A program made the translations under genes and the position numbers. The notes beneath the pieces are model-generated. The model made no database searches and was not told the origin of the DNA. It saw only the letters and a program-made list of their open reading frames with translations. From Mayamaea pseudoterrestris (lineage: Eukaryota), in assembly GCA_027923505.1 (NCBI GenBank), contig BROI01000020.1:248001-312000 (forward strand): DNA of 64,000 nt. The letters run 5' to 3'. Position 1 is the first letter of the stretch, and every line of letters starts with the position of its first letter. Positions 1-64,000 of the stretch are shown one piece after another.

Positions 1-1565
1 TCAATCTCAACGCCAAGACTATCGACATTGCGCGACGCCTGGCGACAAAAAGCTCGCCCTCCAGTAGCGCTAAAGTTGTTCCTTTGTGTGGGTCGGTAAC
101 CACAACGCTCTCCTAGTTCACGATAGTTTGCATTATTTTCCGCATTGGAACGACTGTTCATTAGGAGTGATTCATGGTAGTTCGTGTAGAAAGGTATTTT
201 GTCACCCGGTTTATCCTGTGCGATGATGTGGGAGATGAACGCCTTCAAAGCAGAGCGAGTTTCGTCCGCTTCCTCGTCGCCCCTCAGTCTCTTGATCACT
301 TCTACTTTGGCTTTCTTCTCAGCAGCTTTGATTTTCACCAGCAGTGCTGCTGGTGTCTCAAAAATGTTGGGATCGATGGAAAGCTGCTCTCGTCCCTCAT
401 ACACGTCAATAGCGCTTCGAATCATCCCCTTGCGCTCAAGGAGTATCAGGGTAATAACGACCAAGTTCATCTCCAAACTGTCTGCTTCCATAAACGACAC
501 GATGTATGTCCCGAGGCCTTTCTCCTTCATGTAGCAGTGTATAAAGGACATCATGCGAAACTTTTGTCCACCGGGTACCGGTACTTCAATGCGCAATTGC
601 CATGAGCTGGCTGCGATAGTGTTACGTTCAATGCTGCGCTTGCCCGTCACCTGACCCACCAGTTGATAGTGAATCAGTTCCAAGTAGCGGGTTGGAATAA
701 TACCGTTATCCTCGGACATGAGGAGCGAGTTGAGCATATGCAGCGTGTCTTTGTACGTAATGACAACGTGTGGATTCGACAAGCCACTAATCAGATCCTT
801 CGTCTCCTGAACCATCAAGTTTCGAATCAGATTCTTCAGAGCCTCCTTCGCACGATCATTCACTGACTTGGACGGCGTGCGGCCGATTAGAGAATTCAAC
901 GCTATCATGCGTGTACGTTTCGTGAAGGCACGTGTCGTTACGTCCTGGCTAAAGTACAAGACGCTTTTGATAATGATCATGCTCCCATCCTCCTCCGCAA
1001 AATCACCTCCAATGACTTTATTATAGAAGATTTTGGTCTTTTCCCACATGTTCAACTCCGCGACAGACTTCAAATCGAATGCTTCATCTGCATTTGCAGC
1101 AGTGGCCCGCAAGAAATAGTCATCGAACTCGTCTCCAACGAAATTGCCCATTTCCGTCTCCTCCTCTTCCTCGCCAGTCGTTTTGGGGCCGGCAACACGC
1201 TGCGATTCCATATGATGAATAGTTTCGGGCGCATTTGAACGTGCTTGATGCGCGGTAGCACTCGTGGTTGCAGGCGGCGGAGGCAGCATCGGAAAATTCT
1301 CCGGAAGACTTGCCATGCTACAGGTAGTCCTAAAGTGCTTTCGTAGTTTAATTCGATCACCAACTTTCAAGCCAGCCTCATTAAAGTCCGCATCAGCTGC
1401 GTCTGCGACAATTGAAGGCGAGATTCCTGCTTCGTCTACCTTTGTCGCCGCTGGAGTGTCGAGTCCGGCAGCCTTTGCGAAAAGAAAGCGATGACTCTTC
1501 AAGGACGGCGGCGTCTTGGGAGGGCCGCCAGCATTCGGAAAAACATTGGCGCTATTCTCACTCAT
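1..1565 (-). CDS. Partial (runs off window edge) ORFan of at least 521 aa with a SAM-like N-terminal motif
   Basis: Manual translation from ATG at 1565 (MSENSANVFPNAGGPPKTPP...) stays open to position 1, which is why it is missing from the ORF track. The segment KVDEAGISPSIVADAADADFNEAGLKVGDRIKLRKHF resembles SAM helices 3-5. Confidence 0.75.
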   Translation of the reverse strand, partial: MSENSANVFPNAGGPPKTPPSLKSHRFLFAKAAGLDTPAATKVDEAGISPSIVADAADADFNEAGLKVGDRIKLRKHFRTTCSMASLPENFPMLPPPPATTSATAHQARSNAPETIHHMESQRVAGPKTTGEEEEETEMGNFVGDEFDDYFLRATAANADEAFDLKSVAELNMWEKTKIFYNKVIGGDFAEEDGSMIIIKSVLYFSQDVTTRAFTKRTRMIALNSLIGRTPSKSVNDRAKEALKNLIRNLMVQETKDLISGLSNPHVVITYKDTLHMLNSLLMSEDNGIIPTRYLELIHYQLVGQVTGKRSIERNTIAASSWQLRIEVPVPGGQKFRMMSFIHCYMKEKGLGTYIVSFMEADSLEMNLVVITLILLERKGMIRSAIDVYEGREQLSIDPNIFETPAALLVKIKAAEKKAKVEVIKRLRGDEEADETRSALKAFISHIIAQDKPGDKIPFYTNYHESLLMNSRSNAENNANYRELGERCGYRPTQRNNFSATGGRAFCRQASRNVDSLGVEI

Positions 1566-1954
1566 GATCGTATCAAGTCTGTATTAGTATGAGAGCAGAT
1601 CGAAGGACGAATCTAAATATATGCGTGTATGCGCGGAGCAACTATGTCGCCGCGAACAGAATTCTGTCTAGGGGGCTCGGTTTATGGTTGTGGTTGTAAA
1701 TGAATAGATGTAAATGAATAGTGTATTTGTCTACACTTAGTTTCACAGTGAGTATGGAATGCACGTCCATAAATAAATTTTTTCGCTGACGTAAGAAACA
1801 TCCGTTGACGTTCGGCGTCGCTCACGATACTTTCGCTGAAAAATCGTGCCAACTGGAAACGAGCGGACTGGAAGAGGTGAAGAATCCTCAACGTTCCCTT
1901 CGATAGATATATGTATGTTGCCTCTCCACGCTTAACATCTTCGCTACAACCACA

Positions 1955-4649
1955 ATGCCGAGACGAGTTACTTCCACAAAAGCGAAGAGCAAAAAAGCAG
2001 CACGTATCGTACAACAAAAGAACCAGCTTCTTGTACAGGAAAGACCCATGGTGATTCCCATGATGCAATCTTTTATCAACTTAGTAACCGGTCTCAATCA
2101 CCAACAGAACCACCGAGACACCCCATTGCCTGCAACCAACGAAGAGGTCGACTCCGGCAACCACGGAGACGAAACGGCCATTACGGAGAATCACACGGCG
2201 TCAAAGACAACAACAACAATCTCAGACGCAACCCCACAAGAGACAGAGTCGGAGACAATGGATTCTGATCCTCAAGAAATGAATGAACTTGATTCCAATC
2301 AGTCAAATCTCGAGTCCAACCCCGACGAGGTTGACGACGACCATCAGTTCAATACTGACGAGGCTGAATACACGCCCGATGATGACGATGACGAGGATGA
2401 TGATTACATCGATGCCGGAGTTTCTCATTCGCGTCGAAATCAATCCACAGGCCACACTTCCACATTAAAGGAGATATCGTCTCGGACACGGCCGACAAGA
2501 AGCTCAACTACACCAAAAGGAATCAAAGCAGAAAGTAGCAATCCCTTATTCAAACTTGACTCGGAAGCAAATTTATCGGACAACCCGTCATACTTCGAAC
2601 TCGAAGAGCACGAACAGGAGATGCATCTGAGAGTTTTGGAAAAGCTCGAGGAAATCGAGTCTAGTCTTGGTGAAAATAACATTGAATCCATCCTGAAGCT
2701 CCCTGTGCCTGACAAATACGAGTCGTATTTTGCTCATGTCAAAAATACGAAATCACAATTCCAAACATTACGATCGGTCGCAACAACCACTGACTTCATC
2801 AACGAGTCACAGAAACATATGTATTGGCACAATAAAATGATCGCGAACGAAGACTTCTACAAGGCCATATCCGGTCTTTTCGTGGCGTATGTCTTGTCAT
2901 GCAACGACCTTGATGCGCCGCTTCTTGGAGTTGATAACGGAAATGATATATTGATGAAATATACACTAAAAGTCATTGGTAAGTGAATCGCTCTACAGTT
3001 TCTTCCTTGTTTGCTTTGCCCACTAACTCATGCTCATTTCCATCTTCTCGTCAGTCGCAGCAAAGGATAGTAAAGATTGCGACAATTTGATGTGCATGAT
3101 TAACTATTGGGCAACTGAAGCAATCAAAGAAGGGTTGGAGATGGAGAGTGCAACCTGTATAATTCCCGACGCATATGAATTCGATCACAGCACGAACATT
3201 CTGGACCGAAAGGCTGATGTCATCCTGCGTATGCATTCATATGGAAACATTATGGCTCTGTTTTTATCGATCGCGAATATTGTACTTCTTGGCAACGAAG
3301 GAGCTGGAAAAGCCTTTGATGAATACACCAAACGTAACCAATGCTTTGTTCGTCGGTTCTTGACTGCTGCATTCAATCCTAAAAGCATCGACAACAAGAA
3401 ATCATGGTACTGTATGAAGCATCGTTCTTCAGCTCGCGCGATGTGCCACTTGGCATATGCGCCTATCTTGAAAGACGTAAGTGGAAAGCATGTCCTGTGC
3501 CGCGGTTCGTGTTAGGTCGTTATCTGACTGATCCATGACTGATCCACGTCTTCTCAGCCTCTTTTCAAAGACCCGTACAGTAACTTGGAAAGCCATTGCA
3601 AAAATAAACTGGAGTTTTGCAACTTGATCATCAAGACGGTGGCTCAATCGTTGATTGCGTCTTCTCTTTTTGCGAACGTTATAATTCATATCATGGGGTC
3701 GTCCTTCTCTCGTCAGCGTTGCAACCTTGTAATCGATCGCACCGGAAAAGAAGATTTACAATTCACAAAGGCGAAGCTTGATATTCTCAACAAGAAGGAG
3801 ATTAACGAGGTTCGTCAGAAACAGATCCTTCAATTGTTCGAATGGTTGCAAAAGGAGTTTCCGGTGGCAGAGAAAGTAAGCGAACAAATCGCAACGGGGT
3901 TTGGTACGGATTTGATTGTGTCGTTGCTTTTGCGTCAGTTCATAGCTCCAAAATCCACATTCTGTCAGTCACTGAAAGTTCTAAAAGAAGCGACGAAAGC
4001 ATCATCTATCAATCGATCAAGTGCAAAGCGAAAATTCGAGCAATCAGATGCCGCGGAACCTGTCGGTGCAAAGACTGGTAATTGGGATCCACATAACGAG
4101 AACGTGAAAACTGGTGGATCGTTCATGCAGGTATTCACTGAGGTGGCATTCAAGACACTGGCTGCCGTGTGCTCAGATTCGGAAGCCGAGGGTCTCGAAA
4201 AAGGTGGATTTAAAAAAACGGTCTATAATCACTTCAGGAATGATGGCGACAAGGAATATATGACCAAATGGATGAAGATGTTCTATAACTCAATGAAGGT
4301 TACCATCGACACTTTCAAAAGAAGCGCAGTATTCGACATGTTCACACGGTTGTTCGATTCAGCTCTGCAGCATTATGCCGACGGGGATTTGACCATGACA
4401 CCCTCAATTCTATTCAGAATTGCAGCCAATTCTCTAAATGATGATGCTCGGATTACAGAAATCGAAGCAGAGTATGAAGCGGATCTGAAAGCTTGTAAGC
4501 GTTGCATTGAAAATTGCAAGGGCGATGTCAAAGAAACATTGACACTTGCGAAGAAGACTCCCCAGTTTTATATCAAGTTCTTCACCGACGACGACCCGGT
4601 CTATCATATGTTTTCAACATTCATTGATATTGGTCTGACACACATGTAA
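1955..4649 (+). CDS. Three-exon hypothetical protein (~845 aa): acidic/disordered N-terminus, no recognisable domain
   Basis: ORFs 1955-2986, 3030-3515 and 3585-4649 join in frame through GT-AG introns 2979-3054 (alternative acceptor 3060; branch-like CACTAAC near 3021) and 3477-3557. Confidence 0.75.
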
Positions 4650-4787
4650 TAAACCGATGTATACACACGACAGAGCGAATATGAGGAGCGAGTGATGGTT
4701 GTGCCGATCCTATAGTCTATGTTCGAATTAAAGTGATAACTTATAATCATCGTTATCTTATATCTTCACTTTCTGTATAGACCGACA

Positions 4788-5546
4788 TTACGTATCTCCA
4801 AGTCCAAGGTCTCTGGCAAATCGATGCTCCGTTGGACGACCAAATATGCCACCCAACAATTCGGGGTAGGAGGTGGCGAAGTCATGGTTAAGGACCTCAA
4901 AGTCGTACATGGATTTGATCAAGGCCTCGATGGTGTTATCCTGGAAAACTATAAATGGATATTTTGTAAGTATAAGATTAACACACCAAACATTGAACAA
5001 ACAGGAAAACTTACAATCATCAAGTGGTCGAACCCGATCTCTGGGACTGTAGTCCATCTTGCGAATGTTGGGAGGTGGATACTTGCTTGTCTTGTCGCCA
5101 CGCAGGATTTCTTCCATGATTGCCATCGTCTCCATTCGCTCCGTTGGTGCAGGAGGTGCTTCAAATTTACGAACAAACACGGCTCTTGGGTATGCTTCCC
5201 CAGATGTGACGTTCAACTGCAACATACTCTCGCTCGTTCCTGGAACACGACGGTTGAAAACCTTGAGATCGATTACTTTTGCGCGTGCCGACAGCTTGTG
5301 CGGATTCTTGATGCCATCCTTCAATGGAAAGTTATACGCGTCCTTTCGTTCCGTGCTATCTTCGTAGGTTATAATCTGCAACGCAAGATCCGGATGGACA
5401 GGGTGCGTTACAAGTCTGGCTTCCGTTCCTTTTCCTTGTTTGACGTTGCTGCTGCGGGGCGGAGAAGCCCGGACCACTGGGGACGAATTCGCCTTGGTAG
5501 GGCTTTTGGTCTCCTCTTTACTCTTGGCAGGGGTCGTCTTGGTCAT
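4788..5546 (-). CDS. Hypothetical protein (~230 aa) with basic S/P/K-rich N-terminus
   Basis: 252-aa ORF containing an in-frame 66-nt GTAAG...TAG intron (5014-4949); splicing gives ...PLDDFFQDNTIE... Confidence 0.65.
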   Translation of the reverse strand: MTKTTPAKSKEETKSPTKANSSPVVRASPPRSSNVKQGKGTEARLVTHPVHPDLALQIITYEDSTERKDAYNFPLKDGIKNPHKLSARAKVIDLKVFNRRVPGTSESMLQLNVTSGEAYPRAVFVRKFEAPPAPTERMETMAIMEEILRGDKTSKYPPPNIRKMDYSPRDRVRPLDDCKFSCLFNVWCVNLILTKYPFIVFQDNTIEALIKSMYDFEVLNHDFATSYPELLGGIFGRPTEHRFARDLGLGDT

Positions 5547-5857
5547 GTTTCAGGATTGATTTTATGAGATGTTTCCTCGCAACTTGCTGTACTTACATCA
5601 CCAATTTAATCAATATTCGGCCTCCAAATATTCAGTGCAAGACTCGACAACATATACGGATCTTAACTTTCGTCGACCTGTTCGGTAATCGTACATCCGT
5701 TTACTAACCGACTCAGAAATATAAGACCAAAACAACGTTCTACAACACTCAACGGATCTACGAATTTTTCGTTTGGGAAAACGACTCGGACGATTTTGAC
5801 CAAAGAGAATTCACAACTGTGGAAAAATAACTTCAACGGTTCCCCGGCGCGAATTAA

Positions 5858-6574
5858 ATGGAATCAGCTTTCGCACGGAAGCCTCACAATATCACGGTCA
5901 AACACGATAACTTGATGGACATGAACCCTCATAAACTGCAAGGATGTACAACAAGAACAGTAGATGACGTACTCATTCGAGAAATATACTTTCGCATGAA
6001 ACTTTCGTCCAAAGTCATCATCGAATATATCGTTACAAATCGGAACGCAACTCACATGAATACCGCATTGCTGCAAAGTTTCACGGGTGCAATCATATAC
6101 GAGACGTGCATCGCAGCAGATTTGCTAGGAGTCAACCTTTTGATTATGGCGAAAGATAAGTCGGACTTAAATTCCAGAAAATATCCGGAAATGACTAACA
6201 TTGCCCCGCACCGAATAGACAAGTACACTACGCTTTCATGCGCAACGGGAATCACAGCGGACACATGTCCTGATGGAGCGTATCAAGACTGCATTCGACA
6301 ACCTTTCTCGAGCAACTCAACTTACGTCCATAGCATCGTAGACGAACTGACCCAAATATCAACAACCTTTGCCGAAAAACGAGGCTTCCTCAAGTTTGAT
6401 ACGGTTGCGAATTTAGTCATTGCAATTGACAACGAAGTAGCAGAATTCGCAGACTGCTTCAACTGGTTACCCGACAACGCATCGTCCAAGTTATACTCTA
6501 TGGACCACATTATCAAAGCCGGATATGAATTGGCTGACATTATGTTGCTTACTGTACGCTTGCTAAACAGATAG
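5858..6574 (+). CDS. MazG/DCTPP1-like all-alpha NTP pyrophosphohydrolase (divergent)
   Basis: The C-terminal half FAEKRGFLKFDTVANLVIAIDNEVAEFADCFNW...YELADIMLLTVRL matches the DCTPP1/RS21-C6 pattern, with ExxE and ExxD intact. The upstream DLLGVNL...KDKSDLNSRKYP resembles the DCTPP1 C-terminal helix. Confidence 0.7.
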   Translation: MESAFARKPHNITVKHDNLMDMNPHKLQGCTTRTVDDVLIREIYFRMKLSSKVIIEYIVTNRNATHMNTALLQSFTGAIIYETCIAADLLGVNLLIMAKDKSDLNSRKYPEMTNIAPHRIDKYTTLSCATGITADTCPDGAYQDCIRQPFSSNSTYVHSIVDELTQISTTFAEKRGFLKFDTVANLVIAIDNEVAEFADCFNWLPDNASSKLYSMDHIIKAGYELADIMLLTVRLLNR

Positions 6575-7211
6575 ATAAACAGATATCAAGTCAACAGCAC
6601 TAACGTTACATCACTAGTCTTTTCGAATTATCCAAGGTGGTGAATAAGAACAGAACATGGCGATTTCGTCAATATTCTCGTATTCCAACGACCGCCATTC
6701 GAATATTCACCTGGGTCCTGAATCTGTGTTTCTATCTCTAGCACCGGTGTGTTGTGGCCCTGTGTTTCTATTTCAAGCGTCCCTGTGCTGGGTGAAGGTT
6801 CTTCCAGACCAATGGACATGACGGCATCCAATACATCCGCTTTTCGTTTCATATAATGAGTCTGCGAACGGATCAACTATAGATTCTTCTTGAATGACCG
6901 TTACAATTGGACGGAAACGAGATGGCTTGAGTTCTGCTTGTATATTATTAGAACACGACGATCGAGCTGCCCAACCAGAACGAGTTTATCCTCTTCCCCA
7001 TGCCACAATTGGTGGGGGCGTACCGTTGAATGACATTTCCGTCATCGCCGAAAAAAGAATAACAGCCCTTTTCTACAAACTGGAATTTCGGACGTACATC
7101 GAACGCCTTCCAAGCCTACCATTCCACTCTCGTTGTCATCAAATATTCGTCTTCTATGCTTGAACAATATTTTAACTCTTGTCGCTACATCAAACAATAC
7201 AATTCGAAATA

Positions 7212-7465
7212 ATGAATGACTGTGGCATCTGCCATTGTTCAATGACAGAGAGACAGCGCTCGATGGTAAATTCCTGCGAACCACGAATTTTGCATCCGTT
7301 GCATTCGAAAAATGGAGCGAGACAGAGGCAAAGAAGAAACAATGTCCTCGTTGTCCATTATGTCGGAGATGGTACACGATAATAATCAAGTGCAAGGAAT
7401 TGTCGAACCGCGAACTATTCACAATAAGAGTTTTCGTAGAGCAACCGTCGGAAAATACAGAATAG
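7212..7465 (+). pseudogene. Frameshifted C3HC4 RING-finger gene
   Basis: Removing two single extra bases (near 7278 and 7308-7312) gives MNDCGICHCSMTERQRSMVNSCNHEFCIRCIRKWSETEAKKKQCPRCPLCRRW, a complete RING-HC spacing. Confidence 0.7.
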
Positions 7466-8287
7466 AATACTCTTGTTGCTACTATCGTTGTATCATAGCC
7501 GTCTTTACAATATGTCCAGGGCGTGTCGCACGCGTATACCTACAAAGTTGGGCTTCTGCATGCGCAGAAACGATTTCGTCAACGCCTAACTCGAGCGAAT
7601 CACTATCCGAGATTAAACGTTCCAACGGCTCGAAAAGCGCATCGATTATCCAAACCTTCCGGATGCGTCGATGAGTCAATTGTCGGCGTGGCGTTCAGAC
7701 AAATACTACCTATTATTCGCTGGAGCAGATGAATCGCGAATGATGCCTTTGCTTGCCGGCTGCGGAACTTTGTGGTGGATAAGGCTGGCATGTATGCGGT
7801 AACCAAGTTATGGTCACAAGTTGAAAATAGCCAACGAAGCGATAATGTCAATGCATACAAGTATGTGTCAAGTGTCAAGTTATCCAACCTAAGAAAATCG
7901 ACTTTCAATATAAACGAGTTGGCGAATTCGACCGTTGAGTTTTCTCCAAATGAGGAAATCGCCTTTGGATATAAACTAATCGCAATTGTACTCCTTCAGG
8001 AACCGACAGCTATGTAACGAGGCAATTACGATTGTCCATAAAATCTAATCGCCTGTAAATCCCAGACAAAACAAACAACACTTACACCTGAAGACGGTTG
8101 ATACCTGTGTCGTAATACGATTACTTGCGACATTTAACGGTTACGATGTGGAGCTTGTACCAAGCTCCACCCGCAGTTCACACTAGCTGTAAGTCATTCG
8201 CCGATATTGTTGACTGATATAGAAGCCTTATAATTGGTGAACAATAATGATGATTGAATTGACAAAACAGGCAACAACAGATTAGAA

Positions 8288-8677
8288 GTGGCGATGGAAG
8301 AGTGGGAAGAGGAGATTGTCTGGAATGGAACTGGAGCTGAAGGACAAAAGTACATGCAACACGATATAGAAATTTTGTTTCTGACCTGTGATGACTGGAT
8401 GCGGCACGGTGGACCTGCCGCCGATCTCGTGATGCTATTCAATGAGATTCGAGACCAAGTGTATGGAATGCCAGAGTATTTTGTAGATGCCGTGAACGAA
8501 ATGCTAGACAAGACAGAGCCAGAATTGTATCGTCGCATAGTATGTGAAGGCAGGGAAGGCAGTCATTGGTACTTGCTCAGGGTCATGAACCGTTTCGAGT
8601 GTTCTCCATACAATTGGGACGGAAATGAGTGGCGTTTAGCTAAATATAATCCGGAATTGATGGAAGACTTCACCTAA
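8288..8677 (+). CDS. ~129-aa Trp/acid-rich ORFan (intact copy, repeat unit 1)
   Basis: Open ORF EEWEEEIVWNG...CDDWMRHGGPAADL...WYLLRVMNRF. Homologous broken copies lie in units 2 and 3. Confidence 0.55.
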   Translation: MAMEEWEEEIVWNGTGAEGQKYMQHDIEILFLTCDDWMRHGGPAADLVMLFNEIRDQVYGMPEYFVDAVNEMLDKTEPELYRRIVCEGREGSHWYLLRVMNRFECSPYNWDGNEWRLAKYNPELMEDFT

Positions 8678-9134
8678 ACATGTCACGTTAATCTTGAGCT
8701 CTATCAAACTAGTACGGAAGATGTTATTTTCATAAGTTACTACTGCAACCATCATGACGGGTTCGCCCAATAACTCAGTAGGCCGACATTCACAAAATCA
8801 CGAGTTGTCGAATCCGAAGGCGTCGCCTTTGGATATAAACTAATCGACGATTGTACTCCTTCAGGAACCGACAGCTATATAACGAGGCAATTACGATTGT
8901 CCATAAACTCTATTCGCCTGTAAATCCCAGGCAAACAAACAACACTACACCAGAAGATGGTTGATACCTGTGTCGTACCACGATTACACGACATTTAACG
9001 GTTACGATGTGGAGCTTGTGCCAAGCTCCACCCGCAGTTCACACTAGCTGTAGTTATTTCGCCAATATTGTTGACTTTCATAAAAGCCTCCTAATTGGTG
9101 AACAATAATTCTGACTGAAACAATAGCAATCGTA

Positions 9135-9553
9135 ATGGCGAAGTCAGGAAGCAAAACAGGCAGCAACCGATTCGAGGAGACGATGGAAGAGTGGGAGGAG
9201 GAGATTATCTGGAATGGAGGTAAAGAACACAGGTCTTTCAAATACAATTTGGACATCTTGTTTCTGTCCTGGATGACTGGATGCGGCACGGTGGACCTGC
9301 CGCCGATCTCTGTGATGCTATTCAAGAGATTCGAGACGAAGTGTATGGAATGCCAGAGGATCTTGAAGTGCCGTGAACGAAATGCTAGACAGGACAGAAC
9401 CAGAATGTATCGTCATAGTATGTGAAGGCAGGGAAGGCAGTCATTGGTACTTGCTCAGGGTCATGAACCGTTTCGAGTGTTCTCATACAATGGGATGCAA
9501 ATGAGCGGCGTTTAGCCAAATATAATCCGGAATTGATGGAAGACTTCACCTAA
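9135..9553 (+). pseudogene. Frameshifted copy of the 8288 ORF (unit 2)
   Basis: Near-identical nucleotide sequence with several 1-2 nt indels; starts MAKSGSKTGSNRFEETMEEWEEEIIWNG. Confidence 0.7.
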
Positions 9554-9970
9554 ACATGTCATAATCTTGAGCTCTATCAAACTAGTATATAAGTTACTAC
9601 TGCAACCATCATGACGGGGTTCGCCCAATAACTCAGTAGGCCGACATTCGCAAAAATCCGTGTTGTCGAATCGAGCGTTGAGTTTTTTTCGAGTTCGGGA
9701 AACGCTCGATATAAACTAATCGACAATTTTACTCCTTCGGGAACGAGCAGCTATACCAGGGATTTCGACCGTCCGTCAATTCTATTCGCCTGCATTACTC
9801 CCTACAAACAATTACAAGCTGATCATCAAGCATGTATGCCTTTCGCCAATATTGTCGACGTTGTGTCCACGAAATATCCTGAAATAGGTAACCAAAGGAG
9901 TATTGACTACTGATGCCATTAAAATTGTAAGCATACACATAGTCACTCTTATCGCAACAACCGCTTTGTA

Positions 9971-10430
9971 ATGGTCAACGAGATCCCGCAACATAGACAC
10001 TCGACTCAGAAGATTCGAAGAGGCCTGCGCGAAGGCCGCAGAAGACGAGGATCGTTTGAACGCGGAAACTACTACAACGACGGAACAGAGTAATCGCGCT
10101 ATTTGACGATGCGCATAACTTGGACCTTATGCTTCTGGCCTGTGGCGATTGGATGCGTAACGGTGGATCTGCAGCCCAACTCGTGGAGCTTATACAATCA
10201 TACGATTCGAAGATGCCTGGGAATAGGAGATGATTGCTTACACCGTAATCAAGAATGTTAGACACGACAGAACCGGAACTGTATCGTCAGATTAGTTGGA
10301 AGGCACCAAGGCAGTCATTGGTATTTACTTCCAATCGTGGCCGACAACGATATCAGCAGAGAGTACACGCGTGGGATGGAGACGAAGGTCGCTTGCTCAA
10401 GCAACGAGATGGAATGGACAGGTTAATTGT
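9971..10430 (+). pseudogene. Highly degenerate third copy of the 8288 ORF (unit 3)
   Basis: Residual matches: CGDWMRNGGSAA, MLDTTEPELYRQI, GCAGTCATTGGTA and WDGDEGRL. Confidence 0.6.
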
Positions 10431-11173
10431 TACCAGAATTATGCCGCTTTAAAGTAGTGTTAATCTATAATACTCAATATAGAATCCCCATATTATATTA
10501 TTCAGATATATGGACTTGATGCGATTTCGTGCAGTGATCTCGACGTGCGATAAACCAAATCTATCTTACCCATTTCCTGGACAAGCCTTTTCACTTCGAC
10601 ATAGACGGAACTTGAATCCACATCTTGGTAGCGAGATCATAATACTTGTCGACTTTTTCTTGGTGCGTTGGCGAGGAACATTAAACTGTATCCACCCGAG
10701 TCCCCCATTGTGCAGACGATAATTCGGTTCTCGGCAACGGTAACTGTCTGACTTAGCATTTGCTTCCAGGTACTGAATTGCCTTTACATAGAAGAACGTA
10801 TCACCAATAAGTTATCATACCTGCGAACAAATGTGAGTCTTTTTTAATGTCTCCACCACGAAACCCATCGGACACAACATAAGACTTCATGGTAGTTCAT
10901 ATCATATTCCTTCTGATGAGTTTGATATCTATCCCCAAGGCAAATAATCGACAGTTTTAGAAGGATCCATCCTGACAGGCAAGCGTAGCATCTTCTGTTT
11001 CAAAGAGCAGTCCACATCTTTCAATTGTCTCGAACAATCCTTCACCAATTAGGTATAGAGGACTTTATCACAGTAGAATTACAGTAAGTAATGGTCGTTC
11101 GAAAACTACTCTACTCAACTCGACAAACACTAGATCATTCTCCGTCTCTCCAGTTGCTCCCGTCTAGAACCAT

Positions 11174-12038
11174 TTACAAATCCTCAAGCCACGGCTGCAT
11201 CACCTCGGCAATCGTATCAATGGCCGCATGACTGACATATTCCTGCTTAACCTTCTTCCATCCCTTGCCAGACCACAACATGACACCAAATGGATTGGTA
11301 TTCTCCTCGACCTCATGCAAGCGGCATTTTGATTTCCAGACGACAAGCTTCAAAAGGACAGTCTTGGCGAGCGCTCGTCTTCAAAAGCGAACGAACTTGG
11401 TCTCCAACTTCGTCCAAGGCGTCTTGACTATTAGGCATCTGCAAGTGGATGAATTTGCGGCACAAGTAGCCATAAACTTGCTCCTTCCACGCATTATGTT
11501 CGAGCTTCTCAATGCGGTCGATCATATTCTCTCCAATGAAGCCAGCAAGGATGGGACGGTCATCCGCCGAGTTTTTAAACACTGCTGCTGGCCAGAAACT
11601 ACCGGTAATAGGCTCTTGTATTTGCAACTGCGAGTCCAAACGAAAACACGGATACGTAGCGACTGGCGCCTGAGTATTGCGAGGCGGATTACGAAATAAA
11701 AAAATGCTCGGCGGCAGCACTCCTTGCTGTTGACGTTCATGGTAGTCATTGAGCAAAGGGACGCCGTCTCCATCTGCAGCCGCAGATGGCGTTCCAAAGC
11801 CGAAACTTGGACGAGCAGCTGGAGGATCTTCGACACCAAAGCCTGCAGCTGCAAACCCTAAGCCTCCTCCAAGCCCGCCTGCGGGCTGCATCAGACCCGC
11901 TGCAACTGGCGCACCAAAGGCACCACCTTGCGGCGCACCGCCATCAGGAGCATCTGGCGGCGGTCCAAATAATCCGCCACCGCGAGCAGCTGGCGCTCCG
12001 AAATTAGAATTGTCGTTGTTCGGAGGATATCCAAACAT
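11174..12038 (-). pseudogene. FG/GA-rich protein with conserved C-terminal LKLVVWKxKC domain, frameshifted near 11375 (pseudogene or assembly error)
   Basis: ATG at 12038. After LLK the paralog-matching sequence LAKTVLLKLVVWKSKCRLHE...WSGKGWKKVKQEYV...MQPWLEDL* continues in another frame to TAA at 11174. Confidence 0.75.
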
Positions 12039-12542
12039 GATCAAGGCAATTAATCGACAAGAGTGGTGCGGTGGGATCCAGGGCGACGCTGCACGGCTGC
12101 TGCCAAAAAGCTGAACCAGTTCCACGATGGCGATTTCCGTTGCGCGAGCTGTAGATGCCGGACTATGTCGTACCGGTTAAAATATCGGAGCAAGTTTGAC
12201 ATCCCCGCGGGAGCGAAACTGGCCACTTGATCGCAGCTTGCTACGGGATTTGGCGACTGAACGAGCGTATAGGTTATTTGTGTCAACTATGTTAATAGCT
12301 TCTTTGTTGACTTATCAGTGTTTTTGGTAAAGTGCCAAGATATCAGCCACACACTCTGAATTCTCCACGATAGACCACATCAACATTGCGTAAGTAGTAT
12401 GTAAGTTTACTGTTAGCACAATTATTGGATCGCCGTCGCAAGAATCCTGTACTCTACTCGAAAACACTTGTTTTCTGTTGCAGTTAAACTCCGACTCCCG
12501 TGTCGCTTTCATGTTTCACTAAGGTAATCTCTTGTCGCTCGC

Positions 12543-13805
12543 TTACTCCTCGAGCCATGGCCGAATGAGTTTCGCAACCGTTTCAATTGCCGCATCGTCA
12601 ACGTAATGCTGCTTGACCTTTTTCCATCCCTTACTGGACCACATGACGGCGCCAAGCGGGTTGGAATTTTCGTCGCTCGAGTGCAAACGACACTTGGCCT
12701 TCCACACCACCAGTTTCAAGACGGAGATCTTGGCAAGCACCTCCAAATGCTTCAGAAGAGCGAGCAACTTGTCTCCAAAGTCTTCATCCATCATGTTCGA
12801 ATCCGACTGCGCCTGGATCGACTTGCGGCTAAAGTAGCCAAAGACCTTCTCCTTCCAGTCATTGTACTCAAGCTTGTTGATGCGATCGACGATTTCCTGC
12901 GCAAGATGTCCGACAAGGACCGAGTCGCCGCCGCCCGTCTTTGACGTGGGGACGACTGGATTGTTGCGGTTAATGGGAGCTCGAAAGGACGAGTGCGACC
13001 CAAAAGGAACGAAGTTTGAAGTTGGAGCTGCAGCTGCAGCTTGAATTGAAGCGAAAGAAAAGCCATTCGATCCAAAAGCAGGTGGCGTAAAGCCAGTTTT
13101 GGTGGCCGGCGGAAAACCAAAAGACGACGCGGTTCCAAATCCGGCTGACTCATGCGGAGCAGGAGCTGTCGCGAAAGGAAAAGGCGAGCGAGGCCGGTCA
13201 AAGCGGTGAGCTGGATTTTTCTTACGTTCAATGAAAGGTATGTGTGGCTGCAGCTGCGGCAACGCTCCAAAACCTGCCGTAGCCCCGGAAAATCCGCCCA
13301 TCCAATTTAGTGACGTACCAGGCTGCGTTCCAAAACCAAATCCTCCAGATGTCGCCGACGGCGCTCCAAAAGCCGAGAGAAAAGGCTGCATTTCAAACCC
13401 AAATCCTCCAGAAGTCGCCAGCGGCGCTCCAAATCCTCCAGAGGTCGTCGAGAATCCATGGTCTCCTCCAAACCCGCCAATGCTGTGCGGAGCTGCGGAT
13501 GTTTCGCCAAAGAGTGAAGGAGCTGGCGCCGCACCAAATAAGCTGCTTGGAGCTGACGTCGTACCAAAACAGCTTGGAGCTGGAGCCGGCAGACCAAGAG
13601 CTACAGACGTCGCCGACGGGAATCCAAATCCTCCAGACGACGCCGCGAATCCAGGGCCTCCTCCAAACCCGCCTAAACTGTTTGGAGCTGCGGATGTTTC
13701 GCCAGAGACGGGAGGAGCCGGCATTGCACCAAATAAAGCGCATATGCTGCTACTTGGAGCTGATGGCGGCGCTCCAAACGAATGTTCATTCTTCCACTTA
13801 GTCAT
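12543..13805 (-). CDS. FG-repeat low-complexity protein with conserved C-terminal domain; tandem paralog of 11174-12038
   Basis: Many GGFG/SLFG repeats. The C-terminus VLKLVVWKAKCRLH...WKKVKQ...LIRPWLEE aligns with the neighbour, and the CTTGATCATG start context is shared. Confidence 0.8.
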   Translation of the reverse strand: MTKWKNEHSFGAPPSAPSSSICALFGAMPAPPVSGETSAAPNSLGGFGGGPGFAASSGGFGFPSATSVALGLPAPAPSCFGTTSAPSSLFGAAPAPSLFGETSAAPHSIGGFGGDHGFSTTSGGFGAPLATSGGFGFEMQPFLSAFGAPSATSGGFGFGTQPGTSLNWMGGFSGATAGFGALPQLQPHIPFIERKKNPAHRFDRPRSPFPFATAPAPHESAGFGTASSFGFPPATKTGFTPPAFGSNGFSFASIQAAAAAPTSNFVPFGSHSSFRAPINRNNPVVPTSKTGGGDSVLVGHLAQEIVDRINKLEYNDWKEKVFGYFSRKSIQAQSDSNMMDEDFGDKLLALLKHLEVLAKISVLKLVVWKAKCRLHSSDENSNPLGAVMWSSKGWKKVKQHYVDDAAIETVAKLIRPWLEE

Positions 13806-14215
13806 GATCAAGACAGTCAGAGACAGTGGTGCGATGAAAGATGAAGACGATGCTGCTGCTGCTGCTGCTGCCAAAATTCTGAATCGGTTCCTCGATGAAG
13901 GCGCATTTTCCGTTGCGTCGGCGCGGTTGCGTGATTTACTGTCGTAGCGGTTCCATAAAGTCGTAGCGGGTCTGGCATTCCTCGCGGCCGCGAAACGTGC
14001 GAGCCATCACTCGTCATCCCAGCTTGCTACCGTACGGGATCAAGAGACTGAGTTGAAAAACGGCTCATCTGGTCCAAGAGTAATACTCATTTACAGTGGT
14101 GTTCGGTAAAAGTTGATTAGGCGTGCAACCACACTCGGAAACGTTTCGACGTACATCTCGCCTCTCGACGAGCCTTGACGACCATCAGCAAACCACTACA
14201 AATTTTGATACTACT

Positions 14216-17200
14216 ATGGAAGCCTTCCTCAAAGACCTTTGTTCCAACAAGAAGAAATCATATGTATGTGATGCACAGGTGCAGTCGGCCCTTGCTGGCC
14301 TCGCCGTCGCTCTGCGTGACGTACTCCCCATTCTAAAATCGTCTCATGCACAAGGCGGATCACCAAACGAAGCAGCTTCACCATTGCAAGAGTCTCCGTC
14401 GTCCTCATCATCACTCATCAATGCATCATGGCTGCTGAAACATTGTTCCACTGTATCATCCGCACTGGGTGCCAACTACTTGGCCGAGTGCATTTACGAC
14501 GTGGCAACGAACGAATCACTCGACGAAGCGTCGCAGCAGGCTGCCCTCTTTGACGTGCTGGGGTCGTCCGATCAGGCCATGGCAGTCTTGTTTGAAATCA
14601 TGCCAGTGATGCGGGAGATTGCTCGTAACATGCGACGAGACGAACTAGTATCGGATGATACAATAGTGCAAAATGGCAATGCTGTTGCAGCCGCACCAAT
14701 CTACGTTGACCTGGAGGAGGAAAAGCGACAATTGCTAGTGCAGGAAGCCAGGGAAGCGGCGCAACTGGCCGAGCTGGCGCGTCAGGAGCTAGAGCACGCC
14801 AATTCGTATACAAACGCGTCAGAAACCTTGACGCACTCGGTCGCTCGACAATCCAATCGCGACGCAACCAAGCAGGTGGAGCGGCTCGAAAAGAAGGCGG
14901 CGCAAGCCTTGGCTCGCGCCAAGGAGCAAGGCGCCATTCTTGACGATGAAATCTTTTGGAAGCTTGATTTGCAGGAGCGAGGACCGGGTGGCTTGATGAA
15001 GAAATCGACAAACGATTTGGAGGCTTTGCATGATTCGCTGCTGGCAAGTGGTGCGAAGCAATACTACAACGATAAGGGGTTGCCGTTTGGAACAATGTTT
15101 GAAAAGGGTAGTGGCTACGAAAAGGTTATTATTCCAGCTGCTCGTCGAGATGAATCAAAGCTACCGGACCGTCTCAAGGTTCGTGAAGTAATGGACGAAG
15201 CCTGCCAGCGCGCGTTTGATGGTACAGAATCACTCAACCCAATGCAATCAACAGTATTTGACGTTGCCTTTTGGGGCAGAGAAAACATGCTTGTGTGTGC
15301 GCCCACGGGAGCTGGTAAAACGAACGTGGCAATGCTAGCGGTAGTGTCGCATTTTCGAGACGTTGGGTTGCTTCCAGGCGCGTCAACGAGCAACCAAACC
15401 ATTATGGAGACTGGACGCAAGGTTGTTTACATTGCACCAATGAAGGCATTGGCGCAGGAAGTTGTCGAAAAATTTTCCTCCAAGTTGAAATCATTGCGGC
15501 TCATCGTGCGCGAACTGACGGGCGACATGCAGCTGACGCGGGCCGAAGCAGAGTCGGCCAATGTCATTGTCACAACTCCGGAAAAATGGGATGTTGTGAC
15601 ACGCAAGTCCGGCACGGATGAACTTTCTCTCGGCAATCAGTGTGGGCTCTTGATTATCGACGAGGTAAGATGACAATAGTGTCCATTGTTATTTGTGTTG
15701 TGATTGTTTCGTCAACGCTGACTCCCCTGCCCTACGGCTCAGGTCCATTTGCTAGCGGATGATCGAGGCGCTGTCATTGAGTCCGTAGTGGCTAGACATC
15801 ACAGGCTTGTGGAAGCGTGTCAACGCCAACTTCGAATTGTGGCCTTGTCGGCAACACTGCCGAATTATATGGATGTTGCAAACTTTCTTCAAGTGCCTCC
15901 TCGAGGAATCTTTTTCTTTGGGCCTGAGTTTCGCCCAGTGCCACTGCAACAGTCAATGATTGGGATCTCAAAGAAAGATCGAAGGCAAAGGGATATAAAA
16001 ATGAATGAGATTTGCTATGACATTGTCATTGATTCGCTACGTCGCGGCTATCAAGTAATGGTATTTGTGCATTCAAGAAAAGGTACTGGTGATACGGCGC
16101 GCGCGTTGGCGGATCTCGCTGCAGCAGATGGCGCTCTCGAAAGTCATTTCGTCACAGCTGGGAAGGACGGTGTTGCGGGAGATGCATATAGTAGATACAA
16201 GGACAAGGTGACCAAGTCGAGGGACCGTCAAGTAGCCATGCATTTTCAGAATGGTATGGGAATTCACCATGCTGGAATGTTGCGTGGCGACCGCAAGCTG
16301 ACGGAGAACATGTTTAGCGACGGTGCCATAAAAATCCTATGCTGCACAGCGTAAGCCATGCACAAACTAGTGATTATATGCTTGTGCTTATTGGTTTTCC
16401 ATTCGTGCACTTACATTCGTCGCCATACTTGCTCGGTTTTCTAAAATGACAGCGTAAGTTTTCGTTGGATGTCGTGCATCTTCTCGTAAAAGCGTGCACT
16501 CACCCTGCTTATCACTTCATCAACTACCGGCAGACGCTAGCATGGGGAATTAACCTCCCGGCGCACACGTAGGAATATTGGTGCTGTATTTTTTTAACCA
16601 AACAATAGCGGTGCTTGATTCTCACAACAGCGTCACTCTTGCTGTACAACAGGGTTATAATAAAAGGAACAGAAGTGTACAACCCTGAGAAGGGTGGCGC
16701 CGTCGATCTATCAATTTTGGATGTGCAACAAATTTTTGGACGAGCTGGTCGACCGCAGTTTGACTCTTCGGGTGAAGCAACTTTAATAACGTCGTATGAC
16801 GCTTATCAGCGATACATAACAAAACTTGTCCGTGCCGTCCCAATCGAGTCAAATTTTATCAAACAACTTCCAGATCATTTGAACGCAGAGATTGTGGGTG
16901 GAACCGTGTCGACCATACAAGAAGCCGTGCAATGGCTTGGATACACGTACCTGCATATCAGAATGCTTGGCAATCCTCTGGCGTACGGAATTAAACCCGA
17001 GGAGAAGAATGATGATCCAACGCTTGTGTCTCGCCGCCGCGAGCTCATCGTGCATGCCGCGAAGCATCTTAGTGCCACTAAGATGATCGCCTATGCACAA
17101 GCATCCGGCAATTTGTCTGCCAGAGAAATGGGACGAACAGCCGCTCACTTTTACGTTCAATCCGAGAGTGTGGCGACGTTTAATGACCAGATGGGAAGTA

Positions 17201-20200
17201 ACAAAAATCTTTCGAATGCATCCCTTGTTCACACCATTGCATCGGCTAGCGAGTTTCAGAATATGAAAGTGCGGCAAGAAGAACTGGAGGAACTTGAGAA
17301 GATTGCCGGCAATTGTCCCTTGGAGATTAGAGGTGCTGGACTTGATGATGGGGGCAGAGGCCTCGTTACTAGTGCCACCGACAAGGCCTTCCTGCTAATT
17401 CAGGCCTACATATCAAAGGAACGGATAACTAGTTTTACACTCATATCAGACGTTAATTATATCTCGGCGAACGCTGGACGTATCGCGCGGGCGCTTTTTG
17501 AGATGTGTCTCAAGCAAGGTGATGCTGGGTCAGCAATGAAACTCTTACGGATTGCGAAGAGCGTCGATAATCGAATCTGGTGGTTTCAAACACCATTACG
17601 ACAGTTTGAAGGCGAGATTCGTGATAATGCGCTTCTACATCTCGAAAAGGCCGTCAGCTCCGAATACAGTGGGCTTGCGTCAGTCACGTCTTTGCTCGAC
17701 CTGCACCCAAACGAGGTTGGTAGCCTGTGTCATTGGCACAAAGGTGGTGAGAAAGTACAAAGTTTGATCCGTATGCTTCCACAATTTGAAGTGGATTGTC
17801 GTGTATTGCCTGTAACAGGTAGTATACTCAAATTCCACGTCACATTGACGCCGACGTTTGTTTGGCATGGACGATGGCATGGGGGCGGACAATCATTTTG
17901 GTTCTGGATCGAGAACACTGAGAGTAAGCGCATCTACCACCATGAGCAGTTCACACTGACAAAAGCAAAGAGTGCAAGCTCATTTGCGATTGATGCCATG
18001 GCACCAATTTTTGGCGAGTCAGGCCAATTTGTGGTAAAGATCATATCCGACTCGTGGGTCGGTGTTGAGCAGGTTGTACCTATTTCTATTGAAGAATCTC
18101 AGTTACCCAGGCAAGACGAAGTGTTGACGAAGCTTCAAGATTTGACTCCCCTTCCGACGTCGGCTTTACAAAATGCTGCTTATGAAAAATTGTATCCGTT
18201 TCATGCATTCAACCCGATTCAGACGCAATTATTTCATGTTCTCTACCATACGGATTCTCCCGTTCTGCTGGGTGCGCCAACAGGAAGTGGCAAGACAATC
18301 GTTGCAGAGTTAGCTCTTCTCCGACTGAAGAAACTCCGACCCTCAAGCATCTGCGTTTACATTGCTCCACTAAAGGCGCTTGCCCGAGAGAGACTGAAGG
18401 ATTGGCAGCGACGACTTGGTGCGCCACCCCTTAACTGGAACGTCTTGGAATTGTCGGGTGATACGCATCATGATTTGTCACGGCTGGAACGATCGGATGT
18501 GCTGATATGCACACCTGAAAAATGGGATCTTCTCTCACGCGGATGGCGAGGTTTTCAAACGGGGGGCGCCGTTAAGGAAAAATCGTTCGTGAAACGTGTG
18601 GGCCTTCTCGTGATAGACGAAGGTAAGCTAGTGTTCACTATGCACTAGTGATCACCAGTATTGCATTCAACTCAACCTTTCCTATTCGTTAAAGTGCACT
18701 TGCTCGGCGAAGAAAGAGGAGCTGTCCTCGAAGCCATTGTTAGTAGGACCCGGTTTATTTCTCGAACGCTGCAACAATCGAAAGGGCCGAAGGACGAGGA
18801 AGAAACACGTATTGTCGGACTTTCCACGTCCCTTGCGAACGCCGTCGATTTAGGTGCTTGGATTGGCATTGAGACAGAAAGTATGAGTTCGAGCAACCGA
18901 CAAGGTCTGTTTAATTTTTCTCAATATGTTAGGCCGATACCCATCGCGGTGCACGTCCAGGGATTTTCCGGCAAGCATTATTGCCCCAGAATGGCAACGA
19001 TGAACAAGCCTTGCTATGCGGCTATAAAGGACTACGCTCCGACAAAACCAACTCTTATATTTGTTGCCTCGCGTCGCCAGACTCGTCTTACGGCAATTGA
19101 CTTAATCAGCTATGCAGCAAGTGATGAACAGCCTATGTCCTTTCTGGACTGTAGCCAAGACTACATCGAATCGGTTGCCGAGAATATCCGCGACGAGTCA
19201 TTACGCCATACGCTGACGTTTGGCATCGGTTTGCACCATGCGGGCCTTACTTCTGCTGATCGAGAGGTTGTTGAGCGTTTATTTTTAGAAGGTCGGATTC
19301 GTGTTTTGGTGGCAACTGCGTAAGTCATTGATAGTGTCATCGTTTGACGAGTAACTTCTTGCGCTGATCCATTTTTCTCTTCCTGTAGTACCCTTGCATG
19401 GGGCCTGAATTTGCCCGGACGATTATGCATTGTTAAAGGAACTGAATATTTTGATGGGAAGTCTTCGCGTTACGTCGATTATCCCTTGACTGATGTTTTG
19501 CAGATGATCGGTCGCGCTGGCAGGCCAGGGTTTGATACGCAAGCATTCGCTGTGGTAATGGCTACTGAAGACAAGAAGAATTTCTATAAGAAGTTTTTGG
19601 TGAGCGAACGTTTTTCTCTGCTTGCTATGAGCGCACACATGTTTACATACTAACCCTTGCGCGTCAATTTTACCGTAGTATACCTCGTTTCCAGTGGAGT
19701 CTTGTCTACAAGATAAATTATGCGAAAACATTAATGCTGAAATTGCAAGTGGGACGATATCAACGACGGTGGATGCGCTGGGTTATTTGTCGTGGACATT
19801 CTTTGCGCGCCGGGTAAAAGCCAACCCATCTTATTATGGCGCCAAGTCATCCGACGACGATGACGTCGAAGAGTTTCTCTTTTCCACTGTAAAAGACACG
19901 CTGGCCCAACTTGACGAGAGCGGCTGCATCGTTACTCAGCTAAACGACGACACTGCCCAGGTTAAGTCTACTTCATTGTCTATTGCAGCTGCGAGTTATT
20001 ATCTCAGCCATCGCACACCAAAACAAATGCAGTTTGGCGTCAAAGAAGGTCGACGCATTGTTCTGAACTATCTTGAAGAAGAAACAAATTCCAAAGTCAG
20101 CGACTCCCTTAAAACGAGTTTGAGTTCATTTGAACGCTCGCCACGCATCGACGAAGTTGCATCCGGATGGCTGTTGTACACGCTCTGCTCAACACATGAG

Positions 20201-21094
20201 TTTGACGAACACCCTGTCCGCCATAATGAGGAGCATTTAAACGAGGAGCTAAGCCGTAGTCTCATGTGGGGCCCAGACATGACGATGCTGCTTTCCGGTC
20301 GCCGAAGTTACAATATTGAGATCTTCCAAGATCCTCACACAAAATGCTTTTTGCTACTGCAAGCCTATTTGCAGCGTGCCAAGCTTCCGATCACCGACTA
20401 CGTGAACGATACAATGAGCGTGGTCGACAATGTACCCCGTCTGCTAGCGGCGATGGAGTATATCGCTTGCCAGGACAAGGAGCAGCCAGGCAGCTTCGAG
20501 TTGCTGACGCAATTTTCTCGAACGCGACAATTCGTTGCAACCAAAAGTACACCACAGAGCGACCCCGTGTTGCTCCTAGTTGGTGCTCCTGAGTTTACGG
20601 TAAACAAGCAGAAGAACAGCAACCATATCACTTCTTTACGAGAAATTCGCGCGATGCCACGTGCAACTGCTGTGAATACCATTTCACAATTGACGCGTTT
20701 GAACAAGAAGAGAGTTGATGTGGCCATCACCTCCCTTTTTAGATTACCACTCGTCAACTTGAATAAGTGTGCGGTCTCTCATCATGTCGATAAGGCGACC
20801 GGAAAGGCAGTCGGCAAGCTTGAAATGCATTTACAGATGGAACGCCAACGAGACAAGGCCGACAATGAAGTTTCCTTGACGATTCTTCTTGGTAGCTATC
20901 ACCAAAAGATGCTTTTGGGACAGTCATCGATCAGAATCGACAGGTCGGGGAAATTCGATGTAGTCCGAACGGTCGAGTTTGATTGGAACAGGGCTAATGC
21001 CGATGGTGGAGCGGAGGGTGGACGAATGATTATTCGACTATTGTTTGATAACATACGAGGGCTCGATGCTGAAATGCTGATTAGCCTGACGTAA
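14216..21094 (+). CDS. ASCC3: Ski2-like double-cassette helicase ASCC3/Slh1 (2x DExH + Sec63)
   Basis: Motifs [22 protein letters not shown] and [12 protein letters not shown], then a second cassette [21 protein letters not shown] and [12 protein letters not shown]. Introns: 15665-15742, 16351-16452, 16454-16533, 16569-16652, 18623-18694, 19320-19388, 19600-19678. Confidence 0.92.
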
Positions 21095-21740
21095 CGAGAC
21101 GCCATGGAATGTAAGCCTGCCGCACGTCTATAAGAGGAGAATAGCATTCTGTCAACTTCCTCTGTGCGATTAACGGTAAGTATTAGTCAGCATACGAGTA
21201 CCCTCAGGATCCTGACTCTGCAGATATAAGTGTTGAAGTAGACTATAACAATTGAACCTCAAGTTTGGGACAGCTGCCCAACGGGATGCTTTCCGTAGGC
21301 TGATCTGTTTGGTCTGATTGGCACACTTGTCAATGACTGGTCCGTTCTTTATAATAACTAACAAGGCCCATTGCCATGTGTACGACTAAATAACTCTTTG
21401 ATGAACCACTATTATAAACGCCGCAATGCCGTTGGCATTTTTCCCGCGGCGTCGTACTGCAAAATCCGTCTTTCATTTGACATTTGGTTATTAGCTAGGG
21501 CAAGTTTACCAGGAAGCTAACGGAAGCTGCACATGATGTAGTTAAGCAAGAAATGCACTTATATGGCTTATTGGATGTTAAGCTACTTTAAGTGATAGCC
21601 ATCTCCGCCGGTCTCGCTACATCTCGCACATATCAACCAAATCGAACCGAGAGACAGCTTGGATCATATGATCATCATCACAGCACATCAACAACAAAAA
21701 CAAAGCACACTACCAGGATAATACGGGACCAAATTATTGC

Positions 21741-23369
21741 TTAATCGCTTCTCGCCTTGATCACGAAGTTACAATCCTCCGGAAAAATGGTCGGAAAGTA
21801 GACAAACTCGTCGGCGGTAGGACGACGTCCAGTGCGATGAAAATCATACTCTTGCGCAACTACTGCCAAAAAGACATTGAGCAGTGACTCAGCATACTTC
21901 CTTCCGGGACACTTGTGTTGGCCACCTCCAAACGTCACCGTCTTGACAAACTGCGAGTCCTGATCCTCGCGCTCGGGTAAAAACTCGATACTTGCTCCAC
22001 TCGCACGAGCAGAGTACTGAATTGATGGAATAGCGACGCATCCCTTGGGCAAAGCATGACCGCCTAGCATGGCTGGCTTCTTGGTAATGTGAGGAATCAT
22101 TGGAACGGGCGGCTTGTGGTGCAAAAGCTGATTTGCAACCTTGGCAAGGTAGGGCAAGCCATCCACTGCACGCGACTGGCTCCAAATTTCTCCCTTTCCA
22201 CACTTGTCATCAACTTCCTGCCGGAGCCTTGTCAAAACATCTCGACGCGCATCCAGCACATCCACCGACGCTGCAAGAGCCGAGTTGGTTGCATCCTGCG
22301 CGGCAAACATAAAGTCAAGCACTGATCGAGCCAAATCATTATCCTTGCACTGAGGCACCTCATGCGGCTCACACCCAAGCTCCTTGGCAGCGTCAATAAT
22401 GCTTTTGCACCAGTGCTCAATCATGCAGCGCGGTTCATTGCCAGCCGCAATATAAGCACGCGCCTTGGGAACAATCTCCTTGACGGTCTTTTCAATGCGA
22501 TGCTTGGCCTGAATGGCTTTGCTCAGTCCAAAAAAGTACGGAAACGGAAAGCAGAGAAAGCCCATGGTAAAGGTGAGTATGTCACGCTCCAAGTGGCTAC
22601 GAATCTCATCCGTTAGATAAGGCCCAATGAATGATTCCTGCGACGATGCGGCAGCCATGCTGCGAAAGGAATTTTTCAAGTCAATCGGCTTGCCGGAAGC
22701 AGTGCACTGCTCCTTGTATTTGATCATGTAGGCTCGCACGACGCGTTCCTGCGCCTGCGCGTACTGGGCCAAGGCCTCGCTGGAGAAGAGTGCCGGCGTC
22801 AAAATGGCGCGAAACTTTTTGTGCGGTTCCCTGTCAAGGTAAATGAGATTATCTGGATCAAAGAGCCAAAGAGCATTTGGATGGGCGTATACACCAAACG
22901 ATCCTTCTCCCGTCAAAATGTCTCGACAGAGTTGCGGATCGGTGCAAAACACCATAAAGTTGCTCACCAACAAGTTGGTACACATGCCAGCTTCTGATTC
23001 CATGGCAATGTCAGCCATTTCTGCCCAGAAACGCGTCGGTTTGATGATCATGGCAATCAGCGACACAAAAGGTAAGGTGTAGGGGACACCCGGAAGGCTT
23101 CCTTTGTAGTAGTAATACTTGGCGGCATCCATTGCAATCAGTGTCAGTGAGATCTTGATTACCATGGGAGGAATGACAAAGAGTTTGTACATTAAAAAGA
23201 GGAAACCAAAGGTATACACATTGAGCTCATGATGAAAGGTATGAAATCGTTTTTGCTTTGGAGCAATGCTCTCCTGTTGGCCGTTTGCAGCAGCAAGCTT
23301 GGGTGAGGGCTGCTCAATCGTCTCGTTAACGAGAGAAGCGTCCGTTGGCGTTTGAGCGCGAGGAGCCAT
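21741..23369 (-). CDS. Cytochrome P450, CYP710/CYP61 (sterol C-22 desaturase)-like
   Basis: I-helix DFMFAAQDATNS (CYP710-type), heme motif FGGGQHKCPG and N-terminal TM helices; likely ATG at 23369. Confidence 0.8.
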   Translation of the reverse strand: MAPRAQTPTDASLVNETIEQPSPKLAAANGQQESIAPKQKRFHTFHHELNVYTFGFLFLMYKLFVIPPMVIKISLTLIAMDAAKYYYYKGSLPGVPYTLPFVSLIAMIIKPTRFWAEMADIAMESEAGMCTNLLVSNFMVFCTDPQLCRDILTGEGSFGVYAHPNALWLFDPDNLIYLDREPHKKFRAILTPALFSSEALAQYAQAQERVVRAYMIKYKEQCTASGKPIDLKNSFRSMAAASSQESFIGPYLTDEIRSHLERDILTFTMGFLCFPFPYFFGLSKAIQAKHRIEKTVKEIVPKARAYIAAGNEPRCMIEHWCKSIIDAAKELGCEPHEVPQCKDNDLARSVLDFMFAAQDATNSALAASVDVLDARRDVLTRLRQEVDDKCGKGEIWSQSRAVDGLPYLAKVANQLLHHKPPVPMIPHITKKPAMLGGHALPKGCVAIPSIQYSARASGASIEFLPEREDQDSQFVKTVTFGGGQHKCPGRKYAESLLNVFLAVVAQEYDFHRTGRRPTADEFVYFPTIFPEDCNFVIKARSD

Positions 23370-23793
23370 GACTACCGGTACTTGAAGCCGTATAATGTAG
23401 CGAGATGAGTCTACTCTTTTAGATTGATAGCGAGGCGAAAGAGCTTTTGTTCTTTTTGCTTCCCATGGTTGATCCAAGGATGTGGTTGCAGCTTCCGAGG
23501 CCAACGTCGTCGTCCCTCGCTGGCGTCATCGCAGCAAACAATGCTGTCACACTGTTACTGTCTGTTCGTACTGTATGCCGGTACGACGTTTTGAAACGCG
23601 GGCGCACAGAAACGAGGCCATGGCAAATCTGCCGCACGTTTCACATCAGCCCTCCAGAATTGATCGCAAGGCAACTCGCAAGCGAAAACAAGAGTTGCGT
23701 ACGCTGTTTCGGCCAGATTCACCATTGCTTTGGTGATATAGGAGACGCCATTGACAGCCAACTACTTGAAGATTCCATACCAGCAGCAACACC

Positions 23794-25209
23794 ATGTCTC
23801 GTTTGATTCAACAACCCATCAATCAAGTCAAGCTCACCAATGTGGCCGTCGTCAAGCTGCAGTTGCAAGGCAAGCGATTCGAAGTTGCTTGCTATCGCAA
23901 CAAGATTATGGATTATCGCAGCGGTCACGAGACGGACATTTCCGAAGTGCTGCAAGCCGATCGCGTTTTCACCAACGTGAGCAAGGGACAATTCGCCAAG
24001 ACGCAAGACTTGCGCCAAGTGTTTGACACGACGGACCAACAAGTGATTGTCAAGATTATTTTGAATCACCCCAAATCGATTGTTCAAGTGTCGGACAAGG
24101 AGCGGGAGCTCCAGCAGGCGGACTCGCTGGCGCGCATTTCTACGTGGATGGCCAACCACTGCGTGCATTCGGAAACGCAGCAGCCCTACACGGTGTTGCA
24201 GATTCAGAGTGCACTTGCTTCGAGCGGATACAATGTGCAGCCCCATAAAGCGTTGAAGAAGCAGTATTTGGATGCATTAAAGTATTTGAAGCAAATGAAT
24301 GTGTTGGATATTGAGCGTGCGAAAATGGAGCTTTTGTTGGCTTGCACCCATGAGGAGCAGGATTCAGTCATGGCAGCGCTCCAGAAAATGGAACCACCAG
24401 TGATGATTCTCATGGTGGAGCGACTGGAGCAATCGACGAATGCAACTGCGACGAAGAGTGATGCATTGTTTGTCATTCGCATGCAGGTTGATCCGTCGCT
24501 GTATCGAAACCTTGATCAGCTGGTGCAGTCCATCAAGGGAGGAAAGCTGGAAATTGTGCACCAACAAGTGGTGACGGATGTGAATGCAAACGTTGCTCAG
24601 CAGGGCAAACGTTCTAACGAAAGAGGTAACGACGTGCGCGCGACAACGTCCTCCGGAGCTGCAAACGCAAACGAGAGTGACAAGCTCAAGCAGCAACGCG
24701 ACAAGGACGCAGAAAGCAGCTCGGTCAGCAGCAGTGACTCGGAATTGGAAAACACTGAGCAAAGAATGGCAGGAGTGTCTCTTCGAAATGATGATAATGC
24801 TAGTGCAAGCGACGATTCAGAATCGGAAAAGGAGGAAACTATCGTTCCAGTGTCGCGCAAGCAGCTTCGGCAGCAACAAAAGAAGCATTCAAAAATGTCT
24901 AAGCGTCAGCAGGAAGCAGTGGATGAAGAGGATGCAGATTCATCGGATAAAACTGCGCCAGAATCTACCACTAATCGCGTAAATTACACTTTGGCCAGTA
25001 CCACAGCGGCTACGTCAACTGACCCAGATGCCAAGAGTTGCAACACTTGCGGCGGATCATTTCCCAGCGCTGCTGCATATCGCACTCACTTTAAATCAGA
25101 TTGGCACCGCTTCAACCAAAAGCTAAAGCTGCAGGGACTGCCACCGGTGTCGGAGCAAGAGTTTGATCTAGTTGATGCTGATGCCTTTTTCGCGGAGAAT
25201 TTGTCGTGA
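23794..25209 (+). CDS. SBDS: Ribosome maturation factor SBDS/Sdo1 with C-terminal C2H2 zinc finger
   Basis: QVKLTNVAVVK...RFEVACYRNK...EVLQ...VFTNVSKG, and C-terminal CNTC...HFKSDWHRFN. Confidence 0.93.
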   Translation: MSRLIQQPINQVKLTNVAVVKLQLQGKRFEVACYRNKIMDYRSGHETDISEVLQADRVFTNVSKGQFAKTQDLRQVFDTTDQQVIVKIILNHPKSIVQVSDKERELQQADSLARISTWMANHCVHSETQQPYTVLQIQSALASSGYNVQPHKALKKQYLDALKYLKQMNVLDIERAKMELLLACTHEEQDSVMAALQKMEPPVMILMVERLEQSTNATATKSDALFVIRMQVDPSLYRNLDQLVQSIKGGKLEIVHQQVVTDVNANVAQQGKRSNERGNDVRATTSSGAANANESDKLKQQRDKDAESSSVSSSDSELENTEQRMAGVSLRNDDNASASDDSESEKEETIVPVSRKQLRQQQKKHSKMSKRQQEAVDEEDADSSDKTAPESTTNRVNYTLASTTAATSTDPDAKSCNTCGGSFPSAAAYRTHFKSDWHRFNQKLKLQGLPPVSEQEFDLVDADAFFAENLS

Positions 25210-25370
25210 TAGTTGCAAAACGGATGCGTTGGTCCTACTTTATAGTGGATTTGAAATTGATCAATATGTAAAGAATATATGGTTCTTGTTATCGTATTTT
25301 CTATTTGTGGCTAACAGATGCACCCAATAGTGCAGATGATTTGTGTACAGACATCAATCCATTGAATAAT

Positions 25371-27725
25371 CTATACTTGCGCGTGCCGTTGTTGGTAGTG
25401 GTGTTGTTGCTGTTGTTGCTGCTGCTGTTGCTGCGCATCGTCAAAGTTCAAATCGGATAAACTTACATCCAATCCGGTCAAAAGAGTCTCAAGTTGCCCG
25501 TCTTCTAGCTCACCTATACTGGAGAAGCGGCCGCTCGCGCGTGACTTGAATGTGGGAACTTCGAACGAGCCTACCGGCTGTATTTGCGATGGCTGCGCGT
25601 ACGTTTGAGCTTGGGCGCCGCCATTGAATGAAGGTGGCAATGGCGTCGGCTGCATGGCCGCTGCATCCACTTGCATTCTATCCAACTGCGCTGCTATTGA
25701 TGCAATCGGTGCACTCGGCATGACGGCATGGTATGTTTCAAAGTATGGTTGGGGCTGAACTTGCGGCGGTCCTAAATGTAGATTTCGCATTGCTCCAATC
25801 GCGTCCATTCCCATGGAAATGCCTGCTTGCCCATTTGGATCCATGGGCCTCATCGTTGGATACGCGTGTAGTGTTGCTTGTTGTTCATGCCGCTGCTGCG
25901 CTTCGACCGCCGCTTTCGCCAGCAGCTGCCTCTGCAAAATAGCCAGCATGCCGCCGTCGTCCTCGTCCTCATCCACAGAAGCAACGTGCTGCGCATGTTC
26001 AGCAAGCTCATCCGATTCACCATTGTCTTCATACCATGCATCATTACTATTATTATGTAAATTGAAAGACCCACTGAAACTCTTGCTGCTTGCATACGTT
26101 TCTTCCAAATCGCCCCGTCGAGCTTGTCGCCGCGGTGGCGGTGGCATGATATCCTGCGACGGCGTTTGCGACGTGCTGAATCGTCGACTATACGGCGCGT
26201 CACCGTAGTGACTGTAGTGGCCGCTACCGCCGCCTTCGCCGTATGCGTCTCGCCCCGAAGATGCCCGCATCATTGCTGGCGGAGCGGTATCAAAGTTGGC
26301 TTCGGCGAAACGATCTCGCTGCTGCTTGACTACCGCGGAACCCGAGTTCTTGTTCAACATGTTGGTGGTGAGGCTTCGAATCTTGCTGGTCAAACCCTGT
26401 CGCTGTTTTCGTCGTTGTAACGAGGCGACAGCCGCAGACCGCAATTTTGCATCCTGCTGAATGGATGGAGGCGAGTTGCTGGTTGCGGATGTTCCATGTA
26501 CTGCTTTTGATACCGTCACGGGCGCCCGGCTCAATGGCACGTCACGACTCTGAAATGGATTCTTGAGTCTCAGCAACGAGGGGCGCCTGGTGGTATTTGT
26601 TGCCGTCGGTTTCGCAGCCACCACTGGAGAATCAGGCGCTGCATCTGGATCAAGAAGTCGCATCAAACCCAGCTTGGCAGCAGGTTTATCCAACAATTGC
26701 CACTGCGGCTTGGATTGGTTCGATTGAAACTCCTGCTGCTGCGCCAAAAATCGCCCGCCCCAAAATTCTGTCACGGTCTGATGCAACTCATCCAACATTG
26801 ATTGTCGTTGTTCTTCGCTGCCTGTCTTAAATGGTTGTTCCTTGATGCTAATCAATACATTGAGTCTATTATTGCCGGCATGGTTGATGGCATCCGTGTC
26901 GTTGGTTGCCAATACAAGTGCTGATTGCTTGGCATCAAACACAACATCCAACGGTTCCACGGCATTCACCGTCACTGGAGATGCCTTGCCTTCTACCTCC
27001 ATTTCTTCCTCGTGCATCTGACTACTTGCAGCAGCACTACCAAAGAGTGCCTTCAAATTCGCAAGGGACTTTTTCATGGATAACTTTTGTCCATCGTCCG
27101 TGACGGATCGACGCAGCAGCGATGATCGTCGGCGACGCTTCTTGGCGTCATCCTGTGACTCGATCTTACCAACGACAGGCTCAGTTGCAGCAGCAGCAAC
27201 AGCAGCAGTTGACACTTTATCACTGTTAATTGCAATTGTTGAAAAAGGTGCACTCGTCGTTGCTTGCTCCGCTGCCGCCGCCGCAACATTTTCTTGCACC
27301 TTGGCAGGCGGTGAGAGCAAGAGGCTCCGCACAAAGTTTTGCGCCAGCTGCGGAGACAGTTCTAACCCAAGCGGTAACTGCTCGGCTTCATCATGTTCAT
27401 TATTTTCGTGATTGATCAAAACAAACTTGGCTTGATAGTCGCGAGACATGACAGTGACAATCTCCTCGGCGGACTTGTCATAGTCTTGACTAGTACTATT
27501 TGCTGCTGCTGCAGATAGCTGCGAAACGTAAAGGTCGCAAAGTACCTGGAGGCGATTGCTTCCAATGTAGGTCAAGCCAGAGCTCAAGACAAAGGGGCAA
27601 CTACCGGTAGTATGCGATTCTTCAATGTGAAATTGCCGCCGCTGCGTCACCAAAACGTCGCGCTTGGTGTACGAGCAGCTCGGCAGAAGCGACAGCTCGT
27701 CGGTGACGCTGCTGCTGTTGCTCAT
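25371..27725 (-). CDS. Diatom-type DUF6824-like domain protein with low-complexity, polyQ C-terminus
   Basis: 784-aa ORF with NHAGNNRLNVLI...WGGRFL, a degenerate YIGSNRL copy and terminal polyQ. Confidence 0.65.
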   Translation of the reverse strand: MSNSSSVTDELSLLPSCSYTKRDVLVTQRRQFHIEESHTTGSCPFVLSSGLTYIGSNRLQVLCDLYVSQLSAAAANSTSQDYDKSAEEIVTVMSRDYQAKFVLINHENNEHDEAEQLPLGLELSPQLAQNFVRSLLLSPPAKVQENVAAAAAEQATTSAPFSTIAINSDKVSTAAVAAAATEPVVGKIESQDDAKKRRRRSSLLRRSVTDDGQKLSMKKSLANLKALFGSAAASSQMHEEEMEVEGKASPVTVNAVEPLDVVFDAKQSALVLATNDTDAINHAGNNRLNVLISIKEQPFKTGSEEQRQSMLDELHQTVTEFWGGRFLAQQQEFQSNQSKPQWQLLDKPAAKLGLMRLLDPDAAPDSPVVAAKPTATNTTRRPSLLRLKNPFQSRDVPLSRAPVTVSKAVHGTSATSNSPPSIQQDAKLRSAAVASLQRRKQRQGLTSKIRSLTTNMLNKNSGSAVVKQQRDRFAEANFDTAPPAMMRASSGRDAYGEGGGSGHYSHYGDAPYSRRFSTSQTPSQDIMPPPPRRQARRGDLEETYASSKSFSGSFNLHNNSNDAWYEDNGESDELAEHAQHVASVDEDEDDGGMLAILQRQLLAKAAVEAQQRHEQQATLHAYPTMRPMDPNGQAGISMGMDAIGAMRNLHLGPPQVQPQPYFETYHAVMPSAPIASIAAQLDRMQVDAAAMQPTPLPPSFNGGAQAQTYAQPSQIQPVGSFEVPTFKSRASGRFSSIGELEDGQLETLLTGLDVSLSDLNFDDAQQQQQQQQQQHHYQQRHAQV

Positions 27726-27826
27726 GTTTTGTAAATCTATAAAGGTCGAAACGGCAATAGGTGGGTTTCGAGACGGAGGAATTGCTTCACCTCATTGCTG
27801 CTTGCGTTGCGCGACTATCCTCTTTA

Positions 27827-28657
27827 GGCGCGAAATTAGCGGGCGTGTTTCACGTGTTTCGTCGTGTTTTGTGCACAAAAACCCGGATATTCCGATCCCT
27901 AACTTTCTCCACGCCGTGTTTGGTGCACGACGCCATGGTGTTTCGTCAGCAATCCGTGTTTCATGTGTTTCGTCGCCAGTTCTCCATGGTCTAGCTTGAT
28001 CCCGCACCTGCAACCCACCAAAAACCACTTGCACTATATCTAGTGACTATTGTTCATCATAATGGTGCAAAATTGCGACAGGAATCTGAGTTTTGGTCAT
28101 GCTGGAACGATTCTTCCAAATGACTAAAGCACCTCGATATAAACACTACAACAACTTTGGCGTACACAATAATATCGGGCTGTCACTCGCCCATTATATC
28201 AATTACATATTAAATGGTCTATTGCGATCGTTTCAGCCAAAAACATGCATGTTAAGGCTGTCGCGTCGACGATTGAAGATTAGAGCAATTTGTACCCCGT
28301 TCAAATGGAAACGCCTCATTCACTCAATTTTGGTCCCGCGGCAATAATTCCAACGGAATCATATTGCCAGCTTTCTGCTTGTCATCATGATGTATCGCTG
28401 GTTGCAATGGAATGCCTCCTTGGTCCCGCAAATCTGCCGTAAACATGACGATGGCGTAGATTCCATCAAACCAACCCGGAAGTTTCCGTCGCGCTTCCTC
28501 GGCACGACGGGTCTATTTAAGAATGATAGCGTTAAGGTTTTGATGACGTGGGACGAAACACCAAACACGCGTCGCTAGCCTTGCTCGTGCTTTGTGATTG
28601 GTGGTTGGTGCACAAAACACGACGAAACACGTGAAACACGCCCGCTAATTTCGCGCC
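27827..28657. mobile_element. PIF/Harbinger (Tourist-like) MITE, 831 bp
   Basis: Perfect 50-bp TIRs (27827-27876 and 28608-28657; GGCGCGAAATTAGCGGGCGTGTTTCACGTGTTTCGTCGTGTTTTGTGCAC), TTA TSD at 27824-27826 and 28658-28660, subterminal GTGTTT repeats, no transposase. Confidence 0.92.
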
Positions 28658-28959
28658 TTAACGGCGGTGTCATACCGGTTGTCACGATGAATAGGTGCTG
28701 AGCCTTCGTCACCACGCGAGCAAAGGTTCGTATTCAAGATCCGAAACAGGAAGAGTTCGTATCCACGATTCCGATTCTTTTCTTGGTTCAAGTACGTTTG
28801 TTTCATTTGCGGAGCTTCGATGAGCGAACTCTCGCCGTTTGGAGGCGATCGAATGTCAACGACATGTGAGATGATTTGCCTACTACTATAGCTTCTTGAC
28901 ATCAAGGCAACAGTGTATTTCAAAAAGGGTTCATTGCCGCAGTAAGAAGCAGAAGAACC

Positions 28960-30723
28960 ATGCGAGGCTATCATTCCGCATCGTTCCTTTTCCTGCGAGC
29001 GTCGTCTGCTGCAATACTTGCCAACGCATTGACACTGCACCAAAAACCGTTTCAAGCCAATACTCAGCGTTTTCCAAGGTTGCCCTTCACCGTGCTGCAA
29101 TGCAGCCAAACGAATGATAGTTTCGATGCTGTTGAAGTGTCGCAGGCGCAGTTGCAACAAACGATGGAGCAAGCAGGTTTGCTTGAAAAAAGTGACAACC
29201 GCGACAGCCTCATGGCTCGTTACCAAAAGGAAACTGTTAAGACGTTGAAGCAAGCATTGGAAGAGAGGAAATTGCCTCGGCACGGTCTAAAGGCGGATTT
29301 GGTGAGCCGTCTCGTGGATCATGACTTGCAACAGCAACCATTTGTCGACGACGCAGCGACTCTTACACTTGCGAAGGAGGACGAAGTTCCCGACGTGACG
29401 CCAAACTCTGTCGATACGAATCATCTTTTTAGTACGTTAAAGCAAAAGCTACATGCCGATTTGATGCGACAATCATCTAAAGACTTAAAGGAGCAATTGC
29501 TGTCAAAGGAAATGCCAATATCACTGTCGAAACTGAAGAAGGACGAACTAGCACAGCATTTGACAAATTTGGAGCTCATGGAAAACATTCAAGTGGCTTC
29601 ATATTTGTGTAACGATGAGGACGAGTCTGATCGAGAGGAGGGAAGAAGTCTGAGTGTCATGACTGGTATCACCAACAACGTCTCAATTTTTGAGCCTGGC
29701 AAGCTTCCTTTGGAGTTTGTCATGACAGCGATTGAACACTTTCGAAAGGAAAGATTGATCAATAGATGGTATCTTTATAGACTGCTTGAAAGCTGTCAAA
29801 AATACTTTAGTCAGCAACCAAGCCTTTTGGAAATATCGCTTCCCAAAGCTCCACCGCAGCATGATCCTAAAGCAAAACCACGCATTACTGTTTGCGGGGA
29901 TGTCCATGGGCAATTTTACGACGTGTTGCATATATTTGAGTTGAATGGCTATCCGCATCGCAACAATCCATACGTGTTCAATGGAGACTTTGTCGATCGG
30001 GGTGCCTTTAGTGTGGAAGTCATTACGACCTTACTCATGTTCAAGCTCTATGATCCCGACTGCATCCATTTGATACGCGGCAATCATGAAACAAGGGGGG
30101 TGAATACACGTGAGTTTGGATTTTCGCCGTGAGCAAGTCCCGTCTCTAATTTCGCCATTCGTAGCACTCACTTTTATTTGCTCGCGCACACAGATTATGG
30201 TTTCTATGATGAGGTATCTCAAAAATACAACGACCTCACTCCTCAACGCTATAACGAAGTCTTTGACTGGCTATCACCCGCGGCCGTGATTAACAAGAAG
30301 GTTTTTGTTGTGCATGGCGGTATACCGACGAATGAAACAATCAAGCTAAAAGACATTCGAAAAATTCAACGCGGAACGGATCGCGGAAGACTCATGTTTC
30401 AGCTACTATGGAACGATCCCATGGAGCAGCCGGGGGTCGCTCGATCGGGTCGAGGTTATAGTGCCGCGGAGCGATTTGGCCCAGACGTGACGGCCGCGTT
30501 TCTGAAGCGCAACAAGTTGGCGTTGCTGGTGCGATCACACGAGGTTCGCATGGATGGCTACTCGGTGGAGCATGATGGCAAGACGATAACAGTATTTAGC
30601 GCGCCAAACTACTGTGACAGGGTAGGCAACAAGGGAGCTTTCATTCATTTTGACAAGACGCTGCAACCAGCCTTTACGCAGTTTGACAGCGTGCCGCATC
30701 CGCAATCAAAGTTTGAAATGTAA
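28960..30723 (+). CDS. PP5-like PPP Ser/Thr phosphatase with N-terminal SAP domain(s)
   Basis: GDVHGQ, GDFVDRG, RGNHE and FSAPNYCDRVGNKGAFIHF...VPHP; SAP motif TVKTLKQALEERKLPRHGLKADLVSRL; intron 30110-30193. Confidence 0.85.
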
Positions 30724-31072
30724 TTGACCTTCGTACACTCTATGTCTACCTATTCAATATTTTTTGTTAGATATATCTCCAACATTATGAGCTGTCAATA
30801 TTCTATTAACTTGCATAGCAGTGATCAAGACGCATTGGCCGTAATCGCCACCGCGAGTACTTTGCGTTGCGCTAATGTGATCTGATGCATCTCAGGTAGC
30901 TAAATTTTCCATTAGTCGTCTCGGTACTGAAAGTGTACATCAAACGCCACTGTGTTTCCACGCTTCCAATGACAGACCCTTCGCATCTCGTTTGAGCGAG
31001 CATAGCCTCCCACACACTTTCTTTCGATTCTACGGTAGTCTGCTAACTGACTATATAAGACAATATACAATC

Positions 31073-32350
31073 ATGGCTGCAACATTGCATGGAACGGATA
31101 TTCGGAAGATATTGACCGAGCCTGGTCCAGTCGTCAAGGCCGTATTGCTCAAGCACATGGCTGCGTCTGGCAAGGATGAGCATCCCTCACTTGCCTGCCA
31201 GGACAAGGACGCAACTGCCAGCGAGCATAGTCATCGCCTCGTCCTGCCGCACATGATTGACGAGATTGAGCTCGACACGACGCCGTCCAAGCAGCAAGTC
31301 AAACAGGTGCTGGGCGGACCGTGGACCTTTCTCGGTCAATATGAGGAGGAAGGCATTGTCATTATGATGCGACAGCCAATTCCTGGGACTGACGATGATG
31401 ATAATAGTGAAAGCGAGAATGAAGAAGAAGTCGTTGACATTCTCGAGACGCTCTCGTTGGAGCAGCTGCAAAATCTCTGCAGCGAATACTTTGTCGAAGT
31501 CGACAATGACGCGGCTGCGAAACCATCTACTGCTGCTGGTACAGACGACTCGGAGGCAACCAAGCAAACGTTGATCAAGGCTTTGCAGGCTGCTCGAGAA
31601 ACCATGGCCTCGCAAGTCAATCCGCACAAGCTGCAGCCGCCTTTTGATGAAGTTGTCATTCACGGAGACTTGCTCCTGCTGCGAGTCGCCGAGACGGACG
31701 AGGTTCTGGACAAGGATGACGAGGATGAAGATGAAAACGGCGACGAAGAAGCAAACACTAAGCCAGCAAAGGACCTTACAGTCTTGTCCAACCAAGAATT
31801 CTTTCTCGACTACACCAAGGATGAGTATATTGCGTTTGCATCACGGACCGACGTCGTTGCACCCGAGCCGCCAGAGCATTCCGATGAAGAAGAGGACGAG
31901 GAAGAAGAAGAAGACGAAGATGACGACGACGAGGAGGAAGGTGATGAAGACGATGGCGACGAGGATGAAGCGTTTGAGCTGGGCGATGACGGCGACCGGG
32001 AGGGGTTGCTTAATTTGCTCATGAATGAGGTTTTGCGCAAGTTTCGCGAAGACAATGGCCGAGGCCCAAACTCGGAGGAAGTTCTTGCCATGCGAAGCGC
32101 CGTGGCGGAAAAGCTGGGAGTGCAAGTGGTAACAACGCTTCCTGAGGAAAGCAATGAAACTGCAAACAAGCGGGCAGCATCCGAAGCCAGTGGAGATACG
32201 AAACGTGTTAAGTTCTCTGCGTCATTCGAAAAGGACGACGACGAGGATGACGCAGCCGCTGAGGAGAGACAAGAAGCCGATGAAATTGTCAACGAAGTAG
32301 AGGCGACTGAAGAAAAGGCAGGCGACGGAGGCGAAGAAGATAAGTCGTGA
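31073..32350 (+). CDS. Acidic hypothetical protein
   Basis: Long ORF with D/E tracts; ATG at 31073; no family recognised. Confidence 0.75.
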   Translation: MAATLHGTDIRKILTEPGPVVKAVLLKHMAASGKDEHPSLACQDKDATASEHSHRLVLPHMIDEIELDTTPSKQQVKQVLGGPWTFLGQYEEEGIVIMMRQPIPGTDDDDNSESENEEEVVDILETLSLEQLQNLCSEYFVEVDNDAAAKPSTAAGTDDSEATKQTLIKALQAARETMASQVNPHKLQPPFDEVVIHGDLLLLRVAETDEVLDKDDEDEDENGDEEANTKPAKDLTVLSNQEFFLDYTKDEYIAFASRTDVVAPEPPEHSDEEEDEEEEEDEDDDDEEEGDEDDGDEDEAFELGDDGDREGLLNLLMNEVLRKFREDNGRGPNSEEVLAMRSAVAEKLGVQVVTTLPEESNETANKRAASEASGDTKRVKFSASFEKDDDEDDAAAEERQEADEIVNEVEATEEKAGDGGEEDKS

Positions 32351-32456
32351 AAACCCGTTCAAATGTAGCTCGCACGTGCTTTGGTATTCATCCTAATTCT
32401 GTAGCAAACGATACACGGCATAACAACAATACAATTATAAACAAGCGTGTTCTTAG

Positions 32457-34259
32457 TTACACTGGTGTCCCCGTGCTATTGCTGAATCGGATGCGCTGGA
32501 TTTCATGGCTTCCCCACCGTGACTGGCTGCCTTGCTTCAACACGTTTCTGTTGCGCTCGTCGTACAAAATTTTAACCTCGGAAATGGGAGATGGCGACAC
32601 TTCGGCAGCGTTGGCAACTGCCGCTTGTCCCACGTTCAAGCCTTGCGTGATTCGCTCCATGAGCGTCATGCCTCCAACTCCGCCGTCAGCCCGAAGACCA
32701 TGATCTGCAGCTTGAATCTTGGCCAAGTCGTCGCTCGACACCGCTGACGCCTCGGTTGACGTTGACTGGATACGGGCAATCTCATCAGAACCCCATCGAG
32801 TGAGACCATTGATTGCAGCCATGATAACATTTTCATTTCGTTGCTGATAAGGACTCGCTTCTGCTGCTGCTGCTGCTGCTGCTGTTTCACTAGCAACAGC
32901 GGTATCAGTCGTCCCAGATACAATCGACGCTCCAATGTTCGCGTAACCCGCCTTGATTGGCGCAACACTTGCCGCGGCCACCGCCGCGGCACCCAAGTTT
33001 ACTCGCTCGCCCAGCGACAAGCCTCCAACACCACCATCAGCCCGCAGTCCATGATCCGCCGCGTCAACGGCAAAGTCAACTTGCGCCTGCGTTAGAGATA
33101 GTGGTGGAGTCGCTGCCAGCATTCGTCCTGATACCTTTTTGTAAGCTGGTACGCTCGCCTGGTTGGTTTGAATGCGACTCACTTCCTCCTCACCCCAACG
33201 AGTCTTGTCCTTGGTCGCCGCGTCCAATACGTTGCGGTTGCGTGCCGCATAGTAGGATTGCACGTTATGCACCAAGCCTTGCGCTAACGCACTGGCTCCA
33301 TTGGTGACACGCTCTCCCAGACTCAAGCCGGCGCGTAAACCATGGTCAGCGGCGTCAATCGCAGACGATACTTCATTATTGCTTTGCTCCATCGGCGCAA
33401 CTGCCTGGAGTAGATTGGCAGGTCGTGAAGGGGCAACCATTTTCTTGCCCTGCAGGCGTTGAATTTCCTCATCCATCCAGCGCGACTTGCCCTCGAGCCA
33501 GGCTGCCAAGACGTTTTTGTTGCGGCTCTGGTATTCCGGTAGCGACGCCGATGATGATACGAGTGATTCCTTTGCCGTTACGGCCTCCGGCGCCGCAACG
33601 CTCGACAAGCGCTCCACTTCCGCTTGTCCCCATCGCGACTTGTTGGCAGATGCGGATGCCTTGACGGCTTGGTTGCGGGACTCGTATAGAGTGGACGATG
33701 ACGACGAGTCACTTGCACTTGCAGGACTGACGAAGGTACTAGTAGTCGTCGTTGTCATTTCTGGATCACTCTTGACGGCAGCCGCAGTAAATTTCGCCAC
33801 GACGGCTCGCCGCGTTTCCTCCACGGCCCGAAACTTGGCCTCCGACGCCTTGACCACGTAGGTTGCCAAGAATTGCTGGTAGGAATGCACCAAGTCAATG
33901 AGCTGCTCCCTGGTCAGGCTCCATAGGTTGCTTTGCGCGGCCATTGATGCTCTGCTACTTGACTGCAGTTCATGCTCGAGTGCTGCAACTTTGGCGCGCA
34001 GCTGCTGGATTTCGTCACTCTTTTGGTTTTCCATCATTTTAATAGCCTTTAGTTTTTCCTCATGAGCCTTGACTAGATAGTTGCTGAGAATTTTAGCGCT
34101 GTCGTTTTCAAAAGGCGAGCTGCCGAGATGAAGCAATGTCGATGATGAAGCACCAGCAGCAGCACGAGTCAACTGCGACGACGAACTAAAAGCGGCAACG
34201 GTTGACGTTAACGAGCTGCCAGCCACCAAAGCGACGAACAAGGAGTTACAAAATCTCAT
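32457..34259 (-). CDS. Predicted plastid-targeted coiled-coil protein with two types of internal repeat
   Basis: Signal peptide ending VAA-F followed by a Ser-rich transit-like region; 5x Y..RN..V...(S/T)RW...E..R and 3x AADHGLRA...(S/T)L.ER. Confidence 0.8.
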   Translation of the reverse strand: MRFCNSLFVALVAGSSLTSTVAAFSSSSQLTRAAAGASSSTLLHLGSSPFENDSAKILSNYLVKAHEEKLKAIKMMENQKSDEIQQLRAKVAALEHELQSSSRASMAAQSNLWSLTREQLIDLVHSYQQFLATYVVKASEAKFRAVEETRRAVVAKFTAAAVKSDPEMTTTTTSTFVSPASASDSSSSSTLYESRNQAVKASASANKSRWGQAEVERLSSVAAPEAVTAKESLVSSSASLPEYQSRNKNVLAAWLEGKSRWMDEEIQRLQGKKMVAPSRPANLLQAVAPMEQSNNEVSSAIDAADHGLRAGLSLGERVTNGASALAQGLVHNVQSYYAARNRNVLDAATKDKTRWGEEEVSRIQTNQASVPAYKKVSGRMLAATPPLSLTQAQVDFAVDAADHGLRADGGVGGLSLGERVNLGAAAVAAASVAPIKAGYANIGASIVSGTTDTAVASETAAAAAAAEASPYQQRNENVIMAAINGLTRWGSDEIARIQSTSTEASAVSSDDLAKIQAADHGLRADGGVGGMTLMERITQGLNVGQAAVANAAEVSPSPISEVKILYDERNRNVLKQGSQSRWGSHEIQRIRFSNSTGTPV

Positions 34260-34507
34260 TCTCTATTATTTGATATACGATAAGATGTAGACGCCTATTG
34301 GAGAAGCGAGCAAAGAGTCGAGAAGGATGTGTGTGAAATCAAACTTCCCGGCTTCGAGTGGTTCAAACGACTTTTTGAACGTCGATGGGGCGTCACGCAG
34401 AAGTCGTACCGGTACTGGCTGGTAAAAGTCGTACCGGCACTGAAAACCCCAATGCCGCGCCGCGCCGCGCGCAGCAACCACAAACATCGTCGTCGCCTAC
34501 TTTTACC

Positions 34508-36014
<1,507 letters not shown>

Positions 36015-36313
36015 GGCTAGAATCGCTTTTTGAAAAATATATAGACGTTGACTGCATGATTTAACTTTTATTGCAATACATCCTAGTCACCATCGTCTTC
36101 GTTGTCACCTGCTTCTTTGACATACCGGTAGCTACTGTCGTCCACTGTCCTCAACTGATCGTAGCGGTACTAAAGGGATAACAAACTTCCGTCGTAACGG
36201 GACTTGGAAGGATGTGAACGCAACACACTGCCTCCCTCCAATTTTATAAGCATCTTGGCGAAAGGCATTCTAGTTACAAAGAGCTCTCCCTGGTGTAACA
36301 ATAGACTCACATA

Positions 36314-37729
36314 ATGGGACGAAAAAAGACCGCCAAGAAGCGCAAGGTTGAAGAAGGGGCAGACGCGGAGGACGATGACAATGACGATTTGTTTGCCACG
36401 GACGATCAGGAGCGAGGTGACTCGCACAACAATCAAGTAGTACTACCAGCGAACGCATTGTCCAACGATAACGCAATAGACAAGCAACTAGTGAACGCTA
36501 ACGTAGCGCCAAAGTTACAAACCAAAGCGCCCAGTAACTACTCCGTCAAGACTCATTCCGCCGAAGTCTTTGACACGGACATTTACGTCTCCAGTGGATC
36601 CGAAGATGAGGACGACGACAATGACGAAAACATTGACATTCTATTGCTGGGATCACGCATGGGAATCATGCGCCGGGGCATTTCCATGCTCGTGCAGCAA
36701 CAGAATCGTCAGTGGGTGCGTCCGCAAGACAAGATGACTGGCAATGACGATGGCGACGGCAATGCAACAATAATGGACGCACAAGTCTTTTCGGAGGAGC
36801 AGCGACTGCTGGATGAACTCGCCAATTTGGATCCCGCCCAACGAGCCGCTCGTCTGCTGCAGGAGAAGCAGCGCAAGTTGGAGCAGGCCAAGGAACTGGC
36901 GCGCCGGTTGGAGAGCGAGGAGAACGCCGGACGCGAGCCGTCACTCTTCTCCAAGCGCACCGCCTTTGACATTCGGTTCGATCAACTGGAGGACAAGCCG
37001 TGGGAGCGAGGTGCTGGTGATGTGACGGATTTTTTCAACTATGGATTGACGGAGGAGGAGTGGCTGGAATATGGTCAGCAGCAGCTGGCGATTCGGCAGG
37101 AGCTCATGGACGCGCATTGGGAAAAGCGAGCGATTGATCCAAATATTGTTCCAGTCGTGCCCAAGAAGGCAGTTTTGGTGAGTTCACAAGAGGCTTCCAC
37201 AAATGCGACGGAGGGAGATGAACAAGGTGCACATCAGGAACAGGGACCAATTGTTTCGAACGAAGTAAAACAGGAAATTTCGACTTCGGTGGCTATCGTT
37301 TCGGATCTTAGTGAGGAGGAGAAACAAAAATACTACAACATTGACGTTGGCTTTCTTGGAGCGTGGGGCGCTGGCAATGCGTCCGACCAAAAGCTCATTC
37401 AGCTCATGGAGGAGCAGGAACGGTACCGCTCTGGTGCTGATATGCAAAACTACATGGATGATGCTTCCATGGAGGATGGCCATGGCCACCAAGAATATGA
37501 TTCGTACGGACGAAATGATCGCAACTGGTCGGATGACGGGCGTGGCCTCCCACCGCCACCGCCACCTCCTCCGCCGCCGCCTCCGCCGCAAGGCTTTCGT
37601 GGTCGCGGGTTTGCAGGTCGACATTACGATCATCCTGGCAGGGGCGGGCGCGGAGGAAATTTTCAGCATTGGGACGGAGGAAGAGGCGGTGGCAGTCGCC
37701 AGTATGAAGGACGAGGAGGTTGGCGATAG
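36314..37729 (+). CDS. FIP1: Pre-mRNA 3'-end processing factor Fip1
   Basis: Fip1 motif LEDKPWERGAGDVTDFFNYGLTEEEWLEY; Pro/RGG-rich tail. Confidence 0.85.
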   Translation: MGRKKTAKKRKVEEGADAEDDDNDDLFATDDQERGDSHNNQVVLPANALSNDNAIDKQLVNANVAPKLQTKAPSNYSVKTHSAEVFDTDIYVSSGSEDEDDDNDENIDILLLGSRMGIMRRGISMLVQQQNRQWVRPQDKMTGNDDGDGNATIMDAQVFSEEQRLLDELANLDPAQRAARLLQEKQRKLEQAKELARRLESEENAGREPSLFSKRTAFDIRFDQLEDKPWERGAGDVTDFFNYGLTEEEWLEYGQQQLAIRQELMDAHWEKRAIDPNIVPVVPKKAVLVSSQEASTNATEGDEQGAHQEQGPIVSNEVKQEISTSVAIVSDLSEEEKQKYYNIDVGFLGAWGAGNASDQKLIQLMEEQERYRSGADMQNYMDDASMEDGHGHQEYDSYGRNDRNWSDDGRGLPPPPPPPPPPPPPQGFRGRGFAGRHYDHPGRGGRGGNFQHWDGGRGGGSRQYEGRGGWR

Positions 37730-38059
37730 CAATGGTAGCTTGTCACGATAGAATAATTTTTACATACTAAAAACCTCCCTTCAGCTACCTACTTTTGTCA
37801 TGCTGCCGGCTCGGCAGGACTTAGTGCTGCTGGAGGCTGCTCCTGTTGCAGATTCGCTCAGTCTGCCTTTATCAGGGCAACCTAGTCAAGCGCTAAATTA
37901 CCCGCGCTGACTTGTCGGAAATCGCTACATTTTTCCTACGACAGTCCTAGCAGACGTGACAATTCTATATGATTTTATAGCAAGCCAATGTTTCTGTCAT
38001 ATACAATTACGAAGTCTATTTACCAGTTCACCTAATTAAGTCTTCATTCCAGACGACGC

Positions 38060-40222
38060 TCACCATGAGAAGTATCCGTTCAGCTCGGCTTGATTAACTG
38101 GTCGCATATTTTGTTCCATTAAACATTGGATTGCAACGTTTTCATCCGATGACATGTAAATACCAGAAAGCATCGGCGGTGTACCCGAAGAATGGGACGA
38201 CAAAATTGAGCGTACAAATGGAGCAACGTCTAATGAATCGTTCGAGCTCCTCCAAGCCGGTGCTTGGCTGCTTGATAACAATACGCAACTCTTGATAAGG
38301 GCGAAGAGACGATACGGATCTCCATCCTCGGTCAGTTCCATGATTCGTTCCAAGAAACTCAGCTTTTTTGGCCACGCGACGACTTCTGCATCGCCGCTCG
38401 TAAATGTTCGCTCTGCGTAAGCCAGGGCACGGAATAGACCGCCTCCAGTATCATCCACCAGTCCCTTCAACTTTGCTTGCTCTCCTGTCCAAACGCGTCC
38501 TTGTGCAACCTTTTCGACATTTCTCATATTCATGTTGCGTCCACTGCTGACGACAGTTTTGAAGTCATGGTAGTAGCGATCAATGGTCGCCTCCATGGCG
38601 TTCTGCATCTTACGAGTCATTGGTTCCATGGACGAAAACATTCCAGCCAATTCTCCAGTTGAGATACTGTCCGTCGCGACTCCATACTGCTTGGCAAGAT
38701 TGGTCAAGTCGGCACGAATACCGTAGACTCCAATCGAACCAGTCAACGTCTTTGGTGATGCAAAGATGCGATGAGACTTGGCGCTAATGTAGTAGCCACC
38801 ACTGGCAGCAACGTTTCCAAAAGAAACGACAACTGGAAGGTGCAATTTCTGAAGCTCCTGCGAAATGGTTTCGCACGCAAAAATGCTACCGCCTGGACTG
38901 TCGACCCGCAAGACAATGGCCTTGGTATTCTCGTCGGTCCCGATTTGGCGCAATGAGTTGACAGTCTTACGCGCCAGTGCATCGCCTATAGCGCCTTGCA
39001 CATAGACAAGGGCAATCTTTTCCGTCCCAGGTTTCACCGCAACCCTTGAAAGCATGTTTCCGCGATAACTGTGAATATTCTTCCATTTCTTTTCCGCCTC
39101 TTTCTTCTTGTCAATCATCTTTTTGTAGGCTGTGAGACTTATGGCTTTTTGGGCGCCAAATCTAGCGACGCTCTCTCCATTAAGAATCAATGCATCTTTC
39201 GTCTCTTCATTGCTGACCTTCTCGGCCGCCTTGCCATTGAGAAGATTCAATAGTGGGTCGCTCGGTGTAAGATGGTCAACAAAGCCAGCCTTTAGCGCCG
39301 TTTCGGCTGCAAACCCACCAGACGACAGGATGCGCTTCCACAAGAGCTCATTACTCGCATGCTTGTGATTCTTCTTGACCCAGGCTGAGTAGAGCGAAGT
39401 GGCGCGAGACTCGGTAATGTCGTTGCAAACACTCGCTTGCAATGTGCCTAAAATGCTTGCCATGGCTTCGCGATGCGGCTTGTTAAAGCCAGTCTCGGTA
39501 AACATGTTTGGAGCATTCTTGTAGTCGCCGCGTTTAAAGACGTGCAGCTTGACGCCATACTTTTGCAAGGCATCTTTCAAAAAGGGCTGCGTCAAAATCA
39601 TTCCAAATAGATTGACTTCGCCCTTTTCCTGCATGCAAACATTCGTAAACATGCTCGCCAAGTAGTATTCCCTGTTTCCAGGATCCATCATGCCGTTGAA
39701 ATTGTCCGCGTAGGCAACTAGTTGCTTTGGCTCGTTGCGAGGAACCGTCATGTCTTCCACAAAGTGAATGTTGGGTTCCAAATGAACACGATGAGCCTCC
39801 TTGAACACCTTGAGTGCTTCGCGAATTTCCTCCAAGTCAGCCCAGCCTGCCATTGGAAGTAATGATCCATGTCCAAAGATTCCATAGAGTCCAACAATAT
39901 TTGGATCCGAAGCGGCATTATGAATGAGATCCACCAAATCTCGAGTTTCAATCTCAATGGGGCGCTCATCCTTGTCAATACTCAAAAGTCGGCCGCCCAT
40001 GAGATCCTGCTGAATCTGATCCTTCAATATCAAACGATGAAAGGGAATCACCAAAACCTTCTTCTTATCGTCTCCCTCCAAATTAGGAAAAAGAGCCTTG
40101 TATTGAACGTAGGATCCGGCGGCAGCGGCTGCGCCGACTACGGCCAAAGTCGTCTTGATCTTTCCTCCAACATTGCGAGCTAGTCGCATCAAGGGGCCCG
40201 AGGGAGTAGTAATCGTCGCCAT
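38060..40222 (-). CDS. sppA: Signal peptide peptidase SppA (protease IV, S49)
   Basis: GDYKNA, VLRVDSPGGS, SFGNVAASGGYYIS, TGSIGV and AQGRVWTGEQA. Confidence 0.9.
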   Translation of the reverse strand: MATITTPSGPLMRLARNVGGKIKTTLAVVGAAAAAGSYVQYKALFPNLEGDDKKKVLVIPFHRLILKDQIQQDLMGGRLLSIDKDERPIEIETRDLVDLIHNAASDPNIVGLYGIFGHGSLLPMAGWADLEEIREALKVFKEAHRVHLEPNIHFVEDMTVPRNEPKQLVAYADNFNGMMDPGNREYYLASMFTNVCMQEKGEVNLFGMILTQPFLKDALQKYGVKLHVFKRGDYKNAPNMFTETGFNKPHREAMASILGTLQASVCNDITESRATSLYSAWVKKNHKHASNELLWKRILSSGGFAAETALKAGFVDHLTPSDPLLNLLNGKAAEKVSNEETKDALILNGESVARFGAQKAISLTAYKKMIDKKKEAEKKWKNIHSYRGNMLSRVAVKPGTEKIALVYVQGAIGDALARKTVNSLRQIGTDENTKAIVLRVDSPGGSIFACETISQELQKLHLPVVVSFGNVAASGGYYISAKSHRIFASPKTLTGSIGVYGIRADLTNLAKQYGVATDSISTGELAGMFSSMEPMTRKMQNAMEATIDRYYHDFKTVVSSGRNMNMRNVEKVAQGRVWTGEQAKLKGLVDDTGGGLFRALAYAERTFTSGDAEVVAWPKKLSFLERIMELTEDGDPYRLFALIKSCVLLSSSQAPAWRSSNDSLDVAPFVRSILSSHSSGTPPMLSGIYMSSDENVAIQCLMEQNMRPVNQAELNGYFSW

Positions 40223-40502
40223 ATATGCGGTGCAAAAAGATACGCAACGAGAAGGCTGTGGAGCCGAAATTGGGCTTGGCGAGAAACGCAGGAGCGTCGA
40301 GTGAGCTCGCGATCTTCGTCGTTCCATGTTCCGTGTCGCACCTCATCCAAACGATGACGTGTCGAGTACCGATGTTAGCTATCCCAACCAAGATGGGTAC
40401 GGAACCGACGATGAGTATATTTGATGTGGCTGTATTCTTTCAACCAGAAAAAGCAAGAAGCCTACAACTACACTAAGTATAGTGACGCCCATTGTCTGTC
40501 TA

Positions 40503-41699
40503 CTAGGCTCTGGTATTCAAGTAGCAAAAGAGAAACAATAGACACCAAAGCAACGGTCGCTTGAGAATCTTTTGCACCGTTGCCACCAAGAGCGAAGGCT
40601 CCGGAGCGGGTCGCACGCGAAGAGTTTGATGATCGGAACGTTGCAAAGGCGGTCTCTTGGTGTTGATAAAAACTGGTGCTGCTGGTGCTGCTGGTGCAGC
40701 TTGCTTCCTTTTTCTCTTCTTCGGCGGCTGAATGTTGCTCGCTAATAGAGCGTCAGCGTCAAAGTTACTGCTAGAGGAGACCTTGACAGCTTGCGCATGC
40801 TTCACAGCCTCCTCTACATTGTCAGAAGAGTCTGACAAAACCATGTCAGGTTTACGATTGTTTCGCGATGTATCCATACCACGAATAAGTTCAATCTCTT
40901 CATTGTCCTCCAGCAAGTCTGCGAATAAACCCTGCTGAATCATCTTGGCATGATCTATCGACACAATGTTTTGTCGATTGATTGGTATTTGACAGAAAAA
41001 ACTTCGGCTTGCCTTGGCATGTTCCAATTTTGCTTCGTACGGCTCATTGGTACCACCAATCTCCAGCGCATGCGTCACAAAGTGCAACCGCAGTGCCTCT
41101 ATAATGGTTCGAATCGTCCAGTTACTGGTCCAAAGTTCCTCATGATAGTTGCTTGCCGTCAAGCAAATGTCCGTTCGCGTGTGAAACCGTCCACTCGCCG
41201 TCCAAACTTGCACTCGCGGAGGAGACGCTGGATAATTGTCCGGCAATACGAGTCGACCATGGTACAAGCCATTGGCATACGGACTACCAGGGAGACCAAC
41301 CATTGTAAAGTGCCAAACTAGCAGTGATGAATGTATAGGGCCAATCCAGACGTGCTGCTTTTGCTGAAACTTGATGGGCTTTCCTTCCTTCCAATTATAG
41401 GCCGTTCCGGATGCAACAATATCCTTCCATTCTCGCTCGATGCGGCGGAGTGTATCTGATTTAGATGAAACTTTTCTACTTGGTTTTGCAACAGTCTTTT
41501 TCTTTCTCTTGACATCGTCTGCATGGTCGCCCATTTTATCTTCCACACGAGTAGTTGTTGCGTTTAGCAAATTTGCCGGCGCGACGGACAAGCTTGATGA
41601 GCGCTTTGTTGACGCAGACAAACCAATAAAACTAAGTCCAAGCATGACTAGTAACGCTATCTGCCTTGTCAGCCGCATTTTACAAGCCATTGGAGACAA
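40503..41699 (-). CDS. Ubc6/UBE2J-like E2 ubiquitin-conjugating enzyme with N-terminal signal peptide and C-terminal hydrophobic tail
   Basis: WHFTMVG.PGSPYANGLYHG...YPASPP...SGRF...ICLTASNYH (catalytic Cys present). Confidence 0.82.
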   Translation of the reverse strand: MSPMACKMRLTRQIALLVMLGLSFIGLSASTKRSSSLSVAPANLLNATTTRVEDKMGDHADDVKRKKKTVAKPSRKVSSKSDTLRRIEREWKDIVASGTAYNWKEGKPIKFQQKQHVWIGPIHSSLLVWHFTMVGLPGSPYANGLYHGRLVLPDNYPASPPRVQVWTASGRFHTRTDICLTASNYHEELWTSNWTIRTIIEALRLHFVTHALEIGGTNEPYEAKLEHAKASRSFFCQIPINRQNIVSIDHAKMIQQGLFADLLEDNEEIELIRGMDTSRNNRKPDMVLSDSSDNVEEAVKHAQAVKVSSSSNFDADALLASNIQPPKKRKRKQAAPAAPAAPVFINTKRPPLQRSDHQTLRVRPAPEPSLLVATVQKILKRPLLWCLLFLFCYLNTRA

Positions 41700-41862
41700 A
41701 GAGGGTCTGGGAAAGTGAAGCAGTCAGAGGCAGTTTTCGTTTTCCGTCATGGTCAAGCTTTCGATGGACACGTGGAGGTGTCGTACCGCGACACAACAAG
41801 TAACGATGCGACTGTGACAGTCAGAGTAACGCCGCAACGTTCACTGCATTTCGTCCTCAAAA

Positions 41863-44625
41863 ATGTCTCGCTGGGACGCCCTCAAGCCGGATAACACGAA
41901 AGAGAGACGTAATAACAGTAGAAGCAAGCAGTACAATCAACGAAACAACGGAGTGGAGCGACATCGTGTCAAGAGTAGTGACGAAGCCTCGTCGACGCTT
42001 GTCGATGATTGCTTTAACTTGCGAAAGCAGTGCCTCGCTCCAAGCAGGGACGACAAGACGGTAATAAGTCTTTCAAAAGCATTGAATAATGTTTTTGACC
42101 AGATACCAGTCAGTCAAGTCGCAAACTTGTTTGTGGAAGAAGCTATTCTGAATGAGCTATCGAGTCCGGACGCATCACAGGAGGTACATCTCGGTTTGCT
42201 TCAAACAATCCAAAAGCTGCTACTGTCTCCCAGTCATGCATCAGCGATCATGTCTCCAATAGTAGAAGACGTTTCTGCAAAAGGGAAGGAACAATTGCAA
42301 GTTAATCCAATTCGCATCCAGCTATTTCAAGCGTTGCAGCAAAGATTGCTGAGCGAAAACAATGATTCCTTTCTCGTCAAGAATTCAGCAAGCGAGACTT
42401 TAACCATGGCTTTAAAGTTTGCCTACAAGATTGAGCAGACCAGGAAGCATGCGGGAGCTTCGAATTTGGACGTGGAGCCGTCGAACTTGCAAATTTACCT
42501 TACCAAGTGGCTTCCTAAATTAGAGACCAAGCTCATTGCTCTGCAATTGCTACGAGCATTCTTGACGAGACATCCCTACGCTGCTCCCAGTTTGGCCATG
42601 TCATTGCTAGCCTCTACTTGTCATGCAACCAACGCTTGCTGTCGTTACTGTGGCTACGCTCGCAACTCCATTTTGTTGGATTGTTTCCATGATGACCAGG
42701 CAACTGATCGAAATGCTTCCGCCGCATGCGCCATGGAATGCACAGTTTTGTTGCTACGCAACATACCTCTTGATTTGTGGATGTCCACTTCAAGTAGCTC
42801 ATATCGATCGACTCTTAACTTTCATAGTCGCGTCGCGAGTGTGCTGGAGAATGTAATCAGCGTGACGAAATGCAGACTACATTTGCACGGCGATATCACG
42901 GACTCGACGAAGACGCTGACAATTTGCATTCTTGCGGTTATCCCCTTCCAGCACGCGAGCAGCGTTCTAAATCTTGCTGTAGAGTTGGTGGAGGTTTTGA
43001 CCCGTTGGATTGATGGGTCAAACGCACGCCAAACCTTTGCATTCGACGGTCTCGTCAGTGCGGCTGGTGGTTCCATCACCCCCCAGGGCGAGCTCGTACC
43101 CATGAGTCAAGCGCTGCGCACTTGGCTTGATACACACAAGGGAAAGAAGCTCTTGGTTCAACTGCTGTCTGGCTTGAAGCGTCCCGATGCGCCGGCGAAG
43201 CATTTTCGTTTGGTTGGAGTATTCCTGCGATCGCATCCTGCTCTAGTGACGAGTGAACTGGCGAATGCATCTGCATTCACCGATTGCGTGCAACACATCT
43301 TATTTAACGCGAACGCAAAATCGGCATCACTGGTCTTATGCATGGAGATGCTGCAGGGACTCCTGCGAGGAAGACACGATTATCCTGGCGAATTAAACGA
43401 TTGTTTTGACGTTGTTCCATTCGAACCGTGCGTATTCAAAATGATCTGTAACGCGGACGACTCAGTTATACAAGCTGCTTGTGATACTTATAGCTATTTC
43501 CTGCCATCCGATTGGGAACGATTGCATAAAAACGGGCATGCAAAACACTGCATCGAGATCTTTCAACGAATAGTCGATGTTTGCGAGTGCCGGCGTGGGC
43601 ACAAGGGCAAGTCGAACGCATGGAAATGTCTTGGTGACATGTGTACCAATTTCTTTCCTATTCAAGCGGAGTTTGATTTAGATGCGAGAAAGACTGCACT
43701 TGACATTGTCGCTCCAAGCATTTGTCGTGCAGCTTCGGGTGCAGAAATTGAACCTATGGTGCTGTTCGCTCTTGGTAATCTAGTGACAGCACTCAAGGAT
43801 TCATCGCTTTCCAATGTAATCGACGCTTCCATGCTTCATGAATTTGGACGAATAATTATGAACGGACTCATCGATCATGACGACAAGGTGGTGTCCAATT
43901 CGATCCGCGCGATTGGTCACTTCTTTTCTTCGTCACAACGCTGCAAACAACATACCACTCTTTTTAATGACGCATTTTTATGTCTTGCAGGCCGAATTGA
44001 TGCAGCAGTGGCTATGTCTACAGCGGATAGATCATCATTGACCTGGAAACAAAGATCAGCCACCAACAAACTGGCTTGGGGAGCTGCTAACGCACTCAAG
44101 GTCATGTTTAGTGCTAGCTTTCAAGTGGACTCTGCTATCATTGATCCCGTTATTTTTGATGCTCTAGTATCATGTGTGGAGCAATCGAGTCTATTAAATG
44201 ATAAGGTGGCTTGTTGCGCTACCAGCGCACTTCGAAATGTCAATTTCGCCGTTGTATCACCTAATTTAACGAAAAAAGATCTGGTTGCTCGATGCCTTGC
44301 CGCATGCATCGCGTCCCTTTTCACAAACTACAGCGAGAAGCTGAATCACAAGCTACACGAAGAACTGGAGCTGCTCTTGGAGCAATTGATCTACAACGGC
44401 TCGAGCTCAGACCTGTCAATCGCGTTTGTGTCCCAGTCATGCGACTCAAGCCACCTTAAGACAATTTATGAGTGGATGCAACTCAAAGGTATGCCGGAGC
44501 AATGCTTTAGAAAGGTATTGTCTGCTATTCGACAGTCAGAGCTCGTATTTGATGTTGAGATTGAGCAACAGTTTGCACGGCATGCCTCGATCGATTTTTC
44601 CAGAGAGCTCGACGAAGAGATCTAG
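41863..44625 (+). CDS. HEAT/ARM repeat protein, HEATR6-like
   Basis: 920-aa helical ORF; FALGNL, DKVVSNSIRAIG, WGAANAL and DKVACCATSAL resemble the HEATR6 C-terminus. Confidence 0.6.
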   Translation: MSRWDALKPDNTKERRNNSRSKQYNQRNNGVERHRVKSSDEASSTLVDDCFNLRKQCLAPSRDDKTVISLSKALNNVFDQIPVSQVANLFVEEAILNELSSPDASQEVHLGLLQTIQKLLLSPSHASAIMSPIVEDVSAKGKEQLQVNPIRIQLFQALQQRLLSENNDSFLVKNSASETLTMALKFAYKIEQTRKHAGASNLDVEPSNLQIYLTKWLPKLETKLIALQLLRAFLTRHPYAAPSLAMSLLASTCHATNACCRYCGYARNSILLDCFHDDQATDRNASAACAMECTVLLLRNIPLDLWMSTSSSSYRSTLNFHSRVASVLENVISVTKCRLHLHGDITDSTKTLTICILAVIPFQHASSVLNLAVELVEVLTRWIDGSNARQTFAFDGLVSAAGGSITPQGELVPMSQALRTWLDTHKGKKLLVQLLSGLKRPDAPAKHFRLVGVFLRSHPALVTSELANASAFTDCVQHILFNANAKSASLVLCMEMLQGLLRGRHDYPGELNDCFDVVPFEPCVFKMICNADDSVIQAACDTYSYFLPSDWERLHKNGHAKHCIEIFQRIVDVCECRRGHKGKSNAWKCLGDMCTNFFPIQAEFDLDARKTALDIVAPSICRAASGAEIEPMVLFALGNLVTALKDSSLSNVIDASMLHEFGRIIMNGLIDHDDKVVSNSIRAIGHFFSSSQRCKQHTTLFNDAFLCLAGRIDAAVAMSTADRSSLTWKQRSATNKLAWGAANALKVMFSASFQVDSAIIDPVIFDALVSCVEQSSLLNDKVACCATSALRNVNFAVVSPNLTKKDLVARCLAACIASLFTNYSEKLNHKLHEELELLLEQLIYNGSSSDLSIAFVSQSCDSSHLKTIYEWMQLKGMPEQCFRKVLSAIRQSELVFDVEIEQQFARHASIDFSRELDEEI

Positions 44626-44736
44626 CGTCACGTTGATTACAACTTTACACATAGACTGCGATATAGTTCATAAAACATGCAATTTAAGCTTATAGTTAGA
44701 CTCACAGCAAGAGAGCGCAAAACCCTGATCCGTCAT

Positions 44737-46212
44737 TTACAAGTAATCCTGCATGACCCACGGAGGGCAATTAAATGGAGGAAGATTTTCCTGCGGTGCA
44801 GCACAGCTCGCTGTAAAGAAAAAGGCAGAGGACGATTAAATATTGCAGCGTGAATGTCAAACTATATACGGATAATTGTCTTACCTGTCTTTTCGTCCCA
44901 AACATTCATGACACAATACCATTCTCCATTCCTTGTCCGATCAATGACACTCGACTTGGCATCCATTATGCGCAGTGTCGCTCGCCATTTACCACAAGAA
45001 GGATTGCAACACCGAACCCATTCATATGGTTCCTTACCCGAGGACACTTGCCGCTTTTTACTTAAACGAGTCTGCGTAGGCTGTCTTGTTTCATACGCTT
45101 CATTGCACTGCAACCGTCGCACCCAAATGCGCAAGTGTTTTCGTATGCGAGCATCCGCCGCACTCTCCGGCGTATGCGACGTTTCATACTCCTCCTCGGG
45201 CGCCGAACACTTGGCGCGTTCCGGATCCGTCTTGTTCATGCTGCAAAACCAGCGAGGCGGCAGCTTCTTTTCGTCAATGACGCCTCGCAGGCGACGCCAC
45301 TTTTTGCACTTGTCGCACTCGACCCATGTGCTGTTGGATGTCCCAGTGGTTTGGCCAAAGATGCTTCCGTCGCGGTCGGCGTCGGCATCATCATCGAGTC
45401 CGAGTGGATCGAGGTCGCGCTTGCTCTTGTTAGCCAAGGCATTTGCGGATCGGAGTGTGACGGAGCGAGTGTCTTCCTTGCGTTTTGCATTCGTAGGCGC
45501 AATCTTGCCTCTTTGTTTCCTAATGTTGGTAGCTTCCTTGCCAGATTCGGACGCATTCGAGTCATAGTCCTCCTCTCCATCGCCGTTGCCAAACCTTTTA
45601 GCATTTATATCACTCGCAGCTCCATACTGTTGCTGCGCCACAAACTTTCGCACCGACTGCTGCAGCGCAGCTCGATCTAGTCGCAAACGTTGACCTCGAT
45701 ACATGTAGCAATCTTCCTCATCCGAGCTAGCGGCATCGTGCAATATGCTTCCACTCGCGCTGTAAATATCTTCCTCAAAGACGCGACGCACTTGGTCGGC
45801 CACCGACTGCTGCGTCGGATTCAAGCGAATATGATTGTTATTGTTTGAGTTGTTTTTGCGAGGCTTCTTGGTGACATTTGTAGCTGCAGTAGTCTCCTTG
45901 TTGTTCGTTGTTGTTGCTTCCTTGGTAGAATCCTAAAGTGAAAGTCGAGGATGAGGAGGATCAATCAGTCAATCAGGGACAAGGTAAAAGAAAATCGCAT
46001 CAAACGTATAGATTCCTCATACAGTAGCAAGCAAAGAGAGCTTGAATTGCTCCTCATGCATTCAATGAAAGTTACAGCGAGCAAATGATACTCACCACGA
46101 CGGCTGCTGCTGTTCCCTTGTTCCGCCTTGGGGCCGTCTTAGTTTTGCGCTTGCGTCCGCCTGGCTGCTGCTGCTCGGAGGCTACGGATTCTCGCTCATC
46201 CTCATCGTCCAT
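44737..46212 (-). CDS. Double CW-type zinc-finger protein
   Basis: TWVECDKCKKWRRL...WFCSMN...CSAPEE and EWVRCCNPSCGKWR...WYCVMN...SCAAPQE; introns 46095-45933 and 44884-44811. Confidence 0.85.
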
Positions 46213-46487
46213 GGTGAATGATGCTGTTTGTATAGCAAAAGAGGTACAATTGGAAGAGAAAGCAAGCTATAGATTCGAAACGGTCACGCCAAAAAAGTGG
46301 CATCATGGTGTCGCGGAAGATACTGGGCATGAGCAAGCGCGTCTGAAATCATTTTTTCACGAAAGCACGTTTTAGGCGCGCCGCGAAACAACGCGCGCCT
46401 TTTCTTGCATCCGCAACAACCAAGGGTGAGTTGCATTTTAGCTTGCAGTAAGGGCAGCAAATACAATATAAAAATATATATAAAGCC

Positions 46488-48080
46488 ATGAACCAAAGCG
46501 AGTCTTTAGAGATTGCTGACGGTAATCTAAAACCAGCGAATGGTTTACTAGCAAGGACGGATGACGACGCTCCGCCACCGCAACTCGCACCTCATTCATC
46601 ATCGTTATGGAAACGATGGATATTGAAGCGACTCCAACACTTGCTTCAGCAAGATGACATTGACAATGAACGTTTTAAAAAGAAAATCATGACAGTCGTC
46701 ACTGCGCTGACCATTATGGGCTGCTACGCTGGCTATCGAAGACTATCGCAGCGCCAACGACGACCGCGCTTGCAAAACAGCTACCACCAATCGGCACAAA
46801 TGGCACCACTATCGCTGCTACTGCAAGCTGCCAAAAACGGAAGCATTCAAAAAGCATTATTGTCAAGCACTGGAAGTGCCGTATATTTCTTGATGCATGG
46901 CGGCAACGACGGCAACGAAAGTGAATGGAAGCAAACGCGGCTACCTCCATCGTGGTCGTCCAAGGATTTGATGGAAACAACCCTTGCATCGTGTGCGGAC
47001 GTTTCCACACTGCCGGAGCCGCTCTGGAGTCAACTTGCAAGTCCATTACTTGCTGCAGTTCCCTTTGTTTATCTGGGTTTCTTGTACAAATATGTTGTGA
47101 AACCAATGCTTGATCACGGCGGAAGTGACATGCCGACTCGACAACAGACATCATCGTCACACGCAACGACGACTAACCCAATTACATTCAAAGACGTGGC
47201 CGGCATGAGCGAATCTACGATACAGGATGTCAAGCAAGTCGTTGAATACTTGCATCATTACAAAGTCTACCAAAACATTGGCGCCAAACCGCCGCAAGGC
47301 GTCTTGCTGCACGGCCCGCCCGGAACGGGCAAGACGCTACTGGCGCAAGCCGTGGCGGGCGAAGCCAAGGTGGATTGTTTCGTCGCCTGCAGCGCCAGTG
47401 ACTTTGTGGAAGTGTACGTGGGACGAGGGGCCGCCCGCGTCCGAACCTTGTTCGAGCAAACACGGAGCGAGGCGAGGAAAAAGCATCAACAAACGCAATC
47501 GTGGTGGGATCGCTTACCGTTGCAGCTGCTCCAACCAAGAAAGCCTTTACAGCAGCAGCATGCTCCGTCTGCTATATTGTTCATTGACGAATTGGATGCG
47601 CTGGGAAAGACGAGAGCCACGTTGAATAGCAATGATGAGCGTGAACAGGCGTTGAATCAGCTACTGGTGGAGCTTGATGGCTTCCGACGATCCAGCGACG
47701 TGACGCTTGTCGTCATGGCAGCCAGTAACCGTGTGGATGTGTTGGATCCTGCAATCTTGCGACGGTTCGATCGCCAAATACATGTTGGACTTCCCGATCA
47801 CGTCGGGCGTGAGGAAATTCTCAAAGTTCATGCGCGGCAAATTCGTTGCGGCCCTGGCATAATTTGGAGCCAAATCGCTAGTGATGCAATGACTTTTGGG
47901 TTTTCAGGCGCGGACATTAGAAACTTGGTCAACGAATCGGCCCTCTTGGCCGTCAGAGAGCAGTCATCGACGGTAAATCAGTCTCATTTGGAACAAGCAG
48001 CGCGGCGAATCAGTCGAATGAAACGACATTCAGTCGGCCAGTCCATTGGGCTTATGAATGATGATCAATTGGGAGACTAG
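46488..48080 (+). CDS. FtsH-like membrane AAA ATPase lacking the M41 protease domain
   Basis: Two hydrophobic segments, GPPGTGKT, FVEVYVGRGAARVR, LFIDELD and LDPAILRRFDR; the ORF ends before any HExxH. Confidence 0.85.
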   Translation: MNQSESLEIADGNLKPANGLLARTDDDAPPPQLAPHSSSLWKRWILKRLQHLLQQDDIDNERFKKKIMTVVTALTIMGCYAGYRRLSQRQRRPRLQNSYHQSAQMAPLSLLLQAAKNGSIQKALLSSTGSAVYFLMHGGNDGNESEWKQTRLPPSWSSKDLMETTLASCADVSTLPEPLWSQLASPLLAAVPFVYLGFLYKYVVKPMLDHGGSDMPTRQQTSSSHATTTNPITFKDVAGMSESTIQDVKQVVEYLHHYKVYQNIGAKPPQGVLLHGPPGTGKTLLAQAVAGEAKVDCFVACSASDFVEVYVGRGAARVRTLFEQTRSEARKKHQQTQSWWDRLPLQLLQPRKPLQQQHAPSAILFIDELDALGKTRATLNSNDEREQALNQLLVELDGFRRSSDVTLVVMAASNRVDVLDPAILRRFDRQIHVGLPDHVGREEILKVHARQIRCGPGIIWSQIASDAMTFGFSGADIRNLVNESALLAVREQSSTVNQSHLEQAARRISRMKRHSVGQSIGLMNDDQLGD

Positions 48081-48356
48081 TTGTATCTACATGACACGTA
48101 GCAAACGTAGAAGGAGCCGAAACATAAACTACCGGTACAGTAGCTGACTGCGATGCTCTGGCCAAGCAAAAGCAGGACGCTGCACTGCAAGCATAGTACA
48201 CAGACATAGCAAATGTGGCATCACTCAGTAGACCATATAAAAGTATTTATTGATTACCAAGCACGAACTCTTTTCATAGAAACACATGAACTAATTGCAC
48301 CTAGACGATTAATATCAAGAGAAATTACCCCCATAGCTTTCGACAGATGCACAGAT

Positions 48357-48792
48357 TCAATCCGTCTTGGCTTGTTGCGCTCCAGAAGTCTTGGACACGG
48401 TGGTGCTTCCTTCACCGCTTTGCTTTGATCGCGATGCTCGCAACTTGTTGTATTCCGATTCAAAGAATGAGAGACTTATTAATAGACCTGTAAAAAAAAA
48501 GCAAAAATGAATATAAAAGATGAGATGGTAAGGATGCTCAAAAAGCCAGCTTCCGAACTGAAGTCTCGAATTATCATCATCATCCATTCCTTTTGAGCCA
48601 GGACAGTAGTCATAAATATTGTATATACTTACCAGCCGACAACATGCTGAGAATCACCATGTGAACCCGCGCCACACCAACCACGGCGGCAGAGAACGTG
48701 AGCAAGAGGAGAATGACAATGACGACACGAACAAATGGCAAAAGCATGACTCCGCCGCCAGGTGACATGACTTGGGAAACGAAGGAAGACAT
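48357..48792 (-). CDS. Small two-TM protein, Pkr1-like (V-ATPase assembly factor)
   Basis: Spliced via intron 48632-48488: MSSFVSQVMSPG...VHMVILSMLSAGLLISLSFFESEY...; the pattern resembles fungal Pkr1. Confidence 0.55.
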
Positions 48793-49554
48793 GATAACGC
48801 GTGCTATGAGTAGAGAATGTCCAGAACGGTTTTGTAGAGAGGAGCAGTCGCTTCCGTCGAGGATGGTTTCGTCGATCCAAGCAACTGACTGTTGACCATG
48901 CCGGCGCGCACGCCGCACGCTGCCGCGTGGAGAACACAACAATGAAAACTACGTCACAAAAGTCGTAGTGACCAGTCATATTTCATCCTCGCTGCATATG
49001 CATCTTGAAAGCTCGACGTTCGTCGCCAGCAAGCTTCAAGACTTCAAGCTCCATGTGACACGTGACGCCAGAAGGCTTAAGCTTGTTCGCATTGTTGTCG
49101 TGCAAGTTGCCGTTTCTATTCGTGAAAATGTTCGCAACAAGTGACTGTAGCCTGTAAAGTACTTTCTGCGAGCTGATACTCCGAAAGTCGACGCTTCAAC
49201 AACCCGTCATCGATCGTCGCAGGCGCGCACCTCGTATGATACGCGTAAGCGTCGCGTCGCGCAAGTCAAGGAAACGCATCGGCTGGAGGCCCTACAATTT
49301 CAATATCTGTTTCCTTGTCGAGACAGAGTCAATAGGCAGGTGATCATCAAGCTCAAGAGTTGTTGAGAGCGAAGCAAGCGGAACTCTTCAGTGCTGGCTT
49401 GTCGGCAGCCTGACGTTCCACTGTCATCTTCACCTGTCATCTGTCGTCATCGGGTGGCTGATAGCGACGGTCGCACAAGCTGGAGGCGTCTTTATTCGCT
49501 CTCTCCAGTCGATTCTTCTGCTTGTCGCAAACTCTTTGAAGCAATCATAGTAGA

Positions 49555-50349
49555 ATGAACGTGGACGCAGCATCCGACGTTGACAAATGCCGAGACAATG
49601 AGGGAGTGAGATCGCCTCGAAGCCGCACGTTTGCTATCGTTGCTGCTTCGCAGGACGCGCTTGACATCATGTCTCGCAAACGAAAGCAAGTGCATACGTC
49701 TCGTCTGACCGAGCTTGAGAATCTGAGCAAGACGGTCCAACAGGAAGAGGCGATATCACTCGAGGAGAGACAGCGGCAGATGGGAATTATTTACTCGCGT
49801 CGCAAGCGAGTGCGGCACAACCAGCGGATCGATGGTCTCACAGAGACTTGCGTGTCATACAGAGAATGTAATGAGTATCTTTCCGAAGAGAATAAGCGTC
49901 TTGAGGGCTTGTTGGAGCAGGCGAGCAAGATTGCGGAAATGGTTGTATCATCTTCTGATGGTTCAAATGCAAGTCAAGGGGCTTTGCTAGCTGATACGGC
50001 ATCGTCCATCTCAACAAACAGTCTGCAGATACCAACTGGTCGCGATTCTTACACCGACCGTAACATGCCCTCGCGTCCTTTCCTTCCTCCTCCTGGCATT
50101 CTGCCAGCTGGAGAGCACCTGAACGCTTGGAATTTATCCCAGTTGCACCAGCGCGTGACTTTGGGTCAATTAAGAGCGGACCCATTCTCCAATCCGAATT
50201 CCATTTCTTGGAGCGACACTACTCGCAGGCACCAACAACATTTTATGTCGTTAGGACTGGATGGATATGCTGACGGAATGCGGAGCGCTTGTGGCAGGCA
50301 GGCAATGCCCTTTAAAGCAACATCGTTGCCTCTGTGCCCAGTGGGCTGA
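49555..50349 (+). CDS. bZIP-like transcription factor (paralog A)
   Basis: RQRQMGIIYSRRKRVR followed by heptad leucines (L..TC...RE.N..L..EN..LE.LL). Confidence 0.7.
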   Translation: MNVDAASDVDKCRDNEGVRSPRSRTFAIVAASQDALDIMSRKRKQVHTSRLTELENLSKTVQQEEAISLEERQRQMGIIYSRRKRVRHNQRIDGLTETCVSYRECNEYLSEENKRLEGLLEQASKIAEMVVSSSDGSNASQGALLADTASSISTNSLQIPTGRDSYTDRNMPSRPFLPPPGILPAGEHLNAWNLSQLHQRVTLGQLRADPFSNPNSISWSDTTRRHQQHFMSLGLDGYADGMRSACGRQAMPFKATSLPLCPVG

Positions 50350-51177
50350 CCCAGGGCGTTTTCAGCAGCTTGACCATACCATCGCGGTCAGGCGCCCCAT
50401 CAGAGCTATCTCGCATTGCAACGAGAGGAGGCTCGCCAGCACCCGTTTGAAACATCCAAAACCTTGCTTGAGCAGTTGCTTCGCGCGCAGCAGCCATAGT
50501 TGCTGCAATGCCTGCCAAGTGTTTCATGCTACGGTACTCCGCGTTTGTTTCTTTGAAACTGTGGTGAATATGCTTTAATGACGGCCAGCAAGATCTGGCT
50601 TGAAACATCATGTTCATTCGGCAATTGAAACAAATATGTAGGTAGCTCATTCTGTTGCTATAACATGCTAAACATGTGACCTATTAGAACACCTATGTAC
50701 CTACACGTCCACTAGTAAACATACATAGACTACATCTAATGTACTTACCCGGTAGAACAATACTAAAGTGCATTGTTTGTTACCCTAGTATTGTCATGAA
50801 GCAGATGTCGCACTGTGACAATCACGACAGACCTGGCGGCGTTTGACATCGCCATCACAACATGATTGGAGGGAAACGAAGTTAACGACTTTCGTGGACC
50901 GACGAAGGCTTTTCACTTCTATTAAACTCATTGCTAAAGATCCAACGAAAGAAGAACGCGAGCAACGGAGAAGCGAAAAATGTGATGTTCTCCACAATCT
51001 TACTGCCCAGGACCAGAACAACGACGTCAACAGGTAGTAACTTCCCGAAAGGTAAAAGAAACATCTCTACGACCAAAGCTGCTCCCCTTGCCGATCCAAT
51101 CGTTGCAATGTAGTTGCGGCTATGTCAGGACTTTCCGAAAGTAAATATTGTAGTGGTAAACACCATAAGCGAATCGA

Positions 51178-52113
51178 TCACTCAGCATTGCCTCCGCGCT
51201 TTCGTGCCTGCTCGAGCAACGCCAGTATATCCACAGAAGCGTTTGACAAAGGGGGATCCACAGGCTGACTTGATGGTGCGGATGTTCGATGATTCATCCC
51301 ACTAGAAGCGACTCCTGATTGAATTGGCAGCGCCAACTGAATTGGCAACGTCCCACCCACAGCGTATGCGGCATGTTCAAGCCTTGTCGGCGAAAGGCTG
51401 CTATTAGGAAGATTGAAAGTATGCAAATGCTGAGCGACTTGTTGGTGCTGAAAAGGAGGACCAATACTTTGATGTGGTGTGCCTTGCCATGCCAGAGTTG
51501 ACTGAAGTGGATGTCCTGCCCATTGAGTATTTGCACTAGCTGCGCGGGCACCAGATGTCACGGAAGCTACAGCTGCTTGAGATGGAATGTTTTGCGGAAA
51601 CTCAAAGCCTGTACTGTCAAATGGACCATGAACTAGCGGAAAATTGCGGTTAAATTGGTTGCTGCTGCTCGGGAACGTAAATGGATGCGCGTGTTGCTGG
51701 TAAGTGACTTCGTTCGAGGCTCCAGACGCTTGCACTGATCCTCCTGCTTTTGAAAGCAGTGATTCGAGATGCAGATCGTCTTTTTGCAGGCGCTCATTTT
51801 CTTGTCGGAGGGAGACACATGTCTCGGTAAGCTCGTCTATCCGTTGGTTCTGGCGTACTCGCTTTCGTCTGGAGTAAATCATGCTCATCTGGCGCTGCCT
51901 CTCCTCTGCAGACAATTCTTCCTCGTTCCGCAGAGTGCTACTGATGTTGTTGAGCTCGGAAAGGCGAGCCTTGTGTTCCAGCTTACGTTTACGAGACATA
52001 TCTTCAAGTGCACTCTGGGTGGCAACGAGTCCAGTGTAGCTGGACGGATGGCTTTTCTGCTCCTCCGATGGCGCGCTGTCATCATCATCTTGAATTGAAT
52101 CTCTCTTGTTCAT
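51178..52113 (-). CDS. bZIP-like transcription factor (paralog B)
   Basis: RQRQMSMIYSRRKRVRQNQRIDELTETCVSLRQENERL, closely matching paralog A; ATG at 52113. Confidence 0.72.
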   Translation of the reverse strand: MNKRDSIQDDDDSAPSEEQKSHPSSYTGLVATQSALEDMSRKRKLEHKARLSELNNISSTLRNEEELSAEERQRQMSMIYSRRKRVRQNQRIDELTETCVSLRQENERLQKDDLHLESLLSKAGGSVQASGASNEVTYQQHAHPFTFPSSSNQFNRNFPLVHGPFDSTGFEFPQNIPSQAAVASVTSGARAASANTQWAGHPLQSTLAWQGTPHQSIGPPFQHQQVAQHLHTFNLPNSSLSPTRLEHAAYAVGGTLPIQLALPIQSGVASSGMNHRTSAPSSQPVDPPLSNASVDILALLEQARKRGGNAE

Positions 52114-53141
52114 TATATTGAAAGAGTGCTTCCACCTCCATCCAGCAGTGCAGGAAAAACAGGGCCACCTTGTGCAAAAACGCAGTCCTGTAAATTGTGT
52201 GCGTGTGTGCCCTTGCTGCCTGTTTCTTCGGACTCGGCTTACAGATTGCCGACAAGCTACCTCGCTTCGCTTTCGCACTTCTAGCTGCCTACACCTTCGT
52301 CGAAATTAGCACCTCGTCTCCCAGCAAACCTCTATGCGAGTTGCAACAAGGTATTGGACAAAATATTGCGTGAAGTGTGCGGTGTGAAATGAAGTGTGCT
52401 TTTTGCTCCCGGCGAAGTTTCGTCCGAACGGCGCTAGTCTTGGTCCGACCAATCCCGACGGTGCAAAAGTCATAGTTCGATGAGGCTTATAAAATCTCTT
52501 AATGTCTTTGCAATACATACGTCATTGTTGCTATTGCCTGGTCATTTTGGTCGGCTTTTCTTATTGCCTTCATTTGTTTCTCGCGTCATGTGATCACGTG
52601 GTGTCGTGTTATGCCCGGACTTCGACATTCGTTCAAGCGGGTTGCGCACATGCAAAGGCTATCACATCTGCATCATCAACCAGCAATGGGTATAACAGGG
52701 TGTAAGCATGGTTTTCGCATCAATATACGGTAGCGATCCTCATCACTTGACGAGTATACAATCGACAGCGAAACATACAGTTTGGGAAAGTGTTAACTGT
52801 AAGGTGCAACAGTAACGTATCTGCTAAATAGCAGCAGTATACCTCACAGTGATGCTGCGACTACCGGCAGTAGCCAAAAAAGGCTTATGCTGGTCTGCTT
52901 TCATGTAAAGAGAAATACTATATTGGTATAATAAACTCAATTTTCCGCCTTCTATTGCTTGTGATGGTTTTTAGGCGACGATAAAATGCCGGGAATACAA
53001 TCCGTCGGACCGGTTACCGACATTGTGACGTTTCGTACGATTGCTTTAAAAAAATGGCGGCCAACCATGATGGCAGAATCGTCCGTCGAACGCTATATTT
53101 TGCGATTGCTACAAACAAACTTTAAGTGCACTTACACTACG

Positions 53142-54698
53142 ATGGAAGCTGCGAATGATGCGTTTGCCATGTTTGGTTCTGATGATGATGAGGACGAAAC
53201 CGAAACTTCTACTTTAAAATCGAATGCTAGACAAGAAGTATCGCGTCAATTGATATTTGATGCAGGCAACCGAAACAACCGAAATCAAGGTGCAAACCTG
53301 ACGGATAATTATAAGAGCATCCCTGTATCTTCTCCAAGAACTAGTGAAGACTATTTACGGAATTTGGATGCACCTAATCGCCTCGTTCTACCTTGGAAAG
53401 TCCCACAATATTTGGGTCCAATGTCGCTCATTCATTCGCTCGAATCTTTTGGAGGCGGTCGCGGCTACGTTGCATTAGAAAATTTAGCCCCCGGAACATT
53501 AGTGCTGGTGGAAGAGCCAATAGTGGCTTGGCAAGGATTTGAAGGTGTGGAGTTTGGATTGGATATGGTTCAACTTGTCTTGATTACAAATGAGGCGCAG
53601 ACAATTCTTCACGACATGGAGCATTTCCATCCGACCAAAGCTGCCGTTGATGCTGCAACGCAGGAAGATGAACACGAACAAGATGTAACTCAGATAATGG
53701 ACATGATTGAAAGACTTCGTAATAAGTTCAAGGACGGCGACCAGCTCAACGAATGCGTCACTCTTGCTCAACGGCGTGGATTATCGAACGCGAATGCGAC
53801 CTTACTCGATGCAACAGATAGCCTGCGCCTTTTGCTAGCAATTCAATACAACAGCTTGGAAAGTGGTATCTACCTTCATGCTGCGATGCTTAACCACGCC
53901 GATCAACCAAACTGCGTCAAATTTGCGCCAGCCAACGACAAGAAATACTCTGAAGTCCGAACGACAAGGAAGGTACAAGCAGGAGAACCTCTCACCATAT
54001 CATATCTGCCTCGGATACTTTCGCATGCATCACGGCGTAAACATTTGTATGAGCAGCATCGTTTCGATATTGGAGCCAATCTTGGACCGCACCTTCGCAG
54101 AATGGAACTCATTGGCGGCAACCTTCCACGTTCGACAACAAACAAGTGGGATGACGACAGTGCAACGAATCGCATTGAAATGGCGACTGCCGAGCTGCGC
54201 GAACTACACCAAGACGCTGAGGGTGATTTGTTGGACGAAGAACACGTTAAGGGACTTGAGCAAGCTTTGCTTGAGTTATGCCGCCAGGCACAAGAGCAGC
54301 TGAAAAATGACATGCACGTTTTGCTCATTCCATGTTTCGAACTCCATTTGGACTGTTGCGATCGGGTGCAGCGAATCTCATCTTTGAGCGGCGGACAACG
54401 GGGCTTGCTGCTCTGCAGAGTAGTCCAGACAGCTCACCAATTAGTGACGCTACAAGAGCTGTTTCATGGGCGAGATCATTTTGCCCTGGCAAGAACACAT
54501 CTTGACTTGGCGCAAGCTGTCGAAGAGCTCCTCTCGCGATCACCTAAACAACTAATGTCGCTTCAGGTAAATGATATACACACCGTGTCGGCATGGTCTT
54601 CCTTCGCTGACAAGGCAAGAAAGGAGCATAATCGTATCAAGTCTCTCTATCCATACGACGTTGATGCTTGGATTGAGAAACAAAAGGATGATGCATAG
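53142..54698 (+). CDS. SMYD-like SET-domain methyltransferase
   Basis: GGGRGYVA...PGTLVLVEEP, AMLNHADQPNC and GEPLTISY, plus a helical C-terminus. Confidence 0.85.
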   Translation: MEAANDAFAMFGSDDDEDETETSTLKSNARQEVSRQLIFDAGNRNNRNQGANLTDNYKSIPVSSPRTSEDYLRNLDAPNRLVLPWKVPQYLGPMSLIHSLESFGGGRGYVALENLAPGTLVLVEEPIVAWQGFEGVEFGLDMVQLVLITNEAQTILHDMEHFHPTKAAVDAATQEDEHEQDVTQIMDMIERLRNKFKDGDQLNECVTLAQRRGLSNANATLLDATDSLRLLLAIQYNSLESGIYLHAAMLNHADQPNCVKFAPANDKKYSEVRTTRKVQAGEPLTISYLPRILSHASRRKHLYEQHRFDIGANLGPHLRRMELIGGNLPRSTTNKWDDDSATNRIEMATAELRELHQDAEGDLLDEEHVKGLEQALLELCRQAQEQLKNDMHVLLIPCFELHLDCCDRVQRISSLSGGQRGLLLCRVVQTAHQLVTLQELFHGRDHFALARTHLDLAQAVEELLSRSPKQLMSLQVNDIHTVSAWSSFADKARKEHNRIKSLYPYDVDAWIEKQKDDA

Positions 54699-54877
54699 TG
54701 ACGAAAGGCTACTAAGAGATTTCACCGCCGATGATTGCGGAGTAAGATACTTTTATTTAAATATCTAACGATGCCTCAAAAAGCTAGGCGATTCTTTTTG
54801 CGTCGTTTATCTGCAATAGCATTTGTGCACAAGTTCGCCCTGAGTGGAGTCAGGCGTTGCGGCGCGTCCCCGAAAGA

Positions 54878-56200
54878 TCAGGAACGAGTCGTATCATGGT
54901 ATTTGATGTTTAATGTCCTGGCATAAAACGGAAGACCATCCAATCGCGAAATGTCGTAGGTAAGGCCGGCAAGTTGCAACGCAAAGTACATGTGTTTGCC
55001 GTCTGGCGAGAAGGAAAGTCCAGTCGTTTCGTCATTGGGAAGCTCGGCATTTGTATGCCCCAGAATCGTGTAAAACTCCCCTTGGGTATTACGTGCGAAT
55101 ATGCCTGCGTTAGGACCGCCGTCTTCGGTAAAGAATAGCCAACCCTCTTGCCGAAACGCCTTGTCCGTCTTTCCAAGCATACCGATTACTTGATCCGGTT
55201 GCCCATCAAAATCTCCATTATCTGTCGTCACGTTCGTATACGTGTATGTCTCCAAATTAAGAATAAACATTGACTTAAAGACTTTTGTCACAAAGTAAAG
55301 CTGTTGCTGGCGACGATCGATTCCTTCGGTATTCGGAAAATGCGTGTTGGCGTTCATACGCGCTGCAGCTAGGTCAGTGGTCCATCGAAAAGTCATGGTG
55401 GTTGGATCCACAAGCAGATAATCCACTGATCCAGTTCCTGTGAGTATGCTCCATGGGTCTCCCCAGTCTGGAGTGTCGGGAATGAATCGGCGAACGACAC
55501 CGGTCGACGAATCTTCCGTCGCAAAGAATTGTGGTGCCAGCAAATTCTTGTTGTAGTACGCAAATGACTCGAACAAACCTCCCTTAGTTTCACGCCCCAT
55601 GGTTATAACTTGTGAGGGTCGGACGCCAGTCGGATCAACTTGATATATAAGCCCGTTTGGTTTTTCTTCGCAGGAAATGTAGGCGCCCCATGGAGTGGTT
55701 CCTCCGCCGCAGTTGGACGTCGTGTTCATTAAGACTCGCTTATACTTGATCAAATGTCCTCTCGCATTAAAAGTGAAGGCCCCGACACCTCCTGCGCCAG
55801 AAGTTTTGTTTTCCGAGTTACTCGTGTAGATCCATCCACCTTCGTTACCCTCACGTGGGTCAGGAAATGTTGCACCATAGTCTGGCAGCGCGTGGGCAAC
55901 CTGTTTCGACCTCCTGCGTCTTCTTGTATCGAGCTGAACATTGCTTCCAGCTCTCGCAATGATTCTCGATGTGAGTCCTTCAGAAAGCAACAGCCCATTT
56001 TCGATTACGTTGAGCCTTCCTGGATAGTATGTCGCGGACTGGATCTGGATTGCTTGTGTTCGACCTGACGCTTGCCTCCCAAGGACGTCAATCTCGTCGG
56101 CGATTAACGCAAGACTAGACGTCAACACTGTTAAGAAAATGATAAATGAAAATGCAGCAGAGCGTAGATTATATTGGTTTGCTTGATCCTTGATACACAT
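54878..56200 (-). CDS. Secreted PhoX/DUF839-type alkaline phosphatase
   Basis: Signal/TM N-terminus; NCGGGTTPWGAYISCEE, FESFAY, TEDGG and ETTGLSFSPDGKHMYFALQ. Confidence 0.8.
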   Translation of the reverse strand: MCIKDQANQYNLRSAAFSFIIFLTVLTSSLALIADEIDVLGRQASGRTQAIQIQSATYYPGRLNVIENGLLLSEGLTSRIIARAGSNVQLDTRRRRRSKQVAHALPDYGATFPDPREGNEGGWIYTSNSENKTSGAGGVGAFTFNARGHLIKYKRVLMNTTSNCGGGTTPWGAYISCEEKPNGLIYQVDPTGVRPSQVITMGRETKGGLFESFAYYNKNLLAPQFFATEDSSTGVVRRFIPDTPDWGDPWSILTGTGSVDYLLVDPTTMTFRWTTDLAAARMNANTHFPNTEGIDRRQQQLYFVTKVFKSMFILNLETYTYTNVTTDNGDFDGQPDQVIGMLGKTDKAFRQEGWLFFTEDGGPNAGIFARNTQGEFYTILGHTNAELPNDETTGLSFSPDGKHMYFALQLAGLTYDISRLDGLPFYARTLNIKYHDTTRS

Positions 56201-56655
56201 TTTGATGGATGTGCGACAGTGACTGCGACCGACGCTCCAGCGCTGCTGTCCTTTTGAAGGGAATATCTGATCTCTTCGAGCAAGAAAGACACTGGCTTCC
56301 TAAACTTTGTGTTTAAAATACTGATCGACAGTGAGTTGCGTTCCCCGGGCCTCTTGACCAAAAGAGATGCAGAGCGGTCGACTGATCGGCCCCAAGACCA
56401 AAATTCTGTCGAACGCTTGCGCGAAGGGCTATAATCTTTCGTAAGAACATCTGAGTAACTTAAGTACACTTTACTTCATAGTTTTAATCATGCCAAATTT
56501 GCCGGGATTAAAAATTGAAGGTGACCGTCTCCTCATGTCCGCGCAATGAATTGCAGCTACCTTCGGCAGGAGGAGACAGCACAACACTCGCAAACCTTTT
56601 ATATGGCAACTGTTACAATTTAGCAGGCGTGCTTGTTGTTATATTGACCTTACAG

Positions 56656-57763
56656 TTACACGCGCTTGTCAGTCAGCGCTTTGACAGCATAGCGAATCGT
56701 CTTGGCGGCACCGTAGCGATCAACATCACGCGCAACCTTTTGCACTCGCTCATCCGCAATCACAAACGTAGTCATGCTCCAACGAGTGTCTCCTAGAGCC
56801 TGGAGGGCATACCAATTGGCGACAAGGTGGCTTGTGTCAGGAAGAGACGGTCGCAGCCGTATTCGACAAGGCATCATCACGTACCGTATATGCGCGCATG
56901 AACTCCATCTTTTCGTCACTGTATACATTGACTTTGCTGAACTCCATTCCATCCTTTTTGAGCCAGCGACGGTTCTTTGCTGGACTGTCGGCATTGACAA
57001 TCACCAAGCGTTTCAAAATGTCTGCCGGAACCTCCGTCAACAATGACTTCACTGTTGCTCGAAGTTCGGGCGACTCTGGTCTAGGGTCACAAACAATAAC
57101 CAAGTAGTCGTCTCGGCGATGTGGGTTCTTGTGCTTCCATGGTATCAAATCAGCAGCCTTTGCAGCGTCTTCGGTTGTAATTGACACGAGCTCATCGAAG
57201 CAGTCCGTCGGAGCCGGGTCGCCTTCAAATATTCGCTCGACACCAGATACTAACATGAATGAGCGAATGTTAAACGTGTTAAAGTCTTGCAAATTGTCTA
57301 TCGCGACCAAACTAATTAACTTACTTTTGGCAATAATCTCCTCCTCTTCTTGTTGCTGGCTCAAATACCCATCCTTGGAGAAATCATTCAAGACAGAACC
57401 TCCTTGTGACCGTAGCAGCTGTTCAAAGCGCCGCCGATCATTCTGCTCCTTGATTTCCTCGGCGCTGAGTTTCAGCAAAGTTGCATCATTGCTGCTCGCT
57501 GAATCTGCAGCTCCACCGCTCAACTTTTCCTGCTTGGCTTTGGCTAGTTTGTCGCGAAGCTCGGCTTGCTTGCTGCGAGTCTTTGATTTCGCCATGGATA
57601 GACATGTTCGTGGCGAAGATATTCTGACTTGCGACCATTTGCACAAAAATGAACAATATCGGTGTGACGAGGATGTAAAGGAACCGGGCAATCGATACGA
57701 ATTGGTCCAAGCCAGAACATTATGTAATATTAGAAGAAGACTGACAAGTCTGGTGTACGTCAT
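56656..57763 (-). CDS. Signal-peptide protein with a putative thioredoxin/AhpC-like C-terminal fold
   Basis: Introns 57324-57250 and 56884-56800 give ...VNADSPAKNRRWLKK...VYSDEKMEFMRAYTALGDTRWSMTTFVI... Confidence 0.6.
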
Positions 57764-57942
57764 GCTGATGTTGATCCTATCTGTTGCTTTAAAGAAGGAA
57801 GAAAAACGGATGAGGGCATCGACGTCCCATGGCATGAATGGTGTGATGCGACGAATGTTGAACTCGTGATCTCATTGTCTGAACGGTACTAAGAGTAAAA
57901 CCGCAAGGACATTCTGGCTTTATTACCTTCCACAAAATCACC

Positions 57943-59061
57943 ATGGCGATCCGACTCTTTGCCCGCGGCTACTTGCTATGTATTCTTCTTGCAGTTCTTC
58001 TGCATCATTTCCCAAATCTTGGTTACACTGCCTTATGGGCAATTTCTCAATGGTTTCCGATCAAGAGCTTCCAAAGTCAATGGCAGCAAAGAGCGTGGAA
58101 GCATTGGGAAGAAAACACCAAAATATCGAATACAAACGCTTCCATTAGCACAGCGCTGAACTCAGTCGAAATTTCCGTCGTTGACGTTCAAAAACATCGA
58201 AATGATATACTTGTACATCTTGAAGAAACGTATGGTCCTGACTGGAGAAAGCGACCTTTACTTTTACGTGGACTTTGGACGCCAGCTCAGCTACGAAACA
58301 GCAGTCGCAAGCTTTCACTGAAAGGTCTCTTGCAGGAAGAGCTAGTCGTTCCGTACTTTAGTGATGCACGTCGCAAAGATGCATTGACTCCAGATCGAAC
58401 TGGCAGGATCAAAGACATTGTACGCAACATGACGGAGCACGGCACACCTCACAAACTGGGCACGCAACATCTTGTCCAAACGTATCCTGAGCTCATACGT
58501 GAAGTAGCTCCAAACGATATTGTAACAAAGCTATTTAGAGACTTTTTTGAGCCACAAATGGTCAAGGGATCTGGACCGTTTGGCATGTTTCCAGCCATGA
58601 CGACAGTACCACTATTTGTTGCACATAGTCAACATGGCGCAAAACAGTCAAAACCCAAGGATGAAAGCACTGTCCCATTTACCGGACTCCATTGCGAACC
58701 AATTGGCAACGTTGCTGTTCAACTGTCTGGACAAAAGCAATGGACCTTGGTGTCACCCGAGTATTCATATTTGGTGCGCCCGTCGCTTGCTCCCGATGGA
58801 CGCGCCTTTTTCGCGTCTCACGCCGATTTGAGTCATTGCAACACCGTGCCATTTTACTCAGCCACGACAAGGGCTGGAGACGCCATTTGGGTGCCGACTT
58901 GGACGTGGCATCGTGTGGACTATCTGCCATCCAAAGATATTGCCATTGGCGGATCACTGTTTCATTTTCGACCAAGAGACTTTGTCGCCAACAACCCTTT
59001 GTTTGCCGCAATGATTATTCCAGCTCTGGTGTTGGAGTTGTTCGGCTACAATACGCAATGA
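57943..59061 (+). CDS. JmjC/cupin-like 2OG-Fe(II) dioxygenase with hydrophobic N-terminus
   Basis: TGLHCEP...GQKQWTLV...GDAIWVPTWTWHRV (HxE...H). Confidence 0.8.
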   Translation: MAIRLFARGYLLCILLAVLLHHFPNLGYTALWAISQWFPIKSFQSQWQQRAWKHWEENTKISNTNASISTALNSVEISVVDVQKHRNDILVHLEETYGPDWRKRPLLLRGLWTPAQLRNSSRKLSLKGLLQEELVVPYFSDARRKDALTPDRTGRIKDIVRNMTEHGTPHKLGTQHLVQTYPELIREVAPNDIVTKLFRDFFEPQMVKGSGPFGMFPAMTTVPLFVAHSQHGAKQSKPKDESTVPFTGLHCEPIGNVAVQLSGQKQWTLVSPEYSYLVRPSLAPDGRAFFASHADLSHCNTVPFYSATTRAGDAIWVPTWTWHRVDYLPSKDIAIGGSLFHFRPRDFVANNPLFAAMIIPALVLELFGYNTQ

Positions 59062-59332
59062 TGAGGATTGTTTGCTGACGTTCTTCAGTGTCAGTAATGC
59101 GCGCGATAGTGCTGAGAGGCACTCAGCGACATGCGCCGTGTTTGTTTCCCAATGCTCGACTGCGTAACAACTAGACAAAAGGAGGCATTCAGTATGCTGG
59201 CTAGAGGTTGTGATGGTGGTTTGTAGAACTTGCTCTCCAAGTCGGGAAGCGACTTTTACTTTAACAAGGACGAGACTTACGATTTGAACCTCAAAATCTT
59301 ATATATATATATATATATATGTGACTATAAAC

Positions 59333-60244
59333 TTATCGAAACCAACTTCGTTCATTGCTTTGATCAGTTCGTCTGTCGAAACCAGAGTCAAGAGAGACAT
59401 ATGGTCGAGGAACGCCTGGTTCTGGAACATCAACAGGATTCTCTGGCGTGCCGCCATGCTCTCGCTCATAATCCATTCTCGTTCTACAATTGCTGACTAA
59501 ACGTAGCATGCTTTCAAGTTCAAGCGTGACTGGATCGCTTACAAGTGTTTGCACATTTGCATCCACTCCAGTTTCCTCTTCCGATCCAAGTTTCGATTCG
59601 AGTTTGTCAATGACTGCCGGACACATTGCGTAACAAAAGCGACTCTTGCCAGGCTGAAGGGGAAGTTCGCCAAGGTCACGCATAAATTGTTTTCGATCTG
59701 ATGCCAGTCGAGCAACGACGGAGCTGACGACGATGCTGAATCCTCCAACAATCATGAATTGTATTTGAGCCATGACATCGTCGGAAAGAACAGTCTCGAT
59801 CGTTAATGGTGGCGACTGATTCTGACTGATTGTACCCTTAGTCTTGAATTTACTTCCTTCAAATTCGTGAACGATTTGTTGCTCTTGCCTTTTTATTGGA
59901 GCAGTAATAGTCTTTAACGCGCGTCTCGATGCGTTCCACCGAAGCCCACCAAATAGGACGACAAAGGTCCCCAAACCGGCGAGAGCTCCAGCTGTCCAAT
60001 TGTGATAGGTGCGCACCCCAAAGACGCGAATTTCGGTCGCCGTCACGTCGGGTCGTCCCATGAGGAATTTGTTGTGTGAACGACGACGAGGACTATCGGA
60101 AGTGGAAGCGGCATTTGCATTTTGTTCGTCAGACGACGATGCAGCGGCCTGGAAGGCACGGCCTTGCTCCAATACAGTACGCAGCAGTTCACCGGCCAAG
60201 GAGAATTCGGCTTTCCGTCTACTTTCATCCAAGGAGGGCGCCAT
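59333..60244 (-). CDS. Hypothetical two-TM protein
   Basis: Long ORF with two hydrophobic segments; ATG at 60244. Confidence 0.65.
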   Translation of the reverse strand: MAPSLDESRRKAEFSLAGELLRTVLEQGRAFQAAASSSDEQNANAASTSDSPRRRSHNKFLMGRPDVTATEIRVFGVRTYHNWTAGALAGLGTFVVLFGGLRWNASRRALKTITAPIKRQEQQIVHEFEGSKFKTKGTISQNQSPPLTIETVLSDDVMAQIQFMIVGGFSIVVSSVVARLASDRKQFMRDLGELPLQPGKSRFCYAMCPAVIDKLESKLGSEEETGVDANVQTLVSDPVTLELESMLRLVSNCRTRMDYEREHGGTPENPVDVPEPGVPRPYVSLDSGFDRRTDQSNERSWFR

Positions 60245-60845
60245 GGCGCAGCGACAAGAGACTGTGAAGCTTGTCTGCGAAGTTTGTGATCCGCAAGGGG
60301 AGATGCACAAGATTTCGCGCTCGAGAAACGTCGTGATGTGTCGCTCCGGCTATGCCTCTCCGCCGACGAACGTGCGTGACTCAAAGGGAGTCATGGAGCG
60401 ATTCAGCTTCCGTTGAGATTTCAAAACATTGGCTTTGTCATTCGACGACGCTCTAATTAACTCTCCGAGCATCCGAGGATGCCTGCCCACGATACAAAAA
60501 AGTCATTCCAAAAGTATCAATTGCGTAAGTGCGCGAAGCCGGGGAATTTTTCATGAGTCGATCGAAGCCGAAACTGCGTCGAGCGTTATGTCTTGGACTC
60601 GCTAATTCACTTGAAGTGACCGAAACTGACAAAAACAGACTCGCTGGCGCGTGCGTTGGGCGGGTCTTGTGATCGAAGGAAGCGTCGACCATGACACATT
60701 ACTCGCCACGCTTGCGAAAGAAGCGATTGCAATAAGTGCAGCTCGACGACGACTGCAGTGCTGTACTTCCGCATTGGTAAATACGAAATTTGCAAACCTC
60801 CTTGCTGTTCTGATCGTGGAGCCAGTCTTTCGACGATTTTGAAGA

Positions 60846-61814
60846 ATGACAATGACTGCTTCAACATCCTCGTCCAGCACCAGCACGATGGACTCGGAGG
60901 AGGATGACAAGCAACACCAACAATGTCTGAACGAAGACTTGACTCATGTGCAAGCCATTGTCAGCATTATGATGCACCAAGAAGCGACAGAATATCGGCG
61001 AAGCGATTTTCTTTCGCAGCAGAACTCGCTATCGCACTTTTTGGATGCGGCTGGCAGTTGGCGATTGCGCATTGTGGAGTGGATGTATGGAGTCATTGAC
61101 CATTGCTCGCTGAAGCGAGACTGCGTTGCGCATGCAGCATACTATTTGGACCTGTGTACGGAGCGAGGTCTTGTGACGTCGCGCCAAGATTACCAGCTGG
61201 CAGCCATGTGTGCCTTGCTGATTTCCATCAAGATGGTGGACAGCACGATTGTGAAGCTACAATCCATGGTCACACTTGGCAGAGGGGTCTTTTCGGAACA
61301 AGATGTGATCATCATGGAGCGAAAAATGCTTGCCGCTTTGAATTGGCGAGTGCATCCTCCGACGCCAGTTTGCTTTTTGCGGCAGTTTCTTCGCTTGTTG
61401 CCGCCCAACGTTTCACCAATGACCCGCTTTGTCATTGCAGAAGTGACACGATTCATTGCCGAGATTTCGATATGTCTCTACAAGTTTGTCAACTTTCCTC
61501 CGTCAGTGATTGCATATGCTGGCATGCTCATTGCCATGGAGCGCATTGATGTGAATGCTTTGACGATGTGGCAGCGACATGAGATTTTTGCGAGCATGTT
61601 TCGCTACGCTGGCCTTGATCACTCATCACTGCAAGTGCTGGAAGCTATTCATCACTTGCGTCTATCAATTGAGAAGAATGTCTCGCTCAATGAGCTTATT
61701 GATTCTATTGATGCACAGTGCTGTCGCAATCATTCGGGCAAGCTACTCACATATAATGGCGTTGACTCCTGCATGAACTCGCCACGGGACGTGGCTGCCA
61801 TGCAGCAGCACTAA
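60846..61814 (+). CDS. Cyclin, diatom-specific (dsCYC) type
   Basis: WRLRIVEWMYGVIDH...YQLAAMCALLISIK...MERKMLAALNWRVHPPTP. Confidence 0.88.
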   Translation: MTMTASTSSSSTSTMDSEEDDKQHQQCLNEDLTHVQAIVSIMMHQEATEYRRSDFLSQQNSLSHFLDAAGSWRLRIVEWMYGVIDHCSLKRDCVAHAAYYLDLCTERGLVTSRQDYQLAAMCALLISIKMVDSTIVKLQSMVTLGRGVFSEQDVIIMERKMLAALNWRVHPPTPVCFLRQFLRLLPPNVSPMTRFVIAEVTRFIAEISICLYKFVNFPPSVIAYAGMLIAMERIDVNALTMWQRHEIFASMFRYAGLDHSSLQVLEAIHHLRLSIEKNVSLNELIDSIDAQCCRNHSGKLLTYNGVDSCMNSPRDVAAMQQH

Positions 61815-62201
61815 TGACCAAGCTTTCGAGCACTTGTACACTATTTCATCCATTTCCTACACATTTTCACATTGTCGTCTCGCATCATATACCGCGCGCG
61901 TCAATCAATTCGCCATGCACTCGCTCATATCTTGAGCCCAAGGCGAAGTCGATGAGCTATTATACTTTATGTTGCATAAATTGCTGATAGACTTAAACAT
62001 CCATATGAACTGATTATAAAACTACATTTAGTAACGCTATGTCTCTTGTACGTGTATTATTGTTTGTCCCGCATTGCAATTCTACATTGACACGCAGATA
62101 GTCTAATCTACGTTGACACACAGTCAGTTCTATAATGATTGAGTCTCTAAAACAACGATTATGTACACTTTCTATGGGAAGGTCAAACCACATCAACTTC
62201 G

Positions 62202-63833
62202 CTAGTACTCCATGTAGTATTGATTTTCGACAAGTACCCTGTCCTTGGAAACGGACGGCAATGTCACATTCGAAAGCTTGATTTCGTTAAAATTGCGCTC
62301 CTCATTGTATCCGGTATGTATCCAGTCCCATTCGGCATGAGTGCTGTTGAGAATGCGAAACATGCCGTAACCGTAAATGGTAGCATCACGAACAGCCACC
62401 CATGGTTCCGGCTCCTCGTTTAGAAAAGGAGCCTCGCACTTGCGACCGCCGGCGCCAATCGTCACATGCATTGGTCCTGTGGGATGCGGCTCGCCATGCT
62501 TGACCGTCTCGGTGCGCAAGTAGGCATGAATGTGACCCGACAAGACCATGTTGACTTGGTAGTCTACAAAGAGCGGCTCCAAATGCTCGCGTGCGGCAGC
62601 AATCTGTGGATCCTTCTGATGTAGCGAAAATGTATTGTAGAGAGGTGTATGAAGGACTACCAGAAGCCACGGCGTTACCGATCGATCAACGGACTGCAGC
62701 TCGCTTTCAATCCACTTGTATTGCGTAGAGTTGATGCTCATATCCGAGTAGGAGCTTATCATGATCATGCGAGCCGGACCGTACGTGTAGGCGTAGTACG
62801 CATTGCCCCACTCGTAGTCAAGTGGATACGGCGGACGATCCATGTTCAGTGGACCAAGTGGACCATCGTAAATACCAAGTTCCGCCGGCTTGACGCGCGG
62901 CATCCGAAACCGAGACTCATAGGCGAGAAAAATACCCGAATCATCGTCAACCTTGTCAATGTCGTGATTGCCAGGCACGATTTGCATGCCAAAGTGCTCT
63001 GCGATAGGATAGTCATCCAAAAAGTCAAAGAACGTATCCCATTGTCGCTGATCTCCATTCGAGTACGCCAAGTCACCCGCTAGAATGACAGTGTCGATTG
63101 ATTCACGAGCGCGAATCATGCCAGAAAGTGTTTCCTCCGAATGTGGAAACTGCCCCAGGTCTCCCATGAATGCAATATTCACCGATGGATGACCTGGCGG
63201 CGGGGCAGTCCTGAAGGAGCGAATCTTTTCAGGAGACGGACAGTCCCTTACTGATCCATCATACGGCGCTAAATTGCTTAGCATGCGATGCTGCTCGTGC
63301 TTCACTTCCTCCTCTCGTGATTGCTCCTCGATTCGATCAAGGGCCTCCTCCTTGGAGTACTGTGACATGGTCCCATTCTTGTTTGAATGCGAGCCCCGCA
63401 AGCCAAAGTCCTCTATCCGAGCATGTATTATCGGCTGATAGTAGTACCTTGTTCCAGGTTCAAGTCCACTAATCGAAACATGATGATAGTAAGGACTGTA
63501 GTAGCGCTTCCCGTAGTTTGCGCCAGTATCAACCTTGACACGATAGTGCGACGCCGGTTCCTGTTCCAGCACAACTCGATTCAGCTGCGATGGAGATGTT
63601 CCAATCAAGACTCCACCAATCGGAGCATCAAACTTAGATGGAATGGAAGCAAAGGAGACTGTCATCTCGGTTGCCGCGTCTGCTCCGACTGCCAAATGAA
63701 CATGCTTGGGCAAACCACCACATGTTCGAGGTCGAACGTCCCATGCTCGTGCCGAGTCATTTGTAGTAACGAGAGACAGCAGCAGTAGCTGTATTGGAAC
63801 TAGTCGTCCCATCGTGTTGCGAATCTTTGTCAT
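62202..63833 (-). CDS. Secreted purple acid phosphatase
   Basis: Signal peptide, FN3-like PAP_N, and motifs GDLG, GDLAY, GNHD, VLH and GHIHAY. Confidence 0.92.
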   Translation of the reverse strand: MTKIRNTMGRLVPIQLLLLSLVTTNDSARAWDVRPRTCGGLPKHVHLAVGADAATEMTVSFASIPSKFDAPIGGVLIGTSPSQLNRVVLEQEPASHYRVKVDTGANYGKRYYSPYYHHVSISGLEPGTRYYYQPIIHARIEDFGLRGSHSNKNGTMSQYSKEEALDRIEEQSREEEVKHEQHRMLSNLAPYDGSVRDCPSPEKIRSFRTAPPPGHPSVNIAFMGDLGQFPHSEETLSGMIRARESIDTVILAGDLAYSNGDQRQWDTFFDFLDDYPIAEHFGMQIVPGNHDIDKVDDDSGIFLAYESRFRMPRVKPAELGIYDGPLGPLNMDRPPYPLDYEWGNAYYAYTYGPARMIMISSYSDMSINSTQYKWIESELQSVDRSVTPWLLVVLHTPLYNTFSLHQKDPQIAAAREHLEPLFVDYQVNMVLSGHIHAYLRTETVKHGEPHPTGPMHVTIGAGGRKCEAPFLNEEPEPWVAVRDATIYGYGMFRILNSTHAEWDWIHTGYNEERNFNEIKLSNVTLPSVSKDRVLVENQYYMEY

Positions 63834-64000
63834 GCTCGTTTCGCTCTATCGTATGTTGATGGTTGTAGCTCGATCGAAGAGCGACGCGGTTTGTGAGCAA
63901 GCTGCGTTGGTTTTCGTTGCGAATCTGCCGCGCCGCACCGAAACTGACGCGCGCCCTCGCGGTCGCGAGCTAGCACGAGCTACCACGAGCTAGCGTTCGC

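Follow-up and report, generated by a model that had tools for sequence, protein, structure and literature searches.

A probable single-nucleotide exon in an ASCC3/Slh1-like helicase gene of the diatom Mayamaea pseudoterrestris

We analyzed a 64,000-nucleotide stretch of the Mayamaea pseudoterrestris genome (contig BROI01000020.1, positions 248,001 to 312,000; hereafter the window, with coordinates counted from its first letter). In the exon translations of one plus-strand gene, Pfam detects two DEAD, two winged-helix (wHTH), and two Sec63 domains, the layout of tandem Ski2-like helicases such as Brr2 and ASCC3. Among solved relatives, human ASCC3 scores highest (8alz_B, 692 bits), ahead of human Brr2 at 644 bits; yeast Slh1 scores 623 bits versus about 461 bits for yeast Brr2. 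Homologs bear source names that are mostly ASCC3/DExH14, with a few designated U5 snRNP helicase. Going by bit scores and source names rather than by a tree, we call the gene ASCC3/Slh1-like.

The exons of this gene, pieced together from open reading frames and the splice sites read at their ends, number eight when a single base at position 16453 is counted. Joined computationally, the eight give one open reading frame of 2104 codons whose only stop is the terminal one. The features of the locus are as follows.

14216 to 21094, plus strand: gene for an ASCC3/Slh1-like tandem Ski2-type helicase, with eight exons including the probable one-nucleotide exon, a coding sequence of 6315 nucleotides, and a product of 2104 amino acids.
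14216-15664, 15743-16350, 16453, 16534-16568, 16653-18622, 18695-19319, 19389-19599, and 19679-21094, plus strand: the eight exons.
15743 to 16350, plus strand: exon 2, with the 3' end TGC TGC ACA GC, in which the final GC supplies bases 1 and 2 of the Ala codon of a TATLAWG motif.
16351 to 16452, plus strand: upstream flanking intron, 102 nucleotides, GTAAGC...TTTTCTAAAATGACAG, missing in the spliced contigs of runs X1, X2, and X4 and covered in run X3.
16453, plus strand: probable single-nucleotide exon, C, which provides base 3 of the Ala codon (GCC) and is flanked by AG and GTAAGT.
16454 to 16533, plus strand: downstream flanking intron, 80 nucleotides, GTAAGT...CTACCGGCAG, with the acceptor ...CCGGCAG.
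16493, plus strand: alternative source of the C, AAAAG-C-GTGCAC, judged unlikely.
16534 to 16568, plus strand: 35-nucleotide exon that starts ACG CTA GCA TGG and encodes 11 residues plus bases 1 and 2 of a Thr codon.
16569 to 16652, plus strand: intron after the 35-nucleotide exon, 84 nucleotides, GTAGGA...ACAACAG, with a GT..AG joint 16568/16653 and nothing between the two sides.
19320 to 19388, plus strand: intron in the second helicase cassette, read as ACT GC, gtaagt...tag, T ACC CTT, homologous in position and phase to the end of exon 2.

The seven introns of the gene measure 78, 102, 80, 84, 72, 69, and 79 nucleotides. All are GT-AG introns with G at donor position +5, and a GTAAGT donor occurs in only two of them. 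Between exon 2 and the next visible exon lies a gap of 183 nucleotides (16351 to 16533), the center of which reads ACAG-C-GTAAGT at 16449-16459, with AG at 16451-16452, C at 16453, and GTAAGT at 16454-16459. The gap therefore holds a genomic C flanked by AG and GT, as a nuclear spliceosomal single-nucleotide exon would, together with a weaker second site at 16493. The original prediction had described the end of exon 2, the GTAAGC at 16351, the C at 16453 and the GTAAGT behind it, the acceptor CAG ending at 16533, and the ACG at 16534. All of these lie where it placed them, and the sequence confirms that the gap splits into introns of 102 and 80 nucleotides.

The protein also calls for this base. 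When 16350 is joined directly to 16534, the frame breaks as had been foreseen, and the translation runs through ...ILCCTAR into a stop at residue 687. With the C included, the joint reads ACA GCC ACG, the TATLAWG motif of the first helicase cassette is formed, and the frame stays open for 2104 amino acids; the joined coding sequence thus bears out the GCC ACG and TATLAWG that had been proposed. A search with exon 2 returned 1478 homologous proteins at E ≤ 1e-10, and we examined the motif in the best 120 of these 1478. TATLAWG is present in 117 and TSTLAWG in one (P0087), and in these 118 of 120 the motif follows ...C(C/T)T. A strict pattern matched 112 of the 120, the other six motif carriers failing solely at residues further upstream. 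The remaining two proteins, P0001 and P0029, end before the motif, and not one of the 118 proteins that reach it has a one-residue deletion there. Since homologs conserve the motif without deletion, the protein needs exactly one more base to complete GCN (Ala). The base is thus required for the frame and restores a feature conserved in 118 of the 120 best-listed homologs.

Transcript evidence comes from four coded runs of one study (X1 to X4), which we compared with positions 15500 to 18800 as Logan contigs rather than as raw reads. The run records themselves do not say RNA; we read X1, X2, and X4 as RNA on the strength of four spliced joints and empty intron bins. The intron at 15665-15742 on the 5' side of exon 2, which corresponds to the contig joint 15662/15741 with its cut moved by +2, serves as a control and is skipped by all three runs; the X4 contig that does so extends just 26 letters past the joint on its shorter side. 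A second control intron (16569-16652) is likewise skipped by X1, X2, and X4, and a third (18623-18694) by X2 and X4, X1 having no cover there. The 35-nucleotide exon at 16534-16568 is matched with no other letters in record 2 of X1 and forms a 35-letter side at both of its flanking joints in X1, X2, and X4. By contrast with these three runs, which have depth 0 in bin 16388-16498, X3 is free of joints and spans the introns and the gap at a depth of about 34, and is thus DNA-like.

At the gap itself, X1, X2, and X4 join 16350 to 16534 (a GT..AG joint that skips 183 nucleotides), and the two sides are separated by one letter, C; no other joint has letters that belong to neither side. Because the genomic bases 16351 and 16533 are both G, a shifted boundary cannot yield the C. 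The mature RNA of these three runs of one study thus contains a base that adjoins neither of the flanking exons in the genome, the defining mark of a nuclear spliceosomal single-nucleotide exon. The mRNA reads ...ACA GCC ACG CTA..., in agreement with the predicted cDNA ...TGCACAGC-C-ACGCTAGCATGG. Two transcript forms that the original prediction had named as incompatible with it, one reading ACA-ACG and one with a base other than C at the joint, are absent from the contigs of X1, X2, and X4. The contigs mix letters of two alleles, and the joint is accordingly not attributable to one allele. No splicing intermediates were seen in the Logan contigs.

The public annotation divides this gene. The window encodes two NCBI Mayamaea pseudoterrestris models, of 686 and 1409 amino acids, that are split exactly at the one-nucleotide exon. 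The 686-residue model (P0219) has 0 differences from ours and ends ...ILCCTA, reading GCG TAA into the intron. The 1409-residue model (P0121) starts MTA and continues VIIKG...; by our reading of the sequence, its start would correspond to ATG ACA GC at 16446-16453, with donor 16454 spliced to 16653 and the 35-nucleotide exon skipped. On this reading, donor 16454 is also used by the public model of the C-terminal part. The gene's second copy, located on a different contig (P0001 and P0220), is divided likewise, its first model again ending ...CCTA and its second starting MTA, with differences at 49 of 686 residues in the first and 36 of 1409 in the second. The shared ...CCTA end indicates that both copies keep GC, GTAA at the exon end, and if the MTA reading holds there too, the second copy would also keep ATGACAGC and the donor; for the second allele, agreement across 16451-16459 is indicated by this MTA start only. 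The Mayamaea pseudoterrestris genome paper describes a diploid with 2.97% heterogeneity, and the two gene copies may be haplotypes. By missing a one-base exon, the public annotation has cut the gene into two false genes.

The same mRNA would result whether its C came from 16453 or from 16493, and the contigs cannot separate the two. AG-N-G[TC] occurs in the gap at exactly two sites, these positions, and the base between is C at both. Taking the C from AAAAG-C-GTGCAC at 16493 would leave introns at 16351-16492 (142 nucleotides) and 16494-16533, the latter only 40 nucleotides long versus 69 to 102 for the seven introns of our model. The donor there, GTGCAC, has C at +4 and lacks the G at +5 found in seven of the gene's seven introns, the acceptor CGTAAAAG is purine-rich and without a pyrimidine tract, and the gene predictor behind the public models picked donor 16454 in both copies, not 16493. 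We consider an origin at 16493 quite improbable, and the C of the mRNA is in all likelihood that at 16453. The nonamer AGNGTAAGT is not enriched across the window, where it has two matches on both strands versus 1.05 expected (at least two in 30 of 100 shuffles); for this strand of the 183-nucleotide gap, the expectation is 1.05 x 183/128000, or about 0.0015. Its other match (53130-53138, minus strand) lies antisense to a plus-strand coding open reading frame and was dismissed as chance.

A single 183-nucleotide intron would suffice if the C had been lost from the assembly at a boundary or were added to the RNA without a template, by editing or insertion. Long-read assemblies can lose single bases, C-insertion editing occurs in some organelles, and X3 may derive from the sample used for the assembly, in which case it is not independent proof of the genome sequence. 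Nevertheless, X3 covers both gap boundaries (bins at depth 34 to 37) and lists insertions only at 15723, 16588, and 16596, with none at 16350 or 16533, so the dropped assembly base against which the original prediction had cautioned does not appear. The boundary sequence is also supported by the two separately assembled copies, both of which give models ending ...CCTA, that is, GCG TAA at the boundary. X3 does list deletions of 1 nucleotide at 16437 and 6 nucleotides at 16526, and the allele with the latter still has AG directly before ACG. Introns of 102 and 80 nucleotides match the other five of the gene (69 to 84 nucleotides), which one of 183 nucleotides would not, and under a single intron the perfectly placed AG-C-GTAAGT would be a coincidence of the small expectation given above. 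Loss or untemplated addition of the C is thus very improbable. A GC donor at 16349 (ACA, GCGTAAG) spliced to ACG would give an in-frame product one residue shorter, with CCTTLAWG, and GC-AG introns exist; yet the three spliced contigs all join at 16350, not 16348, with the extra C, and the resulting deletion is found in none of the 118 motif-reaching proteins among the best 120 of 1478 homologs. As the main form it is refuted by the joints in X1, X2, and X4, and in general it is scarcely credible. The reading of a one-base exon is therefore supported, its placement at 16453 rather than 16493 being the step that we infer.

We conclude that the C at 16453 is very probably a real, constitutively included one-nucleotide exon of a diatom ASCC3/Slh1-like helicase gene; the included form alone is observed in the contigs, a type of data that rare skipped isoforms would escape. 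The pre-mRNA would contain two short GT-AG introns of an ordinary kind, 102 and 80 nucleotides long, with one base between them. Because the acceptor AG and the donor GTAAGT are one base apart, two spliceosomes cannot occupy both together, and it follows that the exon is not definable as a unit; the introns are most likely removed one after the other. The most likely mechanism is intron definition, in which each intron is recognized across itself, as introns of 70 to 100 nucleotides can be. Whichever intron left first, the remaining one would then adjoin a normal-sized exon containing the base. The site would in this respect behave like a recursive splice site, for which the Drosophila consensus is AG/GTAAGT, except that one base is retained. 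The missing exonic match to U1 (position -1 is C) is probably offset by the perfect donor GTAAGT within the intron. We found no support for an RNA structure that brings the sites together, with a minimum free energy of -49.1 kcal/mol (z -0.60) and 56 of 200 shuffles folding as well.

One-base nuclear exons are already known from plants (APC11, VPS55) and Fusarium (CYP621A). The single-nucleotide exon of Arabidopsis thaliana APC11 was proven by mutating the base (Guo & Liu 2015, PMC4674806), whereas the diatom case rests on sequence and contigs. The two are alike in that the cDNA has a base contiguous with neither exon, that AG/GT flanks lie inside an annotated single intron, and that annotation went wrong over a base on which the reading frame depends; the authors of that study likewise propose intron definition and a recursive-like, sequential removal (PMC4674806). 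The APC11 exon is an A in a 422-nucleotide gap of a small ubiquitin-ligase gene, whereas the present one is a C in a 183-nucleotide gap of a gene for a 2104-residue helicase in a diatom. The one-nucleotide microexons of VPS55 and APC11 occur across land plants (Yu et al. 2022, PMC8831610), so that the APC11 exon is conserved where ours is apparently lineage-restricted. That report describes these exons as absent from reference annotations, like ours, and as keeping a strong GTRAGT donor behind the single base, a pattern that GTAAGT matches here. It also describes them as ancient and in some cases alternatively included, in contrast to the included form seen alone in our contigs, and states that RNA-seq aligners fail on plant one-nucleotide exons unless the exon is supplied (PMC8831610).

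The one-nucleotide exon of Fusarium CYP621A is shared by 20 orthologs, and its authors call it the second example (Nelson & Syed 2026, PMC12940212). That exon too betrays itself by an invariant motif whose exon boundaries are out of phase, by an intron roughly double the normal length with a central AG-N-GT, and by SRA transcripts, and its base also falls inside a codon of the conserved motif. The differences are that the G of CYP621A (AGGGT) fits both splice-site consensuses, whereas the C of the diatom gene fits neither, and that the Fusarium exon is present in 20 orthologs as opposed to two copies in one species. Since the C fits neither consensus, its recognition must rest on intronic signals. 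Recursive splice sites (PMC4674806; PMC6224609) resemble the present site in that an acceptor adjoins a strong donor that is ready for a second step. They leave zero bases and lie in very long introns, whereas here one base is kept between introns of 102 and 80 nucleotides, and the retained base and short introns rule out membership among these zero-nucleotide ratchet points. The single-base-pair exon reported from placozoan mitochondrial cox1 (PMC5436844) is also one base long but belongs to an organelle gene with trans-spliced introns, not to the nuclear GT-AG class. Our searches turned up no report of a one-base exon from a diatom or other stramenopile in the literature on one-nucleotide exons, diatom microexons and recursive splicing, and diatom intron gain, and the word 'intron' is absent from the main text of the Mayamaea genome paper.

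Relatives provide a view of how recent this structure might be. Among the best 120 of the 1478 homologs, the nearest proteins from outside Mayamaea are P0002 and P0003 (81% identical), which read through the TATLAWG motifs of both cassettes in one long open reading frame. Orthologous loci were also sought in metagenomes; 78 were fetched, of which 50 that reach residue 202 (the end of exon 2) were examined and 28 were dropped. A break in the Ala codon occurs in 0 of these 50: in 41 the frame continues unbroken over the following 20 codons, and in 9 an intron comes a little later (after ATL, LAW, LAWG, or LAWG+). The one-nucleotide exon structure, known from two Mayamaea copies, thus appears from these sequence comparisons to be specific to this lineage. 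In the second cassette of the helicase itself, the homologous intron at 19320-19388 is of the usual kind, with base 3 of the codon (T) sitting on the next exon (phase 2). P0029 (72%) has GKPSK after ...CCT, which would fit an intron that starts one base earlier.

Searches for the source of the extra intron gave one suggestive result. The window has exactly two copies of the decamer ACAGCGTAAG: one starts at 16346, where it spans the exon end and the donor, and the other at 16449, where it comprises acceptor, C, and donor. The two copies are 103 nucleotides apart, against an expectation of 0.09 and with 0 of 100 shuffles containing two; much of the decamer is splice consensus, and the repeat is accordingly a hint only. 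Global alignment of the seven introns gave a best z of 3.09, matched by 3 of 300 shuffles and the highest among 21 pairs, which is not significant. The 102- and 80-nucleotide introns in particular aligned globally at z -0.01, and their local alignment yielded only the 11-mer CGTGCACT(T/C)AC, equaled or bettered in 229 of 2000 shuffles. The window contains no further copy of any of the seven introns, and an introner family origin was set aside for lack of significant intron similarity and of other copies there. A tentative scenario, to which we give considerably less than even weight, is that the exon is young and lineage-specific and arose through duplication of the junction, or gain of a second intron one base away, after which the loss of one base at the next exon restored the frame. 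The Fusarium report contains a rescue idea that is similar to this scenario (Nelson & Syed, PMC12940212).

The immediate consequence of our analysis is a corrected annotation, in which two neighboring models labeled 'hypothetical protein' (686 and 1409 amino acids), present in each of two copies, represent one 2104-residue ASCC3/Slh1-like helicase. This suggests a practical screen for such exons elsewhere: adjacent models that are halves of one protein, have out-of-phase ends, and are separated by an intron about twice the usual length. What distinguishes the present example is its host group, a non-consensus exonic base, apparent youth, and a gene split in public annotation. It extends the short list of nuclear one-base exons to a third major eukaryotic group, the stramenopiles, and a C outside both consensuses argues that intronic signals alone suffice for recognition. 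With relatives that lack the structure and a plain intron in the second cassette, the gene is a good locus for asking how such exons arise. If the young origin were true, this would be the first one-nucleotide exon caught near its birth, and it would suggest that diatom intron-defining spliceosomes accept such exons easily and that others lie hidden behind split models.

The single-base exon C at 16453 of the ASCC3/Slh1-like gene lies in repetitive surroundings. An exact 10-nt direct repeat, ACAGCGTAAG, occurs at 16346-16355 and 16449-16458, spaced 103 nt apart. The pentamer AGCGT is found four times inside 282 nt (in these two copies and at 16491 and 16629) versus an expectation of about 0.25 per 282 nt, based on 56 occurrences across the whole plus strand of the window. 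Three of the six ACAGCGT sequences in the window, counting both strands, fall within 288 nt, and ACAACAG appears twice close to where the intron 16569-16652 ends.

The flanking introns also differ between alleles. In X3, an unspliced sequencing run over the gene, a second allele carries three substitutions and a 1-nt deletion in the upstream intron, within 30 nt of its 3' end (16425-16443), as well as a 6-nt deletion (16526-16531) just 5' of the downstream acceptor. The interval 16444-16525 is free of differences among the 40 that were listed, with 57 more lying outside this list.

The public model of the C-terminal part of the gene begins at an ATG inside the intron (ATG ACA GC, 16446-16453) and splices the donor at 16454 directly to 16653, leaving out the 35-nt exon. 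This combination of an in-intron start and a skipped exon is a prediction artefact that is identical in both copies of the gene.

Two adjacent long open reading frames lie nearby on the opposite strand:

11313-12176, minus strand, long ORF rich in FG/GG repeats
12543-14006, minus strand, long ORF rich in FG/GG repeats

They have end segments in common (for example, ...LKLVVWK(S/A)KCRLH...) and look like tandem paralogs that are perhaps nucleoporin-like.

A survey of 50 diatom or stramenopile metagenome loci, scanned over the first 20 codons following the CCT codon, identified an intron no more than a few codons past the conserved helicase motif TATLAWG in nine of them (L002, L008, L010-L013, L020, L021 and L031). 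These introns occupy at least four different positions (after ATL, LAW, LAWG and LAWG+2). This short conserved stretch is an intron hot spot in these lineages. In the homolog P0029, a 72% identical diatom ORF known from protein alone, ...VLCCT is followed by GKPSK..., which back-translates to G|GTAAGCC; this would be an intron in phase 1, starting one base earlier than that of the window.

Introns are present at corresponding places in both helicase cassettes:

15665-15742 (cassette 1) and 18623-18694 (cassette 2), plus strand, introns at the DEVH box
16351-16452 (cassette 1) and 19320-19388 (cassette 2), plus strand, introns interrupting the TATLAWG Ala codon, each in phase 2

The DEVH-box introns are in phase 0 in cassette 1 (GAG|GTC) and phase 1 in cassette 2 (GAA G|TG). 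In two relatives of 81% identity, P0002 and P0003, the reading frame continues uninterrupted across the TATLAWG site of each cassette, and their long ORFs suggest that they lack the DEVH-box introns as well. This pattern points either to introns gained in parallel where the sequences are similar or to an exchange from one cassette to the other.
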